A stretch of DNA of 64,000 bases from Bdellovibrionales bacterium. GTDB lineage: Bacteria; Bdellovibrionota; Bdellovibrionia; Bdellovibrionales; UBA1609. The translations under genes and the position numbers were made by a program. Under the pieces are notes generated by a model. It saw nothing but the letters and a program-made list of their open reading frames with translations. It made no database searches and had not been told where the DNA came from. Where the stretch lies: the NCBI GenBank assembly GCA_027317865.1, contig DAHVQG010000002.1, forward strand, positions 32,001 through 96,000, written 5' to 3'. Below, one piece after another: positions 1 through 64,000 of the stretch. Every line of letters starts with the position of its first letter. The stretch's first letter is position 1.

Positions 1-630
1 GCCAATCAATACGGGATTGTTTTTCGTTCGGCGCGAAAGCACCTGAATCACGCGACGAATTTCTTCGTCGCGTCCTATAACAGGATCCAGTTTGCCCTGC
101 TCGGCCAGTTCGGTAAGATCGCGGGCATATTTTTTTAATGTATCAAATTTTACTTCGGGGTTTTCGTCCGTCACTTTTTGATTGCCTCGTTTTTCTTTCA
201 ATGTCGTCAGAAATTTTTTAGCGTCTACGCCGGCGCGTTCCAATATTCGCGTGATTTCACTATGCCGCTCTTTTAGTTGCGCCAGCAAAAAATGCTCTGT
301 CGAAACAAATGAATCGCCAAACTCTTTGGCCTCGTTTTCGGCCTGCCGAAGAAGCGACAAAAAACCTTGCGATGCCGCCAGCGGCGGTTTAGGCGCTGAA
401 CCTTGCAACTGCGGCAAATGTTTCAGCCTTTGAGTCAGAGCGGAAATCACATCGCCGGTCGACACCCCCATCGCCTCAAATACCTGGGGAACAATACCGT
501 CTTCTTGCCGGATCAGTTCAAAAATAAGGTGATCCGCTTCAAGCTGAGAGTTGCGGTTGTCTTCAGCCAGCCGCGCGGCGGCCTGTACGGCCTCCTGGCT
601 TTTTAGAGTCAACTTACTTAAATCCAACAT
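1..630 (-). CDS. clpB: ATP-dependent chaperone ClpB, N-terminal part (runs off the window edge)
   Basis: Not in the ORF track. Manual minus-strand translation from ATG at 630 gives [18 protein letters not shown]...[11 protein letters not shown]...[46 protein letters not shown], the ClpB N-domain and start of NBD1. Confidence 0.95.
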
Positions 631-670
631 GACGATTACTCCGATTCAATGCTATAAGGATGAGGTCGAT

Positions 671-895
671 ATGACCACTGTCAATCCGCGCTCCATTATT
701 TTAGATAGCGTAAACCCTAAGGATTTTCGCGAACTCAACCTCATATATTGCTGTGAGCAGTGCAGCTACTTTGACAGTAAAAAAGAAACTTGCGCAATGG
801 GATTTAAGGTTGAAAAGCATCGGCGCGAAGAACAGCTCCGCCTTTATAACTTGTGTGGCAAGTTTGCCATTTGTCGCTCCCAGGAGATTGACTGA
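671..895 (+). CDS. Small Cys-rich hypothetical protein (74 aa), possibly metal-binding
   Basis: C-terminal part of ORF 551..895. ATG at 671 follows GAGG and avoids overlap with clpB. Motif YCCEQCSYF...TCAMG...LCGKFAIC. Confidence 0.7.
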   Translation: MTTVNPRSIILDSVNPKDFRELNLIYCCEQCSYFDSKKETCAMGFKVEKHRREEQLRLYNLCGKFAICRSQEID

Positions 896-900
896 ACAAT

Positions 901-1872
901 ATGCCCGCTCCGTCGGTATGGCCGCTTGTTAGCGCAGTCGTCGTTTTCTTATTCATCGCAGCGGCAGCGGTTTACTGGATCATTTCAAGAGCGCGCTCAC
1001 AACTTCGATTTGTTGAACCGGATGATCCCGACCATCGCCGTGTATTCCCAGGTTTGCCTCCTGGGCAATTTGTAGAAGTCGATGGATTTAAAATACGCTT
1101 TATTCAAGAGGGTCGCGGCCAGGACGTCGTATTGATTCACGGGTTATGTGAATCAATTGTCACCTGGAGGCTCAATTTTAACGATTTAACCAAACGCTAT
1201 AGGGTCACCGCCCTTGATCTGCCGGGTTTTGGATTTTCGTCAAAACTGGTTGAAAAAGACTATAGTCTAGATTCGCAATCGCAACGGATTTTTGAATTCA
1301 TGGACAAACTCAATATTGTAAAACCGCACTTGGTTGCGCATTCCATGGGTGGGGCTATTGCGGCCTGGATGATTAAAAGCCAGCCGACGAAAATAAACAA
1401 AGTTGTACTTCTTGCACCGGCAGTTAACAGGGCCATCATCTGGTTTCACCCACGTGCAGCCGAATGGTTCGGCAAAGTAGTCCGGCCCTTTATTGTGAAC
1501 CAGGCTTTGATCAAGCGAGTTTACCTCAAACAGTGCGTCGTTGAACCGCCGCCTGATTTTGTCGAAGCACTCCCCGAAATGTACCGGCCTTACCATAACT
1601 CCCCAAACGCCGTAAAAACGCTTTTACTGCATAACTGGCTCCTTAACGACAAACGGCTCCCCAAAGGTCTGGCCGATCTTAAAAACCCGGTTTTGGTGAT
1701 CGCTGGCGAGTCTGACCGGGTAGTGCGCCTTAAACTCATCGACGAGTTTTTAAGTTTAAATCCTAACGCACAATATATTGTCCTTTCAGATACTGGACAC
1801 CAGTTACATGAAGAAAAACCTCGCGAGGTGGTTTCTAAACTGTGTGATTTTTTTGACTCGCCGAAGGTCTGA
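901..1872 (+). CDS. Membrane-anchored alpha/beta hydrolase
   Basis: N-terminal TM helix, LIHG oxyanion motif, DLPGFG, AHSMG nucleophile elbow, GESD acid, and GH catalytic His near the C-terminus. Confidence 0.9.
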   Translation: MPAPSVWPLVSAVVVFLFIAAAAVYWIISRARSQLRFVEPDDPDHRRVFPGLPPGQFVEVDGFKIRFIQEGRGQDVVLIHGLCESIVTWRLNFNDLTKRYRVTALDLPGFGFSSKLVEKDYSLDSQSQRIFEFMDKLNIVKPHLVAHSMGGAIAAWMIKSQPTKINKVVLLAPAVNRAIIWFHPRAAEWFGKVVRPFIVNQALIKRVYLKQCVVEPPPDFVEALPEMYRPYHNSPNAVKTLLLHNWLLNDKRLPKGLADLKNPVLVIAGESDRVVRLKLIDEFLSLNPNAQYIVLSDTGHQLHEEKPREVVSKLCDFFDSPKV

Positions 1873-1973
1873 TTCGGGCTCTCTATTTAAATAAATTAGA
1901 TTTCAGCTTCGCGCCAGACTCGACTTTGGACGAATTCTACGGCGCAACCGTCTAAAAATGGACTCAAGTCCAG

Positions 1974-2000
1974 TCAAGAATCTGACTCACGTACCGAAAT
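1974..2000 (+). promoter_or_regulatory. Putative sigma-28 (FliA) promoter of the flagellin at 2246
   Basis: TCAAG-N14-ACCGAAAT compared with consensus TAAAG-N14/15-GCCGATAA, upstream of a flagellin. Confidence 0.55.
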
Positions 2001-2028
2001 TTCTAGTGTCACGTAAGAAGACCTCAAA

Positions 2029-2238
2029 CAGGAATTCACTTGAAGTCAACTTTTTTACAGGAGGACATCAAGGATGAAGTGACCGACTACAGGAGTAGAT
2101 TTCGGGGCTATTAAATACACGGCTCGGATGCCGGTTCTCTCAGGCCCCACCCGAAAACGCTAAGCGTGAGGGAGAGAGCAAAACACACAAGGAGGAATTT
2201 TATGGAATTAGAAACGTAAATTTTTAAAAAACGGAGGA
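2029..2238 (+). promoter_or_regulatory. GGA-rich flagellin 5' leader with CsrA/RsmA-type hairpins
   Basis: 12 GGA trinucleotides counted by eye. Hairpins TCA-AGGA-TGA (2068-2077), CTAC-AGGA-GTAG (2087-2098) and CGGC-TCGGAT-GCCG (2120-2133). Confidence 0.6.
2202..2219 (+). other. Putative 5-aa upstream ORF (MELET)
   Basis: AAGGAGG at 2189-2195, 6-nt spacer, then ATG GAA TTA GAA ACG TAA. Confidence 0.4.
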
Positions 2239-2245
2239 GAAAACC

Positions 2246-3082
2246 ATGGCATTACGAGTTACAACCAATATAGCTGCAATCGATGCAGAACGAAACCTTG
2301 CCGGCATGCAAGGAAAAATGCAAAAAAGCTTCGCTCAATTATCGAGCGGTCACCGCATTACCAGTGCTGGCGACGACCCCGCCGGACTGGCCATATCTGA
2401 AAACTTGAAAGCGCAAATTCGGTCAACCCGACAAGCGCACCGCAACGCGAGCGATGGTGTGTCAATGGTGCAAGTGGCGGAAGGCGGCCTCAACACAATC
2501 GGCAACATGATCATTCGTCTTCGCGAACTCGCAATGCAAGCCGCTTCAGACACTGTCAGCCATAGAGACCGTGGCTTCATTAACAAAGAAGTTCAGCAGC
2601 TCAAAGATGAAATTCAGCGGGTTGCAAATACGACCACTTGGGGCAAAACAAAGTTGCTCAACGGTTCAACTCCAAATTTCGACTTTCAAGTGGGTATTTT
2701 CAATAATAAATTTAACGACCGCATCTCATTCAAAGCGAGCAAAAACGTGGCAACCTTAGATGCTCTTGGATTGGATGGCCTCGACTACACAACCAAAGAA
2801 GGGGCACAAGAAGCCCTGGGAGAGCTCGATCATGCTCAAAACAATGTGAGCGGTATGCGTGCGAATCTCGGAGCTCTGCAAAACAGGTTGCAATCAACGA
2901 TTAGCAATTTGGGGATATCTGAAGAAAACTTGTCAGCCGCCAAAAGCCGGATTAGCGATACTGACGTGGCTGCATCAACAGCCGCTCTTGTGAAAAACAA
3001 GATTTTGATGCAAGCAGGTATTGCCTCTTTGGCTCAAGCGAACCAAATGAATGAAGTCGCACTCAATTTAATCCACGGCTAA
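2246..3082 (+). CDS. fliC: Flagellin (short, D0-D1 only)
   Basis: MALRVTTNIAA...QLSSGHRITSAGDDPAGLAISE...NRLQSTISNL...SRISDTDVA...AQANQ. SD GGAGGAG. Confidence 0.97.
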   Translation: MALRVTTNIAAIDAERNLAGMQGKMQKSFAQLSSGHRITSAGDDPAGLAISENLKAQIRSTRQAHRNASDGVSMVQVAEGGLNTIGNMIIRLRELAMQAASDTVSHRDRGFINKEVQQLKDEIQRVANTTTWGKTKLLNGSTPNFDFQVGIFNNKFNDRISFKASKNVATLDALGLDGLDYTTKEGAQEALGELDHAQNNVSGMRANLGALQNRLQSTISNLGISEENLSAAKSRISDTDVAASTAALVKNKILMQAGIASLAQANQMNEVALNLIHG

Positions 3083-3104
3083 GGCAATTAGATTCATAAC
3101 CCTT

Positions 3105-3170
3105 ACGGCCGTCCGTCGAGGACGGTCGTGAAAATAAACCCGGTGCATCGACACCGGGTTTACCATTTTT
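3105..3170 (+). terminator. Tandem hairpins / intrinsic terminator after flagellin
   Basis: ACGGCCGTCC-gtcga-GGACGGTCGT (3105-3129), then TAAACCCGGTG-catcga-CACCGGGTTTA (3135-3162) followed by ccATTTTT. Confidence 0.7.
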
Positions 3171-3259
3171 GTGTTGACCGCACGTTCGATTTCTTTAAAA
3201 AAGATAGTCTAGGGTAAGAAATCCGAAGTCGTCTTTGGCACCATCAAAACGAGGGATAT

Positions 3260-3703
3260 ATGGCAAGAAAAAAAGCGGGCAAAAAAACAAGTCGATCAAC
3301 AAAAAAAACTACACGAAGCACTAAAGCTAAACGCAAATCCGCAACTCGCGGGCGCGCAACGCCAAATCGTCGATCAAAGAAATCGACGACGAAACGTTCA
3401 GCCGCCCCCAAAAGATCGGCGGCAAAACGGTCACGTGTAAAACCGAAAGCATCTGGCGCCAGTGGAACCTTAGCCAGCACAACAGTCACTGCCGCGTTTT
3501 TCTCGGAGCAGGACGACTCAGAAGATGAGCTAGGCCAACCGACAGAAGGCGTCAGCTACGAAGCCGTCGACGATTTGACTGAAGACGATCTCGACGAAAT
3601 GGAATCGGAGCAACCTGAAAGCGAAGACGAAAATAGTGAAGACGATGATGACGTTGTCGACCCCGACGATGATTCGTCAGAGGATGAAGGCAGCTATTTC
3701 TAA
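3260..3703 (+). CDS. Disordered protein with a basic histone-H1-like N-half and an acidic C-half
   Basis: K/R/S/T/A-rich N-terminal half and D/E-rich C-terminal half. SD GAGGG before the ATG. Confidence 0.75.
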   Translation: MARKKAGKKTSRSTKKTTRSTKAKRKSATRGRATPNRRSKKSTTKRSAAPKRSAAKRSRVKPKASGASGTLASTTVTAAFFSEQDDSEDELGQPTEGVSYEAVDDLTEDDLDEMESEQPESEDENSEDDDDVVDPDDDSSEDEGSYF

Positions 3704-3796
3704 TCGTTTCAGCGTGGCTGAAAAATCCTCCATCTTTTCTCGATAAGTATTAAAAGCTGAACGACTAAATAAATGTAGAAGGTGGAGAAAGTTTTC

Positions 3797-4468
3797 ATGA
3801 CTCGTTTACTCAATCTTCGATCTATTTTTTTAATCGGCATTTCAATATTATCTTGGAGCCTGTCCGGGTACGCGCAGGCAGTGGACGGAAATTTCGTCGT
3901 TGTACGCGGTCAAGTACAGTTAAAAAGTGCGGCAAATGGCAAAATAACGAAAGCAAAAGTCGGCGAGCGTATTCGCCCTGAAGATACGATCATTACTGGC
4001 AAAGAATCGCGAGCCAAAGTCGTGATGGTAGACGGCAACGTCATCAACGTTTTGCCGAAGTCGAGTTTTGAGATCAAAACCTATGTATATAAGCCGCAAA
4101 AAAATAAGAAGAATGTTTTACTTCATCTTATGTACGGCAAAATTCGCGCAATGGTTCAACAAAAATACTACGGTGCAAATAAATTTCGCATCACTACTCC
4201 TTCGGCAGCAGTTGGGGTTCACGGTACAGATTTTATAACTAGCTATAATACATCGACTCACGTGACTTCGATTATGACGTTTCGTGGCCGGGTTGAATTC
4301 GGTCACCTGAATTCCGCCGGGCACTTTGTTAATCCAGTATTCGTAAACGCCGGGGAAATGAGCCGGATACTCGCTTTTAGACGGCCGATGCCGCCGACTC
4401 GAATGTCAAAAAAGTTCATGATTAAAATGAAACGCGAGTCGGAAGCCGCAACAGGAGCCGCACCATAA
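3797..4468 (+). CDS. Secreted FecR-domain protein
   Basis: Signal peptide ending YAQA; DTIITGKESRAKVVMVDG; ITTPSAAVGVHGTDF FecR signature. ATG 3797 follows GGAG. Confidence 0.85.
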   Translation: MTRLLNLRSIFLIGISILSWSLSGYAQAVDGNFVVVRGQVQLKSAANGKITKAKVGERIRPEDTIITGKESRAKVVMVDGNVINVLPKSSFEIKTYVYKPQKNKKNVLLHLMYGKIRAMVQQKYYGANKFRITTPSAAVGVHGTDFITSYNTSTHVTSIMTFRGRVEFGHLNSAGHFVNPVFVNAGEMSRILAFRRPMPPTRMSKKFMIKMKRESEAATGAAP

Positions 4469-4479
4469 TCTGGACCATA

Positions 4480-5700
4480 GTGAAAGCAGCACTTACCGTC
4501 ATTTTTGGATTGATATTTTTAGATTTACAAGTCGCAAACGCGAGTACGGCAATGCCAATCATTGCGCGCGATCCAATTAACGGTAAAATAGCTGAGATTT
4601 TTCTAGCAGAGACCGCGCTTAATTCGTCCATTTTTGAAGACCACTTTATTAATCGCTTGAGCTCTTCGCAGAGCCTATGGAACCAGAAATGGTCAATCGA
4701 TGCATCGGACTCGATGATTTACGACTCGGACATTTTGCTTCATCCAATCAACGCCGATCCCACGACCGCTTATCCGTCATTTCAGGGCGGCGGCCGCACG
4801 GATGGCAATATTTTGGTTGAACACCAACTGTTTAACACGAGCAGGTCTCAAATGAGCCTTGTCGGGAACGGCAATTATATGTGGTCTTTTAACCCTGTTT
4901 TTGCCGCGGGCGACCCGACTGACCTCACCCTTAACGCGCCCTACTCGCTGAAAGGGGTCTGGCGCCGCAAACAATATGAACTGACATTTGTACCCGGTTT
5001 CGAAACGCTTGATATGGATTACAACAACACCAGCGGCGGAGTCAGTCGACCCGATATACTTAATTCGTTTACCGGTGAAATCGACTGGCTGCTCGCCATG
5101 CGGTCGAATTGGCTATCCAATACCACGTTTAATATTCGCCATGATCAATCGCTGTTGCCGGACGGCGGCCCGGACGATGCGACCGCGATGAAATATGAAA
5201 TTTTTCAAGAAGAGTCTTTCTTTATAAATCCTGAAAAAACTCGCGCGTTCCAAAGTTTCGTTGGATTCACATACAATGCGGCTCTAGGAATAAACGAAAT
5301 ATTTAACCGTATCGAAGCCGGCGGCCTTTACTCGGCTCCGCTTAAGAAATTTCAAAATGTTTTTTGGGATGCAGCGGCGACTGTTTATCATATGACTTAT
5401 CCGAATAAAGAAATAAACGTCGGCCAAAAAGGTGAAACGGACGACGATACGACTTTAGCGGCCGGTCTTACAAAATTCGTGAATTCACACTGGAGCGGCA
5501 TGTTCACGGCGTCGTACACTACGAATACCTCGAACGTCGACACGTCAAAATACAACAAATACGTCGTCATGGCCACAATCGATTACCACTGGGATGGCAG
5601 CCCTCAGGGGTCAGCGGGGTTGCAAGGCGAACCCGTGCACAGTATGTCATACTTCAGCGCCGGTAGTACCGGAACTGATTCAAACACCGGATCATATTGA
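4480..5700 (+). CDS. Putative outer-membrane beta-barrel protein
   Basis: Signal peptide (VANA), alternating aromatic/hydrophobic strands, terminal strand YVVMATIDYHW. Lies directly after the FecR gene. Confidence 0.6.
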   Translation: MKAALTVIFGLIFLDLQVANASTAMPIIARDPINGKIAEIFLAETALNSSIFEDHFINRLSSSQSLWNQKWSIDASDSMIYDSDILLHPINADPTTAYPSFQGGGRTDGNILVEHQLFNTSRSQMSLVGNGNYMWSFNPVFAAGDPTDLTLNAPYSLKGVWRRKQYELTFVPGFETLDMDYNNTSGGVSRPDILNSFTGEIDWLLAMRSNWLSNTTFNIRHDQSLLPDGGPDDATAMKYEIFQEESFFINPEKTRAFQSFVGFTYNAALGINEIFNRIEAGGLYSAPLKKFQNVFWDAAATVYHMTYPNKEINVGQKGETDDDTTLAAGLTKFVNSHWSGMFTASYTTNTSNVDTSKYNKYVVMATIDYHWDGSPQGSAGLQGEPVHSMSYFSAGSTGTDSNTGSY

Positions 5701-7061
5701 AACGAAAACTCGCCGAGTGAGAAAACCGCACTTTCAGCCACAATTACGCCCTGAACCGTTCCTAAATAACGGCTATGAATGAGTGGCGCATTGAGAAGAA
5801 TATGTTGAAAGTTTATTGAGGCACGAGTTTGCCCTGCCGCCGATATCCCCGTCGGGAGATTACCTGGCACGGAGGCATCTTGCAGAAGGGGCAATCCGAT
5901 GTTTTCGCCTTGGGCGTAAATGGAATTAGCGAACGTTTGGTACGCACTCGCATTCGGCGCTTGTCGCAGAACCATATTACCGCGAACGTCGTAAAGAAGG
6001 CGCACTTCAAGTGGCGGAAGTACTGTATTACTTTGAGTTGTTGCATCGTATGGGCCGTCGGGCGTGCCGTCACCATTTTCCGCTTCGCCGTTTAGCCCCA
6101 CCCCCATAAGAATGGCCGTCGCACTTGTGATCTGCAAATTGTCTGTCGGGTCGACAGTCGCACCTGAGTTCAGATATGTCACCGGGCCTTCAATAAATAC
6201 CGGACCCGTTACGTACAGCCGACAGCCTTCGTTTTCGGCGAAAAGTTGCAAGCTATTTAAAACAAGCGTGCCGTTTACAACGACGTCCTTGCCTGAGCAG
6301 TTGAGGTTGCCGGAGTTCGTAAAATACGGCTCATTATTTACGCCAGTGGCTTCAGTTAAATTGTTTAGACCGGTTGAAGGATTGCCCAAAACTTGAACGA
6401 AAGGTTGAGCTGAATTGTCATTTGGCGCAAGAGCCAATATCTCGGCAGTTGTCGGTGCTCCGATATAAATGTTTGATTCTGTGACAACAGCGGGTTTAGT
6501 ACCCGAGTTTACCGAATACGTAAAACTTGGGTTTGCCGCCGGGTTGGGAACGTTGAAAAAATTGTTCCAATAGGTGCCAAAATTATTAATAGTGGACAGA
6601 GTCAAATATTTTTCTAAACTTATATCGCTCGAAAGCGGGGTTGCAGTCGTCTGCAACTGTGAATTCACATAACTCGCATTTACTGTAGCATCGGGAATGA
6701 TCACTTGCCCGTTTAACTGATTAATAGTTTGCCAGGTTGTGGCGACATAATGATATCCACCGAAATTTGTCGGATTGTTGAACCCGTTCATATACCACGA
6801 ATCACCGTAGCCGAAGTCAGTAATTAAATTCGACTGAATGTTCGCGTGGCAGGCAATGCACGTCGTGTCCCGAATCGCGACTGCCGGTTGAAATTCTTCG
6901 ATTGTGGGTGTTGTACCTCCGCCTGCCGTCCCAGCTGTTGTTTCATTTTGAGGCGTTGACTGTGATGAAGAAAACCGGACTTGCCCGCAATTTTGAAATG
7001 CGACAGAGACAAATGCAAAGGCTCCGATAATGAAAATGTACTTTCTGTGCCCCGCTCCCAT
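5604..7061 (-). CDS. Lipoprotein with one CxxCH (possible c-type heme) and an N/T/G-rich beta-rich body
   Basis: Signal ending AFQNC (Bdellovibrio-style lipobox), CIACH at 6846-6860, SD GAGGGGG. Confidence 0.75.
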   Translation of the reverse strand: MGAGHRKYIFIIGAFAFVSVAFQNCGQVRFSSSQSTPQNETTAGTAGGGTTPTIEEFQPAVAIRDTTCIACHANIQSNLITDFGYGDSWYMNGFNNPTNFGGYHYVATTWQTINQLNGQVIIPDATVNASYVNSQLQTTATPLSSDISLEKYLTLSTINNFGTYWNNFFNVPNPAANPSFTYSVNSGTKPAVVTESNIYIGAPTTAEILALAPNDNSAQPFVQVLGNPSTGLNNLTEATGVNNEPYFTNSGNLNCSGKDVVVNGTLVLNSLQLFAENEGCRLYVTGPVFIEGPVTYLNSGATVDPTDNLQITSATAILMGVGLNGEAENGDGTPDGPYDATTQSNTVLPPLEVRLLYDVRGNMVLRQAPNASAYQTFANSIYAQGENIGLPLLQDASVPGNLPTGISAAGQTRASINFQHILLNAPLIHSRYLGTVQGVIVAESAVFSLGEFSFQYDPVFESVPVLPALKYDILCTGSPCNPADP

Positions 7062-7141
7062 TTTTACGTCCCCCTCAGAACCGTCCGTGCTCGCTTAACA
7101 CGCGAGCACTCCTCACCCGTAGACTTCAAATTATATTAATT

Positions 7142-7157
7142 TGCATAATTGGGGCCA
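7142..7157 (-). promoter_or_regulatory. Putative sigma-54 promoter of the CxxCH lipoprotein gene
   Basis: Minus strand TGGCCCC-AATT-ATGCA, with GG-N10-GC spacing, ~80 nt upstream of the ATG. Confidence 0.45.
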
Positions 7158-7223
7158 TGCATTGAACAATAAGGGCGATTTGAGTGATGATTTTTTTGAC
7201 AGTGTTTAACCGCTAAACATTAT

Positions 7224-7847
7224 TTAGTTGAGGTAAGCCTCAAGCCGCTCCGACGTTTCAGTAGCTAGCTCGTGCCAATCGAGAAGCCCCCCCAGTTGAG
7301 TGGTCATTTCACCCTCAAGCCGCTCATGATCGCGAACAGAAACGCGCACGATCGATTGAAAGCGTTCGTCCGGAGGTAAAACGCCTTGCAAATGCAAGAA
7401 CTTCAACTGAAATTGCAGACGTAAAAAATTAAGTTCACGACTCGTTTCCGCCGCCCGTAAACTGTGACCCAAAAGATTGAATGTTTCTTTATGACGATCG
7501 CCTTCGCGTGCGGCACGGCTTACGATACGCACAAACTGTAGAGCCATATCAATGCGATCATATTCGGTTTTAAGTTTTGCAAAGTCGTCAAGGAGGGTTG
7601 CCTCTTGCAAAACCGGTAAACGCTCGACTCCGGATATCTCATCGCTTGACCGGCGAGTCACAGTGACCGCCAAATGGTGGGTCGGTTCAAGCACCCCGCC
7701 ACCAAACCTTTTACGGCTTCTCAACGCTGATTTTGCAATGACAGAATAGACTTCGCCGCCCGCCGATATAAATTTCAAAATAAGATCGGCTTCTGCGTAT
7801 TTAACTTTGCTGAGGCAAATAACGCGATCACTAATCCGCTGAACCAT
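7224..7847 (-). CDS. recO: DNA repair protein RecO
   Basis: KYAEADLILKFIS...AKSALRSRKRFGGGVLEP RecO N-terminal OB-fold pattern. Confidence 0.9.
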   Translation of the reverse strand: MVQRISDRVICLSKVKYAEADLILKFISAGGEVYSVIAKSALRSRKRFGGGVLEPTHHLAVTVTRRSSDEISGVERLPVLQEATLLDDFAKLKTEYDRIDMALQFVRIVSRAAREGDRHKETFNLLGHSLRAAETSRELNFLRLQFQLKFLHLQGVLPPDERFQSIVRVSVRDHERLEGEMTTQLGGLLDWHELATETSERLEAYLN

Positions 7848-8844
7848 ATTGGTCTTTTAGCACGTCGTTACGCGCTTGTGAAAGTGCCTCGGTGAATCCG
7901 CCGGCTGTGCGAAATGAACTTGATACCATGATCAGGCCGCGAAGAATGTTAGGGTCAATTCCCCATTCTCTATAAAAATCCATTGTTTTGACTCCGCCCC
8001 ATCGCGAAAGACTGGTGGTTTCAATGCGATTCTCGAAACCCGGTGATCGCAAACTGAAATTGAGCCGCGAAGCCAAGCGATCAATCAGTGCGTAACCGTC
8101 TATATCACTCCAATAGATTAAAGCTCGATCATTAATTCGATCTCCACGATCGGGCCATAGGACGCTCGCATGCACGGCTAAAGCCAAATCGTTTTGCCAT
8201 GCACTAACACTCTCTTCACTTAACGGTGCCGGATGAACAACTTCATTTAGCATCTCATCGGTCACATCGTCGTAAAACAATTGAGGGGCTGTTTGCACAC
8301 CGAAGCGCGTGCGATCGCCCAAACAGGCCAGCGCCAATGTTGGGACCGCAAGTGAATAAAGATTAACTCTATACCGAGGTGACTCACTCGACAGACCGGA
8401 AATGAAGTGCCGTGCGTGCGAAACGCGAATTTGCACTAAATTTTTATCGGCAAGCAATGACTCAAGCTTTTCACAATTGTACGTACGACCCAACAGCGGA
8501 TCGTCAACACTATAAAGTAAAAGTAAATCTTCGCGTCCGAGCGTCGAAACCCATTCGTCGGGAGCGTCTAAAACGCTCAATTCAAGCGGCATCAACTTAT
8601 AACCAAGTTTAGCCAACGGCAAAATTGCCATTTCGAAATATGGGTTCATTTTGTTGAAATAAAAAACCTTTTTCTTTAGCGGATAAAGTTGCGACACGCC
8701 TATAACAGCTTCGACAAGCGCGTGTCTTATCCCTTGATAGATGCGGGCTTCAGCGCCAAAGTCTACAGCATGACCCGCCAGCCTCTCGCTAACTGAATCG
8801 TTAATTCTTTGCCAATTCCCTGAAGCACGAAAATCGATGTGCAC
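7831..8844 (-). CDS. Hypothetical protein, probably a degenerate IscS/NifS-fold (class V PLP) protein
   Basis: Segment pattern parallels IscS (LAKLGYKLMPL, LLYSVDDPLLG, IDGYALIDRL, WGIDPNILRGLIMVS), but ETTSLSRW replaces SSGSACT. Confidence 0.6.
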   Translation of the reverse strand: MHIDFRASGNWQRINDSVSERLAGHAVDFGAEARIYQGIRHALVEAVIGVSQLYPLKKKVFYFNKMNPYFEMAILPLAKLGYKLMPLELSVLDAPDEWVSTLGREDLLLLYSVDDPLLGRTYNCEKLESLLADKNLVQIRVSHARHFISGLSSESPRYRVNLYSLAVPTLALACLGDRTRFGVQTAPQLFYDDVTDEMLNEVVHPAPLSEESVSAWQNDLALAVHASVLWPDRGDRINDRALIYWSDIDGYALIDRLASRLNFSLRSPGFENRIETTSLSRWGGVKTMDFYREWGIDPNILRGLIMVSSSFRTAGGFTEALSQARNDVLKDQYGSAD

Positions 8845-8861
8845 TCACGCACCGCCGGCCA

Positions 8862-9389
8862 CTAGATACCGGCCTTGTGACGTTCTTGGTCGTCCAAGCG
8901 ACTGGGTATTCCGCCTTTTAAATTGGCCCGATACGCGAGATGTTGAATATCGTAGGTAAACTCGCCGCCATTGAGCGCTGGAGTTTGCCATTCAGGCCCC
9001 ATGCGAATGGCATCAACGGGGCATGCCTCCTCGCAAAAGCCGCAAAAGACGCAACGTAAAATATCGATTTCATAACTGATCGGATATTTTTCAACTGTAG
9101 GATCATCATGCTCAGCCGCTTTAATTGTTATACATTGCGCCGGACAATTGGTCGCGCATAACATGCAAGCCGTGCAACGAACACTCCCATCTTTTTTTAC
9201 GGTGAGAACGTGATTGCCTTTAAAGCGCGGGCTGTACTCGTATTTTTCTTCGGGATAATTAAGAGTTTGCATTTTGTCCCGAACAAATAAATTCCGCAGC
9301 ATTTTTTTACACGTAAGACCCATCCCCGAAAAAATAGCAGGTAAATACCATTGTGATCGGGCCGAAGGACGCTTAACAACGTAACTCAC
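8862..9389 (-). CDS. nuoI: NADH-quinone oxidoreductase subunit I
   Basis: Two CxxCxxCxxxCP motifs (CTACMLCATNCP, CVFCGFCEEACP) and YPEEK. Confidence 0.96.
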   Translation of the reverse strand: MSYVVKRPSARSQWYLPAIFSGMGLTCKKMLRNLFVRDKMQTLNYPEEKYEYSPRFKGNHVLTVKKDGSVRCTACMLCATNCPAQCITIKAAEHDDPTVEKYPISYEIDILRCVFCGFCEEACPVDAIRMGPEWQTPALNGGEFTYDIQHLAYRANLKGGIPSRLDDQERHKAGI

Positions 9390-10942
9390 AGTGCACCTCC
9401 TTCGTGAATAAGAAAATTCGTCTTCAAATGATGTGGTGGTACCGGTCGCAAATTCATGTCCAGTTCTTCACCCGACATTAAATGCACGGCTTCTTCTAGG
9501 GTGAGGGCACCAGCGACAATCGTCGTACCGCGTTTCACTTTTTGTTCAAGTCCGGCAAAGTTAGTGTACGTGCCATCCCTTTCAATAAACGTTTTCATCG
9601 GAATTTGCACCGTGTTCGTTGGTGATTGGTCCACCGCCGCGCTGTTGCCCGCTGAAAGCCAAATCAGGTTCGGTATCTGAGTAAACAAACGCAATTTTAT
9701 TTCGAGATCTGGAAATACCGAAAGATTTTCGGGGCCCGCCACAACAACATGCGTAAAGGCGCCGGAATTGATCTTGCTCTCGAAGTCGAGCCACTTCGTT
9801 TTAATCGCTAATTTTTCTAACCGTGTAGCTAACCCTTTGGTGTTGGGATTTCGGTCACCACGAAATAATAATCCGTCAAAGCCATTCATATCTTCAGGGT
9901 TATTCACCCAGTGGTAAATGTTACGAACACCGAGCCCAGAGGCAAAAAACTGAAAAAGCGCATCGTAATCTTCGTTCGTATATTGACCGGTGACGACAAG
10001 CGCTACTTTTTCTGCCCCGCCAACCCGAATGGCCTCACGAAGTTTTGCCCCTGTGTCTTTTGCCACTGCTCCCGCATCGAGTTGTTGCCAGTGGTCTTTT
10101 GAACCTACTTTAGCGGTCGTCAGGCGAGCGTCGAGATTCGTAAATTTATAAATATCGCGCCCCTTGTCGCACATCCAGTAGCCGTTAACTTTATCGTTTT
10201 GCACAGGCTTCACCCGCCATGTGCCCTCTTCATTGTAGTAAACTTTGACGTTGCAACCCGTCGAGCAACCCGTGCATATCGACCGCGCCTCTTTCAAATA
10301 CCAAACACGTTGGCGAAATCGAAAATCTTTCGAGGTCAATGCTCCGACCGGGCAAATGTCGATTGTATTGTGTGAATAATTATTGTTGAGCGGTTTATTG
10401 TGGAACGTACCAATTTCACTGCGATCCCCTCGGTTAAAAATTCCGAGCTCGTTGGTTTTGGTGACCTCTTCGGTAAAACGCACACATCTCGAACACAAAA
10501 TGCAACGTTCGGAATCAAGTACGACTGTCGGCCCAAGGTCGACCACTTTATGCTTTTTTTGTTTCGGTTCAGCCATCTCCGGGTCATATTGGCCGTAGCG
10601 CATATATTGCTCTTGAAGTCCGCACTCGCCTGCTTGGTCGCAAATCGGGCAATCGAGCGGATGATTAATTAAATGAAAATCCATCCCCCAGCGAACCGCT
10701 TCTTTTACGCCTTCAGATTTATTAGTAACGACCATTCCATCCGTAACCGTTGTGTTGCACGCAATTTGAAGTTTCTTTTGCCCTTGAATTTCTACAAAAC
10801 ACAAACGGCAAACGCCCGCGACGGACAAACCGGGATGCCAACAGTAGTGAGCAATTTCTTCGCCGGCCAGCTCGAAAGCTTGGATAACCGTTGTGCCGGG
10901 ATTAACTTCGATCGTTTTGCCGTTAATGGTGCATTTCAGCAT
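9386..10942 (-). CDS. nuoG: NADH-quinone oxidoreductase subunit G (short form)
   Basis: HYCWHPGLSVAGVCRLC, NHPLDCPICDQAGEC, RCILCSRC, DICPVGAL, CTGCSTGC. Confidence 0.95.
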   Translation of the reverse strand: MLKCTINGKTIEVNPGTTVIQAFELAGEEIAHYCWHPGLSVAGVCRLCFVEIQGQKKLQIACNTTVTDGMVVTNKSEGVKEAVRWGMDFHLINHPLDCPICDQAGECGLQEQYMRYGQYDPEMAEPKQKKHKVVDLGPTVVLDSERCILCSRCVRFTEEVTKTNELGIFNRGDRSEIGTFHNKPLNNNYSHNTIDICPVGALTSKDFRFRQRVWYLKEARSICTGCSTGCNVKVYYNEEGTWRVKPVQNDKVNGYWMCDKGRDIYKFTNLDARLTTAKVGSKDHWQQLDAGAVAKDTGAKLREAIRVGGAEKVALVVTGQYTNEDYDALFQFFASGLGVRNIYHWVNNPEDMNGFDGLLFRGDRNPNTKGLATRLEKLAIKTKWLDFESKINSGAFTHVVVAGPENLSVFPDLEIKLRLFTQIPNLIWLSAGNSAAVDQSPTNTVQIPMKTFIERDGTYTNFAGLEQKVKRGTTIVAGALTLEEAVHLMSGEELDMNLRPVPPHHLKTNFLIHEGGAL

Positions 10943-12218
10943 AACTATATCCTTCTTTCTTCACTTTCGAACGGCCTTCACGAACGTAAAACTCAAATTC
11001 GTCGCGAAACTTCGAAACGAAACTTATTGTCGGCATGGCCGCCGCATCGGAAAGGGCGCAAATTGTCCGGCCCATCATATTTTTTGCCACTTTGTCGAGA
11101 AGCTGCACGTCTTGTAAACGCCCCTGGCCCAGCACGATACTTGTCACAATTTTATCAAGCCAGCCGGTACCTTCGCGGCAAGGGGTGCACTGCCCGCACG
11201 ATTCGTGATGATAAAAATGCAAGATTACTTTCATGAGATCGACCATGCAGTTCGAGTCGTCAATCACGATCACCGCACCTGAACCAAGCATTGAACCCAT
11301 TTGGGCCAAACACTCGTAATCCATTGTTGCGCGCATGGCCTCTTCAGCAGTCAACACAGGGGCCGATGAGCCCCCCGGAATTACGGCTTTGAGTTTGCGA
11401 CCCGGCTTCAAGCCACCGCACAAATCAAAAATCAAATCTTTAAGCGGATAACCAAGCGGCACCTCGTAATTTCCAGGCTTTATAACGTTGCCGCTAACTG
11501 AAAAAAGCTTAGTGCCTGCTGACTTTTCTGTACCGTTTTTGCGATAGGCTTCGGCGCCATCACGCACAATGTATGTCACGGCCGCAAGTGTTTCGACGTT
11601 ATTCACAATCGTCGGCTTACCCAAATAACCTTGTATCGCCGGGAAAGGCGGCTTCAGTTTCGGCTGCCCTTTGCGCCCTTCGAGCGACGAAATCATTCCG
11701 GTTTCTTCGCCGCAAATGTAAGCGCCGGCGCCCGAATAGACGTCCATATCGTGGTCAAAGTGGCTGCCTAAAATATTTTTACCTAAAAAACCGCCGTCAT
11801 AGGCTTCGCGAATGGCTGTCTCGATTGCGTGCCGGCTATCTGTATATTCACCGCGAATGTAAATGTACGATTTCTTCGACTGCACGGCAAAAGCCGATAT
11901 AATCATACCTTCTATGAGTTGATGCGGGGCCCGCTCCATCATCATGCGATCTTTGAAAGTACCCGGCTCACCTTCATCGGCGTTGCACAGTAAATATCGC
12001 GGTTCGCCGTTTTCTGGCAAAAAGCTCCATTTCATCCCAGTCGGAAAGCCCGCACCTCCGCGACCGCGAAGTCCAGAAGCCTTGACCGTCTCAATTATTT
12101 CTTTTGGCTTCATGGCTAGCGCTTTTTTCAATGTTGCGTAGCCGCCAAATTTTTTATACCCGGCCAAAGTTTTAAATTCGGGCTTATCGTAATGCTCAGT
12201 CAATAATTTTACTTCCAT
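10923..12218 (-). CDS. nuoF: NADH-quinone oxidoreductase subunit F
   Basis: GLRGRGGAGFPTG, NADEGEPGTFKDR, GAGAYICGEET, ESCGQCTPCREG. Confidence 0.97.
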   Translation of the reverse strand: MEVKLLTEHYDKPEFKTLAGYKKFGGYATLKKALAMKPKEIIETVKASGLRGRGGAGFPTGMKWSFLPENGEPRYLLCNADEGEPGTFKDRMMMERAPHQLIEGMIISAFAVQSKKSYIYIRGEYTDSRHAIETAIREAYDGGFLGKNILGSHFDHDMDVYSGAGAYICGEETGMISSLEGRKGQPKLKPPFPAIQGYLGKPTIVNNVETLAAVTYIVRDGAEAYRKNGTEKSAGTKLFSVSGNVIKPGNYEVPLGYPLKDLIFDLCGGLKPGRKLKAVIPGGSSAPVLTAEEAMRATMDYECLAQMGSMLGSGAVIVIDDSNCMVDLMKVILHFYHHESCGQCTPCREGTGWLDKIVTSIVLGQGRLQDVQLLDKVAKNMMGRTICALSDAAAMPTISFVSKFRDEFEFYVREGRSKVKKEGYSYAEMHH

Positions 12219-12695
12219 TTATTTCATCCCGCGCAAAATCTCGATGGCCTTATCGTCGGTGAGATCTTCGTAGTATTGATCATTCACCTGCATCATCGGA
12301 GCTTTATCGCAAGCTCCAAGACATTCCACACGTGAGATCGTAAATCGGCCGTCTTTCGTAATTTCGCCGTCTTTGACGCCAAATTCTTTGCACAATCGAT
12401 CGGCAAGTTCACGGCCGCCGTTCATCGCGCATGAAATGTTGCAACAAACTTGCACATGATGACGCCCAACCGGCTCTTTGTTGAACATCGTGTAGAATCT
12501 CAATACTTCTTCGATCTCCGACTCTGGCAAATCCATTAAGTGACTCAAATAAGTCACCGACTCCGGGCTAACCCACCCGTTATTTTCTTTTTGCACGCGA
12601 TAAAGCGCCGGGATAATAGCGGAGTGACGATCTTCATAGCGATTGAGTTCCCGCTTCACAAACGCCACACCTTCTTCTGAAAGTTGAAATGTCAT
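12219..12695 (-). CDS. nuoE: NADH-quinone oxidoreductase subunit E
   Basis: [22 protein letters not shown]. Start taken as ATG 12695, which overlaps the nuoCD stop (ATGA). Confidence 0.93.
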
Positions 12696-14371
12696 CGGTC
12701 CAGCTCTCCTGCAATCAAATTCATCGTTCCTAAAATTGTAATTACGTCCGCGACAAGCCCACCTTGAACCTGTTTGGGGAAGGATTGATAAATCGCAAAA
12801 CACGGCGGACGAACTTTCAAGCGATAGGGGCAACCGCTGCCATCGCTTACCAAATAAAATCCCAGCTCACCGTTAGCCGCTTCGGTCGCATCGTAAACTT
12901 CACCTTTGGGCGGACGAAGTCCCTTCATAATAAGCATGAAGTGATTCATAAGCCCTTCGATATTTCCGTAAACGTCTTTTTTCTCTGGGAGCACAATCGA
13001 ACGATCACGAATCGTGTAATCACCGCTCGGCACATTTTTGCAAATTTGACGAATGATCTTGATCGATTGACGCATCTCTTCGACCCGTACTAAATACCGG
13101 TCGTAACAGTCGCCAGTTGTACCCACTGGAATATCAAAATCGAGTTGATCATAACCATAATATGGCTGCGCTTTTCTGAGATCGAGGCCGACTCCGCAGG
13201 CGCGAAGAAGCGGCCCCGTATAGCCCCACATAATGGCTTCGTCGGGTTTAATCGCGCCGACATCTTGCATGCGCTTCATCCAAATTTTGTTGTGTGTGAG
13301 CATGCGTTCGAGTTCGTCAACTCCGACCGACATTTCATCGCAAAACTTCAAAACATCGTTGAACCATCCTTGCGGAGCATCTTGTGCCATCCCGCCGACA
13401 CGGGTGAGTGCCACAGTTAACCGCGCTCCACACAACTTTTCGAATAAGTTGTAAACAAGCTCACGGTATTGAAAAAGATGAAAAAATCCGGTGATCGCAC
13501 CGAGGTCCACGGCATTCGCACCGATACACACGATGTGATCGATGATGCGCGAAAGTTCGCACAAAATCACCCGCATGGCCTGCGCTTTCGGAGGAATTTC
13601 AACTCCCAAAAGTTTTTCGACCGTTTTACAGTAGCCCACATTATTCATCGGCGCCGAACAATAATTGAGCCGGTCCGTATAGGGGATCACTTGATTGTAC
13701 GGATGCGTCTCGGCCATTTTTTCAAAACAGCGATGAAGATATCCCAATTCAACATTGGCCCGCACAATGCGCTCGCCATCAAGTTCAGCCATCACGCGAA
13801 GTGTTCCATGTGTCGCCGGGTGCGACGGCCCTATGTTCAGCGGCAATAAATCTTTATTGGGATCGGGCTTATAATTCGGATCATCCGGAAAATGTATCGG
13901 CAACGTATCAGTACAGTGTTGTTGTTGATTGGCATCGTAGTCTTTTCTTAGCGGCCAGCCGACAAATTGGTGATGGCACAAAATACGCGTCAGATACGGA
14001 TGCCCGTCAAACTGAATGCCGAACATGTCGTAAACTTCTCGTTCAAACCAATTAGCCGACTCCCAAACGGGAACGGCGGAATCAATTGTTTCATGTTCGC
14101 CAAGCGCGCATTTGATTCTTAAACGCACAAGTGCCGTTGATGAAAAAAGTTCGTAAACCACTTCGAACCGCCTTGAACGCTCGGGATAATCCGCGGCGGT
14201 GATGTGCATAAGAAAATCAAATTTGCGTGTATCTTTTAAATGGCGCAAGACCGGTAAAATCGATTCTTTTGGAACAGACAAAACATTGTCGCCTAAAAGC
14301 GTTTCGTATTTAAAATCGCCATTCGGAAAGCGTGCCGAAATATCCGACTGTAATGCTTCACTGGCTGTCAT
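12692..14371 (-). CDS. nuoCD: Fused NADH-quinone oxidoreductase subunit C/D
   Basis: Nuo[10 protein letters not shown]...PLRKDY fused to Nuo[15 protein letters not shown]...GYLHR...GELDR. Confidence 0.96.
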
Positions 14372-14390
14372 CGCCTAACTCCATTCACCG

Positions 14391-14906
14391 TTATCGCCAG
14401 ACACCGGGCTTCCAATTGTCCTTCCAAGGTCTGGGCGCGTGATCTTCAATCATTTTTTGAATTGTCATGATGCCATCCAAAACGGCTTCTGGCGTAGGAG
14501 GGCAACCGGGTACATAAACATCGACCGGAATCACTCGGTCGACACCTTGAAGAACATGATACGAACGATAAAACCCACCGCTGCTGGCACAGGCGCCCAT
14601 TGATAAAACAAATTTTGGTTCAAGCATTTGCTGGTAAACGCGCAAAATCACCGGCGCCATTTTTTCAGTGATTGTACCGGCCACAATAAGCAAGTCCGAT
14701 TGGCGCGGCGAAAACCGGACCACTTCAGCGCCAAATCTTGACAGATCATACTTGGGCCCCATCACCGACATGAGTTCAATCCCACAGCAAGCTGTACCGT
14801 AAGGCATCGGCCACAATGAGTTCTTTTGGCCCCACGCCGCTATTTTTTCTAATGTTGTCGTGGTACCGATTTCTTGGGGGAGTTCGGCAACTTCCGTCGC
14901 TGACAT
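14391..14906 (-). CDS. nuoB: NADH-quinone oxidoreductase subunit B
   Basis: [30 protein letters not shown]. Confidence 0.97.
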
Positions 14907-15148
14907 AATCGTAACTCCTTAGTCGACAAATTTTCTCTGGCTAACGCTTAAACTCTCTTTATTATTTAGTTTTCATCAAACATTGAAGATAGCTTCGTTG
15001 TGGTGCAGCATAAGACAAAATTTGTGATCCGAAAAGTAAACATCATGCAGGCCGACTATATGCCACATCTTTAGTCCAGATTTAACTCGCTAAAAGACTT
15101 AATTTTGTTCAGTTTGCCAAATTTTTCATAAGCTTTTTGCTCAAAGTT

Positions 15149-15172
15149 CAAAAGCCAAAGGACTGGCTTTTG
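15149..15172 (+). promoter_or_regulatory. GGA-loop hairpin upstream of the subtilase RBS (putative CsrA site)
   Basis: CAAAAGCCA-AAGGAC-TGGCTTTTG, a perfect 9-bp stem ending 24 nt before the ATG. Confidence 0.45.
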
Positions 15173-15195
15173 CGTCAGCAAAATGGGGGGCATGG

Positions 15196-16839
15196 ATGGG
15201 GTTCAAATTCAAGTCACGTACAGGTTTTGTCGTAGGTCTGGGTGTCACGATCGGGGTGGGACTTTTTGCCACCCACGCACGGGCAGCGACATCATCAAAT
15301 AATTTAAAGGCAACACCGGGCGACTATCTCGTTGAAATGGTGCCGAATTCGGCATCCGTCGAAGATTTTTCGATGATGATGCCGACGCGTTCCAAAATCG
15401 AACCGCTCGGGTTACGTGGTTGGTATCACATTAAAGTGCCGGCACAAGCCGCGAAAGAAGGTTACAGCGTTGAAGCTCTAAGCCACTTGCCCGGCGTGCT
15501 TTACGTTCAACCTAACTATAAAATTCATCTGCTCGGGAACCCAAGCCTTGATAAACTACGCGCAGAAGTTCAACAAAAGCTTCTCGCTTGGCGTGAGCGC
15601 TCACAAAACGCCGGTGGCCGCAGCAATCCTTGCCCAATCCCCATTCCGGGGATTTGCAATCCCAACGGTGGCGGCGGAAATAATCCCGGTGGCGGCGGCG
15701 GTCTCCCCGGTGGTGGCACCACGCCGACAACAAAACCGCCGATTCCGGCACCTGTTTCACCTACGTATGCCGGTCCCGATCCACTTTTTAAAAAGCAATG
15801 GGGCATGATTACAGTTGGTGTCAAAGATCACCTAATCCAAAACGCGAAACCGGTTGTAGTTGCCGTTCTCGACACAGGCATCGACTACACCCATCCCGAC
15901 TTAGTCTCAAATCTTTGGCGTAACCCAGGTGAAATGGGCACCGACGCCTCTGGACGCAATAAAGCGACGAATCAAATTGACGACGACAACAACGGTTACG
16001 TTGATGACGTAATTGGTTGGGATTTTGTCGATAACGACAATAAACCTTACGACAAAACAACACCCGCCATCCAGTTGATACTCGGCCAAGGCGGCAACCC
16101 CGGTCACGGAACTCATTGTTCGGGTAACGTGGGCGCTCGCGGCGATAACGGCATTGGTATTTCGGGAGCCGACCCAACCGCCAAGATCATGGCGCTTCGA
16201 TTTATCAGCAAAAAAGGCGAAGGAACAACGGCCAATGCGGTTAAAGCTATAATGTACGCCGTCAATAACGGTGCGCAGGTTATGTCTAATTCATGGGGAT
16301 CAAACGGCGACGATCCGAAAGACCCAGCCGGCAATAAAGCACTGCATGATGCCATAAAATATGCACAACAACGAGGCGTATTGTTTGTTGCGGCCGCCGG
16401 CAACGGGAACGCACAAGGAGTTGGTTTTGACAACGACACTTCGGCAACTCCTGCCGTACCGGCTTCGTATCCTTACAACATTATCATCAGTGTTGCGGCT
16501 TTAGATCAAAACGGTAATCTCGCCAGCTTTTCAAACTGGGGCAAGAAATCCGTCGATATCGGAGCACCTGGGGTGAAGATTTTCTCCACAATTCCAGGAG
16601 GTAAATACTCAGACACAATATTCAATTTTGGCGGCGGAATGGTTGCTTACTGGGATGGTACCTCCATGGCCACACCCCACGTTGCCGGAGCCGCAGCATT
16701 GTACTTAGCGACTCACCCAAATGCCACGTGGCAAGAGGTTAAGGCCGCTATTTTAAATTCAGCCACGCCCGTTGCGTCTCTCGCTGATAAAGTTGTTTCT
16801 GGCGGCGAACTCAACGTACAAAGAATGTTACAAGAATAG
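15196..16839 (+). CDS. Secreted S8 subtilisin-like serine protease
   Basis: Signal peptide, prodomain, Gly/Pro linker, triad VLDTG / GHGTH / GTSMATPHVAG, oxyanion AAGN. Confidence 0.96.
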   Translation: MGFKFKSRTGFVVGLGVTIGVGLFATHARAATSSNNLKATPGDYLVEMVPNSASVEDFSMMMPTRSKIEPLGLRGWYHIKVPAQAAKEGYSVEALSHLPGVLYVQPNYKIHLLGNPSLDKLRAEVQQKLLAWRERSQNAGGRSNPCPIPIPGICNPNGGGGNNPGGGGGLPGGGTTPTTKPPIPAPVSPTYAGPDPLFKKQWGMITVGVKDHLIQNAKPVVVAVLDTGIDYTHPDLVSNLWRNPGEMGTDASGRNKATNQIDDDNNGYVDDVIGWDFVDNDNKPYDKTTPAIQLILGQGGNPGHGTHCSGNVGARGDNGIGISGADPTAKIMALRFISKKGEGTTANAVKAIMYAVNNGAQVMSNSWGSNGDDPKDPAGNKALHDAIKYAQQRGVLFVAAAGNGNAQGVGFDNDTSATPAVPASYPYNIIISVAALDQNGNLASFSNWGKKSVDIGAPGVKIFSTIPGGKYSDTIFNFGGGMVAYWDGTSMATPHVAGAAALYLATHPNATWQEVKAAILNSATPVASLADKVVSGGELNVQRMLQE

Positions 16840-16901
16840 GGTTCGTAATTTGCCATACGCCGCCGGTACTTTTGGTATCGGCGGCAAACTGGCAGCGAAC
16901 C
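16840..16901 (+). terminator. Long 3' stem-loop after the subtilase
   Basis: GGTTCG..TGCCA..GCCGCCGGTAC-ttttg-GTATCGGCGGC..TGGCA.CGAACC nested stem. No clear U-tract. Confidence 0.45.
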
Positions 16902-16985
16902 GGGTTCATTTACTCCCTCAAGATCTTTTTACACCCAACAGTTCAACAGTATTCGCCTTGAAACTATGTTAATACTGTTGGCCTA

Positions 16986-18137
16986 ATGACTCGCGAATAT
17001 AAATTTTATATTTGTTTCGTTCTCGCGGGCACCCTGATTTTTGGATCTGTAACTCACGCAATTAGCTCAAATCCCGAAACAGAATCTTGCCAAGAATTTA
17101 AATTGCAGTCCGTTGCCCTCCACAATGATCAGGTACGCGCCGAACAACTTGCGCAAAATCAGCGTTTTCAAATGATGCGTGCAAACGTTTTAAATTTATG
17201 TCACGAGTCTTTTTGGGCGAATCGCGAGCAAATTGTTCGCTCGACCTGGAGATACGCGCTCCACAGTCCTAACTTTATCGACGAAATCATCAACCGCTTT
17301 GAACATGGTGGAGTGTCCGATCAAGTCAGCAACATTTTAAACTATCCAAGATTGCCGGAAATATTACACGAATGTTATCCCGGCAACGGTTCAACCGCGA
17401 GGTGGCATCGTTTTGAATTTAAAAAACAACTCGCCGGCGACGATAAATTGGCGTTTCAATTAGGCACAGTGGACGGTTTGGTAGCCATGTACGTCGGATA
17501 TCGAGCGGTCAAAGGGCTGAGCATGTTCACAAAGCTCGCCGACGCTTTTAAAATCCCCAAATTAGCCAGGTCGGTACTTGAGGGGCTTGCCATTTTCGGC
17601 GGCATAACAGCTTATCAAAAATGGCGCACAGTTAAAGCAAACGAAAATCGAAATTTAAGAAAAATTCGCGCAAATCGTACCCGCGCGGGATTTGACCGAA
17701 ATTCAATCGCCGACGAGCCCACGGCGACAATGATCATTAACGCTCTTACCGCAAATTTGACGGAGCAAAAAATCGTCAGCGTACAAAATTTTGTAAATCG
17801 GTTGAACCAACAATATGGCGGGATTCAGACAACCATACCCGACACCGGTAAAACTGATCCTTTTCAATTCAATAACATTTCGATGCAGATTAATTCCTAC
17901 AAATCAAAGTGTGCATCGAGTATCAAAACATATTCAGCGAATGCTACACCACTGAACCTACAATATATTCAAATGTTTTGCGGAAATTATCTCGATGCGA
18001 TTGAAAACTATTTAAGCCGGCTCAAATCGCCAGCTGTTCGTTGCCTCAATGCGAATAATGGAGTGATTTACCGCGCCCGTTTTTCTCTGCGGCGAATACT
18101 CGCGCAAATTCCGACTCAAGCTATTGCGCAAGATTAG
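16986..18137 (+). CDS. Secreted or membrane-associated hypothetical protein
   Basis: 383-aa ORF with signal peptide (VTHA), two central hydrophobic/amphipathic segments and several Cys. No family recognised. Confidence 0.7.
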   Translation: MTREYKFYICFVLAGTLIFGSVTHAISSNPETESCQEFKLQSVALHNDQVRAEQLAQNQRFQMMRANVLNLCHESFWANREQIVRSTWRYALHSPNFIDEIINRFEHGGVSDQVSNILNYPRLPEILHECYPGNGSTARWHRFEFKKQLAGDDKLAFQLGTVDGLVAMYVGYRAVKGLSMFTKLADAFKIPKLARSVLEGLAIFGGITAYQKWRTVKANENRNLRKIRANRTRAGFDRNSIADEPTATMIINALTANLTEQKIVSVQNFVNRLNQQYGGIQTTIPDTGKTDPFQFNNISMQINSYKSKCASSIKTYSANATPLNLQYIQMFCGNYLDAIENYLSRLKSPAVRCLNANNGVIYRARFSLRRILAQIPTQAIAQD

Positions 18138-18169
18138 TAGTATCGCGGCCGTATTATACCCAGAGCGCT

Positions 18170-18856
18170 TTACTCATCGTTGATGCTTTTATACTTGTTA
18201 TAGGTTGCAAGCGCATGGTGCGCTTTAATCGTCCAAATGTGCGCTTGCACGGCGTAGTCTTTGCGCTTTGCAATCCACTTCATTCTCGCCTTTTCGGCTT
18301 GTTGCTTTTTAGTCGAAAGCTTAGCTTCGAGATGCGACATTTGTTTCACCTGGTTTTTCCACTCTTTGGCTTCGTTCTGCGCCTCTACCAGCATTTTGTT
18401 GTAGGCTTTCAAATTAGCTTCGCGCTTTTGCTCATTGGCTTGCAACTTAGCCAAATATTTTTCTACAACGCTAATTTGCTTATTTTCATCGTTCATTTTG
18501 AACTGCTCTTTAGCCTCGAGGCGTTTAACGTCTTGCTCCATCAGCGTGAGTTCCTTTTCGTTTTTGTCGACGTTTCTCGTATTGAAGAAGAGCTGGCGCT
18601 TCATGTTACTTAATTCGCCGATCGCCTTGCCGGCTTGGGCGATATTTTTATTCACGATATCCAGATTGTCTTGGTACTGCTTACGGTTGAACTCGCTGTT
18701 TTGCGCGTTGGTTTTCAGTTGCGCAATCTCGGCCTTCGTGTCGGTTTTACCGAGCGCCCGCGAGCCGATAAAGGTCACGATTGCGACTCCACACATCGAA
18801 AGCGTCAGCTTTGCCGCAAAACCACCAATTTTTGTTGAATTTAATTTTGCACCCAT
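18170..18856 (-). CDS. Exported coiled-coil protein, last gene of the Glt-like operon
   Basis: Signal-like N-terminus, K/Q/E-rich heptads, 12 nt downstream of the GltC-like gene. Confidence 0.75.
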   Translation of the reverse strand: MGAKLNSTKIGGFAAKLTLSMCGVAIVTFIGSRALGKTDTKAEIAQLKTNAQNSEFNRKQYQDNLDIVNKNIAQAGKAIGELSNMKRQLFFNTRNVDKNEKELTLMEQDVKRLEAKEQFKMNDENKQISVVEKYLAKLQANEQKREANLKAYNKMLVEAQNEAKEWKNQVKQMSHLEAKLSTKKQQAEKARMKWIAKRKDYAVQAHIWTIKAHHALATYNKYKSINDE

Positions 18857-18868
18857 AAAAATCTCCTT

Positions 18869-21388
18869 TTATTCAGATTTCGAAGCCGCATTTGCCGCAC
18901 CCGCCAATGCCGGATTGCTACGCGCGTTTTTTGCACAAACATCGGGGAGCATTGAACGGTAGTAGCCGATTTCGTCCTTCCAGTATTCGCCTTCAAAATG
19001 CCATCTCAAAGTTTTGTCCGGTTTGATGCTGGCGGGAATTCGCTCAGCCCCCTGAACAGCACCACCGCTAACTTGATAACGAATGTTTTGACCGCTACCC
19101 GCGAAAATTTCGTAACGCAAAAATTCATTGCCCGAAAAAATTTGTGTGAGCTGATGATTAATACCTTGCAACTCCGCCGCCAAGTTACTGCCCGCATTGT
19201 ACACCAGATGCATTTTATGTCGTTGTATTTGCGCCAATGCCATGGACTGCATTTTGAGATAGCCGCGACGTGCCTGCTCGTAAAGCTGACCCTCGAATTC
19301 TTGCCGCTGCAAAAGGTGCTTTTCAATTTTCGACTCAGCCAACCATTCGTTAAGATATTTCATGTTTTGCGGAAAGCGCCGGACACTCGCAATTTCGCTT
19401 TTCAGTTTCAGTAAGCGCCCTTCAGTGCGATGAGTACGAAAGGTGAGCCCCGCCTGATCGCGAAGCAGTATTTTATAAACGTACGAATATTGATTCGCCT
19501 CATTTATGAGATTGTTGACGGCATTTTGATCGTTTAAAAAACCGCGGCGGCTAGCGATGTACCGGATCACTTGATACGGCAGACCGTCGACGTTATTTTC
19601 GCTCTTTCCGGTGCGCACGTATTTTTTTATGGTGTCGTAATACGCAAGCGGGTCTTTTCGATCAGCTAAGTAATTTTGAACGTCCGACTGCCATGTGCGA
19701 TACCGTTTTTCCATTAGCGAAAGCGCGTGGTACGCGTCACCATATTGACAGATATCAATATAGCCGATTGTTCGAACAACCCACGATTCAGGTTTATACA
19801 CCAATTTAAAAAACGGCGATTGCAGTGAATACATATTGCCAATCGCGCCGGAATTATCGCCAAGATCGAGTTGCGACCAACCTTGTTCGATGAGCGCCTC
19901 GATCCAGAGCGGGTTATTCTTCGGAACTTTCATGTACTCGTTTTCAGCTAACTGATACCGGCCTTGCATGAAATACATCCGGCCCAAATTCATCGCGATA
20001 AGGCCCTCAAGGTTATTGCTATGATATCCCGTGCGTCTCATCCACGTGCGCAAGCGGACCAAGACACTTTCCGCTTTTTTAACCCGCTTCGAAGCATAGA
20101 GACCGATCGCACGTAAGTATTGGGCGTCAGCATAGTACGGACTTTTTTGCGTCACCGCACTCGCAGTCTCTACCGCCTTTTCGAATTCTCCGTTTTCATC
20201 TTCATAACGGGCAAGCACAAAATCAACATTGTCTTTTGCCGACGGCGGGATAAGCGAAGGGTTTTTTAGATTTTGTAGTACTGGTCCAACGGAATCATCA
20301 AATTCGCGCGGTAAATGATTTGCTAAATCGGCAATTGCTGTTGGAGCGTATTCAGGATTTTCTGACCGAACAACATTTAGAAGACGCGACACTTCTTCTG
20401 TATAAAAGCCCATCTTATATGCGCAGATTCCAAGATCGTAATTGGCTTCTTCAGAAAATTCCGGCTTTGTCGCCAAATCGGTCAATAGCCCACTGACGAT
20501 GTGACACTTGTTGCCCTTTTGAAAATATATTGCCGCTGCAAGCATAGTGAGCTCATCGGGGGAAAAGGGTTTGACCGGCTTGAGCGCCGAGAGCGGTTTT
20601 GTTGGCAGCATTGCAAGACTAACGGCGTCGATACGCTTTTTTGTCACCATCTCACCTATTTTTAATCCGCCACGCATTGGTGATCTTGCGGCCGTCACAT
20701 TGGCCAGTTTTCGTTGGACAATTTTTCTTGTTGCCACCCAAGACGGCATCGGCGGTGATGGTAATTTCTTTATGATTTTCTTTCTACTTAAAGCAACAAC
20801 AAGATTTGTTGGCAAAAGTTCAGCGGCAGAAATGCTCTTTTCTCTGCCGATATCAAGCTTTGGAATGTTTTTTACTCGGATTACAATACGGCGGCGATTT
20901 TTCTGAACGACGTGTTGAAATGAAAAAACCGGAACGCCACTTTCGGTTTTCGGCAAAGCCGTTGTACCGGGCCTTGCCGGCGAAACGACTTGAATTGCGC
21001 TTTGTTTTGTTATTTTTTTTGTTTGCTTGATAATTTGCGAAAATTCCTTTTGTGCAGGCGTCAATTGCGGCGCCGCCTTTGCCTTCGATATCGACGCCGG
21101 CATTCTTGAGTTTGCCACCTTTGTTGCATAGGCGGTGCGAAACGTTTGCCATTTTCTTTGAAGTCTTGCTTCCCACTTATTTGCGGCTTGTTTTGCCTCA
21201 AGCTTCAAATTTTGCCACTTAGCCTTCCAGCCCGAAACAGCAACGGTCTGAACACGGGCTGGTGTTGGATTGTAAAAAGCCGATTCAATGGGCCGCCCGT
21301 TCGCAGATGAGCCGGCAAATAAGACGCCCGTCAAGGTACACGCAATACCTATGAGCGATAAAATTTTTATAGATTTATTTGCTCTCAC
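18869..21388 (-). CDS. GltC-like periplasmic TPR protein
   Basis: GTG start after GAGGAG, signal peptide, TPRs, C-terminal WHFEGEYWKDEIGYY...C motif typical of GltC-family proteins. Confidence 0.75.
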   Translation of the reverse strand: MRANKSIKILSLIGIACTLTGVLFAGSSANGRPIESAFYNPTPARVQTVAVSGWKAKWQNLKLEAKQAANKWEARLQRKWQTFRTAYATKVANSRMPASISKAKAAPQLTPAQKEFSQIIKQTKKITKQSAIQVVSPARPGTTALPKTESGVPVFSFQHVVQKNRRRIVIRVKNIPKLDIGREKSISAAELLPTNLVVALSRKKIIKKLPSPPMPSWVATRKIVQRKLANVTAARSPMRGGLKIGEMVTKKRIDAVSLAMLPTKPLSALKPVKPFSPDELTMLAAAIYFQKGNKCHIVSGLLTDLATKPEFSEEANYDLGICAYKMGFYTEEVSRLLNVVRSENPEYAPTAIADLANHLPREFDDSVGPVLQNLKNPSLIPPSAKDNVDFVLARYEDENGEFEKAVETASAVTQKSPYYADAQYLRAIGLYASKRVKKAESVLVRLRTWMRRTGYHSNNLEGLIAMNLGRMYFMQGRYQLAENEYMKVPKNNPLWIEALIEQGWSQLDLGDNSGAIGNMYSLQSPFFKLVYKPESWVVRTIGYIDICQYGDAYHALSLMEKRYRTWQSDVQNYLADRKDPLAYYDTIKKYVRTGKSENNVDGLPYQVIRYIASRRGFLNDQNAVNNLINEANQYSYVYKILLRDQAGLTFRTHRTEGRLLKLKSEIASVRRFPQNMKYLNEWLAESKIEKHLLQRQEFEGQLYEQARRGYLKMQSMALAQIQRHKMHLVYNAGSNLAAELQGINHQLTQIFSGNEFLRYEIFAGSGQNIRYQVSGGAVQGAERIPASIKPDKTLRWHFEGEYWKDEIGYYRSMLPDVCAKNARSNPALAGAANAASKSE

Positions 21389-21437
21389 AATACACTCCTC
21401 AAGCCAAGCGGCAACGGTCAAGCCGTCTCAGGCTTCT

Positions 21438-22319
21438 TTAAAAGAAATACGTGACCCCCATCAGAAAGTTCGTGGTATTACCGGTGTTACTTCTTTCAAG
21501 AACTCCGGGCGGGTCGCTTGGATTCAAAACGTTACCATAAGAAACGATATCTTGTTGAAAGTAACGATTTTGCAAATCAGCCTGAATGGCAAAATGCTTT
21601 GAAAAATAAAAGTACTGAACGATATCGAATCCATAAGCAAAACTATTTTTGATTGGGCTTTTAACTGCTGCATCTTCAAGCTGTTTATAAGTCTCAATTC
21701 CAATGAAGGGCGTAAATTGCATATCTAAATAAATGATTTTCATCCCGAGAACGCTCATCTTTGCATAAAACGGTACCCAGTTGAAACCAACGCCGACAAA
21801 ATTCATATCCCGGTTAAAGTCAGGACGGATGTGATTGTATTGATTATAAAAATCAGTTGTTGTTTGACTGTCACGTAAATCAGCCTTGTCATCGAAAAGC
21901 TCTACGCCGTAGCGCTCACTGAAATAGTAATTCAATTTCATTTCATAGTTGTATCCGGTATTGTACGGATCGTTTATGATCGGGCCGACCAGCATCGAAA
22001 GAGCAAATTTTTTGGCTTTTGTGTATTTACGATTTTCAACAACGCTAAAATCGGTATCCTTTGCTGACCAATATTTCTTTTCAAGCGACCCCATGTTGAG
22101 TTGATCGCTTGATTGACTCGCGCTTGTCGGCTTGGCCTGTTTTTTGGCCGCGACCTTTTTTGCCGATTTGGCTTTAGCCGGGCTGTGATGCTGCTGATAT
22201 TCTGACGTTTGCGCCCATGCGAAACTTGACCCCAAAGATAGGCCCAATATTGCCGCTGCCGTGGCCACTAAGATGCACCCTAAGCTGTATACTGATTTTG
22301 TTTTCTCTGATGTTTTCAT
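21438..22319 (-). CDS. Outer-membrane beta-barrel protein (GltA/B/H-like)
   Basis: Signal peptide, VVENRKYTK, WVPFYAKMS, C-terminal GVTYFF, operon context. Confidence 0.8.
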   Translation of the reverse strand: MKTSEKTKSVYSLGCILVATAAAILGLSLGSSFAWAQTSEYQQHHSPAKAKSAKKVAAKKQAKPTSASQSSDQLNMGSLEKKYWSAKDTDFSVVENRKYTKAKKFALSMLVGPIINDPYNTGYNYEMKLNYYFSERYGVELFDDKADLRDSQTTTDFYNQYNHIRPDFNRDMNFVGVGFNWVPFYAKMSVLGMKIIYLDMQFTPFIGIETYKQLEDAAVKSPIKNSFAYGFDIVQYFYFSKHFAIQADLQNRYFQQDIVSYGNVLNPSDPPGVLERSNTGNTTNFLMGVTYFF

Positions 22320-22368
22320 ATTGCCCCTCCGCGCAACTGAGCCGTCGCTTTTCGAAGCTCTTCGCGCT

Positions 22369-23898
22369 TTAATTAATCGCCTTAAACATGAACGGATACG
22401 TTACAAACACTTTCGTTCCACCTTTCGGCCTCGGAAATTGCCAAGTCACAAGCCGTCGTAAAATGCACCCTTCAACCATTGCATTTTGCAATGTTGAAAT
22501 TCCTATGCGAGGATTAATAACCGAACCTGAGGCATCGATTACAAATTTCACCTGCATCTTGCCGTATAAGTTGGGATCAGCACTTAATTCTCGTTCGTAA
22601 CAATAGCGAATCTCACCCAAGTGACTATTAATCACGGCCGCGATCACGTCTTTGTCGAGACCGCCTTCGACTTTCGTTTCTTCAGTTAAAATTCCAACCG
22701 TACCGGAGCCGGCGCCACCAGAAGCAAGACCACCAAGACCGGCGATGCTGCGGCCACCGCCAAGCCCCGCCGTACCAACACCCTGAACGTTGAACGTTCC
22801 GCCGCTGCGGCCGACATTGGTATGAATACCTTGCAAACTCCCAATAGAGTCAAAAGTCGTAGATGCTGGGCCTGTATTCGCGTCGTCAGCAATTTTACCA
22901 AATCCGGCAATTTTTGGCCCGTTAATATCCGCACGCTTGGCGATTTTGCCAAGCAATGCACCGAGCGCCCCCGAATTTAAATTTTTAACAATTTTCAGTG
23001 CTGGAGCCATTCTATGAAACTGAACCGGTGCACGAACTGAATTTGCCGCTGGAGCTGGTGCGTGGCTGAGAAAAACTTTTCGCATCGCACTTGCCTGCTC
23101 GCGCACCTGCCGCATCAATTTCGCGTCAAAAACCATACGCGTATATTGATCATCCGGTTTGATTTCATGAAGCGCGTCGTTCGGCCGCTTCGGTACCGCG
23201 ATGATCAATCCAATCAACAATAAAATAAAAACAATTGCCGTTATAAACGGCACACGCGTATCAGAGCTCGTCAACAGGGTCTTCCAACCACCTTCGTGAA
23301 AATTCATCACGTTTGTTTTCACAAGCCGCTGGACAATACGATAGGGGCCAAAATTTTTTTCAACTACTCCGTTCCCGTCGGGAGCGGCCAATAATTCGGC
23401 TCGACCGCCAAATTCAAAGCGAAAGCTTTGCCGTGGCGAAAGCAGCTCCGTCCGCACAAGCTGTTCGCCTTTCATCACGATCACTTGGTGAAAAAGCTGA
23501 GTTTTGCTGAGGCTCTCGTTATGCGATTGCGCTCCGACAGACGAAGGGCTCGCTATTTCGCTTTCGACCTTTGAAAATACCGACTTTTCAATATGTCTCG
23601 GTATGAGCTTAAGAGTGTGACCGCCAATAATAATCGTGGTTGGTTCACGAACAGATTCAAAGACAAGCGGGTTTTTATCAAGCCATGTTCCACTAGAGCT
23701 GCCCGCGTCGCTGATGGTCCAAGAGTCACCTTGGCACTCAATGTACGCGTGAATGTCGCCGACATCATCTCCCATAAGCCGGACATCGGCTGTCCGCCCT
23801 CGGCCAAGAACCCGAGTACGACGGCTCGATCGAAAGCGATGGCGCCCGACAAACTTGCCTTTATAAATATGTTCTACTTCGAGATCAGTTCGCTTCAT
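22369..23898 (-). CDS. GltG/PglI-like protein: FHA-like domain, TM, TonB-C-like (AgmX/PglI C-terminal) domain
   Basis: VLGRGRTADVRL FHA-like start, one TM, Gly-rich linker, GGLDKDVI...IRYCYERELSADPNLYG...FPRPKGG...VTYPF. Confidence 0.85.
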   Translation of the reverse strand: MKRTDLEVEHIYKGKFVGRHRFRSSRRTRVLGRGRTADVRLMGDDVGDIHAYIECQGDSWTISDAGSSSGTWLDKNPLVFESVREPTTIIIGGHTLKLIPRHIEKSVFSKVESEIASPSSVGAQSHNESLSKTQLFHQVIVMKGEQLVRTELLSPRQSFRFEFGGRAELLAAPDGNGVVEKNFGPYRIVQRLVKTNVMNFHEGGWKTLLTSSDTRVPFITAIVFILLLIGLIIAVPKRPNDALHEIKPDDQYTRMVFDAKLMRQVREQASAMRKVFLSHAPAPAANSVRAPVQFHRMAPALKIVKNLNSGALGALLGKIAKRADINGPKIAGFGKIADDANTGPASTTFDSIGSLQGIHTNVGRSGGTFNVQGVGTAGLGGGRSIAGLGGLASGGAGSGTVGILTEETKVEGGLDKDVIAAVINSHLGEIRYCYERELSADPNLYGKMQVKFVIDASGSVINPRIGISTLQNAMVEGCILRRLVTWQFPRPKGGTKVFVTYPFMFKAIN

Positions 23899-23912
23899 TC
23901 GTTTACCTCAAA

Positions 23913-24179
23913 TCACTTCAAATATCCGACTGAGTTCTTTATGGCGTGATCAAAGTTCAAATTCACGTGGTACAACGGCAAAAACTTAACTGCGCGCCTT
24001 TGATTTACATAGGCGCCGTCTGGTGATCGTGCGACACCGTTCACATCAGTAGCGTCAAAGTCGACGCTTTCGGTTCGTCGGTACACGGTACGGACCCGGA
24101 CTTTCGGTTTTGCATTGGCCGCGCTCGCGAAGACAGTCAGTACGCACGCAGCAGCGAATAAAATTAAATTTGTTTTCAT
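23913..24179 (-). CDS. GltF/CglF-like small exported protein
   Basis: Signal peptide, VDFDATDVNG...PDGAY...F..L...NFDHAIKNS pattern, positioned between the GltE-like and GltG-like genes. Confidence 0.75.
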   Translation of the reverse strand: MKTNLILFAAACVLTVFASAANAKPKVRVRTVYRRTESVDFDATDVNGVARSPDGAYVNQRRAVKFLPLYHVNLNFDHAIKNSVGYLK

Positions 24180-25099
24180 GTGGAGCCTCCCTGAGGAGTG
24201 TGGGGCGTTTTTGTTGCCGGCTCTGTTGCTTTTTTCAACTCACTGATTTTTCGGTCGAGGTTTACGTCAATTTGATTTGCCGGCACGCGACTATTTTCGA
24301 CTAGTTCTTGCACTCTTTCGTAAGCGTTTAAGGCTGCCTTTTCATTTTTCGAAGCTTCGTAGAGATGAGCCAAACGCAATTGATATTGCAAATTATCCGG
24401 GTTGATATTTACGGCGTGTTGATAAGCCTCGGTCGCATCTGCGGTCTCATGCTGCAAAACGTAGATTTCGCCTAGATTTGCCCACGCGGCACTGTTTCTT
24501 GGTTCATACGCAATCACGTCTTTAAGTTGAACAATAGCGTGGCTGTAATTTTGATCGCGCTCATTTAACTCAGCGAGATAAAGGTGCGCGTCAACAAGCT
24601 CCGGAGACTCTTGAGCCGCCGAGCGAAACGCTTGATTGGCTAATGCGAGATTGCCCATTGCAAGCAGCACTCGCCCGCGCTGGTAAGTAAGTAAACCCAC
24701 GTTGGGAGCCTTTTTTAGCGCAAGCTCAATCATCCACAACGACTGCGAATATTGTTTACGATCAAGTGCTGAAAGACTTAAATAAAAAGCTCCCCAAGGT
24801 TTATTCGAAAATCGGCGCGCAAGCACGTTGCCAATTTGTTGAAGGCGGGTAACGCGATGAAATTGCTCGCAAGCATTGGCCGCCCGAATGAGAGTAGCCA
24901 TTCTGTCGCTTTGCCATCCGAGCCGCGTTTCAGGACACTCTCTATATTTGAGCCCCGTTTCGTGTCTCAGTGAAATAAGCTTCAACGAATAATTTTTATC
25001 AACCAAATTGCCGTACTGGGAACTTGCGCATCCCGCTAGCATTGCGCCTAAAAGTGCAACCGCGAACATCCGGTGGGGTTTTGCATAAAGCGTTTTCAT
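24176..25099 (-). CDS. GltE/AglT-like TPR lipoprotein
   Basis: Lipobox LAGC, TPR repeats, ATGA overlaps with both neighbours. Confidence 0.8.
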   Translation of the reverse strand: MKTLYAKPHRMFAVALLGAMLAGCASSQYGNLVDKNYSLKLISLRHETGLKYRECPETRLGWQSDRMATLIRAANACEQFHRVTRLQQIGNVLARRFSNKPWGAFYLSLSALDRKQYSQSLWMIELALKKAPNVGLLTYQRGRVLLAMGNLALANQAFRSAAQESPELVDAHLYLAELNERDQNYSHAIVQLKDVIAYEPRNSAAWANLGEIYVLQHETADATEAYQHAVNINPDNLQYQLRLAHLYEASKNEKAALNAYERVQELVENSRVPANQIDVNLDRKISELKKATEPATKTPHTPQGGST

Positions 25100-28000
25100 G
25101 TGCCCACCTTTTTTACAAGAAGCGGCAGCACCGCGACCGGCGAAGTAAACTGGAACTTATTACTGTTAGCCGGCACGGGCTGGTGCAGGTTATTCAATTC
25201 GCTCCGCAAACTTGCGATTAATTTGTCGCCCAAATTAAATTCTTTCGCCGCCTTGTATGCTTGCAACTTCGCATCGACCCCTTTTTCTTCCATCGGGATT
25301 GAAAGTTTCAACATTTGATCGCGAAAAACTGAAACCTCATTCGCTGGCAACCCCGACGGAACCGGCATATTATCCAAATCATTGCTGTAACTGAGATAGC
25401 AATCCCCGAGTTCGCTCATTGCTTCAACCGTAACTTTTGGGTCGCCAAAACGTTCAGCCGCTTGATAGGCAATTTGCGCTTTGCTTAGCTTTTCCGTTTT
25501 CAAAACTAGAACCATTTGAATGCGACTCAGGTGCGATTTAAGACTTTGCTGTTTGAATTCCTTCGCCAGAATGCGCGCTTGAATGAGCCGGGCGCGGGCG
25601 AGGGCCGACGCATCGGCTCCGTCCCTTTCTTCTGACATAACCTCTTCTGCTAAACGAAAGGCCTTTTTGTCATTACCAGAGCGGTAGGCTTTTTCGACAA
25701 AATGAACTTGCGCAAGGCTTGCTTCTGGTTGCACACCCAAACGGATTAAGTCGCGCAATACTTTCTCGTGATATCGCGGATTTTCATCGTTGCGGCTGAG
25801 CTGGATGAGTGCGTTGAGAGCCTCCACTGCCGTTTTTTGAACGGGAGACTTACGAAGTGAGTCGTAAATTTTCCGCGACTCTGCGACATTGCCGTCCAAC
25901 GAATCAAAATTTGCAGTCAATAACAACCATTTGTCTTTTAACTTTGGATCGGCACTGGCCAGTTTCATTGATACGCGGGCCGCGTCTTTAACCTGTGCCA
26001 TCGACTCGTACGACTGATCCGCTTTGATTAACGCGTCTAAACCTTCTTTGGTGTTGGGATATTTTTCAAAGTAGTGGACCGCCGCCGCGGCACCGGCTTC
26101 AACATCGCCGCGTTGGTAATTGAGTTGCATCGCATTCCACAGAGCCTTTTTTGCGAGCTTTGAGTTCGGGTTGAGTTTTGCAAACTGTTGGTACGCAAGA
26201 ACGGCATGTTGTAAATTGCCGTGTTTCACGTAGCCTTGAACAATTAAAAAATACGTTTGCTCGTAGATTTTATTAAGTTTTGCGTACCGAGCTTTGTCAT
26301 GGCACTCGTTACGCAATTTTAAAGCGTAAGCGCGCAGCGTCCGGTAATCCTTTTTGATATTGAGTATATCTAAATAAAGATCTTGTGCCTTTCGCCCTTT
26401 TTCAGCGCTTGCATATTTTTGCCCGATCGCTTTAAAAATTCGTTCGGCGTCGCTGTACTGATGTTTTTTATATGCAATAAACCCGACTTCAAATCGAACA
26501 TCCAAAACATATTTACCGTGCGGGTCTTTAGTTAAATAATCGTTTGCAAGCTTTTTGAATTGTGCTTCGTCCGCGTCACTCCAAATGTGTTTGACTGCTT
26601 TTTGCAATGCTGTGAGCGCAAAATACCTCGCCTCATGACCCATTTTTTTATCCGTCGTTTGCCGGCCGACGATGGCGTACTGTCGGCTCGATTGTCGAAA
26701 TTGATTGCGTTTATACAAGGTGCTTGCGTAAACAAAACGCGCGCGATTGGATTGCGGCGAGTTCGGAGTCGCCCTTAAATAGAGAGCAAATGCTTTTTCG
26801 GCGTCATCGGCAAATTTGGTCTCCTTGGGTTGACTGTTCCATTTTTTAAGCCACTTGTTGGCAAATCCGAGGGCCATCTTGTTAAAGGCGCGACGGCATA
26901 ATTGAGGCGATGTCAATCGTGCCTCAGGGGCGGCACTGCTACCCTTCGGCCCATTAAAATTTGAATCCACAAATTCTTGCGCAAGAAGATTTGTGGGATC
27001 CATAGCTGAACCCGGTTTTTGATTTTCTGCCCAGTCACTTTGCGGATCACAGGTTTTATCGAGCCGGCCCAACAGGTCGACAACCTTCGAGTAGTGATTT
27101 AAATTCTCAGACGCGTTCATCATGTAGACGTAGGCCAGCGGCACAACTTCTGAGTGTGGCCGCTCTTCGATAAAATCACTCAATAGTGTGATGACGGACT
27201 TGTCACGACCGTGGCGTTTGTAAAGCTCCGCCAGTCGCATGATTACGGGACCAACAGGCAAATCTCCGGCTTCGCGCGATAGGTAAGCATAGGCACCGCT
27301 AGGCGGGCGCGCTCCCTCATAAAACAAAGCTAAATCAAAAAGCGCTTCGCGCCGCAAATCAAGCCGTGCATCAATATGATGTTTTTCAACATAAACGCCG
27401 TATTTAATTACCGCTTCAAGTTCATGAATCGCGGACTTTGTATCGCGCAAGTTATAGTAGGCCCAAGCCGCTTTGTAGATACCATACGGGTATACCGTCG
27501 AATCAGGGAACTTTTTGATTGCCAAATAATGCTTAAGCGCGCCCGTAAAATCTTGCCGTTGAAAATCGATTTCACCTAAGGCAAGATGGGCATCCGGCAA
27601 CAGATCTGAATTTTGAAAATCGCTTACTAATTGCCTGTACAACCTCTCGGCTGTGCCATTGTCGCCGATTTGCTGGTAAGAAAATGCGTCGTTGAACATA
27701 ACAAGGTCGAGGCGGCCATAATTTGGAAATTTATGTATTATTAAATTATAAACGTGAATCGCTTGCTCAAGCCGCCGTTTGGAATTGGCCGTCTTCACAA
27801 TTTCCGGCACGAAACGAACAATATTTTTTGAATCGCGATGCATTTCAAAAAACTGGTCCGCCTTCGAGCGCCGCACATAGAGTTCAGCGAGGCGAAAATC
27901 AAGTTCCGGTTCAAGCGCCGTACCACGATACTTCGCAATCAATCTTTTGATTTGCTGGATGGCCCTTCGTTCGGAATACTTGATCAGTAATTCCGCCTTC

Positions 28001-28164
28001 AGGGAGCGAATTTGGTTGCTCTTGTACTGACCTGGTTTCATTTGCAACGAATTCAACGGATTTTCGGGGACCGACCCGGCTAAACACGGCGACGCCGCAA
28101 CAACGCCTGCCAGAAAGGCCACCGCAACAAAGCAAAGATAAGAAGTCCGCCGCAATTCGTTCAT
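25096..28164 (-). CDS. GltD/AgmU-like large TPR protein
   Basis: Signal peptide, FRLAELY, many TPRs, YGIYKAAWAYYNL, 1022 aa, operon context. Confidence 0.8.
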   Translation of the reverse strand: MNELRRTSYLCFVAVAFLAGVVAASPCLAGSVPENPLNSLQMKPGQYKSNQIRSLKAELLIKYSERRAIQQIKRLIAKYRGTALEPELDFRLAELYVRRSKADQFFEMHRDSKNIVRFVPEIVKTANSKRRLEQAIHVYNLIIHKFPNYGRLDLVMFNDAFSYQQIGDNGTAERLYRQLVSDFQNSDLLPDAHLALGEIDFQRQDFTGALKHYLAIKKFPDSTVYPYGIYKAAWAYYNLRDTKSAIHELEAVIKYGVYVEKHHIDARLDLRREALFDLALFYEGARPPSGAYAYLSREAGDLPVGPVIMRLAELYKRHGRDKSVITLLSDFIEERPHSEVVPLAYVYMMNASENLNHYSKVVDLLGRLDKTCDPQSDWAENQKPGSAMDPTNLLAQEFVDSNFNGPKGSSAAPEARLTSPQLCRRAFNKMALGFANKWLKKWNSQPKETKFADDAEKAFALYLRATPNSPQSNRARFVYASTLYKRNQFRQSSRQYAIVGRQTTDKKMGHEARYFALTALQKAVKHIWSDADEAQFKKLANDYLTKDPHGKYVLDVRFEVGFIAYKKHQYSDAERIFKAIGQKYASAEKGRKAQDLYLDILNIKKDYRTLRAYALKLRNECHDKARYAKLNKIYEQTYFLIVQGYVKHGNLQHAVLAYQQFAKLNPNSKLAKKALWNAMQLNYQRGDVEAGAAAAVHYFEKYPNTKEGLDALIKADQSYESMAQVKDAARVSMKLASADPKLKDKWLLLTANFDSLDGNVAESRKIYDSLRKSPVQKTAVEALNALIQLSRNDENPRYHEKVLRDLIRLGVQPEASLAQVHFVEKAYRSGNDKKAFRLAEEVMSEERDGADASALARARLIQARILAKEFKQQSLKSHLSRIQMVLVLKTEKLSKAQIAYQAAERFGDPKVTVEAMSELGDCYLSYSNDLDNMPVPSGLPANEVSVFRDQMLKLSIPMEEKGVDAKLQAYKAAKEFNLGDKLIASLRSELNNLHQPVPANSNKFQFTSPVAVLPLLVKKVGT

Positions 28165-28174
28165 AAAATCAAAT

Positions 28175-28990
28175 TCATCCCGCCTTGGTAAAACTCTTTA
28201 AAAATTTTTGCGTTTCGTCGCTTAGCGATTTAAATTTCATCCCGTAGCGAATCGGCATGTTGCGATGACGTAAATCGCTTACGAACTCTTTACTCACAAC
28301 TTGGCAAACGGCGTTGAAAGGCGGCACACCGTCGCCGGGTTTAAAATGCAGATAAAGTTCTTGCCCCGGCAGAATCATTGCGTTCTCCATTACAACACCG
28401 GCACCGCCCTCGCTGATTTCAAGGGCCTTGCCCTTCCAAACCTTTTTGTTGTCGTGAACCAGAATTGTGCCGCCGTAAGCGACCCGCCGAAAGCGTCGGC
28501 GAAAAAACACATCGCTCAACTCAGGCATTGAATCTTTGAGTTTTTTCAATTCCTCTTTGCCGAAATCCGGCAGTTCGGCAATCCGCATCCAGGTATCCAG
28601 GGCCGCATGCCAGGCAAAATCAAATTCAAAAACCGCGCCCTGTTGAAGCATTTTTATAACGTCGATATAAGTAAACGGTCCGAATTTATTGTCGCCTTTC
28701 AAAATAAACCATTCATTGGGCCGCGAATCTTTTGATTGCTCCGGCTGCGGTTGCGACTCGGGCTGCGGCGTTATGTGCTCTTGCTGTTTCGGCGGCGCCT
28801 TTGGTTTTAACGACTTGATTTTTTCAGAAAGCTGCGGGTAATCGAGAAACAAAATCCAGTCGTTGTTTTCTTCGACGTAAATGTAATCGAGCGGCGAAAG
28901 CGTACTGTCCGCTACAAAATGTACAATCTCGTCAATCGAATATGGTCCCATTTGCTGGGATGAGTGCGAGACATAAAATTTTTCTTGCAT
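28175..28990 (-). CDS. Tandem GYF_2 (DUF4339)-PilZ protein
   Basis: Two GYF_2-like repeats (QQMGPYS..., NKFGPFT...W...W), then RRRFRR and EISEGG PilZ motifs. Confidence 0.85.
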   Translation of the reverse strand: MQEKFYVSHSSQQMGPYSIDEIVHFVADSTLSPLDYIYVEENNDWILFLDYPQLSEKIKSLKPKAPPKQQEHITPQPESQPQPEQSKDSRPNEWFILKGDNKFGPFTYIDVIKMLQQGAVFEFDFAWHAALDTWMRIAELPDFGKEELKKLKDSMPELSDVFFRRRFRRVAYGGTILVHDNKKVWKGKALEISEGGAGVVMENAMILPGQELYLHFKPGDGVPPFNAVCQVVSKEFVSDLRHRNMPIRYGMKFKSLSDETQKFLKSFTKAG

Positions 28991-29024
28991 GAGTTATTTT
29001 GCCTCCGACAGTTATCCGATCTAT

Positions 29025-29052
29025 TTATCGGGATCTTTGCCACTTGGCTAAA
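29025..29052 (-). promoter_or_regulatory. Putative sigma-28 promoter for GYF_2-PilZ and the glt-like genes
   Basis: Minus strand TTTAG-N15-CCCGATAA. Confidence 0.6.
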
Positions 29053-29055
29053 GAC

Positions 29056-29078
29056 TCATTCGTGTAACACACGAATGA
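29056..29078. repeat. Perfect inverted repeat (terminator or operator) between the motor genes and the internal promoter
   Basis: TCATTCGTGT-aac-ACACGAATGA. A second imperfect inverted repeat, CGTTAAAAC..GTTTTTAACG, follows. Confidence 0.5.
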
Positions 29079-29146
29079 AAAAGTTCGTTAAAACGTCGAA
29101 GTTTTTAACGGATCACGTTGAGAAATAGCGCTGGACAAAAGTATTA

Positions 29147-29656
29147 TTATTTACTCATAACGGCGAATTTGACGTTGGCGTACCCAACGAGCATCGCGGT
29201 GTATAAAACCTTTTGAAGGGTCGAGTAAGGCAAATCTTTGTCGACCTCCATAAAAATTCGGCCGTTGAAGTTTACGGTGTTGTTAACCTTGGCTAGATTT
29301 TTGACCTGATCGGCCTTCTTATCGAGCGCATTGTATAACGATCGAATAAAAGAAGGATCGCGGGGGTCGATATCGCTTGCCGCAATTTGACCATTGTTGA
29401 TTGCGGCCACCTGCTTTCCGCCGACGAAAACTCCCTGCTTTGAAACAATAAGTTTCAGAGTGTCAATTGGATCAATCGAAGAAGTCGACGCCGGAAGACG
29501 CAACAATTTATTGGGCGTGATATTCACAGGGCTGGTGGAATAGCTTTTAAGAAGAAAAACAAGCAAGATGATGAACATATCCACCATCGAGGTAATTTGA
29601 ATTTTAAAACCCGAGCTGCGGTTATCGAGGTATCTTTTAAACCCGCCGTGTTTCAT
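29147..29656 (-). CDS. ExbD/TolR-family motor subunit (AglS-like)
   Basis: IQITSMVDMFIILLVFLLKSYS TM with the conserved Asp; DKDLPYSTLQKVLYTA. Confidence 0.88.
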   Translation of the reverse strand: MKHGGFKRYLDNRSSGFKIQITSMVDMFIILLVFLLKSYSTSPVNITPNKLLRLPASTSSIDPIDTLKLIVSKQGVFVGGKQVAAINNGQIAASDIDPRDPSFIRSLYNALDKKADQVKNLAKVNNTVNFNGRIFMEVDKDLPYSTLQKVLYTAMLVGYANVKFAVMSK

Positions 29657-29659
29657 CGC

Positions 29660-30196
29660 CTAGCCTCCGACATTACCGAAAGTAACATTAGGAAACAGCT
29701 CATACGCGCTCGAATCAACGGGAATCGGCGTGTCGCCGAACGATGCTTTCGCCTGTGGTCGCGGCCGCTCGCGAACTTCGTCCATGATGTGGACAAGGTC
29801 GTTAAATGCCACGTCGCCTTGAGGCATAAGTTGAAGTTGCGTTACTTTTGGGTGTTCCTTTTTTATTGCAATCGCGGACGACAAAAGCCCTTTTAAATCG
29901 AAGTGGCCGTTCTTGTTGGCGATAGCCATCCGTTGCACGCGACCCGAAGGTGACGTGACTTCAAAGACAAACCCATGCGCCTTCGAAATTTGAAGCGATA
30001 TTGTGGTTTGCGGTTTTGGCGCGTGTTTGATTTCGCTTTTGCTTACAATTTGCGGAGTTGGCGCATTGATCATCCTTATTTGCACAAATGCGATACTCAA
30101 AAGCAGCATCGGAACAATCGATACGATGATATCTAAAAAAGGCGCCAAATTGAGAGCGAAAGTGGAATCCTCGACTCGCGTTCGCATGGTTCTCAT
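29660..30196 (-). CDS. ExbD/TolR-family motor subunit (AglQ-like)
   Basis: LNLAPFLDIIVSIVPMLL, LVHIMDEVR, LFPNVTF. Start at ATG 30196 after GGAGGG. Confidence 0.88.
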   Translation of the reverse strand: MRTMRTRVEDSTFALNLAPFLDIIVSIVPMLLLSIAFVQIRMINAPTPQIVSKSEIKHAPKPQTTISLQISKAHGFVFEVTSPSGRVQRMAIANKNGHFDLKGLLSSAIAIKKEHPKVTQLQLMPQGDVAFNDLVHIMDEVRERPRPQAKASFGDTPIPVDSSAYELFPNVTFGNVGG

Positions 30197-30212
30197 GCCG
30201 GTAAACCCTCCC

Positions 30213-30935
30213 TTAAGCGACCCGCGGTTTCGGGGGCGGTGGAGTTTTACCTTTTGCCACAAGCTCGGCTTTCATCCCATTTGGATAAACGGTGTTCTGT
30301 TTAAATGGCGCAAATCCCCGGGCCTTTAAAAACTCGATCACTTTGTGGGAATGTAAATCCATCTCGGAGAAAATTTTCGTCTGGCGGGAGTGTAAAAACG
30401 AATACAAAAACATCGTCGGAATCGCAACCATAAGTCCCATAGCCGTTGACGACATGGCGATTGAAATACCTTCCGCTAGTAATGTTTGCTTTTGTGCAGG
30501 ATCCGCAAAGCTCACCGCCTTAAATGCAACAATTAAACCTGAAACGGTTCCAAGCAACCCAATGAGAGTGACAACGTTAGCGACCATCGAAAGATGGCCT
30601 AAATTTTTTGAAATTTTTGGTCCCACTTCGCCGGCCGCGATGTCAACCGCATCGAGCATTGCTTCATCTTCGCGGTCACTGTGCTCCAAAATACGTTTGA
30701 TCACGTAAGGTAACGGCTTCTTTTCGTTCGCCCCGCAGAACGTAATCGCTTCTTCGATTTTGTCCTGATCGAGCATGTGCATAACTTGCTTCATGAACGC
30801 CCCTGTCGGCAGCGACAAATCAAAATACAACGCCTTGAAACGTTCAAAAATAAGGTACATCCCAAATAGCCCTACGCTACCGATACAAATTTCGACAATT
30901 TTGTAGTCGATTAAAAACTTAAGGACTGATTCCAT
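30213..30935 (-). CDS. MotA/TolQ/ExbB-family proton channel (AglR-like)
   Basis: LIFERF, TLIGLLGTVSGLI, GISIAMSSTAMGLMVAIP, three TM segments. Confidence 0.92.
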   Translation of the reverse strand: MESVLKFLIDYKIVEICIGSVGLFGMYLIFERFKALYFDLSLPTGAFMKQVMHMLDQDKIEEAITFCGANEKKPLPYVIKRILEHSDREDEAMLDAVDIAAGEVGPKISKNLGHLSMVANVVTLIGLLGTVSGLIVAFKAVSFADPAQKQTLLAEGISIAMSSTAMGLMVAIPTMFLYSFLHSRQTKIFSEMDLHSHKVIEFLKARGFAPFKQNTVYPNGMKAELVAKGKTPPPPKPRVA

Positions 30936-31006
30936 CTTGAACTCCCCTTTTTGGCCTCTGAAGTCGCGTTCAAAATGTCACGCACACTCCGCAGCCTCTA
31001 TGGCGT

Positions 31007-31034
31007 TCATCGGACTTATGTCAGCTCAACTTAA
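31007..31034 (-). promoter_or_regulatory. Putative sigma-28 promoter of the motor genes
   Basis: Minus strand TTAAG-N15-TCCGATGA, ~70 nt upstream of the ATG. Confidence 0.6.
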
Positions 31035-31224
31035 AATTGCAATTTATTGTCGAATATTTTTACAGGACGCAGTAATACTGTGCGACGCGACCTGCATGGC
31101 CCGGAAAAATCATATGACTTTCATTTAGGCCGCTTTTTTAAATCTTTTTTCACATGCCATTAGTTTTATAGTAGCACCAGTCTTCAAAGGCCAAGTTCAT
31201 ACTATATTTAAAAGAGGGATAATT

Positions 31225-31881
31225 ATGCTTCTAAGTAAGAAAGCCATACTATTTCTGTTTGTGGCACTTTCGTTTGTCGGGTTTTCACAGGCCGTATTTT
31301 CGCAGTCGTTAAATAATCCAACATATATTTGCAACGCCGCGACTAAAGTACCACAGCATCAACAAGCATTTTGGGGAAATGAATCGTCTTTACTAGTCCA
31401 GGCGCGAACTTCAGCTATGAATAAATGCAAAACGGATTCAACCGTTTCAACCTACTGTCATCCGTTTGATTGCTATTACATTGTCGACCGCGGATTTGGC
31501 CATACTGGCCTGCAACCCGTTACGGGGTTCTTGCAAAACCCAACCGCAAATCCAGTAAACAGCCGCCTTGCCGCACTCCCCGATAATCAATTGCTCAAGT
31601 TGGTTTGGGGTCCAAAATTGAATTCTTATAACGCGATTGAGCATTGCTATTTAATGCATGAAAGTGACCGCGCCTATACATCGATTAGACGCCACCACGG
31701 CATGTCCGATTACTACTTGGTTTCGGTAAAAAGATATTCGAGTTATCCGGATACCGTAACCTCCGCGCGGTTCTTTTTTAAAGAAAATCACGATGCACAA
31801 GCGCTTCACGGAGCACTCAATAGCCTCAGAGAGTTTCTCTTGTCCAGAACTTGTGAGCATTTGCTCCCCAATCCACTATAG
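31225..31881 (+). CDS. Secreted hypothetical protein with Cys residues
   Basis: Signal peptide, SD GAGGG, six Cys. No family recognised. Confidence 0.7.
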   Translation: MLLSKKAILFLFVALSFVGFSQAVFSQSLNNPTYICNAATKVPQHQQAFWGNESSLLVQARTSAMNKCKTDSTVSTYCHPFDCYYIVDRGFGHTGLQPVTGFLQNPTANPVNSRLAALPDNQLLKLVWGPKLNSYNAIEHCYLMHESDRAYTSIRRHHGMSDYYLVSVKRYSSYPDTVTSARFFFKENHDAQALHGALNSLREFLLSRTCEHLLPNPL

Positions 31882-31976
31882 TGAAGCGTTTTGCGCCGAG
31901 GCTTTCAAAAACTGGGCGCAGGAATAAGAGCCACAGTAGAACCGTAAAAAAAAGACAGAGCTTCATAACTAAAAGT

Positions 31977-32753
31977 TTAAAAATCACGCCATACTAAAAT
32001 AGGTAAATCGGTAGGGTTTTCACCACGCCCCGAATGTGTCGTATCCACCCAAATCAGATGTACCACCGGCGTGGCGGAACGCACCCTTTCAATAATGATC
32101 GGTTCATTTTCAAAAAACCAAATATCGCGATGACGACTCTTAAATTTCTCCACTATTTTTTGCATTTCTATTTCTTTAAACTCTTCATCTTCGATCGAGC
32201 CTTTGATCGGCTTCATGATGAGATTCGCTGGTAACATCGAACCATCGTTGGAGTGCAATTCGGGCTTTACAAAATTGAGCGGGAACCCCCACCGCTTGAG
32301 CGAGTCGACAGTGCCAATTTTCATATTACGTTCGTCACGACCGGTAAGATAGATGATTTGCGCACCGGCCTCATTTAGTTGCAAAACCGCTTCGCGACTA
32401 CCTGGATACGGCCGGTCTGCGTCTAAAAATTCAGAACTAAAAAAACGGCTGCGCCAGTAGTCGCGCAATGTTTTCGCAAAGGCTTCAGTCACTTGAATGC
32501 CCGAACGCTCAATTGCCTGCCGGAGCCCCCAGTCACGTGGCGTAATTTTCAACGCTGAAAGCTCGGCCACTTCGCTCGAAAATTTCTCTCGAATCGCCGG
32601 GTCATTCACAAATGTTTCGACAATTTTTTGCGTTCTTAAACTCACGTTAAAAAGCGTCGAATCAAGGTCAAAAACGACGAGCGGACTTTGGCCTGCGGAA
32701 TTTTTGCCTATGATTTCATCTACAATTTCCGAAATTGAAATTCTTCCGGTCAC
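31977..32753 (-). CDS. HAD-superfamily hydrolase
   Basis: VVFDLDSTLF motif I, PYPG, YLTGR motif II. Confidence 0.85.
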   Translation of the reverse strand: MTGRISISEIVDEIIGKNSAGQSPLVVFDLDSTLFNVSLRTQKIVETFVNDPAIREKFSSEVAELSALKITPRDWGLRQAIERSGIQVTEAFAKTLRDYWRSRFFSSEFLDADRPYPGSREAVLQLNEAGAQIIYLTGRDERNMKIGTVDSLKRWGFPLNFVKPELHSNDGSMLPANLIMKPIKGSIEDEEFKEIEMQKIVEKFKSRHRDIWFFENEPIIIERVRSATPVVHLIWVDTTHSGRGENPTDLPILVWRDF

Positions 32754-33322
32754 CTGCGCTCCAGGTACGGCCGTGCCATTTCGAACGACGCCAACATCAA
32801 CGAATGGATTTTTTTTGACCGGTACAAAAGCGGTAAGAAACGTGAAATCGGCAATGTGCGGACGTAAAGATCTTCAAAAGGATCAAGCTTCAAATCGCCA
32901 ATTCGCGTGCATTCAAGTGCCAAAAAGACGTGGCATTTATTCGTCAAGAGCGCCGGATTTGGATAATGATACCCCAAATACTTCCATTTTTTTGCAACGC
33001 AACCCGTTTCTTCGCGCAGCTCACGTTTGGCCGCCGTTAATGGTCGTTCTTTGCGGTTCGGGTGCGTTGACCCCCCCGGGAACTCCAAATACCAACCCTT
33101 ACCTGGATAGCGATATTGTTCAACAAGAAGCAAATCATTTTGCTTGTTCAAAGCGACGACTTGAACCCAATCCGGAAAGTCGACTACAAAATATCTGGGC
33201 ATCACGCGGCCGTCTGGCAGACGGCACTGATCGACCCGCATCTGAAAATAATGCGTGGAAAAAATTTCTTGCGACGCTACTTTTCGCCACTTGCCACGCG
33301 ACTTTAGTTTAACGCCGGGCAT
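32750..33322 (-). CDS. NUDIX hydrolase (ADP-ribose pyrophosphatase-like)
   Basis: EQYRYP...LEFPGG...AAKRELREETG Nudix box. Confidence 0.92.
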   Translation of the reverse strand: MPGVKLKSRGKWRKVASQEIFSTHYFQMRVDQCRLPDGRVMPRYFVVDFPDWVQVVALNKQNDLLLVEQYRYPGKGWYLEFPGGSTHPNRKERPLTAAKRELREETGCVAKKWKYLGYHYPNPALLTNKCHVFLALECTRIGDLKLDPFEDLYVRTLPISRFLPLLYRSKKIHSLMLASFEMARPYLERR

Positions 33323-34044
33323 ACCAAACTCGGATAACGGGAATCGGTGATACGAACAGCCGACAAATATATTTTTTTATTTGGGCCGAAACTCACAAAA
33401 TAGAAAGTGCCGCCGATTACAGGTAAATAACGAATTTTGGTGGCATTAAGATGAAATCCCGATTTTGAATTCGCGGTCAAAAGAGTTTTTGTCACATCCA
33501 TGTAACGATCGCAGCCAGCGCCAAAAAGATTACCGCCTATTTTTCGTTGCTTCGTATTACTGAAGAAATAAATGCGCAGATTCTTAAGCGGGCTTTTTGG
33601 CTCACCGGCACGATGAACATTAAAATGCATGTAGAAACTGCCTTTTTTGCCGACAACAACTCCCGCCAGATCGATTGCACCACCGCCGTCAGGCAGATCA
33701 AATTCAGTGTTTTGAGAAAGCACGCCTTGCTCGCCGCTCATAAAATAAATTGTTACGTCAAGTAGACCCCGCGGGATCTGGCTCAAAATTTCGGATTTGG
33801 TTAAAACTATTTTTGGATAGGCCTTATGAATGTAATTTAAATATTCCGTTCGAAATATGTGGCTGAGTTTTTTTGGAACAATAAAATTCTTACTCGAAAC
33901 GACGATATTACCGGAAGCAAATTCGCCATGAGGATGCCAATTGGCGGTACCGTGCTTGCACCCTGATATCGCTATGACAGCGACGACGATCAATATTGCC
34001 TTCATCGTACCAACATGATGAACACCCACGCGATTATTTCGCAT
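33304..34044 (-). CDS. Hypothetical lipoprotein
   Basis: MKAILIVVAVIAISGC lipobox (true start may be this downstream Met). Overlaps both neighbours. Confidence 0.7.
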   Translation of the reverse strand: MRNNRVGVHHVGTMKAILIVVAVIAISGCKHGTANWHPHGEFASGNIVVSSKNFIVPKKLSHIFRTEYLNYIHKAYPKIVLTKSEILSQIPRGLLDVTIYFMSGEQGVLSQNTEFDLPDGGGAIDLAGVVVGKKGSFYMHFNVHRAGEPKSPLKNLRIYFFSNTKQRKIGGNLFGAGCDRYMDVTKTLLTANSKSGFHLNATKIRYLPVIGGTFYFVSFGPNKKIYLSAVRITDSRYPSLVCPALN

Positions 34045-35797
34045 GATTTTCGGTCTCGCTTAATTTGCCGCTGAGGGCGTAAAAGGGCTTATAATCGCTC
34101 GCCATTTCGAGTCCGGTCATTAAATATTTTCTCGCTACCGGGATATGATTTTGTTCAATCGCAACATTCGCAAGCCCCGCCAATGCGTCGAGTTCGCGAT
34201 TCGATTTAATGAGAACATCCTCCCAATAAGTACGAGCGCAATCCATGTCGCCGGATTTTTGACAAAGGCGAGCGAACAACCGGCGCGGTTGAATCCACTG
34301 ACCAGTTGGGTCGTTTGCCACCGCTGTTTTAAGAGCCACTTCCGCTTGATCGTCCATATCCGCTGACTCGAGCAAATAGGCATTAATCGACTGAACAATT
34401 GTATCCTGTGGGGCCTGGGCTAATGCATTGTCAATGTAACCGTTGGCTTTGGAATACTGACCCGCTTTTGCATAACACATGGCTAAAAACGCGCTCACTA
34501 CCGGCGAGGGTTGCGAATTTTGCGTAACGGCCTGACACCAGTTTAACAAATGCGGCCACGTCACGCGATCCCGATATACAAATAAATTATGTTTAAATTC
34601 GGATGTCATGTTAAGATCAGAATCGAGAATTTTGTCGACTTCTGAAGAAATATTGACCGTGTCGCCAATTAATGACTCCAAATAAACGGCCGCGACACGC
34701 GCCTCAAGGGCATAATCGAAAGATTGGTTGGCAAAATCCCTGATGGCCAATATGCCCGCCTGCATCTGCTTTTTATTTTTATTAGTCTTGTAAAGTTTCG
34801 CCAAAGTTTGCGCCAACATTATGAACTCTGCACCATCCGGATGACTTGACTGTATCGCGAGCTGCAATTGATCATTTGCCTTGTGGAGTTCGCCTTCGTT
34901 TAAAGCGGTCGCCCCAAGATCTATAATCGCTGGCTGAAAAGTTGGATCGACGCCCAATGCTTTTTGAAATGAGGCTTCAGCGTCTTGAGTGTCTCCGTCT
35001 TTGAGATCCGCGATGCCGATACCGGTTAGTATCCGTTTCTCGTCGACGTTAGACAGATTTTGCAGCTTCTCGAGAAGCCGACGCCCTTCAGAAGTTTGGT
35101 CCCCCATTTGTATTTTTAAAATACCAAGCCAAAGATAAATGTTCGTGTCGCTCGGTTTAAGCGCGTAGGCTTGACTGTACAAATTCAGCGCCTGCCGGTA
35201 CCGGCCCTTGGCATAATCTTGAGCGGCCTCGGTTGTCACCGCTCCTAATTGATCGCGCTTTTGAATGGGCTTTTCGACGAACCGCTGAAAAGCGACAATG
35301 CCGACCGCTAAAAGTACAACCATTATTGTAAGAACCCAAATCCACCGCGAATTTTTTTGCGCTTCTTCTTTGGCTACGCGATCGGCGTCGTATGCAAATG
35401 CCTGGGCGTGAGCGCGCTCCGATTTTAAATCGTCTATACTGTGAAATAAAACATCTTGTACGGGCGATAGCGGCAGCTCCTTTATTTCGGCCGTGTGTTC
35501 GTCGGGTTCCGGGCTCGAAGAAATCGTTTGCGTTTCGTCGATATTTCGTGTCGTCGAATCATCGGCCGAATTGCGCAAACCTTGCACTCGAACTTCCTCG
35601 ATCACCTTGGCAAATATGGGCTCGTCACGCAGATAAACCCAGCGCCCGCAAGGTCTTGAAACTTCATCAAGCGGCACAAGAACGCGTTCACGAAGTAAAT
35701 CGCCAATTTGACGATCGAAATATGGTCCAATAATGCGGCCACTAGCTCTAATTAGCCACAGAGTATTTTTACCAACTTTTAGAGACGCTGCCATCAC
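34034..35797 (-). CDS. Membrane protein with a cytoplasmic GYF_2-like domain, a TM and periplasmic TPRs
   Basis: WLIRASGRIIGPY...LVPLDEV...W; TM WIWVLTIMVVLLAVGIVAF; TPR helices. Confidence 0.8.
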   Translation of the reverse strand: MMAASLKVGKNTLWLIRASGRIIGPYFDRQIGDLLRERVLVPLDEVSRPCGRWVYLRDEPIFAKVIEEVRVQGLRNSADDSTTRNIDETQTISSSPEPDEHTAEIKELPLSPVQDVLFHSIDDLKSERAHAQAFAYDADRVAKEEAQKNSRWIWVLTIMVVLLAVGIVAFQRFVEKPIQKRDQLGAVTTEAAQDYAKGRYRQALNLYSQAYALKPSDTNIYLWLGILKIQMGDQTSEGRRLLEKLQNLSNVDEKRILTGIGIADLKDGDTQDAEASFQKALGVDPTFQPAIIDLGATALNEGELHKANDQLQLAIQSSHPDGAEFIMLAQTLAKLYKTNKNKKQMQAGILAIRDFANQSFDYALEARVAAVYLESLIGDTVNISSEVDKILDSDLNMTSEFKHNLFVYRDRVTWPHLLNWCQAVTQNSQPSPVVSAFLAMCYAKAGQYSKANGYIDNALAQAPQDTIVQSINAYLLESADMDDQAEVALKTAVANDPTGQWIQPRRLFARLCQKSGDMDCARTYWEDVLIKSNRELDALAGLANVAIEQNHIPVARKYLMTGLEMASDYKPFYALSGKLSETENHAK

Positions 35798-35814
35798 ATG
35801 CCTCGATTTGCCGA

Positions 35815-37359
35815 CTAATGCGCGAAGTGGCGCCTTCCGGTCAGAACCATTGTGAGCCCCTTTTCTTTCGCACGCGCGATCACTTCTTCATCTTTAACTG
35901 ATCCACCAGGTTGAATAATATATTGAATTCCCGCTTCGCAAATTAGATCGATAGAATCCGCAAACGGAAAAAATGCATCGCTTGCCAATACCGCGCCATT
36001 CGTATTTTTATGAAAACGGCGCATCCGCGAGATCGCGTTCTCGACCGCGTCGACCCGATTGACCTGTCCCATCCCCAGGCCCAAGGTTTGAGAATTTCGC
36101 GTAATGGCGATGGCATTGCTTTTTAGGTGTGCGCAGACTTGCCACGCGAAAAGAAGATCTTGTCGAATTTGTTCACTAGGGGCTTCGCCTATGACCCTCC
36201 AACTCTCAGACCATTCGCTTTCAACTTGGTCGGCAGTTTGAACAAGAAACCCGCCGCTAATGGAGCGATAACGAAAAGTCTCGGATCGTTCAGTCAACTC
36301 GGGCCAAATCAAAACTCGCAAATTTTTCTTTTTGGACAATGCCACGGCCGCCTCGCGGGTCAGGTCCGGCGCAACCACACATTCCAGAAAAAGTCCCGTC
36401 ACAATTTCCGCAACCGGCACATCCAGCTTGAAATCCATCGCTACAATCCCGCCAAAAACAGATTGCGAATCGGCGGCAATTGCAAGTTCAGCGGCCTTTG
36501 CCGGATTTGACGATCGGGCCACCCCACAAGGGCTATTATGTTTAACCGCAACACAAGTCGAAAGCCGGTTGGGAGTCGATGAAAACTCGCGAACCGTTGC
36601 GATTGCGGCCTCGAGGTCGATTAAGTTGTTATACGAAAGTTCTTTGCCTTGCAAAATACGCGCTTGATGAAGACCCGAGCGTTCACCGCGAATTCGAAAC
36701 CACGCGGCCTTTTGCTGAGGATTCTCGCCGTAGCGAAGCGCTTTGACATGCTCACCGCCGAGACCGTAATCACGAAAATCAAGCGCCGAATCACCAGCAA
36801 AGTGCCGCGAAATCATGGCGTCGTAAGCGGAGGTGTGCGCAAAAACTTTGGCGGCAAGCTGGCGGCGATCTTCGAGGGTTAATCCCTCTGGTTTTTCGAG
36901 AACGCGTCCATAATCAGCTGGATCGCACAAAACGGTGATGCGCTCGAAATTTTTCGACGCCGATCGTAAAAATGAAGGCCCGCCAATATCGATTTTTTCT
37001 ACTGAAGGCGCCGACTCAAACGGATACAAATTGCCGACCACTAAATCAAAAGCTTCAATTCCATATTCGTGAAGTACGGCTGTGTCTTCTGCATTACCTT
37101 CGCGCGCCAAAAGCGCCATGTGAATTTTCGGATGAAGCGTTTTCACACGCCCATCCATAACCTCTTGAAAACCGGTTTGCTCTGAAACATCGACGACCTT
37201 GAGGCCGGCTTCGCGCAAATAGTTGGCTGTTCCACCGGTTGAAACAATACGAAGGCCATCGCGCTGAAGAGGTTTCAGAAAATCGGCAAGACCAGTTTTG
37301 TCGGAGCAACTCACCAGCGCATTTTGAAACGAAAAATTTTTTTTCGAATGAGATGTCAT
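35815..37359 (-). CDS. purH: Bifunctional AICAR transformylase/IMP cyclohydrolase
   Basis: SDKTGL, STGGTA, GRVKTLHP, IDIGG, LRYGENPQQ, KHNSPCG, ASDAFFPF, QPGGS, RHFAH. Start at ATG 37359. Confidence 0.97.
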   Translation of the reverse strand: MTSHSKKNFSFQNALVSCSDKTGLADFLKPLQRDGLRIVSTGGTANYLREAGLKVVDVSEQTGFQEVMDGRVKTLHPKIHMALLAREGNAEDTAVLHEYGIEAFDLVVGNLYPFESAPSVEKIDIGGPSFLRSASKNFERITVLCDPADYGRVLEKPEGLTLEDRRQLAAKVFAHTSAYDAMISRHFAGDSALDFRDYGLGGEHVKALRYGENPQQKAAWFRIRGERSGLHQARILQGKELSYNNLIDLEAAIATVREFSSTPNRLSTCVAVKHNSPCGVARSSNPAKAAELAIAADSQSVFGGIVAMDFKLDVPVAEIVTGLFLECVVAPDLTREAAVALSKKKNLRVLIWPELTERSETFRYRSISGGFLVQTADQVESEWSESWRVIGEAPSEQIRQDLLFAWQVCAHLKSNAIAITRNSQTLGLGMGQVNRVDAVENAISRMRRFHKNTNGAVLASDAFFPFADSIDLICEAGIQYIIQPGGSVKDEEVIARAKEKGLTMVLTGRRHFAH

Positions 37360-37381
37360 GCGCGCCTGCCTTTGCCAAAAT

Positions 37382-38755
37382 TTAAAATGCGTATCGAGTA
37401 GCAAACAGCTTCAAGTCGTCGTTCGTCAAGAACAGACCCGCGCCGATAAAGGCGCTGCGCAAAGCTGGATTTGCTAAATTGTCACCGCCGCCGACGAGGT
37501 AAAGACCTTTAAATAAGTTGTAACGCAAATATGCACGAATGACCGTGTCTTGAAAATCAAACGCTTCAACAGACGCACGCAATTTGCGGCCGAACAAGAA
37601 ATAATCAAGCCCGACGCCGCCTGAACTCTCCATCAGTCCGGCTTTTACAGTAAAGTTATAAAAGTTTTTGGCAAAAAGCGCATTGAACTTAAGCTGGTTA
37701 TGATAGGTCATCGTCTCCGTATAATCTTGGTTTAGAGTTCCGGAATCTTGTTGCCGTGTTACGGTCACGTATCCGCGTGGGTCGTCGACAATGCCAACTT
37801 CGTAATACCGATCAAGCCCCGGTTGGATGCGAATGTTGAGAAAAGATTGGATGAGCCCGGGTGCCGCTAAATATTCAGAGTGATAATCAAACGCGGTCTC
37901 CATCGACTGGGCGCCACCCAAAAAATTGTCTAGCTTATCAAGATCGGAATTGATTTTGTTCGATGTCGAATCATCGTTAACAAGTTGCCCGATCGTACCT
38001 TTGCCGCTATTGATTTTGTCAGTAATTTGCTCAATGTTGTCCGCACTTTTTTGGAGACGATTGATCCCAGTCGACAGATTATGCCAAGTCGAATCAAAAC
38101 CTTGTGGCCCGTGATCTTTCATCACTTTGGCAAGTTCTGAAGTAATAACATTGATGTTCGAAATAATGCTGGTGAGTTTATGTTTATTCTTGCCGGTTAT
38201 TTGCGCAAGATCTCCCGAAACTTTTTCGATATTCATCATGATGCGGCCAAGAACGGTCGTGTTATCGCCGTTTCGCCCTGTTGCACGTTTAAGCGTGGTC
38301 GCCACGTCATTGAGCGACTTTGCGATTTTACTAATTTGAGTGAGTAGCGAGGTGACCGAGCCGCCTTCAGTAGCCGTCAAAATTTGCGAACCGTCGGGCA
38401 ATTCGGGATCTTTGGGGTTACCAGGTACGAGTTCCACATGCCGGTCGCCTAAAATACCGTCTGAAACCAACTCGACGTATCCGGAGGTATGCATTTTGAC
38501 ACTTCCGGTAACTTCGATGAAGACGCGCGCCTTACCGTTAACTAATTTTATTTTTTCAATATTACCAACTTTAATACCGGCTTCTTTTACAGGTCCATTG
38601 GGAATAAGTCCGTTGGCATTATCAAGGTCAAAATAGTACGATTTCGTACGCTCGAATAAACCGGGGCCCTGATTCACTTTTAAAGACATGAATCCAATCA
38701 ACGCCGCGACTATCGCGACAAGAGCGCCAACTTTGAACTCCGGTGACTGAATCAT
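37382..38755 (-). CDS. mlaD: Long MCE/MlaD-family protein with a helical stalk and beta-rich C-terminus
   Basis: EFKVG TM, ANGL...V..AGIKVG, GILGDRHVELVPG, INSGKGTIGQLVND, C-terminal amphipathic strands. Confidence 0.9.
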   Translation of the reverse strand: MIQSPEFKVGALVAIVAALIGFMSLKVNQGPGLFERTKSYYFDLDNANGLIPNGPVKEAGIKVGNIEKIKLVNGKARVFIEVTGSVKMHTSGYVELVSDGILGDRHVELVPGNPKDPELPDGSQILTATEGGSVTSLLTQISKIAKSLNDVATTLKRATGRNGDNTTVLGRIMMNIEKVSGDLAQITGKNKHKLTSIISNINVITSELAKVMKDHGPQGFDSTWHNLSTGINRLQKSADNIEQITDKINSGKGTIGQLVNDDSTSNKINSDLDKLDNFLGGAQSMETAFDYHSEYLAAPGLIQSFLNIRIQPGLDRYYEVGIVDDPRGYVTVTRQQDSGTLNQDYTETMTYHNQLKFNALFAKNFYNFTVKAGLMESSGGVGLDYFLFGRKLRASVEAFDFQDTVIRAYLRYNLFKGLYLVGGGDNLANPALRSAFIGAGLFLTNDDLKLFATRYAF

Positions 38756-38757
38756 GA

Positions 38758-39507
38758 TTACTTCAAGCCCTTTTCTAAAAAGCTCTTCACAAGTGGAATT
38801 TCAGATTCAAAAAACACCTGCTTATTCCCCTGCAAAAGCACTCGCCCTTTATCTAACATTACAATGAAATCGCCAATGCGAAACGCCGCGTGCAAATCGT
38901 GGGTCACCATGATGCTAGTAGAACCTTTGTGCATTTTATGCGTCGTCAAAATCAATTCGTCGACCATTTCAGTCAATATAGGATCCAATCCTGTCGTGGG
39001 CTCGTCATAAAGAATAATGTCCGGATCAAGGGCCAAGGCCCGCGCAAGACCCACACGCTTTCGCTGACCGCCTGATAATTCTTCGGGTAATTTTTGAAAA
39101 TGCTTTTCGTCCATGCCCGCATCGTTGAGTTTCTTGGTTGCCGTCTCTTTAATCCGCTTCTGACCCCAATCAGGACGATGCTCGACCATCGGAAAGCTCA
39201 CATTCTCGATCACCGTCATATCGTCGAACAGTGCGCTGTTCTGAAATAATACACCAAGATGACATCGAAACTCAGTCAACTCTTCATAACTAAGCGTGTT
39301 CAGGACCCGACCCAAGACCCGAACCTCGCCTTCGGTCGGTGAAATGAGACCCAAGATATGCTTCAACAAAACCGATTTGCCAGTGCCGCTAAAACCGATA
39401 ATGGCCGTAATCACGCCACGAGGAACTGTCAGTTCAAGATCGTTGAGCACGTACTCACGGCCATCAAACGTTTTTTTCAAATGATGTATTTCTACGGCCG
39501 CATCCAT
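38758..39507 (-). CDS. mlaF: MlaF-type ABC ATPase
   Basis: GFSGTGKS, FQNSALFD, LSGGQRKRVGLARAL, YDEPTTGLDP, VTHD. Start at ATG 39507. Confidence 0.92.
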   Translation of the reverse strand: MDAAVEIHHLKKTFDGREYVLNDLELTVPRGVITAIIGFSGTGKSVLLKHILGLISPTEGEVRVLGRVLNTLSYEELTEFRCHLGVLFQNSALFDDMTVIENVSFPMVEHRPDWGQKRIKETATKKLNDAGMDEKHFQKLPEELSGGQRKRVGLARALALDPDIILYDEPTTGLDPILTEMVDELILTTHKMHKGSTSIMVTHDLHAAFRIGDFIVMLDKGRVLLQGNKQVFFESEIPLVKSFLEKGLK

Positions 39508-39509
39508 TT

Positions 39510-40352
39510 TTACCTGATTCCCGCAATTTTGTAGTAAAACCGAATTACGTTGGTCATAAAAAAGTTCATAACAATGATCAGCACCATGCTGTATACGACG
39601 CCGCTGTTTGTCGCTTCGCCTACTCCTTTTGCTCCGCCTTTTGTCGTAAAGCCGCGATACGTGCATACAGTGGCAAAAATCAAACCAAAAACTGCGGCCT
39701 TCAAAAGCCCTTCGTAGATGTCGCGCGGGTGAAGCCATGCCTGAATCTTGTCGAAGAAAATCGCGCTCTCAACGCCCAATACTTTTACGCACAAAAGATA
39801 GGCGCCAGCCATTGCGACAAAATCAAAAATGGCGCACAAAAGTGGCATGGCCACCAGAGCCGCAACAATCCGCGGTGAAACAAGATATTGAACGGGGTTA
39901 ATCCCCATAACTTCAAGTGCGTCAATTTGCTCGGAAACACGCATCGTACCAATTCTTGCAGACATGGCCCCGCCGGCGCGCGCCGCCACAATGAGTCCGG
40001 TAAGCACGGGCCCCAACTCACGGCTAATGCCAAGCGCCACCGTGGGACTCACAAGATTTGTCATATTCACCAAGTCAAAACCTAAAAATATTTGGTAAGC
40101 AAGCGCCATACCTGTAAATGCGCCGGTGAGAACAATGATCATCACCGATTCATTGCCGATAAACTCCATGTGTTTAATAAACTCACCGAAACGGGTTGGC
40201 TTTGCAAAAACAAGCTTGACCGCTTGAATGAAAAAAAGAACGGTTTTACCCGTCGCCACAAAAAAGTCATAGACGATTCTCCAGATACCGATAAAAAAAT
40301 CGTCTATTTGCTCGTTGACTTGATTTCGAATTTTCATCCAAGCATCAAACAT
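39510..40352 (-). CDS. mlaE: MlaE-type ABC permease
   Basis: RELGPVLTG...RIGTMRVSEQIDALEVMGINP...PR, GGAKGVG. Confidence 0.93.
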   Translation of the reverse strand: MFDAWMKIRNQVNEQIDDFFIGIWRIVYDFFVATGKTVLFFIQAVKLVFAKPTRFGEFIKHMEFIGNESVMIIVLTGAFTGMALAYQIFLGFDLVNMTNLVSPTVALGISRELGPVLTGLIVAARAGGAMSARIGTMRVSEQIDALEVMGINPVQYLVSPRIVAALVAMPLLCAIFDFVAMAGAYLLCVKVLGVESAIFFDKIQAWLHPRDIYEGLLKAAVFGLIFATVCTYRGFTTKGGAKGVGEATNSGVVYSMVLIIVMNFFMTNVIRFYYKIAGIR

Positions 40353-40364
40353 TTTTCATTTCTT

Positions 40365-41615
40365 TCATACATACACGCGCGGCACTCGCGCACTAAAGTT
40401 CGTCAATACTTCATACGGGATTGTCCCTGCTGCTTCGGCCAGTTCCAGTGCGGTAACTTGAGCGGCATGAACGCCCGACTCTTGCCGGCCGAGTACGACG
40501 ATTTCGTCGCCAACTAACGGTGCAACGTCGGTCAGGTCGACCATCGAAAAATCCATACAAACGGTACCGGCCACGGGCACGCACTGGCCGCGAAAGACCA
40601 TTTTAGATTTTGTTGAAAGCCGCCGCATGTAACCGTCAGCATATCCGATGGGTACAACACCGATCGTTGAATCGCGATTCACTTGATAGCGCCCACCATA
40701 AGAAACCGTCTCGCCTTTTGCAAGGTTTTGGATATGAACGATTTCGCTTACGACACGCATAACAGGACGCAAATCAATTGCCTCATAAACTGATTTTAAA
40801 TTGTCACTCAACCCGTTAACGGGCGCTACAATACCATAGAGTGAAATTCCGGGTCTCGCTCCCCAATGCGTAAGGGTCGAGTGCGTCACATTTTGACGTA
40901 TGTCATTCGACTCTAAAAATCTTGCCAAAAGTGCTGAGCTATTGAGCACGTGTGCCTTAACCTCGTCACTTTTAAACGATTCAAATATTTTAGAAAAAAT
41001 CTGCAACTGTTTTGCCGTTCGGCCATTTTTTTGTAAAGCGTCGTCGCCCGACAAAAGATGCGTACAGACTCCCTTAAGAACCAGTTTCGGGTTTAAGACT
41101 CTAGCGCCGGCGCCGGGTGACGAAATTTGCGTTTGCGAAAAATAATCGCGCAGTTTGTTGACTTCACCAGGTGCAAAACCGAGACGATTCATTCCCGTGT
41201 TGAACTTCAGGTGAACGTTTACGGATGCTCCGAGCGCGCCCCGCGCCGTCTGTTTTTGAACCGCAGCCTCAAGCGCGCGCAGCGCCTCCCACGAACTTAC
41301 GACAGGAGTGAGCTCATGGCGCACAACTGCGTCGGCCGAAGCGCGATCAACAAAGGGGCCAAATACGAGGAGATCGACCATAATACCACTTTCACGCAAA
41401 CGAACAGCCTCCTCGACAAGCGCGACCCCGAAATGCTCGGCGCCTTCGTTAATCAGCTCACGCGCCACTTCAACATCACCGTGGCCATAGGCGTTGGCCT
41501 TAATCATTGGGCAAAAAAAATCTTCCCGACTTACCATCGCACGCAAAACACGGTAATTGTGTCGAACATTTTTCAAACTGATTTCAGCGCGCAACGGGCG
41601 GAGTATTTCTTTCAT
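40365..41615 (-). CDS. alr: Alanine racemase
   Basis: KANAYGHG, NTGMNRLG, RPGISLYG, VSYGG, GYADG, GTVCMD, GTIPYE. Confidence 0.96.
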   Translation of the reverse strand: MKEILRPLRAEISLKNVRHNYRVLRAMVSREDFFCPMIKANAYGHGDVEVARELINEGAEHFGVALVEEAVRLRESGIMVDLLVFGPFVDRASADAVVRHELTPVVSSWEALRALEAAVQKQTARGALGASVNVHLKFNTGMNRLGFAPGEVNKLRDYFSQTQISSPGAGARVLNPKLVLKGVCTHLLSGDDALQKNGRTAKQLQIFSKIFESFKSDEVKAHVLNSSALLARFLESNDIRQNVTHSTLTHWGARPGISLYGIVAPVNGLSDNLKSVYEAIDLRPVMRVVSEIVHIQNLAKGETVSYGGRYQVNRDSTIGVVPIGYADGYMRRLSTKSKMVFRGQCVPVAGTVCMDFSMVDLTDVAPLVGDEIVVLGRQESGVHAAQVTALELAEAAGTIPYEVLTNFSARVPRVYV

Positions 41616-42642
41616 TATTCACCAAAAAATCGGGCGTAAATCGAGGTGGCGTATTTGCAACTCCAACATGATCGGCGCCTTGCTTTTTGACCTCAATCAA
41701 AGCCCGCTCAGCCGAGCGCAACAGTTCTTCGGCGCCGTCGCTCAAACTTGGATATTCGCTGACACTTACTTGAACTGAAACCTTACCGACACTCCCCAAA
41801 ATGGCCTTAAATTTAGACGTCACAAAAATTCGCCTCATTCTTTCAGCCACGATCATCGCCCCTGATTGCGAAGTGTGCGGCAAACAAACGACAAATAAAT
41901 CGCGGGCGATTCTGCCGACCAGGTCATTAGTGCGGGTCAATTTATGCAGTATTTCGGCTATCGATTTGACAAAGTGCCGAACCGTTTCTGGAGGCACCTC
42001 GAGGGTCAAATCGTAAAAACGATCAACGGAAATAAAAACAAGTGAAACCGGCTTCTTAATTCGACGTGCGCGCGAAACCTCTTGCTCCAATTTTTGCCGA
42101 AAATAACCGGCGTTTAAAGCTTCGCAGTCGAGGTCGTAAATGGAAGTCCTGGCGAGTTTTTCTTGCAGCGATAAAACATGGCATCGCTGATTGGCAAATT
42201 TTTGCGCTAGTTGCATCTCGTAAGCGGCCGTACCGTATGAATCTTGATTTTCATGGCCGGCCAAATTTTGATTATCATTTGTCGCAAATACGAAAACACC
42301 CTGGGGGAGGTTGCCGTTTAACAGCGGTAAAATGAGTGCGTCTTTTCGGCATAGACCTTCGTTCACAAAATTTTGCAATGAGCTCAAGCGCCAAGGCTCT
42401 AAAAGTTGATCGGAATAGAAGCCGGGTTCTAGCGCCTGCAGGTCCAGCCCGACACCGTCGATGTAATTCGCTTCTAGGCCGATCGCCGATTCGGCAATCA
42501 GCGACCGTTTCGATTCGACGTATTTAAAATACACTGCGAGATCAGTACGCAGTTTCCGAACCCCCTCGCACAAAAATAACTGGATAAGTTCGTCTTGAGA
42601 AGTTGCCCTATTAGCCGTGCTAAAAAAATCGTCAAGGTTCAA
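41584..42642 (-). CDS. GAF-like plus degenerate GGDEF protein (putative c-di-GMP receptor)
   Basis: EVSRARR..PVSLVFISVDRF...RTNDLVGRIARDLFVVCLP...AERMR. GGDEF is replaced by ARDLF and the RxxD I-site is intact. Confidence 0.85.
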   Translation of the reverse strand: MNLDDFFSTANRATSQDELIQLFLCEGVRKLRTDLAVYFKYVESKRSLIAESAIGLEANYIDGVGLDLQALEPGFYSDQLLEPWRLSSLQNFVNEGLCRKDALILPLLNGNLPQGVFVFATNDNQNLAGHENQDSYGTAAYEMQLAQKFANQRCHVLSLQEKLARTSIYDLDCEALNAGYFRQKLEQEVSRARRIKKPVSLVFISVDRFYDLTLEVPPETVRHFVKSIAEILHKLTRTNDLVGRIARDLFVVCLPHTSQSGAMIVAERMRRIFVTSKFKAILGSVGKVSVQVSVSEYPSLSDGAEELLRSAERALIEVKKQGADHVGVANTPPRFTPDFLVNNERNTPPVAR

Positions 42643-44492
42643 TCGTCACCTCGAACTTTTGCCTGTGGCATCTGTATAACGGACTCGTCTTTTGAATTTT
42701 CTGAAGCCGCCGAATCGCTTTCATCTGGCGACGGCGGTAGTATTTGGGCAATATCAGGCGGTACCGCTTTTGATTTTAGTTCCGCCGGCGTTTCACTTAT
42801 TGCCGCTGGAATTTTACATACTATTTGAAATCCATTGTAGCTGACTGGTTCTACCGTTACTTCGCCGTTCATTTCGTTAATCCGCGCACGCGCCAGAGCG
42901 AGGTCGAGCCCGCCTTTTTTGTTTGCCTTAATTTGAAACGGCGCAAACAATTTACGGCGAATTTCCGGAGTCAACTCCCGCCCACAAGCTTCGATACGAA
43001 ATTGGGCCATTCCTCCGAGTTTTTGCGCACTAAGCTTGAGCCGGCGATCGCTATCAGGAGACGAGTCGCTCAAATATTCACCGGCAAAGCCGAGCAGAGT
43101 CGCAAATGCCGATTTCAAACGCGTGAAATCCGCTTTCACGCGCAAATCAGGTTGAAAATTATCCTCAATTTGCACGCTTTGTTTCGTCAATGCCGGCTTT
43201 TTCACGGCGATCACAGCATTCAGAAGGCCCGACAAGTCGATGGCATCCAGCTTCAGCTCACTCGAGCGCGTCTCGCGTCCGAGAAACTCAACAAATTCAC
43301 GAACGGATTTTACAATGTCGCTCAACTGCCGATGTGTATTAACGGCTTTAATACTTGGAGTAGACCCCGTTAGATGCGACTCGAGCACCTGCAAATATCC
43401 GGACATGGCAATCACGGGACCGCGTAAGAAATCGACAATTCCGCGCAAGAGGTCGTCTTGATCCAAGAGTGAATCCGCCGTTTTTTGTTGGGTCGGAGCT
43501 TCAACCCGGCTTTGGGTTTCGGCCTTGGTGTTCGCTTCAACAACGGCAGCCGCCTTCGTTTTTGCCAAACGGAGCTTCTCCTTCAACAGTGCCCGCTCGC
43601 GACGTTCAAACCCTAAGACCATAGCTGCAATCAACGCGAGCAGCAGCGCCGCCACAGCTGCAATTTCAAATGCCGGTAAAAACGCCGGTGCTAGAATATC
43701 GATCCAATCAGGCAATGTTCTTGTGGCGACAACGTACAAATTGCTGTTTGGTACATGTTCATAACCGCCAATAGCCTTTTTATAGCCAATCGAAAATGTT
43801 TCGATTTTTTCTGCCGACGGCGCCGCAATCATATCAGCGACGACAGGATGAGCGTTTATGTCCGAACCGACGTATTGCACTTCTGGATAACCGACCGCAA
43901 TACCGGCTTGATTAACAACAAATAAATTGGAACGGCCGCTCGGGTCGGCAAAAGGCGCCAGCGCGAATAATCCGGGCCCGGCGAAACCGACAGCAATTCG
44001 ATTTTTCACTTTTGCGCCTGACACAACCCGCATTGGCACCGCGATGGCAAACAAAACTTGTTGGTTAGGCAACAGTAAGCGTTGCCAAAATACATCGCCC
44101 GGCTTCAGCGGGAATCCGCTCGACTGCTGCAAAACGTTTTGGGCCCAATCTTGAGTTATGTTGGGGACACGCGAACGCCACCAATTGATGTTCCAGTTGC
44201 CGTTCTCGTTAGGTGTCACTAGCGCCAAAGCGCGAAATTCGCTCGAAGCAAAAACTCGAGCGGGCGCCTGCGCATTCCACTCTTTGTTAATTAGGGCAGT
44301 GAGTTCGTCGCTCAAAGACCGGTTGAGTGCGACGCTCCATGAGCTAACGGCGTCCAGTAGATGGGTCACATCAACTCGCCGCGCGCTTCGCGTTTCGCTT
44401 GCAAATTTATTGGCTGCGATCCACCCGACTAATGTCGCCGTCACAAGCACGCCGACAAACAGAGTGACAATCAAAGGATGCCGAATTTTCAT
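42639..44492 (-). CDS. Cache-domain sensor with a degenerate histidine-kinase core
   Basis: TM-dCache-TM; H-box IVDFLRGP lacks His; N, G1 and G2 boxes degenerate (ATLLGFA, EACGRE, GGLDL); F-box LFAPF retained. Confidence 0.8.
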   Translation of the reverse strand: MKIRHPLIVTLFVGVLVTATLVGWIAANKFASETRSARRVDVTHLLDAVSSWSVALNRSLSDELTALINKEWNAQAPARVFASSEFRALALVTPNENGNWNINWWRSRVPNITQDWAQNVLQQSSGFPLKPGDVFWQRLLLPNQQVLFAIAVPMRVVSGAKVKNRIAVGFAGPGLFALAPFADPSGRSNLFVVNQAGIAVGYPEVQYVGSDINAHPVVADMIAAPSAEKIETFSIGYKKAIGGYEHVPNSNLYVVATRTLPDWIDILAPAFLPAFEIAAVAALLLALIAAMVLGFERRERALLKEKLRLAKTKAAAVVEANTKAETQSRVEAPTQQKTADSLLDQDDLLRGIVDFLRGPVIAMSGYLQVLESHLTGSTPSIKAVNTHRQLSDIVKSVREFVEFLGRETRSSELKLDAIDLSGLLNAVIAVKKPALTKQSVQIEDNFQPDLRVKADFTRLKSAFATLLGFAGEYLSDSSPDSDRRLKLSAQKLGGMAQFRIEACGRELTPEIRRKLFAPFQIKANKKGGLDLALARARINEMNGEVTVEPVSYNGFQIVCKIPAAISETPAELKSKAVPPDIAQILPPSPDESDSAASENSKDESVIQMPQAKVRGDD

Positions 44493-44649
44493 GATTCCCT
44501 TCTAGCAAAGCCAAGGCCCATCTAATTTTAAAGAGAGAACTGCTATTGCGGCAAGTTGCGAGCTGTAACAATTGCCTCCTCTTGACCGTGTGCGTCTCTT
44601 GGGCGCATAAGAAATCCGTCACAAACGAACAACACTCGCGGGGGAGCGC

Positions 44650-46272
44650 ATGAACTCGCATTCACAATACGAACATTTTGATTTTTTAGTGATTGGATCT
44701 GGACTCGCAGGACTCGTTTTCGCTCTGAAAGCGGCGAATACGGGGCGAGTTCTGGTTATTAGCAAAACAAATCTTGAACTTTCAAATACCGAAAAGGCTC
44801 AAGGCGGAATCGCCGCTGTCATGAGCGATGTCCCAGACGATAGTCTAGAAAAACACACGCAAGATACGCTTGTCGCCGGCGCCGGTCTTTGCGACGAAAA
44901 TGTAGTTCGCCACGTTGTCACTCAAGCCGCGAGCCGAATCCGCGATTTACAAGACTGGGGCGTTCAGTTTGATTTGGATAATAATCACAAGATCGCGCTG
45001 GGCCGCGAAGGGGGCCACACCGCACGACGGATTCTTCACGTTGCCGATCATACTGGGCTCGACATTCACCGCCAGGTGCTCGCACGAGTGCGCGCTAATC
45101 CCAACATCACACTCCGCGAAAATCACTTTGCAGTTGAACTGATCAGCCGACGCGAAGTCGACCCACATTACTTTGACCAAGATCAATGCCTTGGTGCTTA
45201 TATCCTTGATAAGAAAACAAATGAAGTTTATGTGCAAACGGCAAGCTACACGGTACTTGCGACTGGGGGCGCGGGTAAAGTTTATCTTTACACCTCAAAT
45301 TGGGAGGGTGCCACCGGCGATGGAATTGCGATGGCCCACCAACTCGGCGCGCGAGTCGCGAATATGGAATTCATGCAATTTCACCCGACATGCCTCTATC
45401 ACTCTAGCTCACGCAATTTTTTAATCTCTGAAGCATTGCGCGGCGAAGGCGGCGAGCTAATTAACGATAAAGGTGAAGCGTTCATGAAAAAGCATCACCC
45501 GCTCGGGAGTCTTGCCCCTCGTGACATTGTGGCACGCTCCATAGATGCCGAAATGAAAAAATCTGGTGCTGATTGTGTTTTTCTCGACATGACTCATAAA
45601 TCCGCCGAATTTTTGCGCGATCGATTTCCACAGATTTACAAACGTTGTTTTGAACTTGGCATCGATATGTCAAAAGAGCCAATTCCAGTTGTACCGGCGG
45701 CACATTACCTTTGCGGCGGCGTCAAGACGGATATTCACGGCCGAACTGACGTAGCCAACTTGTTTGCCGTTGGCGAAACCGCTTGCACCGGATTGCACGG
45801 TGCTAATCGCCTGGCTTCAAACTCGCTTCTTGAATGCCTTGTTTTTTCGCACAACGCCGCCGAATGGATTCGCGCCCACGATAATGACCGGATACGCAAC
45901 AAAGAGGTAATCGAACACGCCGCAATTCCCGACTGGAACGATCGCCAAAAAAGGCGGGATTTTAGTCCGCAAACCGGGCAAATTGAGGGACAAAATACAG
46001 ACGAACTCATTTTAGTTTCTCACATGTGGGATGAAATTCGCCGACTGATGTGGGCGTACGTCGGAATTGTTCGCACCAATCGCCGTCTCGAACGCGCGAA
46101 GCGTAGGCTTGCTAATATTTTGCAGGAGTTCGACGAATATTATTCGTCGTTTAAAACCAACGCCGACATTATTGAACTTCGCAATATTGCAACGGTTGCG
46201 AGCCTTACTGTCTCTCAGGCATTGGCGCGCAAAGAATCACGCGGAATACATTACAATTTAGATTATCCGTGA
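44650..46272 (+). CDS. nadB: L-aspartate oxidase
   Basis: GSGLAG, AQGGIAA, REGGH, QFHPT, LISEALRGEG, HYLCGG, GLHGANRLASNSLLEC, ESRGIHY. Confidence 0.96.
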   Translation: MNSHSQYEHFDFLVIGSGLAGLVFALKAANTGRVLVISKTNLELSNTEKAQGGIAAVMSDVPDDSLEKHTQDTLVAGAGLCDENVVRHVVTQAASRIRDLQDWGVQFDLDNNHKIALGREGGHTARRILHVADHTGLDIHRQVLARVRANPNITLRENHFAVELISRREVDPHYFDQDQCLGAYILDKKTNEVYVQTASYTVLATGGAGKVYLYTSNWEGATGDGIAMAHQLGARVANMEFMQFHPTCLYHSSSRNFLISEALRGEGGELINDKGEAFMKKHHPLGSLAPRDIVARSIDAEMKKSGADCVFLDMTHKSAEFLRDRFPQIYKRCFELGIDMSKEPIPVVPAAHYLCGGVKTDIHGRTDVANLFAVGETACTGLHGANRLASNSLLECLVFSHNAAEWIRAHDNDRIRNKEVIEHAAIPDWNDRQKRRDFSPQTGQIEGQNTDELILVSHMWDEIRRLMWAYVGIVRTNRRLERAKRRLANILQEFDEYYSSFKTNADIIELRNIATVASLTVSQALARKESRGIHYNLDYP

Positions 46273-46686
46273 TCAGTCATATTCGTCAGCTAAAGCCTCG
46301 CTTGTTTTTCGCCGCATAAAACGCATCATGCGCTTCAAATCGCTGCGACTTAGCGTCGGCCGTTTGCTGTTTGGGATCGTACCATGCGTAACTGAAGCGG
46401 GCGTTCGACCGTCATTGATTGTCCCAAAGGTATCAGACTTCTTTTGCATTAAAACGACTTTTTGGCGTCTTTGGTTTTTCGGTTGAATTTTGGGCGGCAA
46501 AGCTTGAACCGATGACGCCGGCAACGAAACGTAGTCAAAATTGACGAGTAGCAATCGCGTATGCGCGCGAACGTCGATTCTTTGGCGAGCGTATGACGAG
46601 ACGCTAAACAGTAAAAATGCGGCTAAAAATCCCGTTTCTAGAATAGAAATGGCGAATTTCTGCTTATAATCGTCCTGTGGCTTCAT
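46273..46686 (-). CDS. Small exported hypothetical protein
   Basis: Signal-like FLAAFLLFSVSSYA and an RTPAS motif. ATG 46686 is preferred because the ORF-track start lies inside a sigma-54 box. Confidence 0.55.
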   Translation of the reverse strand: MKPQDDYKQKFAISILETGFLAAFLLFSVSSYARQRIDVRAHTRLLLVNFDYVSLPASSVQALPPKIQPKNQRRQKVVLMQKKSDTFGTINDGRTPASVTHGTIPNSKRPTLSRSDLKRMMRFMRRKTSEALADEYD

Positions 46687-46723
46687 ACCTGAAAAGAAGT
46701 GCACGATGAGTGCCAAATGCGTA

Positions 46724-46739
46724 CGCAAAAATAGCGCCA
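46724..46739 (-). promoter_or_regulatory. Putative sigma-54 promoter
   Basis: Minus strand TGGCGCT-ATTT-TTGCG matches TGGCACG-N4-TTGC. Confidence 0.55.
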
Positions 46740-46799
46740 AACCGCTGAGTCTAAATGAGAATATCCGTTCTTTAGAGCGTCGATCTTTTGTTGTGTTGT

Positions 46800-47318
46800 T
46801 TAAAAGTCGTACATGAGTCCCAAATCAAATACCAAAATCGTGCCCGGTTGCGAACTCACGGTCATATCAAACCGTGCCAATACGCTCGGCGTGATTTTGG
46901 TTAAAACACTTCCCGTAAAATACTCACCTAAAACAGTTTTGGCCCCCGTCACCATATCAGAGGTATATCGTGTTATATTGAGACCGATGCCCGTACCAAG
47001 TTCCAACGATTGAACGGGAATCTGCAAGCTGACTCCGCCGGCGACCTGTTGTAACGAAACTGCGCCGCCGTTGCCCGACGTATACGTCCCGTCAAAATAT
47101 CCTCCATGCGATGCGCTTGTTGGCATGGGAGCAGACAGGCGCAGACCCCAAATCGTAAAAATGTTGTCTTGATTTGAAACGTCGTGAGGTAAAGCTCGCC
47201 CGTAAAATGCGCCAAATTGCCAGGAGTCGGCTTGACCGCCCGCTGACTGCGCAAAGGCTTTACCGGCAATGACTAAAAGAAAAGACAGAAATAAAACCAA
47301 AGTTGCGGTTCTGTACAA
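46800..47318 (-). CDS. Small outer-membrane beta-barrel protein
   Basis: TTG start after GAGG, signal peptide AFA, amphipathic strands, C-terminal DLGLMYDF. Confidence 0.7.
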   Translation of the reverse strand: MYRTATLVLFLSFLLVIAGKAFAQSAGGQADSWQFGAFYGRALPHDVSNQDNIFTIWGLRLSAPMPTSASHGGYFDGTYTSGNGGAVSLQQVAGGVSLQIPVQSLELGTGIGLNITRYTSDMVTGAKTVLGEYFTGSVLTKITPSVLARFDMTVSSQPGTILVFDLGLMYDF

Positions 47319-47387
47319 CGAATTACCTCTCTGTGTCTCAACTGTTTTGTTGAATGCCACACTGTCATGGCCTAGGATATCCGTATC

Positions 47388-48287
47388 ATGATCGAAAGGC
47401 TAGAGGGCACATTGCGGGGGTACCAAGACGTCGAGCTGTATTACCAGCTGTGGCGCCCCGGCGAAGACGAAAACATCGGCAGTTCACGCGGTCATTCGCC
47501 TTCAGCTGCGACCATCGTCGTGACTCACGGAATTGCCGAGCACTCTGACTGTTACGAGCGATTTGCTGAAGCCGTTACCAAACAAGGCTACACCGTATTC
47601 GCCTGGGATTTACGCGGGCATGGCCACTCCGACGGTAAACGCGGCTACGTTAACCGCTTTGAAGATTTCAGCGACGATCTTGAAGCCGTCACGCGATTTG
47701 TGAAATCCGAATTTTGGGATAAAAATACCCCGCTTTTTCTATTCGGCCACTCGATGGGCGGTCTTATCACCCTCAAACTTTTACTTGATCACTCGCCTTC
47801 CGATTTTTATGGTTTGATTTTGAGTTCACCGGCACTCGGCTTATCTCTAGAAGTGCCAAAAGTTAAAGAGTTAGCCGCTCACTGGCTTTCGGAGTGGCTC
47901 CCAAAAGTTACACTTTATAATGAAATTAAATTCGACGATCTTGTTCGTGATCAAAATTTAGTGAGGCAATACAGGGCCGATCCGCTCCGTCACAATCGAA
48001 TTTCCCCGCGGCTATTTCTTGGACTGATGCAAACAATGGAAGAAGTAAAACGCGACGCCGGTAAAATTCAAATGCCGACACTAATGCAGTTGGCCGGCCG
48101 GGAGAAACTCGTAAGCACGTCCGTTTCTGAAGCGTTTTTTGAGAATTTGGGAGCAAAGAAAAAAGAACTTTACATCTACGCCGACAGCTTTCACGAAATT
48201 TACAACGACCTGGACCGAGATGACGTTTTTCGCGATTTATTTCGATTTTTAGAAAAATCGGCGCGGGAATTTAAAAACGGAGCTTAA
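47388..48287 (+). CDS. Lysophospholipase / monoacylglycerol lipase (alpha/beta hydrolase)
   Basis: THGIAEH, DLRGHGHSDGKRG, GHSMGG, FHEIYN. Confidence 0.92.
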   Translation: MIERLEGTLRGYQDVELYYQLWRPGEDENIGSSRGHSPSAATIVVTHGIAEHSDCYERFAEAVTKQGYTVFAWDLRGHGHSDGKRGYVNRFEDFSDDLEAVTRFVKSEFWDKNTPLFLFGHSMGGLITLKLLLDHSPSDFYGLILSSPALGLSLEVPKVKELAAHWLSEWLPKVTLYNEIKFDDLVRDQNLVRQYRADPLRHNRISPRLFLGLMQTMEEVKRDAGKIQMPTLMQLAGREKLVSTSVSEAFFENLGAKKKELYIYADSFHEIYNDLDRDDVFRDLFRFLEKSAREFKNGA

Positions 48288-48291
48288 ACCA

Positions 48292-48927
48292 ATGAAGTTT
48301 AATCGGATTTGTTGCGCGATTGTTGCAAGTTTTGTTTGTACAACATTGGCCGCCTGCGTGCAGGCTCCGATAAATGATACCACTAATCACTCGCGACTAG
48401 ACAACGCCGAATACGACCAGCTTATTAATCAGTATACCCGGCATGAGGAACAGTATAAAGGGTTTAACCAACGTTTTGACGTTTATGCGACGATTTTGAC
48501 GAATGCCGTACAGGCGGCGATATTAAAACAACGCGGCCGCATTTACGAATGGACCCCCTCTCAGGCGCAAGATGCGCGCAACAGAATGTTTCAAAAAAAT
48601 AGCACTGAAACTCAATTTGCGGTCAGCTTTTTTGTTCCGAATTTACAATTAAACGACCTCAATCGCGCAAACAGCATTTGGCGAATCTACCTCGACGCCG
48701 GCGGCAAACGATACATTGGCCACGCGCGAAAGCGTGAAGAGCCGCTTGAAACCATACAGTCGATGTTCCCGTACGATACGAGATTTCATAAGGCTTACGT
48801 CGTAACTTTTAATGTCCCGCTTGCCATTATTGAAAATCAGACGGCCACGTTGATTTTTGCAAGTGCGCAAGGTCTCGCTCGTTTAAGATTTATGCCGCCG
48901 CCTAATCCGCAGATAAATAATTATTAG
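48292..48927 (+). CDS. Hypothetical lipoprotein
   Basis: Lipobox LAAC, 4 nt after the upstream stop. Confidence 0.75.
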   Translation: MKFNRICCAIVASFVCTTLAACVQAPINDTTNHSRLDNAEYDQLINQYTRHEEQYKGFNQRFDVYATILTNAVQAAILKQRGRIYEWTPSQAQDARNRMFQKNSTETQFAVSFFVPNLQLNDLNRANSIWRIYLDAGGKRYIGHARKREEPLETIQSMFPYDTRFHKAYVVTFNVPLAIIENQTATLIFASAQGLARLRFMPPPNPQINNY

Positions 48928-48939
48928 TTGTGATGCAAA

Positions 48940-49761
48940 TTAAGCTGATTTTTCATCCCGTTGCCTGACAAGGTCGCTTAAAGGAATTTTTCGCGCCGGT
49001 ACACCGCCCCAAATTTCTCCGTCACCGACAATTGTTTTAGGCATAACAACCGAATGCGCTAAAATCTTAGCCTCTCGACCAATCTTCACTCCGCCCATTA
49101 TTGTGGCACGAAGCCCGATCGTCGTGCGGTCGCCGATTGATACAGGGGCTAGGACTAAAAAACCAGACTGACCGTAATGGCCGACAATCGTCGCCGATCC
49201 ACCGATAGTCACCTTTTCGCCCATTGAAATTAGCGCAGGGTCAGAGATGTGCGAAGTGTTGATGATTGTTCCGCGTCCTATATGCATCCCCATTAAACGG
49301 TAAAATAAAATGTTTAAGGGACTTGGGGTAATAAATTCGAGAAACGTAAACCGCATAACATAGGTAATGCCGTTATGAATAAACCACGGCACTGCGGGCA
49401 ACGAATAGTAGGGCCCGCGCCAAGCCTTAGGTTTGAGTCTTAAAATAAAATTAAGAAGCGGGAGGAGCAGAACAAGCGATAAACCATAAAAGAGATAACC
49501 TAAACAAGCCGAACAGCCGAGCGCCCAAAGACGGAAAAATATCGGCCACGACCGCGTACTGAGAAAAACGATACGAAAAACGGCAAGCCCTGGTAGAACC
49601 GCAAGACTGATCCAAGCGCAACCCATCGCATAGAGCGGCAATAGTAAAACGATTTGGCTTAATTCGCGAAAAGTGCGGAAAAAGCGCTCTGCGTAACCCG
49701 CTATGCCACTCCGCCGGCTCGTCGTGCTATCGACATTAGTTCGCCTTTTGAATTTTTTCAT
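48940..49761 (-). CDS. Membrane protein with a left-handed beta-helix acyltransferase domain (Pls/NRPS-terminal-domain-like single repeat)
   Basis: Two or three TMs, then FYRLMGMHIGRGTII...DPALISMGEKVTIGG...IGDRTTIG...WGGVPAR hexapeptide repeats. Confidence 0.8.
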   Translation of the reverse strand: MKKFKRRTNVDSTTSRRSGIAGYAERFFRTFRELSQIVLLLPLYAMGCAWISLAVLPGLAVFRIVFLSTRSWPIFFRLWALGCSACLGYLFYGLSLVLLLPLLNFILRLKPKAWRGPYYSLPAVPWFIHNGITYVMRFTFLEFITPSPLNILFYRLMGMHIGRGTIINTSHISDPALISMGEKVTIGGSATIVGHYGQSGFLVLAPVSIGDRTTIGLRATIMGGVKIGREAKILAHSVVMPKTIVGDGEIWGGVPARKIPLSDLVRQRDEKSA

Positions 49762-49772
49762 ATTCGCAATGT

Positions 49773-49800
49773 TTATCGGCTATTTTTGAGACAATGTTTA
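49773..49800 (-). promoter_or_regulatory. Near-consensus sigma-28 promoter of the acyltransferase
   Basis: Minus strand TAAAC-N15-GCCGATAA, 11 nt from the ATG. Confidence 0.7.
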
Positions 49801-49811
49801 TACTTCGCGAT

Positions 49812-50885
49812 TTATGTATAGTACCGCTCAAATTCGCGCTTGAGTTGTTCAGCCTCGATCTCAGACATGAAAAAATGAAGACGGACTTGTGTCGGCAGAC
49901 GAAAAAGACGGGCTGGCCTCAACCAAACGCCAGTTTCACGTAAAATTCGTTCGGCAAACGCGTCTCCGCTGCGGAATTTTTTCGGAATCCGCAATGTCGC
50001 AAAGTGCCCCGATTGAAGATCATGTGAAAATAAATTGTGCTGAGAATAGCCCGCTCTACTCATGCCGAATTCACGAAAAATCGCTCGCGGTTTTTCAAGC
50101 GCACGCAAATTTGATTCGATTAATTGATCCCAGTTCTGCAAAGCCAACCGTGCCGCCGCTAACGAAAACGACGGCATTTCGATGTGAAAGTTATATCCTA
50201 CACGCTCAAAATTCATCGCCACTTTTGGTTCGGCTCGAAGCCATCCAAATCGAGCCGCCGACAATCCAATTGATTTGCTTAGGCTCCCAATGAGAATCAC
50301 GTTTCGCGGAATGCCCCCTGACAAAATCGACATTTTCCCATCCGAAAAAAGCGGCAAAAATACTTCATCGATAATCACCCATTTAAATAAACGGCTGAAT
50401 GACAAAAGTTCGTCACGCGTCGACAACCGGCCGGTCGGGCAATTGGGATTCGACAGGACCAAAATCTGACAGCGTTTACTTGCCTTTTTTACCGCCGCGA
50501 AATCTCGCTCTATATCAAAGGTGCGATTAAAAAATTCGACTTTCAAACCCAAAAATTCGGCACAAGTCGGGAACGGGTCATACGCGGGCGACTCGACAAG
50601 CACGCGATCGCCTGTTTTGCTAACCGTTGCCAGCGCTTGGGTGTAAACGCTGCTACTCCCGGGAGCAAACCGAAACTCATCGGCGGCGCCGTTCACGTGC
50701 CTTGCAAGTAATTCTTTGATTACGGTTGAAACCTGATCAATTTCTTCGTACGCGAAGGGAATGTTCATGTCGGCAAAGAACTCGGCACTGGCCGGAAACG
50801 GCGGCGTTGAACCGCTTAAATTCAACCGGCATGGTGGAGTCTCGTGAACCATACTATATAGATATCGACTCGTCGGACGCGCCAT
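49812..50885 (-). CDS. Class I/II PLP-dependent aminotransferase
   Basis: SNPNCPTG, IIDEVF, GSLSKSIGLSAARFGW. Start at ATG 50885. Confidence 0.88.
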   Translation of the reverse strand: MARPTSRYLYSMVHETPPCRLNLSGSTPPFPASAEFFADMNIPFAYEEIDQVSTVIKELLARHVNGAADEFRFAPGSSSVYTQALATVSKTGDRVLVESPAYDPFPTCAEFLGLKVEFFNRTFDIERDFAAVKKASKRCQILVLSNPNCPTGRLSTRDELLSFSRLFKWVIIDEVFLPLFSDGKMSILSGGIPRNVILIGSLSKSIGLSAARFGWLRAEPKVAMNFERVGYNFHIEMPSFSLAAARLALQNWDQLIESNLRALEKPRAIFREFGMSRAGYSQHNLFSHDLQSGHFATLRIPKKFRSGDAFAERILRETGVWLRPARLFRLPTQVRLHFFMSEIEAEQLKREFERYYT

Positions 50886-50918
50886 AAGCCTAGTTTTTCG
50901 CAAATTGAGATATTTTTG

Positions 50919-50946
50919 TAAAGCCTCATTTTGAGACAGCCGAGTA
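50919..50946 (+). promoter_or_regulatory. Putative sigma-28 promoter of the flagellin at 51034
   Basis: TAAAG-N15-GCCGAGTA. Confidence 0.7.
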
Positions 50947-50988
50947 GACCTTTGAGTAATTTCAACCCACGGGTCGCAAAGGCCCCCT

Positions 50989-51007
50989 GGTAACACGGAT
51001 TGTTACC
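50989..51007 (+). promoter_or_regulatory. GGA-loop hairpin (putative CsrA site) in the flagellin leader
   Basis: GGTAACA-CGGAT-TGTTACC, followed by the AAGGAGGAGG SD. Confidence 0.6.
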
Positions 51008-51033
51008 TGGATTCTTCAAGGAGGAGGAACAAA

Positions 51034-51879
51034 ATGGGTTTACGTATCAACACAAACATTGCAGCTTTGAATGCGCAAAACAATTTGCGCAAGACGAAGT
51101 TGCGTCTCGACAAGAGCTTACAGCAATTGTCGTCAGGTTATCGCATTAACTCGGCTGCGGATGATCCGGCCGGACTTGCGATCTCTACAAATCTGCGCGC
51201 ACAGATACGCGGCTTAAAGCAAGCTCAGCGTAACGCAGAAGACGGTATTTCGCTTATTCAGGTTGCGGAAGGTAGCCTGAGTCAAGTCGCCAACATCCTC
51301 ATTCGCTTACGTGAATTGGGGGTTGAAGCCGCTTCTGACACCGTCGGTCCAGTTGACCGGCAGTTTCTAAACGTTGAATACGATCAGCTCGTTTCAGAGA
51401 TTGACCGTATTGCCGATGGTACGTCTTTTGACGGTACTCAGCTTCTCAGCGGGACAGGAACTGTTCTCGACTTTCAGGTCGGTACACATAACGACCCGAA
51501 CATTGACCGATTGAGTTTTGATGCTTCAAAGGCGGATGCAACTTCAGCCGCTTTGGGGATCAACCTCACGAGTGTGGCCGATAAAGCCTCGGCGCAAAAC
51601 AGCTTATCAGCAATTGATTCGGCAATCACAAGCGTTTCGGCTATGCGTGCCGACTTTGGCGCGCTCCAGAACCGCTTGCAATCGACGATCAGTAATTTGG
51701 CAGTCACCGTACAAAATATGGCAGCTGCTAATTCACGAATTCGTGACGTTGATGTTGCCGCCGCTACGACAAATATGACGATGAATAAGGTGTTAATGCA
51801 AGCCGGTGCGGCCGTGCTCGCACAAGCGAACCAAACACCCGATATCGCCCTGAATCTCTTGAACAGGTCGCTCTCGTAA
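51034..51879 (+). CDS. fliC: Flagellin
   Basis: MGLRINTNIAAL...LSSGYRINSAADDPAGLAIS...NSRIRDVDVA...LAQANQ. Confidence 0.97.
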   Translation: MGLRINTNIAALNAQNNLRKTKLRLDKSLQQLSSGYRINSAADDPAGLAISTNLRAQIRGLKQAQRNAEDGISLIQVAEGSLSQVANILIRLRELGVEAASDTVGPVDRQFLNVEYDQLVSEIDRIADGTSFDGTQLLSGTGTVLDFQVGTHNDPNIDRLSFDASKADATSAALGINLTSVADKASAQNSLSAIDSAITSVSAMRADFGALQNRLQSTISNLAVTVQNMAAANSRIRDVDVAAATTNMTMNKVLMQAGAAVLAQANQTPDIALNLLNRSLS

Positions 51880-51986
51880 GTCATGAGACGTTACGAGTTT
51901 GACCAATGGTCGGAATGACCTTTAGCTCACACCCCGATGGTGAACATCGGTAGAGTCTAAACAGAGAGCTTACTGTTTCCTGCCTT

Positions 51987-52019
51987 GGGGGCCGCTTCAA
52001 TCGAAGCGGCCGCCCTTTT
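51987..52019 (+). terminator. Intrinsic terminator after flagellin
   Basis: GGG-GGCCGCTTC-aatc-GAAGCGGCC-gCCC-TTTT. Confidence 0.75.
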
Positions 52020-52120
52020 GGCGCTCAAAAACGCGTTCACGAAACCGATGTCATACACGTCCACCAAAACTAGACTATTCCTCGACTCATTTTGCGACAG
52101 TAATCTGTCGATTCTCTATA

Positions 52121-52136
52121 TGGTACGAAAATTGAA
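52121..52136 (+). promoter_or_regulatory. Possible sigma-54 promoter of the flagellin at 52222
   Basis: TGGTACG-AAAA-TTGAA has the correct spacing, but the -12 box is GA instead of GC. Confidence 0.4.
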
Positions 52137-52141
52137 TAATT

Positions 52142-52198
52142 GAGCACAGTATGTGCTCCTGAGATCATGGGTGATCTCTGTACATCAGGATGATGTGC
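52142..52198 (+). promoter_or_regulatory. Three tandem leader hairpins, the last with an AGGAU loop
   Basis: GAGCACA-gta-TGTGCTC; GAGATCA-tggg-TGATCTC; GTACATC-AGGAT-GATGTGC. Confidence 0.55.
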
Positions 52199-52221
52199 CA
52201 TCAAACAAGGAGGTCTTTGGT

Positions 52222-53055
52222 ATGGCACTCATAATTACTACTAACGTTGCATCGCTGAACGCGCAACGTAATTTAGACAAAACCAACCGCGAGTTGAATA
52301 GAAGTCTCGCGCGTCTCTCGAGCGGATATCGCATCAATACCGCAGCCGACGATCCGGCGGGTCTTGCTATTAGTGAGCACTTATTAGCCGAAATTAAAGG
52401 CATGCAACAAGATACAAAAAACGCGCACGATGGCGTTTCACTTGTCCAAGTTGCAGAGGGCGGTTTGAACACGATTCAAAATATGCTCATTCGTCTTCGC
52501 GAATTGGGAGTTGAAGCTTCATCTGACACTGTCGACAATACCGATCGTCGGTTTCTGGACGTCGAATATCAACAGATGAAATCGGAGATCCAGCGTGTTG
52601 CCGAAGTGACCACATTCAACGGCTACGACTTACTCAACGGAACTGGTGGCGTGCTCGATATACAAGTGGGCGTCCATAATGACCCATTTTTAGATCGAAT
52701 TTCATTTAACACCGCCGCTTCCGATGCCACACTTGCGGCTCTCGGGCTTGGAACGTTATCCGTTTCATCCAAGGCGCAAGCGCAAGAAAGTCTCGACGCG
52801 ATTGATAATGCGCTCACATCAGTCAGCGCGATGCGCGCGAATTTCGGCGCCATGCAAAATAGGTTACAGTCCACCATAAGCAATTTGCTTATAGCGAGAG
52901 AAAACCTGTCGGCTGCAAATTCGCGAATTCGAGACACAGATGTCGCTGCTGAAACTGCAAGGCTGACAAGAGCAGAGATTCTCAGACAAGCTGGCATTTC
53001 GGTTCTACAGCAAGCGAACAACCAATCGCAAATGGTCCTTAAACTATTGAGCTAA
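52222..53055 (+). CDS. fliC: Flagellin
   Basis: ATG 52222 after AAGGAGG; MALIITTNVASL...LSSGYRINTAADDPAGL...NSRIRDTDVA. Confidence 0.97.
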   Translation: MALIITTNVASLNAQRNLDKTNRELNRSLARLSSGYRINTAADDPAGLAISEHLLAEIKGMQQDTKNAHDGVSLVQVAEGGLNTIQNMLIRLRELGVEASSDTVDNTDRRFLDVEYQQMKSEIQRVAEVTTFNGYDLLNGTGGVLDIQVGVHNDPFLDRISFNTAASDATLAALGLGTLSVSSKAQAQESLDAIDNALTSVSAMRANFGAMQNRLQSTISNLLIARENLSAANSRIRDTDVAAETARLTRAEILRQAGISVLQQANNQSQMVLKLLS

Positions 53056-53069
53056 CGGCGGAGGGAATT

Positions 53070-53150
53070 ATGACAATTCAGTTACGTGAATGGACAAAAG
53101 CATATTGGACGATTGCCGTTGTACTCTTAGTCGCAGCCGTTTTGATATGA
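53070..53150 (+). CDS. Unannotated 26-aa single-TM small protein
   Basis: GGAGGG SD at 53060-53065; MTIQLREWTKAYWTIAVVLLVAAVLI; 14 nt after the flagellin stop. Confidence 0.5.
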   Translation: MTIQLREWTKAYWTIAVVLLVAAVLI

Positions 53151-53233
53151 TTGCCGTCAAGAACAGTTCAAGAACGCTTGATGGCTAACCGTTCGCTTCG
53201 ACTTTTGTTCAAGTTTTCGCTACGTAGCGAAGA

Positions 53234-53968
53234 ATGAAGTCGAGGCGAACAATAGCAGCGTGGACTCATTTTTTAGCAAGTACTACACTCATTTTTTCTG
53301 TTGTGGCCTCGGCGCACCAAGCGCCGGGCCAAATAATTAGAGATGACCTGGTATTCAACCCACTGCCAACTTCAGTTACAGCCTTGAAACAAGAAGAGGC
53401 GAAGAACAGCCGTCAAATCCAAATTCTTAAACAGCAACTCCATCTTTATAGCGAATACCTCGCCTCTAAAGGTAACTCGCTAGAAATTCGGTTTCAGCGC
53501 CACCTCAATTCGCTACCTGAAACTATTTTTGTTTTGGGAGCTGGCTCTGGTACCGTCACAGGTGGGGCCGGCCTCCTGGGTCTTGCCGTTCAAGATGCCG
53601 GCGAAGTTTCAAGACGCTTTTTTTGGGCCGGGGCGATTATGACCATCGTTGCCGTTATAGGATCTCATTTTTTAAAAACACGCGTTGCCGATTCGCCGGA
53701 AGATATTGCACGCGAAAAAATGGTTGAAGAATTAGATGCTACGCAAGACAGTCGAATTCGATCAGGCATGGAAATCCTTATGGCCAAGCAGCTTTTCGAT
53801 CTTGAAAATCAAAATCGTGCAATTCGCGTCGCCCTACGAAAGGCCACCAATTTTTCCACTGATACGAATGCCAATCGCGGAATTATTCCGCAGCACTCAA
53901 AAATTAGTTTGCAAAAAAGCCCGTCCGATCAGGCCTGGAATCCCGCGTTCAGTTGGAACGGATTTTGA
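53234..53968 (+). CDS. Exported/membrane hypothetical protein with coiled coil and Gly-rich hydrophobic hairpin
   Basis: Signal ending ASA; GAGSGTVTGGAGLLGL and WAGAIMTIVAVIG hydrophobic segments. Confidence 0.7.
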   Translation: MKSRRTIAAWTHFLASTTLIFSVVASAHQAPGQIIRDDLVFNPLPTSVTALKQEEAKNSRQIQILKQQLHLYSEYLASKGNSLEIRFQRHLNSLPETIFVLGAGSGTVTGGAGLLGLAVQDAGEVSRRFFWAGAIMTIVAVIGSHFLKTRVADSPEDIAREKMVEELDATQDSRIRSGMEILMAKQLFDLENQNRAIRVALRKATNFSTDTNANRGIIPQHSKISLQKSPSDQAWNPAFSWNGF

Positions 53969-54014
53969 AGTCTTTAAAATTGGCACGGAAAAATTGTAAA
54001 TAAGGAGAACGTTA

Positions 54015-54662
54015 ATGGCTCTAGTATTACCCAAACTCCCCTACCGATTTGACGAGCTTGAACCTTATATTTCTGAAGAAACACTTTCTCTCCATTATCT
54101 CAAACATCACAAAGGTTATATCGACAAAGCGAACAAATTGATTCGCGGAACGCCTTATGATGACATGGCACTAGAAAATATCATCTCGAAAACGGCTCAC
54201 CAGCGGGGTCAAGAAAAGTCGATTTTTGAAAACGCGGCGCAGGCGTGGAATCACACCTTCTATTGGAACTGCATGTGCTCGTCTCAACGCCGGCGGCCTT
54301 CAGCAGCCATGCAGAAAATACTTCATCATAATTTTGGAAGTCTCGACCGATTTGTCGACAAATTTAGCACAGCTGCGGTTAACCTTTTTGGTTCAGGATG
54401 GGCTTGGCTCGTAAAAACCTCGCAGGATCGCCTCGAAATTCTACCGCTTAGTAACGCCGAAACACCTGTTGCAGACGACCTGATGCCCATTCTCGCTTGT
54501 GACGTTTGGGAGCACGCCTATTACATCGATTACCATAACGACCGCAAACAGTACGTTAAAAATTTTTGGAAAGTCGTAAATTGGGATTTTATTGAGACAA
54601 ATTATCAAATGCATTTGGTTACCGAGCCCTCTTATGGGCTGAGAGTTGAATTTTATCACTAA
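54015..54662 (+). CDS. sodB: Fe/Mn superoxide dismutase (Fe-type residues)
   Basis: HYLKHH, NAAQAWNHTFYW, FGSGWAWL, DVWEHAYY. Confidence 0.93.
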   Translation: MALVLPKLPYRFDELEPYISEETLSLHYLKHHKGYIDKANKLIRGTPYDDMALENIISKTAHQRGQEKSIFENAAQAWNHTFYWNCMCSSQRRRPSAAMQKILHHNFGSLDRFVDKFSTAAVNLFGSGWAWLVKTSQDRLEILPLSNAETPVADDLMPILACDVWEHAYYIDYHNDRKQYVKNFWKVVNWDFIETNYQMHLVTEPSYGLRVEFYH

Positions 54663-54684
54663 GCAAAAAGGATAGGGAGCTTTT

Positions 54685-55290
54685 ATGACCAACGAAACAA
54701 ACGCAATATTCGCGCTCTACAGACGACGCAAACGGGCAGAAGAAGCAAAGAAATTATTGATTGCGGCCGGGTTTGCCGACAATCAAATATGCCTTTATTT
54801 ACCGCCTGACGAAGGAGCTAAAAACTTTCACGAAAACGTGCGGACCTCATGGCGAACAGGGGCGATAATCGGCGCTGCGGTGGGAGCGTCGGCCTTTCTT
54901 CTTGTCGGATTGGCGCTGAGTCTAAATTTAATTCATTTGCCTGGTCACTTCGAGGCATCGATACCTGTCCTAGTTCGTATTGTTTTAATCTTTGTTGTTG
55001 CGGCGCTCGGCGGTCTGGCCGGTGCGGCCGCTGGTACGTTAGTTGGCTTTGGAACGCCGGAATCGGCTGCCCCCCGCTTTGCCAGTTACGTTCAAGCCGG
55101 CGGCACAATTGTGTCGGTTGCCACTACTAATGGAAATGATCTTGCGAAAGCGCGAATAATCTTAGACCGCTCGGGAGGGCACGACATTACCGAAATGAAT
55201 GAAAAAAATGGCTGGCAGATGATTCACGAACAACTTTACGAAAGGAACAAAAACTATGAACCCGAATTACTCAACGATCAAAACCCCTGA
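54685..55290 (+). CDS. Glycine-zipper membrane protein (general-stress-protein-like)
   Basis: GAIIGAAVG and GGLAGAAAGTLVGFGTPE...VQAGGTIVSV; located between sodB and dps. Confidence 0.75.
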   Translation: MTNETNAIFALYRRRKRAEEAKKLLIAAGFADNQICLYLPPDEGAKNFHENVRTSWRTGAIIGAAVGASAFLLVGLALSLNLIHLPGHFEASIPVLVRIVLIFVVAALGGLAGAAAGTLVGFGTPESAAPRFASYVQAGGTIVSVATTNGNDLAKARIILDRSGGHDITEMNEKNGWQMIHEQLYERNKNYEPELLNDQNP

Positions 55291-55804
55291 TGCGCCAAAA
55301 AAATCGGAAGCCATCAAAAAAGCTACGGCATTGAAGCCGCCAATTGATGTCGCAAAAGAACTTGCTGTTACGCTTGCTAGCACTTATGCCATTTACTTAA
55401 AGACGCAAAATTATCATTGGAACGTAACCGGGCCGCTATTTGGAACACTTCACCGTGTATTCGACGAACAGTATCACGAATTAGCCGAATCTATCGATAC
55501 AATTGCCGAACGCATTCGAGCGCTTGGCGCGTTTGCCCCCGCAACGTTCAAACAATTAGAAGATCTCGGTTATATAGATGAAGATCATGATATTCCGGCC
55601 GCGGCCGAATCTATGATCCAAAATCTCGCGGCTGATCACGAGAAAATCGCAAAACACGTACTCGACTCAATTGCCGTCTGTAATAACAAAAATGATCCTG
55701 CGTCAGCTGACCTTTTGGTCAAACGCATTCGAAGCCATGAAAAGTACGCCTGGATGCTACGGAGTTTTTTGAAAAATGAACTCACGACTCGTACTTCGCA
55801 CTAA
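55256..55804 (+). CDS. dps: Dps (DNA protection during starvation, ferritin-like)
   Basis: YHWNVTG..F..LH..FDEQY...IDTIAERIRALG, HEKYAWML. Confidence 0.95.
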   Translation: MNPNYSTIKTPDAPKKSEAIKKATALKPPIDVAKELAVTLASTYAIYLKTQNYHWNVTGPLFGTLHRVFDEQYHELAESIDTIAERIRALGAFAPATFKQLEDLGYIDEDHDIPAAAESMIQNLAADHEKIAKHVLDSIAVCNNKNDPASADLLVKRIRSHEKYAWMLRSFLKNELTTRTSH

Positions 55805-55817
55805 CGGTAGTACAGGT

Positions 55818-57509
55818 TCACTTTTTAAAGTAGTTGATAAATGCAAGAACAGACAAAACAAGCGCAACTCCGTATTCGGTTGCGCTGAATGCCGGAATGC
55901 CAAGCCACTTCGGGCCGCTCGCACTCACGTTCTGCAGAACTGCAGCGCTCAATAATAAGCTCGCGATGACAAGCCCTAAAAACACGGCATTTGCGGCGTT
56001 GCGCACCGTAAGACGAAACCGCTCAAGTTCGCGAAATTGTATGGGCACCACAAATTCCGGGCTCGAAAACCGGCGGATAAGCTGCTTCATCTGCCTCGGG
56101 AGCACGGCGAGTAGCGACTGCACGTCGCGCCCCAACGTCGAAACGTCACGGATAATTTTGCGCGGCTCACTGCGCGATTGGACTAACTCCGAAGCAAATT
56201 CAAGAGAATAGGCTAGAAAATTAAAATCACCAACCACCATTCGACCCATTCCTTCAATGGCCACAATGGATTTGAAAAACATGATCAATTCGGCCGGCAT
56301 CAGCAGATCGTATTGAGCGGCGATTTCGGTCGATTCTAAAAGGAGTTTACCCACGTTGACGTGCTTCATTGTCAGCCCATAGTACGGCGCTATCAAATCG
56401 CGCAAATCCCGGGCGAACAAATCAACGTCTATGTTTTCCGTGTACGGCGCAAGATCGACGTACTCGTACGCAAGCCGGTCATAATCTTCGCCTGCCAGCG
56501 CGACAAGCATGTTGGCAATTGCCGCCTGAGTTGTCCGGTTCAACCGGCCGACAATTCCAAAATCAATAAGGCCAATGCGGTTATTCGGAAGCACAAACAT
56601 ATTGCCCGCGTGCAAATCCCCATGAAATAGCCCGTCGGTAAAAACCATTTTCAAATAGCATCGAAGCCCCGTTTTAAGAACAGACTCGGGATCAATTCCC
56701 TCTTGTTCAAGCGCATTTTTTTGGCTTAGCGGTTTGCCGTCGAGGGCCTCCATTACCAAAACGCGACGACCCGAATATTCGTTAAAAACATTTGGTATTT
56801 TAATATTCGGTTCACTCGCGAAGTTTTCTTGAAAACGTCGGATGTTATTGGCCTCGATTACAAAATTCGTCTCGAGATCAACCGTGCGGGCGAATTCGTC
56901 GACAACCAAAACCGGGCGAAATACTTTGGCTTCGGGAACATAACGCTCAAGCAGATCGGCCAGCAAATACAACACTCCCAAATCTTCTAACAAAGTTTTT
57001 TCGATGCCTGGCCGCTGGACTTTGACCACAACTCGGCCACCGTGGCGAAGCTCGGCCATGTGAACTTGCGCAATACTACCTGCCGCCCTCGCGTCCAAAT
57101 CGAATTGTGAAAAAATTTTGTCTACAGGAGCGCCGAAGTGACTCACCAAAACAGGTTTAATATCATCAAATGCAAGCGGCTGCACCTGGCTGTGTAGCAC
57201 CTTAAATTCATCAGCATATTCGGTGGGGATCAAATCCGGACGCGTAGCCAAAAGCTGGCCAAGCTTTACAAAAGTCGGCCCTAATTCTTCAAAAGCCAGA
57301 CGCAAACGCCGCGCTGAAGAAAGCGGTTCAATCGTATCGGGATCACGATCCAAAATCTTTTGCTCAGGTAATATCGATTCAAGAAAAGCGAGCTTTCTTA
57401 AACCGACTCGATCGAGAACGTCGCGAAACCCGTACTTTGCCAGTACGGTTACGATGTTTTTCAAACGGACGGCGTTTTGAATCGGACTTCGCTTTATTTT
57501 TCTTCGCAT
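55818..57509 (-). CDS. ubiB: UbiB/AarF (ABC1) atypical kinase
   Basis: ELGPTFVKLGQ, AAGSIAQVH, VVKVQRP, FHGDLHAGN, IDFG, C-terminal TMs. Confidence 0.9.
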   Translation of the reverse strand: MRRKIKRSPIQNAVRLKNIVTVLAKYGFRDVLDRVGLRKLAFLESILPEQKILDRDPDTIEPLSSARRLRLAFEELGPTFVKLGQLLATRPDLIPTEYADEFKVLHSQVQPLAFDDIKPVLVSHFGAPVDKIFSQFDLDARAAGSIAQVHMAELRHGGRVVVKVQRPGIEKTLLEDLGVLYLLADLLERYVPEAKVFRPVLVVDEFARTVDLETNFVIEANNIRRFQENFASEPNIKIPNVFNEYSGRRVLVMEALDGKPLSQKNALEQEGIDPESVLKTGLRCYLKMVFTDGLFHGDLHAGNMFVLPNNRIGLIDFGIVGRLNRTTQAAIANMLVALAGEDYDRLAYEYVDLAPYTENIDVDLFARDLRDLIAPYYGLTMKHVNVGKLLLESTEIAAQYDLLMPAELIMFFKSIVAIEGMGRMVVGDFNFLAYSLEFASELVQSRSEPRKIIRDVSTLGRDVQSLLAVLPRQMKQLIRRFSSPEFVVPIQFRELERFRLTVRNAANAVFLGLVIASLLLSAAVLQNVSASGPKWLGIPAFSATEYGVALVLSVLAFINYFKK

Positions 57510-59469
57510 TCGTTACTTTTACCCCGCCAGCACGACCAGAGTCGCCTTCAGCCAGCACAAAGTCAACTCGGCCGGTTTCATGGTCAGCGGCGGCGACTTG
57601 AATCCGAACGGAATCACCGATTGCGTAGGTCAGTTTCGATCGTCGACCAACTAGCCGCAAATTATTTTCATCAAATTCAAAATGATCGTGACCCAATTCT
57701 TCAACTCGTATCAAACCATCGACGTCGAACTGTCGCAGGGTCACGAACACCCCAAATTTCGCAACTGAACTGATCAGTCCGTCAAATTCTTGACCGAGGT
57801 GTTTCTGTAAAAAACGTGCCTTTTTTATGGAGTGGATCTGACGCTCGGCTTTAACTGCGCGCTGTTCACAGGCGCTAAGAAATGCTCCGGCATCGTCTAA
57901 ATCTGATGCCGAGATTTTACTGTAACCGCGAATTCCAAGCATCGATTTCACGAGGCGATGCACAATAAGATCGGGATACCGCCGTATGGGCGAAGTGAAA
58001 TGCGTGTAATTCTTAAAACCCAACCCGAAATGACCGACATTTTCGCGGCTATAGCGGGCCTGATTCATCGACCGTAAAGTGAGTATGTTAATTACCGTTT
58101 CTTCAGGACGATCTTCAAATTCCTCTAACGCTTGTGTTATACGCTGAAGAACTCGGGACTTCCCCAGTCGGTTTTTGTAACCGAATGCATCCAAAAAGTG
58201 CTCAAGCATTTCAATCGCCTCGGGTCGCGGTGGCTCGTGAATACGAAACAACGCCGGAATGTTTTTCTCAACCAAAAAATCGGCAACAGCGACATTTGCC
58301 GCAAGCATGAGTTCTTCAATCAGACGATGTGAAAAAATCCGCTCCGCCCGAATGATGTCAACCGGCACGCCCGCATCGTCGAGCTCAATGGTAGATTCGG
58401 GAATTTCAAGATTGAGCGAACCTTCGCGAAAGCGCCTTTCCATCAAAACTCGGGCCAACTCCGCACACGTTTTGATGTTCTGTTGAACCGCATCGAGATG
58501 CGGCGGACACGAACCTTCAATAACCTCCTGCGCTTCACCATAGGTAACACGCGCATGGCTTTGAATCACAGCCTCGTAGAGGCGACAGCCCCCTTTGCGC
58601 TCGCCATGAAATGTAAAATCCATTTCGGCAACCAACGCGAGTCTCGGAACATTCGGCTTGAGCGAGCAAAGTTCGTTGCTCAATTCTTCGGGGAGCATCG
58701 GTTCAACAAAATTAGGAAAATATACGCTTGTGCCGCGATCATAGGCGTCTCTGTCAATTGCGGAGGTCGGTTTGACATATTGACTGACATCCGCGATGGC
58801 AACCCAAAGTCGAAATCCGCCCCCTATTTTTTCAGTGTAAACGGCATCGTCAAAATCTTTTGCCGTTTGCCCGTCGATCGTGACCAATTTTTTGCTTCTT
58901 AAATCTCGTCGGGAGCCAAACTCTTTTTCGTTTACCTCGCGCGGCAGGGTTTTTCGCTCAGCTTGCGCTTCACGCGAAAAATTCATGGGAATATGATGGC
59001 TCGCTAAGACACGCAAATTGTCATTAAGTGGATCTGATACGTCGCCGATCACCCGTTCAACTTCACCGTGAAATCCGCGAACAGAATCCGGATAACTCGT
59101 AATTTTTACGATCACCCATTCTTTATCGAGGACTTTGATTTCTGGCGACCATGTGACATTTAGAGTTTCGCCCCAGCCATGGCTCTCGTCTTGAATAAAT
59201 CCCCGTGACACATTGACGATCTTAAGCTGACCCGTAACAATTTTTGTTTTTCGCTCAATTACATTAATGCGATTCGCTCGCAACCGGTGGTTATCTCGCT
59301 CAATTGAGATTTCGACACGGTCGCTCGTCATCACCCCATTCATCAAATGCTTGGGGACGTAGACGTCGGCCATATCCGCATCGTCCGGTATAAAAAATCC
59401 GTATCCGTCGGGATGCCTTTTGATGATACCTGAGAAATGGCGTGGTGATGTTATCTTGCGGTTTTTCAA
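57379..59469 (-). CDS. rnr: Ribonuclease R
   Basis: HPDGYGF CSD, TIDGQTAKDFDDAV, HFTSPIRRYPDLIVHR, S1 domain, basic tail. Confidence 0.95.
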   Translation of the reverse strand: MKNRKITSPRHFSGIIKRHPDGYGFFIPDDADMADVYVPKHLMNGVMTSDRVEISIERDNHRLRANRINVIERKTKIVTGQLKIVNVSRGFIQDESHGWGETLNVTWSPEIKVLDKEWVIVKITSYPDSVRGFHGEVERVIGDVSDPLNDNLRVLASHHIPMNFSREAQAERKTLPREVNEKEFGSRRDLRSKKLVTIDGQTAKDFDDAVYTEKIGGGFRLWVAIADVSQYVKPTSAIDRDAYDRGTSVYFPNFVEPMLPEELSNELCSLKPNVPRLALVAEMDFTFHGERKGGCRLYEAVIQSHARVTYGEAQEVIEGSCPPHLDAVQQNIKTCAELARVLMERRFREGSLNLEIPESTIELDDAGVPVDIIRAERIFSHRLIEELMLAANVAVADFLVEKNIPALFRIHEPPRPEAIEMLEHFLDAFGYKNRLGKSRVLQRITQALEEFEDRPEETVINILTLRSMNQARYSRENVGHFGLGFKNYTHFTSPIRRYPDLIVHRLVKSMLGIRGYSKISASDLDDAGAFLSACEQRAVKAERQIHSIKKARFLQKHLGQEFDGLISSVAKFGVFVTLRQFDVDGLIRVEELGHDHFEFDENNLRLVGRRSKLTYAIGDSVRIQVAAADHETGRVDFVLAEGDSGRAGGVKVTNAKKNKAKSDSKRRPFEKHRNRTGKVRVSRRSRSSRFKKARFS

Positions 59470-59596
59470 GCCGTTTTAAACAATACGTTTAAAGACGCAG
59501 TTCGTCTATCAGGTAAATTCTTCAACGTGGTGCGCATTTTTTGCAATATCACCTTTCTATCCGCTATGGTCGACGAAAATCAAAAAAGGGGGGGAT

Positions 59597-60364
59597 ATGT
59601 TTGGGAAACGAAAGCTTTCAATAACAGTAAGTGCATCCGTTTTCATTTTGGCAGGGGCAGTTGCGACGGCAGTTGGCTGCAAAGCGAGCGCCACGCCGAT
59701 TAAGAATGAACTGCAATCCGACTGGAGATACATCCAATCCGTTCAAATTAAAAAAATAAGCGAAACGCAGTTACCTTACCAAACGACTTCAATGGGGTAC
59801 AATTACAGTTGTACAACTAGCCCTAACGGAATGTCGCCGGATGAAAATGCACAAGCGGCAAATCCTTTTAGTCTAGTAAACATTTCGCAAATCATAAATT
59901 TTGGCGCCAAGGTTTGGCAGTTTATTAATGACAACACACCCGTGGTATCGGCGCAGACTATGTCAGCTAATGCTCTGCCGAAGGGCACCGTTTGTTGGTA
60001 CGATCTTGAAAATTGGCAACCGCCACGCAGTGACACTTACGAAATCGATTATAAAAACCTATTTGGCATAAATGTCGTACGCCTCGCGTTTAGCCTCATT
60101 TACAGTTACGGGGGCCAATACAACGGGCGCGGCCGTTATCTAATGAATGCGACGGTTCAATATCGCGATTTGCAAGTGGCTTGGGGCGGATTTCATGTTA
60201 ACGCCAACGTTGATGTCCCAACCGTGACAAACATTGGTACCAAACAAAATCCAGTTGCCGGGCTTCAGCTTAATATTCACTGGGTCGTCAAAGGGCTTAA
60301 TCGCATCGAGCGCACCGCGAGCTTTTTCATTGCTGGTGACGGACGCCCGACCAAAGAACTATGA
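59597..60364 (+). CDS. Hypothetical lipoprotein
   Basis: SD GGGGGG, lipobox AVGC, amphipathic IINFGAKVWQFI, then a beta-rich domain. Confidence 0.75.
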   Translation: MFGKRKLSITVSASVFILAGAVATAVGCKASATPIKNELQSDWRYIQSVQIKKISETQLPYQTTSMGYNYSCTTSPNGMSPDENAQAANPFSLVNISQIINFGAKVWQFINDNTPVVSAQTMSANALPKGTVCWYDLENWQPPRSDTYEIDYKNLFGINVVRLAFSLIYSYGGQYNGRGRYLMNATVQYRDLQVAWGGFHVNANVDVPTVTNIGTKQNPVAGLQLNIHWVVKGLNRIERTASFFIAGDGRPTKEL

Positions 60365-63300
60365 CGCTTTCTCAGTCAAAATTTTACTACAAGGTATATT
60401 CGGGCGAAGTCGAGAACTTCGCTCGCGCAATTGTCGGCGCCGATTGATGGCGTCGACGTAGTCGCTGAACGGTTTGCGATTTTCTCGAGCTAAAACCGAA
60501 TTTTGAATCGATTCAAATTGCTGCCCATCTAAGCTGCCATTGTTGCGAATAATAGCGGCAGCAGCGGCGCGAACCAAATCCCAATTCTGTTCGAGATATT
60601 GTCGCGCGAGATTTTCCCCTTCATCTATAAGCTCATTCATTTTTTGCTCGAGCAGTTTTGACTGCTCTGGTGTTAAAACAGGCTCACCGTTATCATTTAA
60701 GCGAATACCCCGCAGCCGCTTATCTAATCCCCACTTAATAAAATAATTCGTGGCGATATTTCGTGCTTGTTCCAAGTCGTTTGAAGCACCGCTGTCTTCC
60801 GCGTAACCCGCCAACGACTGTGCGACTCGACCAGCCATAAGCTGCGCGATCGTCGCTAATGCTCCTTCTCGAGTCATATTTCCCGAGCGTCCGGGCAGCA
60901 AATCGTACCTCGCGTATCCTAAATACATTAAGTCTTTGGCGCGACCACCGCGAATTGTGACGTATTCAAGAACCTTACCGGTGAGCTTGGGGTCATTGAC
61001 GACGGCGTGTCCTGCTTCATGGTAAACAACGGCCATTGCTTCGCGCGCATCCATCAGCATTCGAGTGGAGGCGTGCTCGGTTAGATCAATACGATGCGTA
61101 CTTGTATTTCCGTTTGAGTCGGCGACTTGGGCCACAATTTCAGTTTTTCGTTTTGGCGAGTTTGAAAAACGGTAGGGCTTGAGTCGTCCGTTATCTTTAA
61201 GTTCAAGTCGAACTTTTACGGAGTCAAATCCTTGCTCAGGTATTCCGTGGTCGATCAAGGCGCTGGTTAACAACGAATTTAAACGATGATCCGTTAGATC
61301 GCGAATGCTTCGCCCGCCTTTGTCTTTGCTAAAGAAACTTTCAGCCAACTGTCTGATAAACTGCTCATCGTATTCAACTTTTACCCCTGAATTGTTGGCT
61401 TCATAATGTGAGATCTGTTGGGCGAAAAGTTTTCGCGTTATCGCCTCGGCTTCAGGGCTCAATATCGGCTTCATCAAAACCGAATCAGCCATTCTATTAA
61501 TAAATGCTTGCGGCACACCCGCGCGAAGCAACAATTCTCGTACTCGTTCGCGCGCCTTGTAAGTCTCCCAAACTTTCATGAGCATATCATCAGAGGTAAT
61601 CCCCTGAAACAACTCCTCACCGTCGTTACCCGTGAAGACAAATACATATTTGCTGAGGTCGTACACTTTTCCGTTAACCGGAGACACCCACGTTTTTTCA
61701 TCAACAATGTTATAGAGCTTTTTAAATAACTCGGCTTTGCGAGCCCGGTCTCCGCCACCCATGTTTGATGCTTCGTCAAAAATAATTACGCCGCCATTTG
61801 GATGAGCGATTAGCGCCTCTTCAAATAAGCGCGGCTGATCCGAGCCAATATAACCCGGCTGAACGCCGAGCACTTTGTTGAAATCGGCCTCGTTCTGAAC
61901 CTCACCGAGAGGAATGATAGTGGCTTGATCAATGGAACCGAAACCAGCCTCCGCAATCGCCCTGCCCATTTCAGTTTTGCCGTTGCCCGAAGTTCCAATA
62001 AAAAAGAACGAGGTCGCCCGATCGTTTTCATTTTGCCCGAGTTTTGCAATCAGTGCTTCAGATGCGCTTTTGCCGGCTTCAGTTTGCCCGATCACGCGTC
62101 TGCCAATTACTTCTGGAATGCTTTTTAACTTCGCGACGACTTGCGGGTCATATAGAGGATTTTGGCTCGAGTTTTGCGGACCCAAAAGTTTCACGTCTAC
62201 GTCATGACCTTTAGCGCGTAAATATGTTTTATTCTTATCGCCCTTAAATATTGAAACGACGATTTCTTCGGATTTCTGAGGCTCTTCACCACCGACTTTG
62301 GTGAACAAATTCGTCAAGTGCGTTTTAACTGCGCGTCGTATCTGACGGCCATCATCGTTGGCGGTAAAGTTGGTCAACGCGAGATATTTAACTACTTGAG
62401 GTTCAATTTCAACTTGCAGACCGATTTCTCTCATTTGCCCGACAAAAACATCGGCCTCGTCTTGCGCAATTTTCACCGCAGCTTCGTCTGATAGGGGTTG
62501 CGACAGTAGCCATCCGTCGATTCTGTTTATCACTTCGCGCGGCAACATTTTTCTATCACTTGCTCCTTGCGAAGTTTCATACAGTTCTCGAAGTTCGGCC
62601 GTCGTAACGGTTTCAACTCGTTTTTTAAGCTGCTCGTTCGTCCAATTCTTTATCTCCCGCGGGAATATCTTTTTCGTTCCACGGTTGGAGGTGAGAATAA
62701 TATATAGAAAATTTGCCTTATACTTTGTGCCATCGCCCGCCGTGATTTCGCCACGATCAAGAAGTTCCATGAGGCGCATCCAAATTTCCGGATGCATTTT
62801 GTCCGCCTCATTGATCACAAGTACGCCGTTACCGCCGGTGGCTTTCAGCCATTCGGTTATGGCACCTTTTTGCTGGCCAGCTTGACCCGGCGGCGCACCG
62901 ACAAGTTTATGAAACTCAAAGGAATTCGACATCTGTTGTTGATATTCGGTTCCATCAATCTTGAGCACGTACTTATCAGATCCAAAAATGTCTTTAGCGA
63001 ATTCTTCAGCCGCGTAGGACTTGCCGGTTCCTGACGGGCCCATCATTAGCGCAGTAAAAACTCGCTTAGAAGGGTTCATAAGCGACATTTTGTAAAGATC
63101 CGTGAGCCCATCAATCAGCCGATCTTGTCCGTATATCCTATCGTGAAGTTCGGTTGACAGATTTTTGGCTCGATCTTCGACTTCAGTTAGCCGACCCATA
63201 CCCAAGTTTTTGGGGAGCCATTTAAAATCCGACTGTTGAGGAGCCAGCCAGAATCTTGGAATATCATCGATCGATCGCGCTTTCGAGACAAAAGGCCGAA

Positions 63301-63814
63301 ACCGTTCGTCGATTTGTGTCGCTTCTCCGTTATCATTTAAAAGTTGCTCATAGGTGGCGGTTTGGCCGTCTTCTTTCAAGACCGAAAACAGAAAATATTC
63401 TTTGCTATTAGAAAGCGTCACCCAGCGGCCCGACCATTCCTTAATTTGCGTACCGTCTATACCCAGTTTTTGTAAAATCCCCGCCGAATTGTAGACCCAT
63501 ACCGATTTGCCGCGAATGATGAGGACGTCATTAGGGTTTAATTGCGGCGCCACCTGATCGCGAGCCGCATAGTACGCGCTTTCATTTACCGCCAAAAGCT
63601 TCGGGCGAGCTTTCCACGGAGCGAATTGCTTTACCATTTTCGGATTCTGTCCGTTGCTTTTAACGTAAAGCGCGGAATTTAAATACAAGCGGCCGTGGCC
63701 CAGAAAAACCTGTTTTGTACCATAGTCGATGTAAACTTTTTCTGTTTCAGCCCGCACCTGGTTGCAGCACATGATCGTTACCACAGCTAAGAGTACGGCC
63801 TTCCCCCACTTCAT
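60359..63814 (-). CDS. Signal-peptide-bearing protein with two ClpB-NBD2-like AAA+ domains and an FtsH/M41 zinc-protease domain
   Basis: ATG 63814 after GGGGGG. MKWGKAVLLAVVTIMCCNQVRA; Walker A GPSGTGKS and GTSGNGKT; HEAGH...AGRVA...GASNDLEQA. Confidence 0.88.
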   Translation of the reverse strand: MKWGKAVLLAVVTIMCCNQVRAETEKVYIDYGTKQVFLGHGRLYLNSALYVKSNGQNPKMVKQFAPWKARPKLLAVNESAYYAARDQVAPQLNPNDVLIIRGKSVWVYNSAGILQKLGIDGTQIKEWSGRWVTLSNSKEYFLFSVLKEDGQTATYEQLLNDNGEATQIDERFRPFVSKARSIDDIPRFWLAPQQSDFKWLPKNLGMGRLTEVEDRAKNLSTELHDRIYGQDRLIDGLTDLYKMSLMNPSKRVFTALMMGPSGTGKSYAAEEFAKDIFGSDKYVLKIDGTEYQQQMSNSFEFHKLVGAPPGQAGQQKGAITEWLKATGGNGVLVINEADKMHPEIWMRLMELLDRGEITAGDGTKYKANFLYIILTSNRGTKKIFPREIKNWTNEQLKKRVETVTTAELRELYETSQGASDRKMLPREVINRIDGWLLSQPLSDEAAVKIAQDEADVFVGQMREIGLQVEIEPQVVKYLALTNFTANDDGRQIRRAVKTHLTNLFTKVGGEEPQKSEEIVVSIFKGDKNKTYLRAKGHDVDVKLLGPQNSSQNPLYDPQVVAKLKSIPEVIGRRVIGQTEAGKSASEALIAKLGQNENDRATSFFFIGTSGNGKTEMGRAIAEAGFGSIDQATIIPLGEVQNEADFNKVLGVQPGYIGSDQPRLFEEALIAHPNGGVIIFDEASNMGGGDRARKAELFKKLYNIVDEKTWVSPVNGKVYDLSKYVFVFTGNDGEELFQGITSDDMLMKVWETYKARERVRELLLRAGVPQAFINRMADSVLMKPILSPEAEAITRKLFAQQISHYEANNSGVKVEYDEQFIRQLAESFFSKDKGGRSIRDLTDHRLNSLLTSALIDHGIPEQGFDSVKVRLELKDNGRLKPYRFSNSPKRKTEIVAQVADSNGNTSTHRIDLTEHASTRMLMDAREAMAVVYHEAGHAVVNDPKLTGKVLEYVTIRGGRAKDLMYLGYARYDLLPGRSGNMTREGALATIAQLMAGRVAQSLAGYAEDSGASNDLEQARNIATNYFIKWGLDKRLRGIRLNDNGEPVLTPEQSKLLEQKMNELIDEGENLARQYLEQNWDLVRAAAAAIIRNNGSLDGQQFESIQNSVLARENRKPFSDYVDAINRRRQLRERSSRLRPNIPCSKILTEKAS

Positions 63815-64000
63815 GAAATCCCCCCGGATTAGTCTTTCGCGCCTGAACACGATCCCAAAAATGCTTTATGGCTCTACCACAGCTTTTTCATAAAGTGATT
63901 TGCAACAGTAGAAAATGAAACCTTTACACAATTGCGCTTTTAAATCTGCTTGAGTGAATGGCGCATGTGCGTTAACAAATCAGAATGATTCTCGACGGAA

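Follow-up and report, generated by a model that had tools for sequence, protein, structure and literature searches.

FtsH and the class I Clp/Hsp100 proteins (ClpB, ClpA, ClpC and ClpV) are the described systems closest to the protein reported here. FtsH is a cytoplasm-facing protein with two transmembrane (TM) helices and a periplasmic loop domain, in which a single classical-clade AAA module is followed, C-terminally and in the same chain, by an M41 peptidase; Clp/Hsp100 proteins carry tandem AAA+ modules in one chain and have a separate protease. The Torsins, which are animal, ER-lumenal, NBD2-related AAA+ ATPases with a signal peptide, reside outside the cytosol in a compartment that imports ATP, so an extracytosolic AAA+ location is possible where ATP is imported. 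They are eukaryotic and single-module, have no protease and lack an Arg finger of their own. The periplasm, by comparison, is generally held to be ATP-free.

Within a window of 64,000 nucleotides from an uncultured Bdellovibrionales bacterium, we analyzed a gene whose product is confirmed by its sequence features as a signal peptide followed by an all-beta domain, two NBD2-type AAA+ modules, an M41 peptidase and a Cys-containing tail (Table 1). The enclosing ORF (60359..63850, minus strand) opens with GTG, and the ATG at 63814, which has the G-rich, Shine-Dalgarno-like run ccggggggatttcATG upstream, yields the 1151-residue form; the signal peptide is retained with either start. Every motif quoted in the original prediction is present in the translation, and the Pfam architecture that it expected, AAA_2 twice plus Peptidase_M41, was recovered above the cut-offs: AAA_2 scored 113.6 bits (cut-off 27) over two stretches of the protein and Peptidase_M41 62.5 bits (cut-off 29.9) over residues 920-1102, with ClpB_D2-small at 32 bits (cut-off 21.9) over residues 790-860. 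A Torsin match at residues 211-278 was weak (25 bits, below the cut-off of 27). The hydropathy count agrees that the protein has no further TM segment. The mean pLDDT of the AF2 model was 80.2, rising to 85-95 in blocks of the two AAA modules and of the peptidase. A chimeric assembly could be excluded, as 4 other runs yielded contigs that span the gene, every domain junction included, and show no joints or loose ends.

Table 1 Features of the predicted AAA+ protease gene; positions are those of the window
Feature	Position	Strand	Basis
Whole coding sequence, 1151 aa + stop codon (60359-60361)	60359..63814	-	ORF list, translation
Sec-type signal peptide, residues 1-22	63749..63814	-	Sequence, custom n/h/c heuristic, G006 orthologue, family statistics
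N-terminal all-beta domain of short forms, ~residues 23-175, no known family	63290..63748	-	AF2 model, no Pfam/NCBIfam match
AAA+ module 1, ClpB-NBD2 type, ~residues 205-525	62240..63202	-	Pfam AAA_2, TIGR03346, 4lj4 alignment, column counts
Module 1 Walker A GPSGTGKS, residues 259-266	63017-63040	-
Module 1 Walker B INEADK, residues 334-339, Asn at Asp position	62798-62815	-
AAA+ module 2, ClpB-NBD2 type + D2-small lid, ~residues 545-880	61175..62182	-	Pfam AAA_2/ClpB_D2-small, TIGR03345, 4lj8 alignment, column counts
Module 2 Walker A GTSGNGKT, residues 607-614	61973-61996	-
Module 2 Walker B IFDEAS, residues 678-683	61766-61783	-
M41 zinc metallopeptidase domain, ~residues 915-1110	60485..61072	-	Pfam Peptidase_M41, FtsH alignment, column counts
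HEAGH, residues 932-936	61007-61021	-
GASND, residues 1009-1013, incl. third zinc ligand Asp1013	60776-60790	-
C-terminal tag C1142-S-K-I-L + 5-residue tail	60362..60391	-	Cys positions, alignment column, family counts

The assignment of both modules to the NBD2 type was borne out, as each aligns to the NBD2 part of ClpB/ClpV models (residues 214-522 in module 1 to positions 554-845 of 853 in TIGR03346, and residues 561-869 in module 2 to positions 555-851 of 852 in TIGR03345), and Thermus thermophilus ClpB NBD2 can be aligned to both (4lj4 to module 1, 4lj8 to module 2). Besides tandem modules, the protein shares with Clp/Hsp100 the AAA_2 plus D2-small composition, a GYVG-type pore loop, the sensor-1 Asn, the Arg finger and a GAR-type sensor-2, and its predicted structure superposes on double-ring ClpC, ClpB and ClpA chains, the best Foldseek matches of the model (~700-850 alignment columns). 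Unlike those proteins, the short form found here lacks Clp_N and NBD1, has no annotated M-domain or ClpP-docking loop and carries its protease fused, and it scores 186.7 against the ClpB equivalog cut-off of 1232. An unrooted tree of 49 rows separates both modules from canonical ClpB/ClpA/ClpV NBD2 and gives them a clade to themselves (support 98/90 and 98/93).

Conservation was counted over 108 aligned family members with 24-66% identity. K265, K613, R774, R835 and D1013 are kept in all 108, E336, N377, R431, E681, N730, H932 and H936 in 107, E933 in 106, R490 in 104 and D680 in 103. In both modules, the Lys of Walker A, the Glu of Walker B and the residues of sensor-1, Arg finger and sensor-2 are thus among those retained in 104-108 of 108 sequences, a pattern that points to purifying selection on catalysis; the retained Arg fingers also set the protein apart from the Torsins. 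Module 1 further contains GQD (residues 229-231), LTSN (374-377), EVINRID and GRQIRR, and module 2 GQT (576-578), FTGN, FINRM and GGRSIR. The pore loop of module 2, QPGYIG, keeps its Tyr (Tyr or Phe in 65/108), and that of module 1, LVGAPPGQAG (residues 304-313), has Gln where Tyr is expected, a position occupied by Gln in 8 members, by Tyr in 31 and by Tyr or Phe together in 35. Module 1 had been described as partly degenerate; the Walker B Asn and the pore-loop Gln are indeed present, but Asn is the family norm (83 N and 24 D of 108), and since all other ATPase residues are kept, the module looks like a fixed variant and not like decay. Even so, the Asn and the non-aromatic pore loops would weaken a classical threading motor.

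The peptidase part, which also includes an AGRVA motif, is the closest tie to FtsH: in the alignment to E. coli FtsH 401-592, HEAGH and the GASND Asp match position by position, and by analogy a processive, ATP-dependent hexamer would be expected. In place of the FtsH membrane anchor, however, the window protein begins with a signal peptide of the cleavable type; it lacks TM segments and carries two Clp/Hsp100-type modules (three in long forms), and its score against the FtsH equivalog is 64.3 bits versus a cut-off of 600. The claim that Clp proteins have no fused peptidase stands for characterized proteins, but unnamed clusters that join an NBD2-type AAA module to M41 in one chain do exist, and all of these are uncharacterized. 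Those in the Atlas, compared without their N-termini, are 581-722 aa long, which allows only one AAA module, and are commonest in Uroviricota and Bacteroidota; none of 123 INPHARED phage records covered 80% of module 2 plus M41. Four further, likewise uncharacterized fusions (P0046, P0061, P0063 and P0065, of which P0061 is an ‘AAA family ATPase’ of Mesoterricola silvestris) differ in pairing AAA_2 with a classical AAA module and in having no signal peptide. Literature searches found no paper describing the present architecture.

What varies across the family is the N-terminal region: short forms have a beta domain there, long forms a helical domain plus NBD1. As had been predicted, the domain in the protein studied here belongs to no known family: Pfam gave nothing for residues 23-210, NCBIfam had no match to the beta domain, Foldseek returned no match to it at E ≤ 0.001, and its closest structural matches were propeller blades at a Z of only 6.5. 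The domain is nevertheless modeled at pLDDT 83-90 over fragment residues 70-150 (AF2 model mc059bfc9cbcf), and the linker that follows, up to about residue 205, is of low confidence. The family comprises at least 124 full-length relatives (176 matches at E ≤ 1e-30), with up to three such proteins per genome. This genome also encodes a long, three-ring form (NBD1 + NBD2a + NBD2b + M41), the type from which the two-ring form probably derives, and that paralogue lies within a cluster of signal-peptide proteins including PRPP-synthetase-like and LOG/SLOG-like enzymes. Members occur in 40 of 401 Bdellovibrionota genomes searched, and the other 361 gave no match at E ≤ 1e-40, a patchiness that argues against a core predation function. 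By ValS, the closest named relatives of this organism are MAGs of Bdellovibrionales and Pseudobdellovibrionaceae, at 64-65% identity, and we infer a predatory lifestyle from taxonomy only.

The full chain contains Cys at positions 16, 17 and 1142, so that C1142 is the sole Cys of the mature protein. Cytoplasmic ClpB, ClpA, FtsH and Lon of the same genome are also Cys-poor (1-3 Cys, with 23 of 24 other ClpB matches having none), and the low Cys content of the body is therefore unusable as a sign of export. The tail conforms to a tag, C-x-x-hydrophobic-[L/F], with exactly one Cys in the last 30 residues in 120 of 124 members, Cys in the aligned column in 103 of 108, and a hydrophobic residue at +3 in 100 and at +4 in 114 of 120. 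The same tag is found on about 25 further exported proteins of this genome, among them the signal-peptide-bearing PRPP-synthetase-like enzyme. In MYXO-CTERM tags, a TM helix and an Arg-rich end follow the Cys. With its invariant Cys and its occurrence at the C-termini of many signal-peptide proteins in one lineage, the tag resembles the MYXO-CTERM/myxosortase system, for which the abstract of PMC11980579 describes further parts after the Cys; unlike there, only a median of 8 residues (range 1-24) lie beyond the Cys in this family. A CPBP/Rce1-like protease, present in 11 of 14 control genomes, was not found in this genome. The tag is thus common to a set of exported proteins and probably has a role in sorting, covalent attachment or control.

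Taken together, the kept catalytic residues of ATPase and peptidase and the family-wide signal fit a functional ATP-dependent protease that is exported from the cytoplasm. We favor, at slightly better than even chances, a Sec-exported hexameric unfoldase-protease that works outside the producer's cytoplasm, probably in prey. The signal peptide would bring the unfolded chain over the inner membrane and be cut after VRA, and, as its homologues ClpB NBD2 and FtsH form hexamers, the mature protein would assemble into a hexamer of stacked tiers: a beta-domain collar, two AAA rings and an M41 zinc-protease chamber. Ring 2, with canonical Walker A/B motifs and an aromatic pore loop, would be the main translocating motor; ring 1, which has all nucleotide-binding and sensor residues, the Walker B Asn and a variable pore loop, may bind ATP and hydrolyze it slowly or act in regulation. 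Threading would deliver unfolded substrate to the HEAGH/Asp1013 site, where it would be cleaved to peptides. Least certain is the place: since ATP is needed, the machine should work in an ATP-containing compartment outside the producer's cytoplasm, most likely the prey-cell cytoplasm or the bdelloplast, where prey proteins would be digested. The presence of extracytoplasmic ATP is plausible for this lineage, and the route to it is assumed. Domains that use ATP or nucleotides (PRPP-synthetase-like, LOG-like and ABC1-kinase-like) are found on signal-peptide-bearing proteins here and in relatives; of the 50 clusters in the PRPP-synthetase-like subfamily, 44 have signal-like N-termini, versus 0 of 70 canonical clusters, and a relative's neighboring signal-plus-tag protein has an ABC1 kinase-like domain. 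The reference list of one review contains an entry on an ATP transport system of B. bacteriovorus 109J, and passages of a second review model lytic-enzyme export at a junction through which the prey cytoplasm is accessible. This genome has four secretin genes, and searches of it for a T6SS sheath and VirB4 found none, which fits a two-step, Sec-dependent route.

The ATP problem would disappear if the N-terminus were an uncleaved anchor with the bulk in the cytoplasm, as in an FtsH with one helix, or if the start were mis-predicted, leaving a cytoplasmic or inner-membrane protease fed by the cell's own ATP; FtsH, the closest peptidase relative, is itself anchored and cytoplasm-facing, and the AAA_2 + AAA + M41 fusions above are signal-less and soluble. 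The signal-peptide calls are, moreover, heuristic only, and the strict custom measure, which marks 88 of 124 full-length representatives, is crude in flagging 699 of 2319 ORFs of this genome, too many. Nonetheless, we consider this highly improbable. The predicted signal peptide, MKWGKAVLLAVVTIMCCNQVRA followed by ETEK, has an n-region MKWGK, an h-region AVLLAVVTIMCC and a c-region NQVRA with V at -3 and A at -1, and small residues at these positions are common in the family. A looser measure, an uncharged stretch of at least 9 residues in the first 40, holds in 108 of 124 members; the stretch is short (median 14 residues, c-region included), and the net charge of +1.5 before it and -0.59 after it (before > after in 84/110) is the orientation expected for N-in/C-out. 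A second TM segment is absent in 112 of 124. The Sec-type signal claimed at the outset is thus in the translation and family-wide by these heuristics, also from alternative start codons: the close orthologue in G006, the one that seemed to be without a signal peptide, has an N-terminus of the same kind when read from its GTG start. The next in-frame Met that would drop the signal is residue 60, within the part aligned to the orthologue's N-terminal domain.

Granting export, a Sec signal alone predicts only a periplasmic location, and the protein might stay there as an envelope quality-control or processing protease, soluble or tethered via its tail Cys, its rings acting as ATP-independent scaffolds or substrate binders or being fed by an unrecognized periplasmic nucleotide supply. 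Relaxed motor function could account for the Walker B Asn of module 1 and for the non-aromatic pore loops of many members, and a dedicated injection system was, as noted, not found. Yet the ATPase residues of both modules persist at the counts given above despite the divergence of the family, which is hard to explain without nucleotide hydrolysis, and the export of PRPP-synthetase-like and kinase-like proteins by the same genomes argues for a destination containing nucleotides, the canonical substrates of such proteins; we regard a periplasmic role as unlikely. The protein might instead enter prey as a killing effector that selectively unfolds and destroys a few essential proteins or complexes, its variable N-terminal domain picking the targets, with no bulk digestion. 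Several copies in one genome, and a setting among proteins without known families, as is frequent for effectors (of the 26 tagged proteins scanned, 19 match no Pfam family), accord with that, but the data fit bulk digestion equally and no cognate immunity gene is evident beside the gene, and we think it quite unlikely.

Under the preferred reading, that of an exported unfoldase-protease, an ATP-driven protein-degrading machine of a kind that is normally intracellular is encoded in a lineage related to predatory bacteria and bears there a signal for export as well as a conserved tag at its tail. This combination suggests that the machine is sent to where ATP exists, possibly inside prey.

The open reading frame of the protease P0001 opens at a GTG, and the ATG at 63814, which follows a G-rich Shine-Dalgarno-like run, gives a protein of 1151 residues; both starts retain the identical hydrophobic N-terminus. 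All motifs named for this protein in the original prediction were found in the translation at their places, with HEAGH at residues 932–936 (exactly 61007–61021). Its Pfam architecture also came out as expected, with AAA_2 twice (113.6 bits against a cut-off of 27) and Peptidase_M41 (PF01434; 62.5 bits against a gathering cut-off of 29.9, residues 920–1102 covering profile positions 2–190 of 191), plus ClpB_D2-small (32 bits against 21.9); residues 23–210 had no Pfam match. In NCBIfam, both ATPase modules fell on the NBD2 part of the models for ClpB and ClpV; the tail fell on the peptidase part of the FtsH model. Alignment to the NBD2 of Thermus thermophilus ClpB (templates 4lj4 and 4lj8) placed Walker A, Walker B, pore loop, sensor-1, arginine finger and a sensor-2 of GAR type in register, as found in Clp/Hsp100 NBD2-type modules, and HEAGH together with D1013 of GASND aligned with the same motifs of E. 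coli FtsH, as found in M41. The two modules share 26% identity over 275 residues. A whole-chain AF2 model (mean pLDDT 80.2) was confident in its AAA and peptidase parts, and its best matches were double-ring ClpC, ClpB and ClpA chains. By these profile matches and alignments, P0001 belongs to peptidase family M41 and to the Clp/Hsp100 NBD2-type AAA+ clade.

Tests of equivalog models and architecture indicate that it is nevertheless neither FtsH nor ClpB. Against FtsH proper (TIGR01241) it scored 64.3 bits, from the peptidase part only, where the cut-off is 600, and whereas FtsH has a two-helix membrane anchor and a classical AAA domain, P0001 lacks any transmembrane segment past the signal and its modules are of Clp type. 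The scores likewise fell far short for ClpB (TIGR03346; 186.7 versus 1232.1 bits), ClpA (TIGR02639; 162.9 versus 993.15) and ClpV (TIGR03345; 174.7 versus 884.95), all of which have Clp_N and an NBD1 followed by an NBD2; neither Clp_N nor NBD1 was matched in P0001. Databases hold other unnamed fusions of NBD2-type AAA with M41, as well as signal-less AAA_2, AAA and M41 proteins, so the bare idea of joining a Clp-type module to M41 is not unique. No published description was found of a protein that joins a signal peptide and two or three Clp-type rings to M41 and a terminal cysteine tag, in keeping with the suggestion that this architecture was undescribed. Members of the family carry only database names such as 'AAA family ATPase' or 'ClpA/ClpC', and a comparative-genomics paper on the phylum makes no mention of AAA, M41, FtsH, ClpB, signal peptide or ATPase.

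An unusual fusion might be a product of chimeric assembly, a possibility that the original prediction had raised against itself. Contigs from four other sequencing runs crossed the gene with no joints or loose ends: single contigs bridged the junction of the peptidase and module 2 (59400–61650 and 60113–61933), that between modules 2 and 1 (61436–62485), and the passage from module 1 through the N-terminal domain and signal to the upstream DNA (62842–64000 and 63193–64000). Together with the same architecture in many independent assemblies, these contigs rule out a chimera.

We next consider the evidence that the protein is exported. The N-terminus (MKWGK-AVLLAVVTIMCC-NQVRA, followed after the predicted cleavage site by E) is built like a Sec signal, with n-, h- and c-regions in order, and by heuristic it shows a positive n-region, an h-region within 7–15 residues, small residues at −3 (Val) and −1 (Ala), and no lipobox, as expected for SPase I. 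A strict form of the heuristic was positive in 88 of the 124 family representatives; among the 36 negatives, 9 have no initial Met and are fragments, and about 15 have, judged by eye, a hydrophobic N-terminus missed by the rule. One more of the 36, the 66% identical orthologue, has a signal that begins at an upstream GTG overlooked by its gene call. These heuristics are crude and over-call, scoring 699 of 2319 ORFs of the source genome as signal-bearing. By a looser measure, an uncharged stretch of at least 9 residues lies within the first 40 amino acids of 108/124 representatives (median length 14), flanked by a net charge of +1.5 on its N-terminal side and −0.59 on its C-terminal side (the former exceeding the latter in 84/110), and a further hydrophobic segment is absent in 112/124. 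Judging from this order of charges, the family N-terminus is oriented as a cleavable signal and not as a cytoplasm-facing anchor. Scarcity of cysteine in the body of the protein (frequency 0.0008 in the family, none in 58/124) was rejected as a sign of export because the cytoplasmic ClpB, ClpA, FtsH and Lon of the same genome have only 1–3 Cys each; of 24 other ClpB matches, 23 have none. Alone among these comparisons, the four signal-less AAA_2–AAA–M41 fusions (P0046, P0061, P0063 and P0065) contained 3–13 Cys.

We counted catalytic residues across 108 aligned members, 24–66% identical to P0001. Conservation was nearly complete in module 1 (K265 in 108, E336 in 107, N377 in 107, R431 in 107, R490 in 104), in module 2 (K613 in 108, D680 in 103, E681 in 107, N730 in 107, R774 in 108, R835 in 108) and in the peptidase (H932 in 107, E933 in 106, H936 in 107, D1013 in 108). 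Module 1 had been described as partly degenerate for having Asn in place of the Walker B Asp; that reading gives way here, since Asn occupies the position in 83/108 members and Asp in 24/108, making it a fixed family state. At the pore position, module 1 has Tyr in 31 members, Val in 22, Ile in 12, Leu in 10, Thr in 10, Gln in 8 and Phe in 4, and module 2 has Tyr in 49 and Phe in 16. From these patterns we infer that ring 2 would be the main motor and ring 1 a nucleotide-binding ring that is slow in hydrolysis or regulatory. By homology, P0001 would work as a hexameric, stacked-ring AAA+ protease in the manner of FtsH, Lon or ClpAP. The N-terminal domain, common to the short forms, is modelled as all-beta with a confident core; it weakly resembles a few propeller blades (VIA-align best Z 6.5, all propeller blades), and neither Foldseek (at E ≤ 0.001) nor the Atlas protein-cluster database gave a usable match. 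The domain would probably select or hold substrate.

Relatives of P0001 numbered 32 clusters at E ≤ 8e-104 in a first search and 176 representatives at E ≤ 1e-30 in an exhaustive one; the family set was limited to chains that carry HExxH and reach 1000 aa, 124 in all, with 48 shorter or fragmentary rows of 172 left out. The source genome (2.65 Mb, 99% complete) has a valyl-tRNA synthetase whose nearest named relatives, 64–65% identical, belong to Bdellovibrionales and Pseudobdellovibrionaceae MAGs. Of its close relatives, 11/41 have the family; in a sample of 401 Bdellovibrionota genomes, 40 do (32/337 high-quality genomes, 30/203 genera). The family's absence from the other 361 of the 401 genomes searched marks it as an accessory weapon or tool and not a core part of predation. 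The only organism name on any family member is 'Oligoflexia bacterium', and its Atlas cluster is commonest in Bdellovibrionota, the phylum being known for only 4 members. A genome-contig search with the pattern [TV][AS][YFI]HEAGHA picked up ordinary FtsH and yielded no taxonomy for the family: relatives were encoded in 506 of 600 stretches, but in almost all of the 80 retained the match was confined to the peptidase part. The only long match outside the phylum (L013) resolved into two adjacent genes, for FtsH and a ClpB-like protein. Among 123 matching phage records, none covered 80% of module 2 plus M41, and a promoter and terminator scan found sites no more numerous than in shuffles.

Representatives contain three P-loops in 60 cases, two in 54, one in 8 and four in 2, and the long forms (~1400–1500 aa) have, ahead of the two NBD2-type modules, a helical N-terminal region and a module that resembles ClpB NBD1. 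In an unrooted tree of 19 hand-picked members of the 108 aligned and 11 outgroup modules, module 1 rows grouped at support 100/98 and module 2 rows at 85/79; both modules, with one divergent relative, split from the canonical NBD2 of ClpB, ClpA and ClpV (98/90 versus 98/93) and thus fall outside that clade. The nine short-form module 1 rows made a single group (99/99) nested among the long forms. As a reading of this unrooted tree rather than a proof, the NBD2-type module would have been duplicated internally long ago in this family, and the two-ring form of the window would be the product of NBD1 loss and beta-domain gain. The source genome itself encodes a long-form paralogue, 37% identical to P0001 over residues 221–1121, and a divergent third protein, P0234, with two AAA modules (Walker A GLPGVGKT and GFPGIGKT), a weak M41 match holding HEFGH (25.9 bits, under the cut-off of 29.9) and the tail ...SDCANILQGA, whose Cys is the only one outside the signal.

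The tail of P0001 is itself distinctive. C1142, ten residues before the end, is the sole Cys of the mature protein; 120/124 members have a single Cys among their last 30 residues, at a median of 8 residues from the C-terminus (range 1–24), and its column is conserved in 103/108 aligned members. Hydrophobic residues follow at +3 in 100/120 and at +4 in 114/120, the latter being Leu in 50 and Phe in 39. Searching the source genome for C-x-x-[LIVMFY]-[LIVMF] within the last 25 residues, we found the motif in 29 of the 572 ORFs called signal-bearing and free of TM segments, compared with 26 of 1620 other ORFs, under the stricter, still over-calling signal heuristic (Fisher p=2.8e-5), and more weakly under a first, looser and likewise over-calling one (53/1038 versus 40/1281, p=0.019). 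Internal 25-residue windows held it in 63/6408 cases, so that tails of signal-bearing proteins have it roughly five times as often as internal windows and three times as often as proteins that lack a signal. About 25 further genes of this genome encode signal-peptide proteins with the tag; of 26 tagged proteins scanned, 19 have no Pfam family, and the rest include GH15, peptidase S51 and one PRPP-synthetase-like protein. Tagged genes also cluster, with 6 of the 9 genes around the long-form paralogue carrying the tag, and the homologue in each of two other genera has as neighbours large signal-bearing proteins whose very last residues are C-x-x-L-F.

Such a single-Cys tag, C-x-x-hydrophobic-[L/F], may direct sorting or attachment as a signal of a new kind, or may serve redox control. 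It does not resemble MYXO-CTERM, whose tags have an invariant Cys, then a TM helix and an Arg-rich end, and a cognate CPBP-family sortase; here only a short tail follows the Cys. No CPBP/Rce1 protease (PF02517) was found in the 99% complete source genome, while 11 of 14 control genomes were positive, and CaaX-like processing of the tag by such an enzyme was accordingly set aside.

Several genes near the family members merit description (see table). The PRPP-synthetase-like protein beside the long-form paralogue belongs to a subfamily of 50 clusters (443–487 aa), of which 44 have a signal-like N-terminus and 41 have a Cys within 25 residues of the C-terminus; a comparison set of 70 canonical PRPP synthetases gave 0 and 6, respectively. 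The canonical PRPP synthetase reaction uses ATP. The tagged gene cluster also contains two LOG/SLOG-type proteins (Lysine_decarbox, LDcluster4), and together with the PRPP-synthetase-like gene these suggest an exported nucleotide-processing chemistry. In another genus, the large protein adjoining the family member carries an ABC1 atypical kinase-like domain. The predicted lipoprotein gene next to P0001 is not conserved beside the 66% orthologue.

Coordinates of the protease genes and of genes near them or sharing the tag (G000, source genome; C37 and C38, its contigs; L010 and L109, loci within them; G028, genome of a family member in another genus, with locus L120)
Feature	Location	Strand	Details
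P0001 open reading frame	window 60359..63850	-	short form
Predicted lipoprotein, 255 aa	window 59597-60364	+	lipobox-like AVGC; convergent with the protease gene, 6-base overlap at stop region
Signal-peptide protein, 218 aa	window 31225-31881	+	tail ...RTCEHLLPNPL
Tagged cluster	G000 C37:72871-87198 (L010 2871-17198)		around long-form paralogue
Long-form paralogue, 1450 aa	G000 C37:76460-80812 (L010 6460-10812)	-	signal, helical region, NBD1-like, two NBD2-type, M41, tag
PRPP-synthetase-like protein, 480 aa	G000 C37:84155-85597 (L010 14155-15597)	-	signal and Cys tag
LOG/SLOG-type protein, 586 aa	L010 12398-14158	-	signal-like N-terminus
LOG/SLOG-type protein, 206 aa	L010 17202-17822	-	no signal-like N-terminus
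ParB-like nuclease	L010 1057-1779	+	flanks tagged cluster; signal-bearing; ParBc_2, E=6.6e-52
Endonuclease/exonuclease/phosphatase	L010 1793-2899	-	flanks tagged cluster; signal-bearing
P0234, 1095 aa	G000 C38:191229-194516 (L109)	+	divergent; signal-bearing, AAA-AAA-M41-like
Protein of 1677 aa	G028 L120 3683-8716	-	signal-bearing; adjoins family member; tail ...NTCKKLF

Where P0001 would work is the weakest link in this account, as the bacterial periplasm is generally held to lack ATP, and the AAA+ proteases FtsH, Lon, ClpXP/AP and the proteasome work in compartments that contain it. Judging from its conserved sites, P0001 seems to need ATP hydrolysis. A nucleotide-containing destination has some indirect points in its favour: PRPP-synthetase-like, LOG/SLOG-like and, in a relative, ABC1-kinase-like proteins are predicted exports of the same gene sets, and the lineage is affiliated with obligate predators. 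Further points in favour come from the literature, in that a passage of one review models the export of lytic enzymes at the predator–prey junction with access to the prey cytoplasm, and the reference list of another includes a work on an ATP transport system of B. bacteriovorus; passages of the former review also describe the evidence on such lytic enzymes and secretion systems as limited. The source genome has four secretins, and neither a T6SS sheath nor VirB4 was found in it, which is consistent with a two-step route. The ATP/ADP translocase PF03219 had no match, in a search whose control matched nowhere either.

We put forward, as a tentative proposal that we consider rather unlikely, that a Sec signal combined with the [S/T]-C-x-x-hydrophobic-[L/F] tag marks an unrecognised Bdellovibrionota route that takes cytoplasm-type enzymes dependent on ATP or nucleotides from the predator into the prey cytoplasm, where the AAA+ protease would burn the victim's ATP to unfold and digest the victim's proteome. 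The cargo of such a route would include the two- and three-ring AAA+ M41 proteases, the PRPP-synthetase-like enzymes and the ABC1-kinase-like proteins. If true, this would be the first bacterial AAA+ protease known to act outside its producer.

It is this predicted location that gives P0001 its high interest. A signal peptide and conserved ATPase and zinc-protease sites within one family challenge the picture of AAA+ proteases confined to compartments with ATP: either ATP-driven proteolysis takes place beyond the producer's inner membrane, or the machines are shipped into another cell. In the latter case they would offer a molecular handle on the long-open question of how predatory bacteria dismantle the prey cytoplasm, and, as complete unfoldase-proteases, would make up a delivered effector class that is new. 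For the engineering of AAA+ proteases, the architecture of two or three Clp-type rings on an M41 chamber offers a new design from nature, and the shared C-terminal Cys tag may prove to be a new sorting signal, usable to list the whole exported enzyme set.
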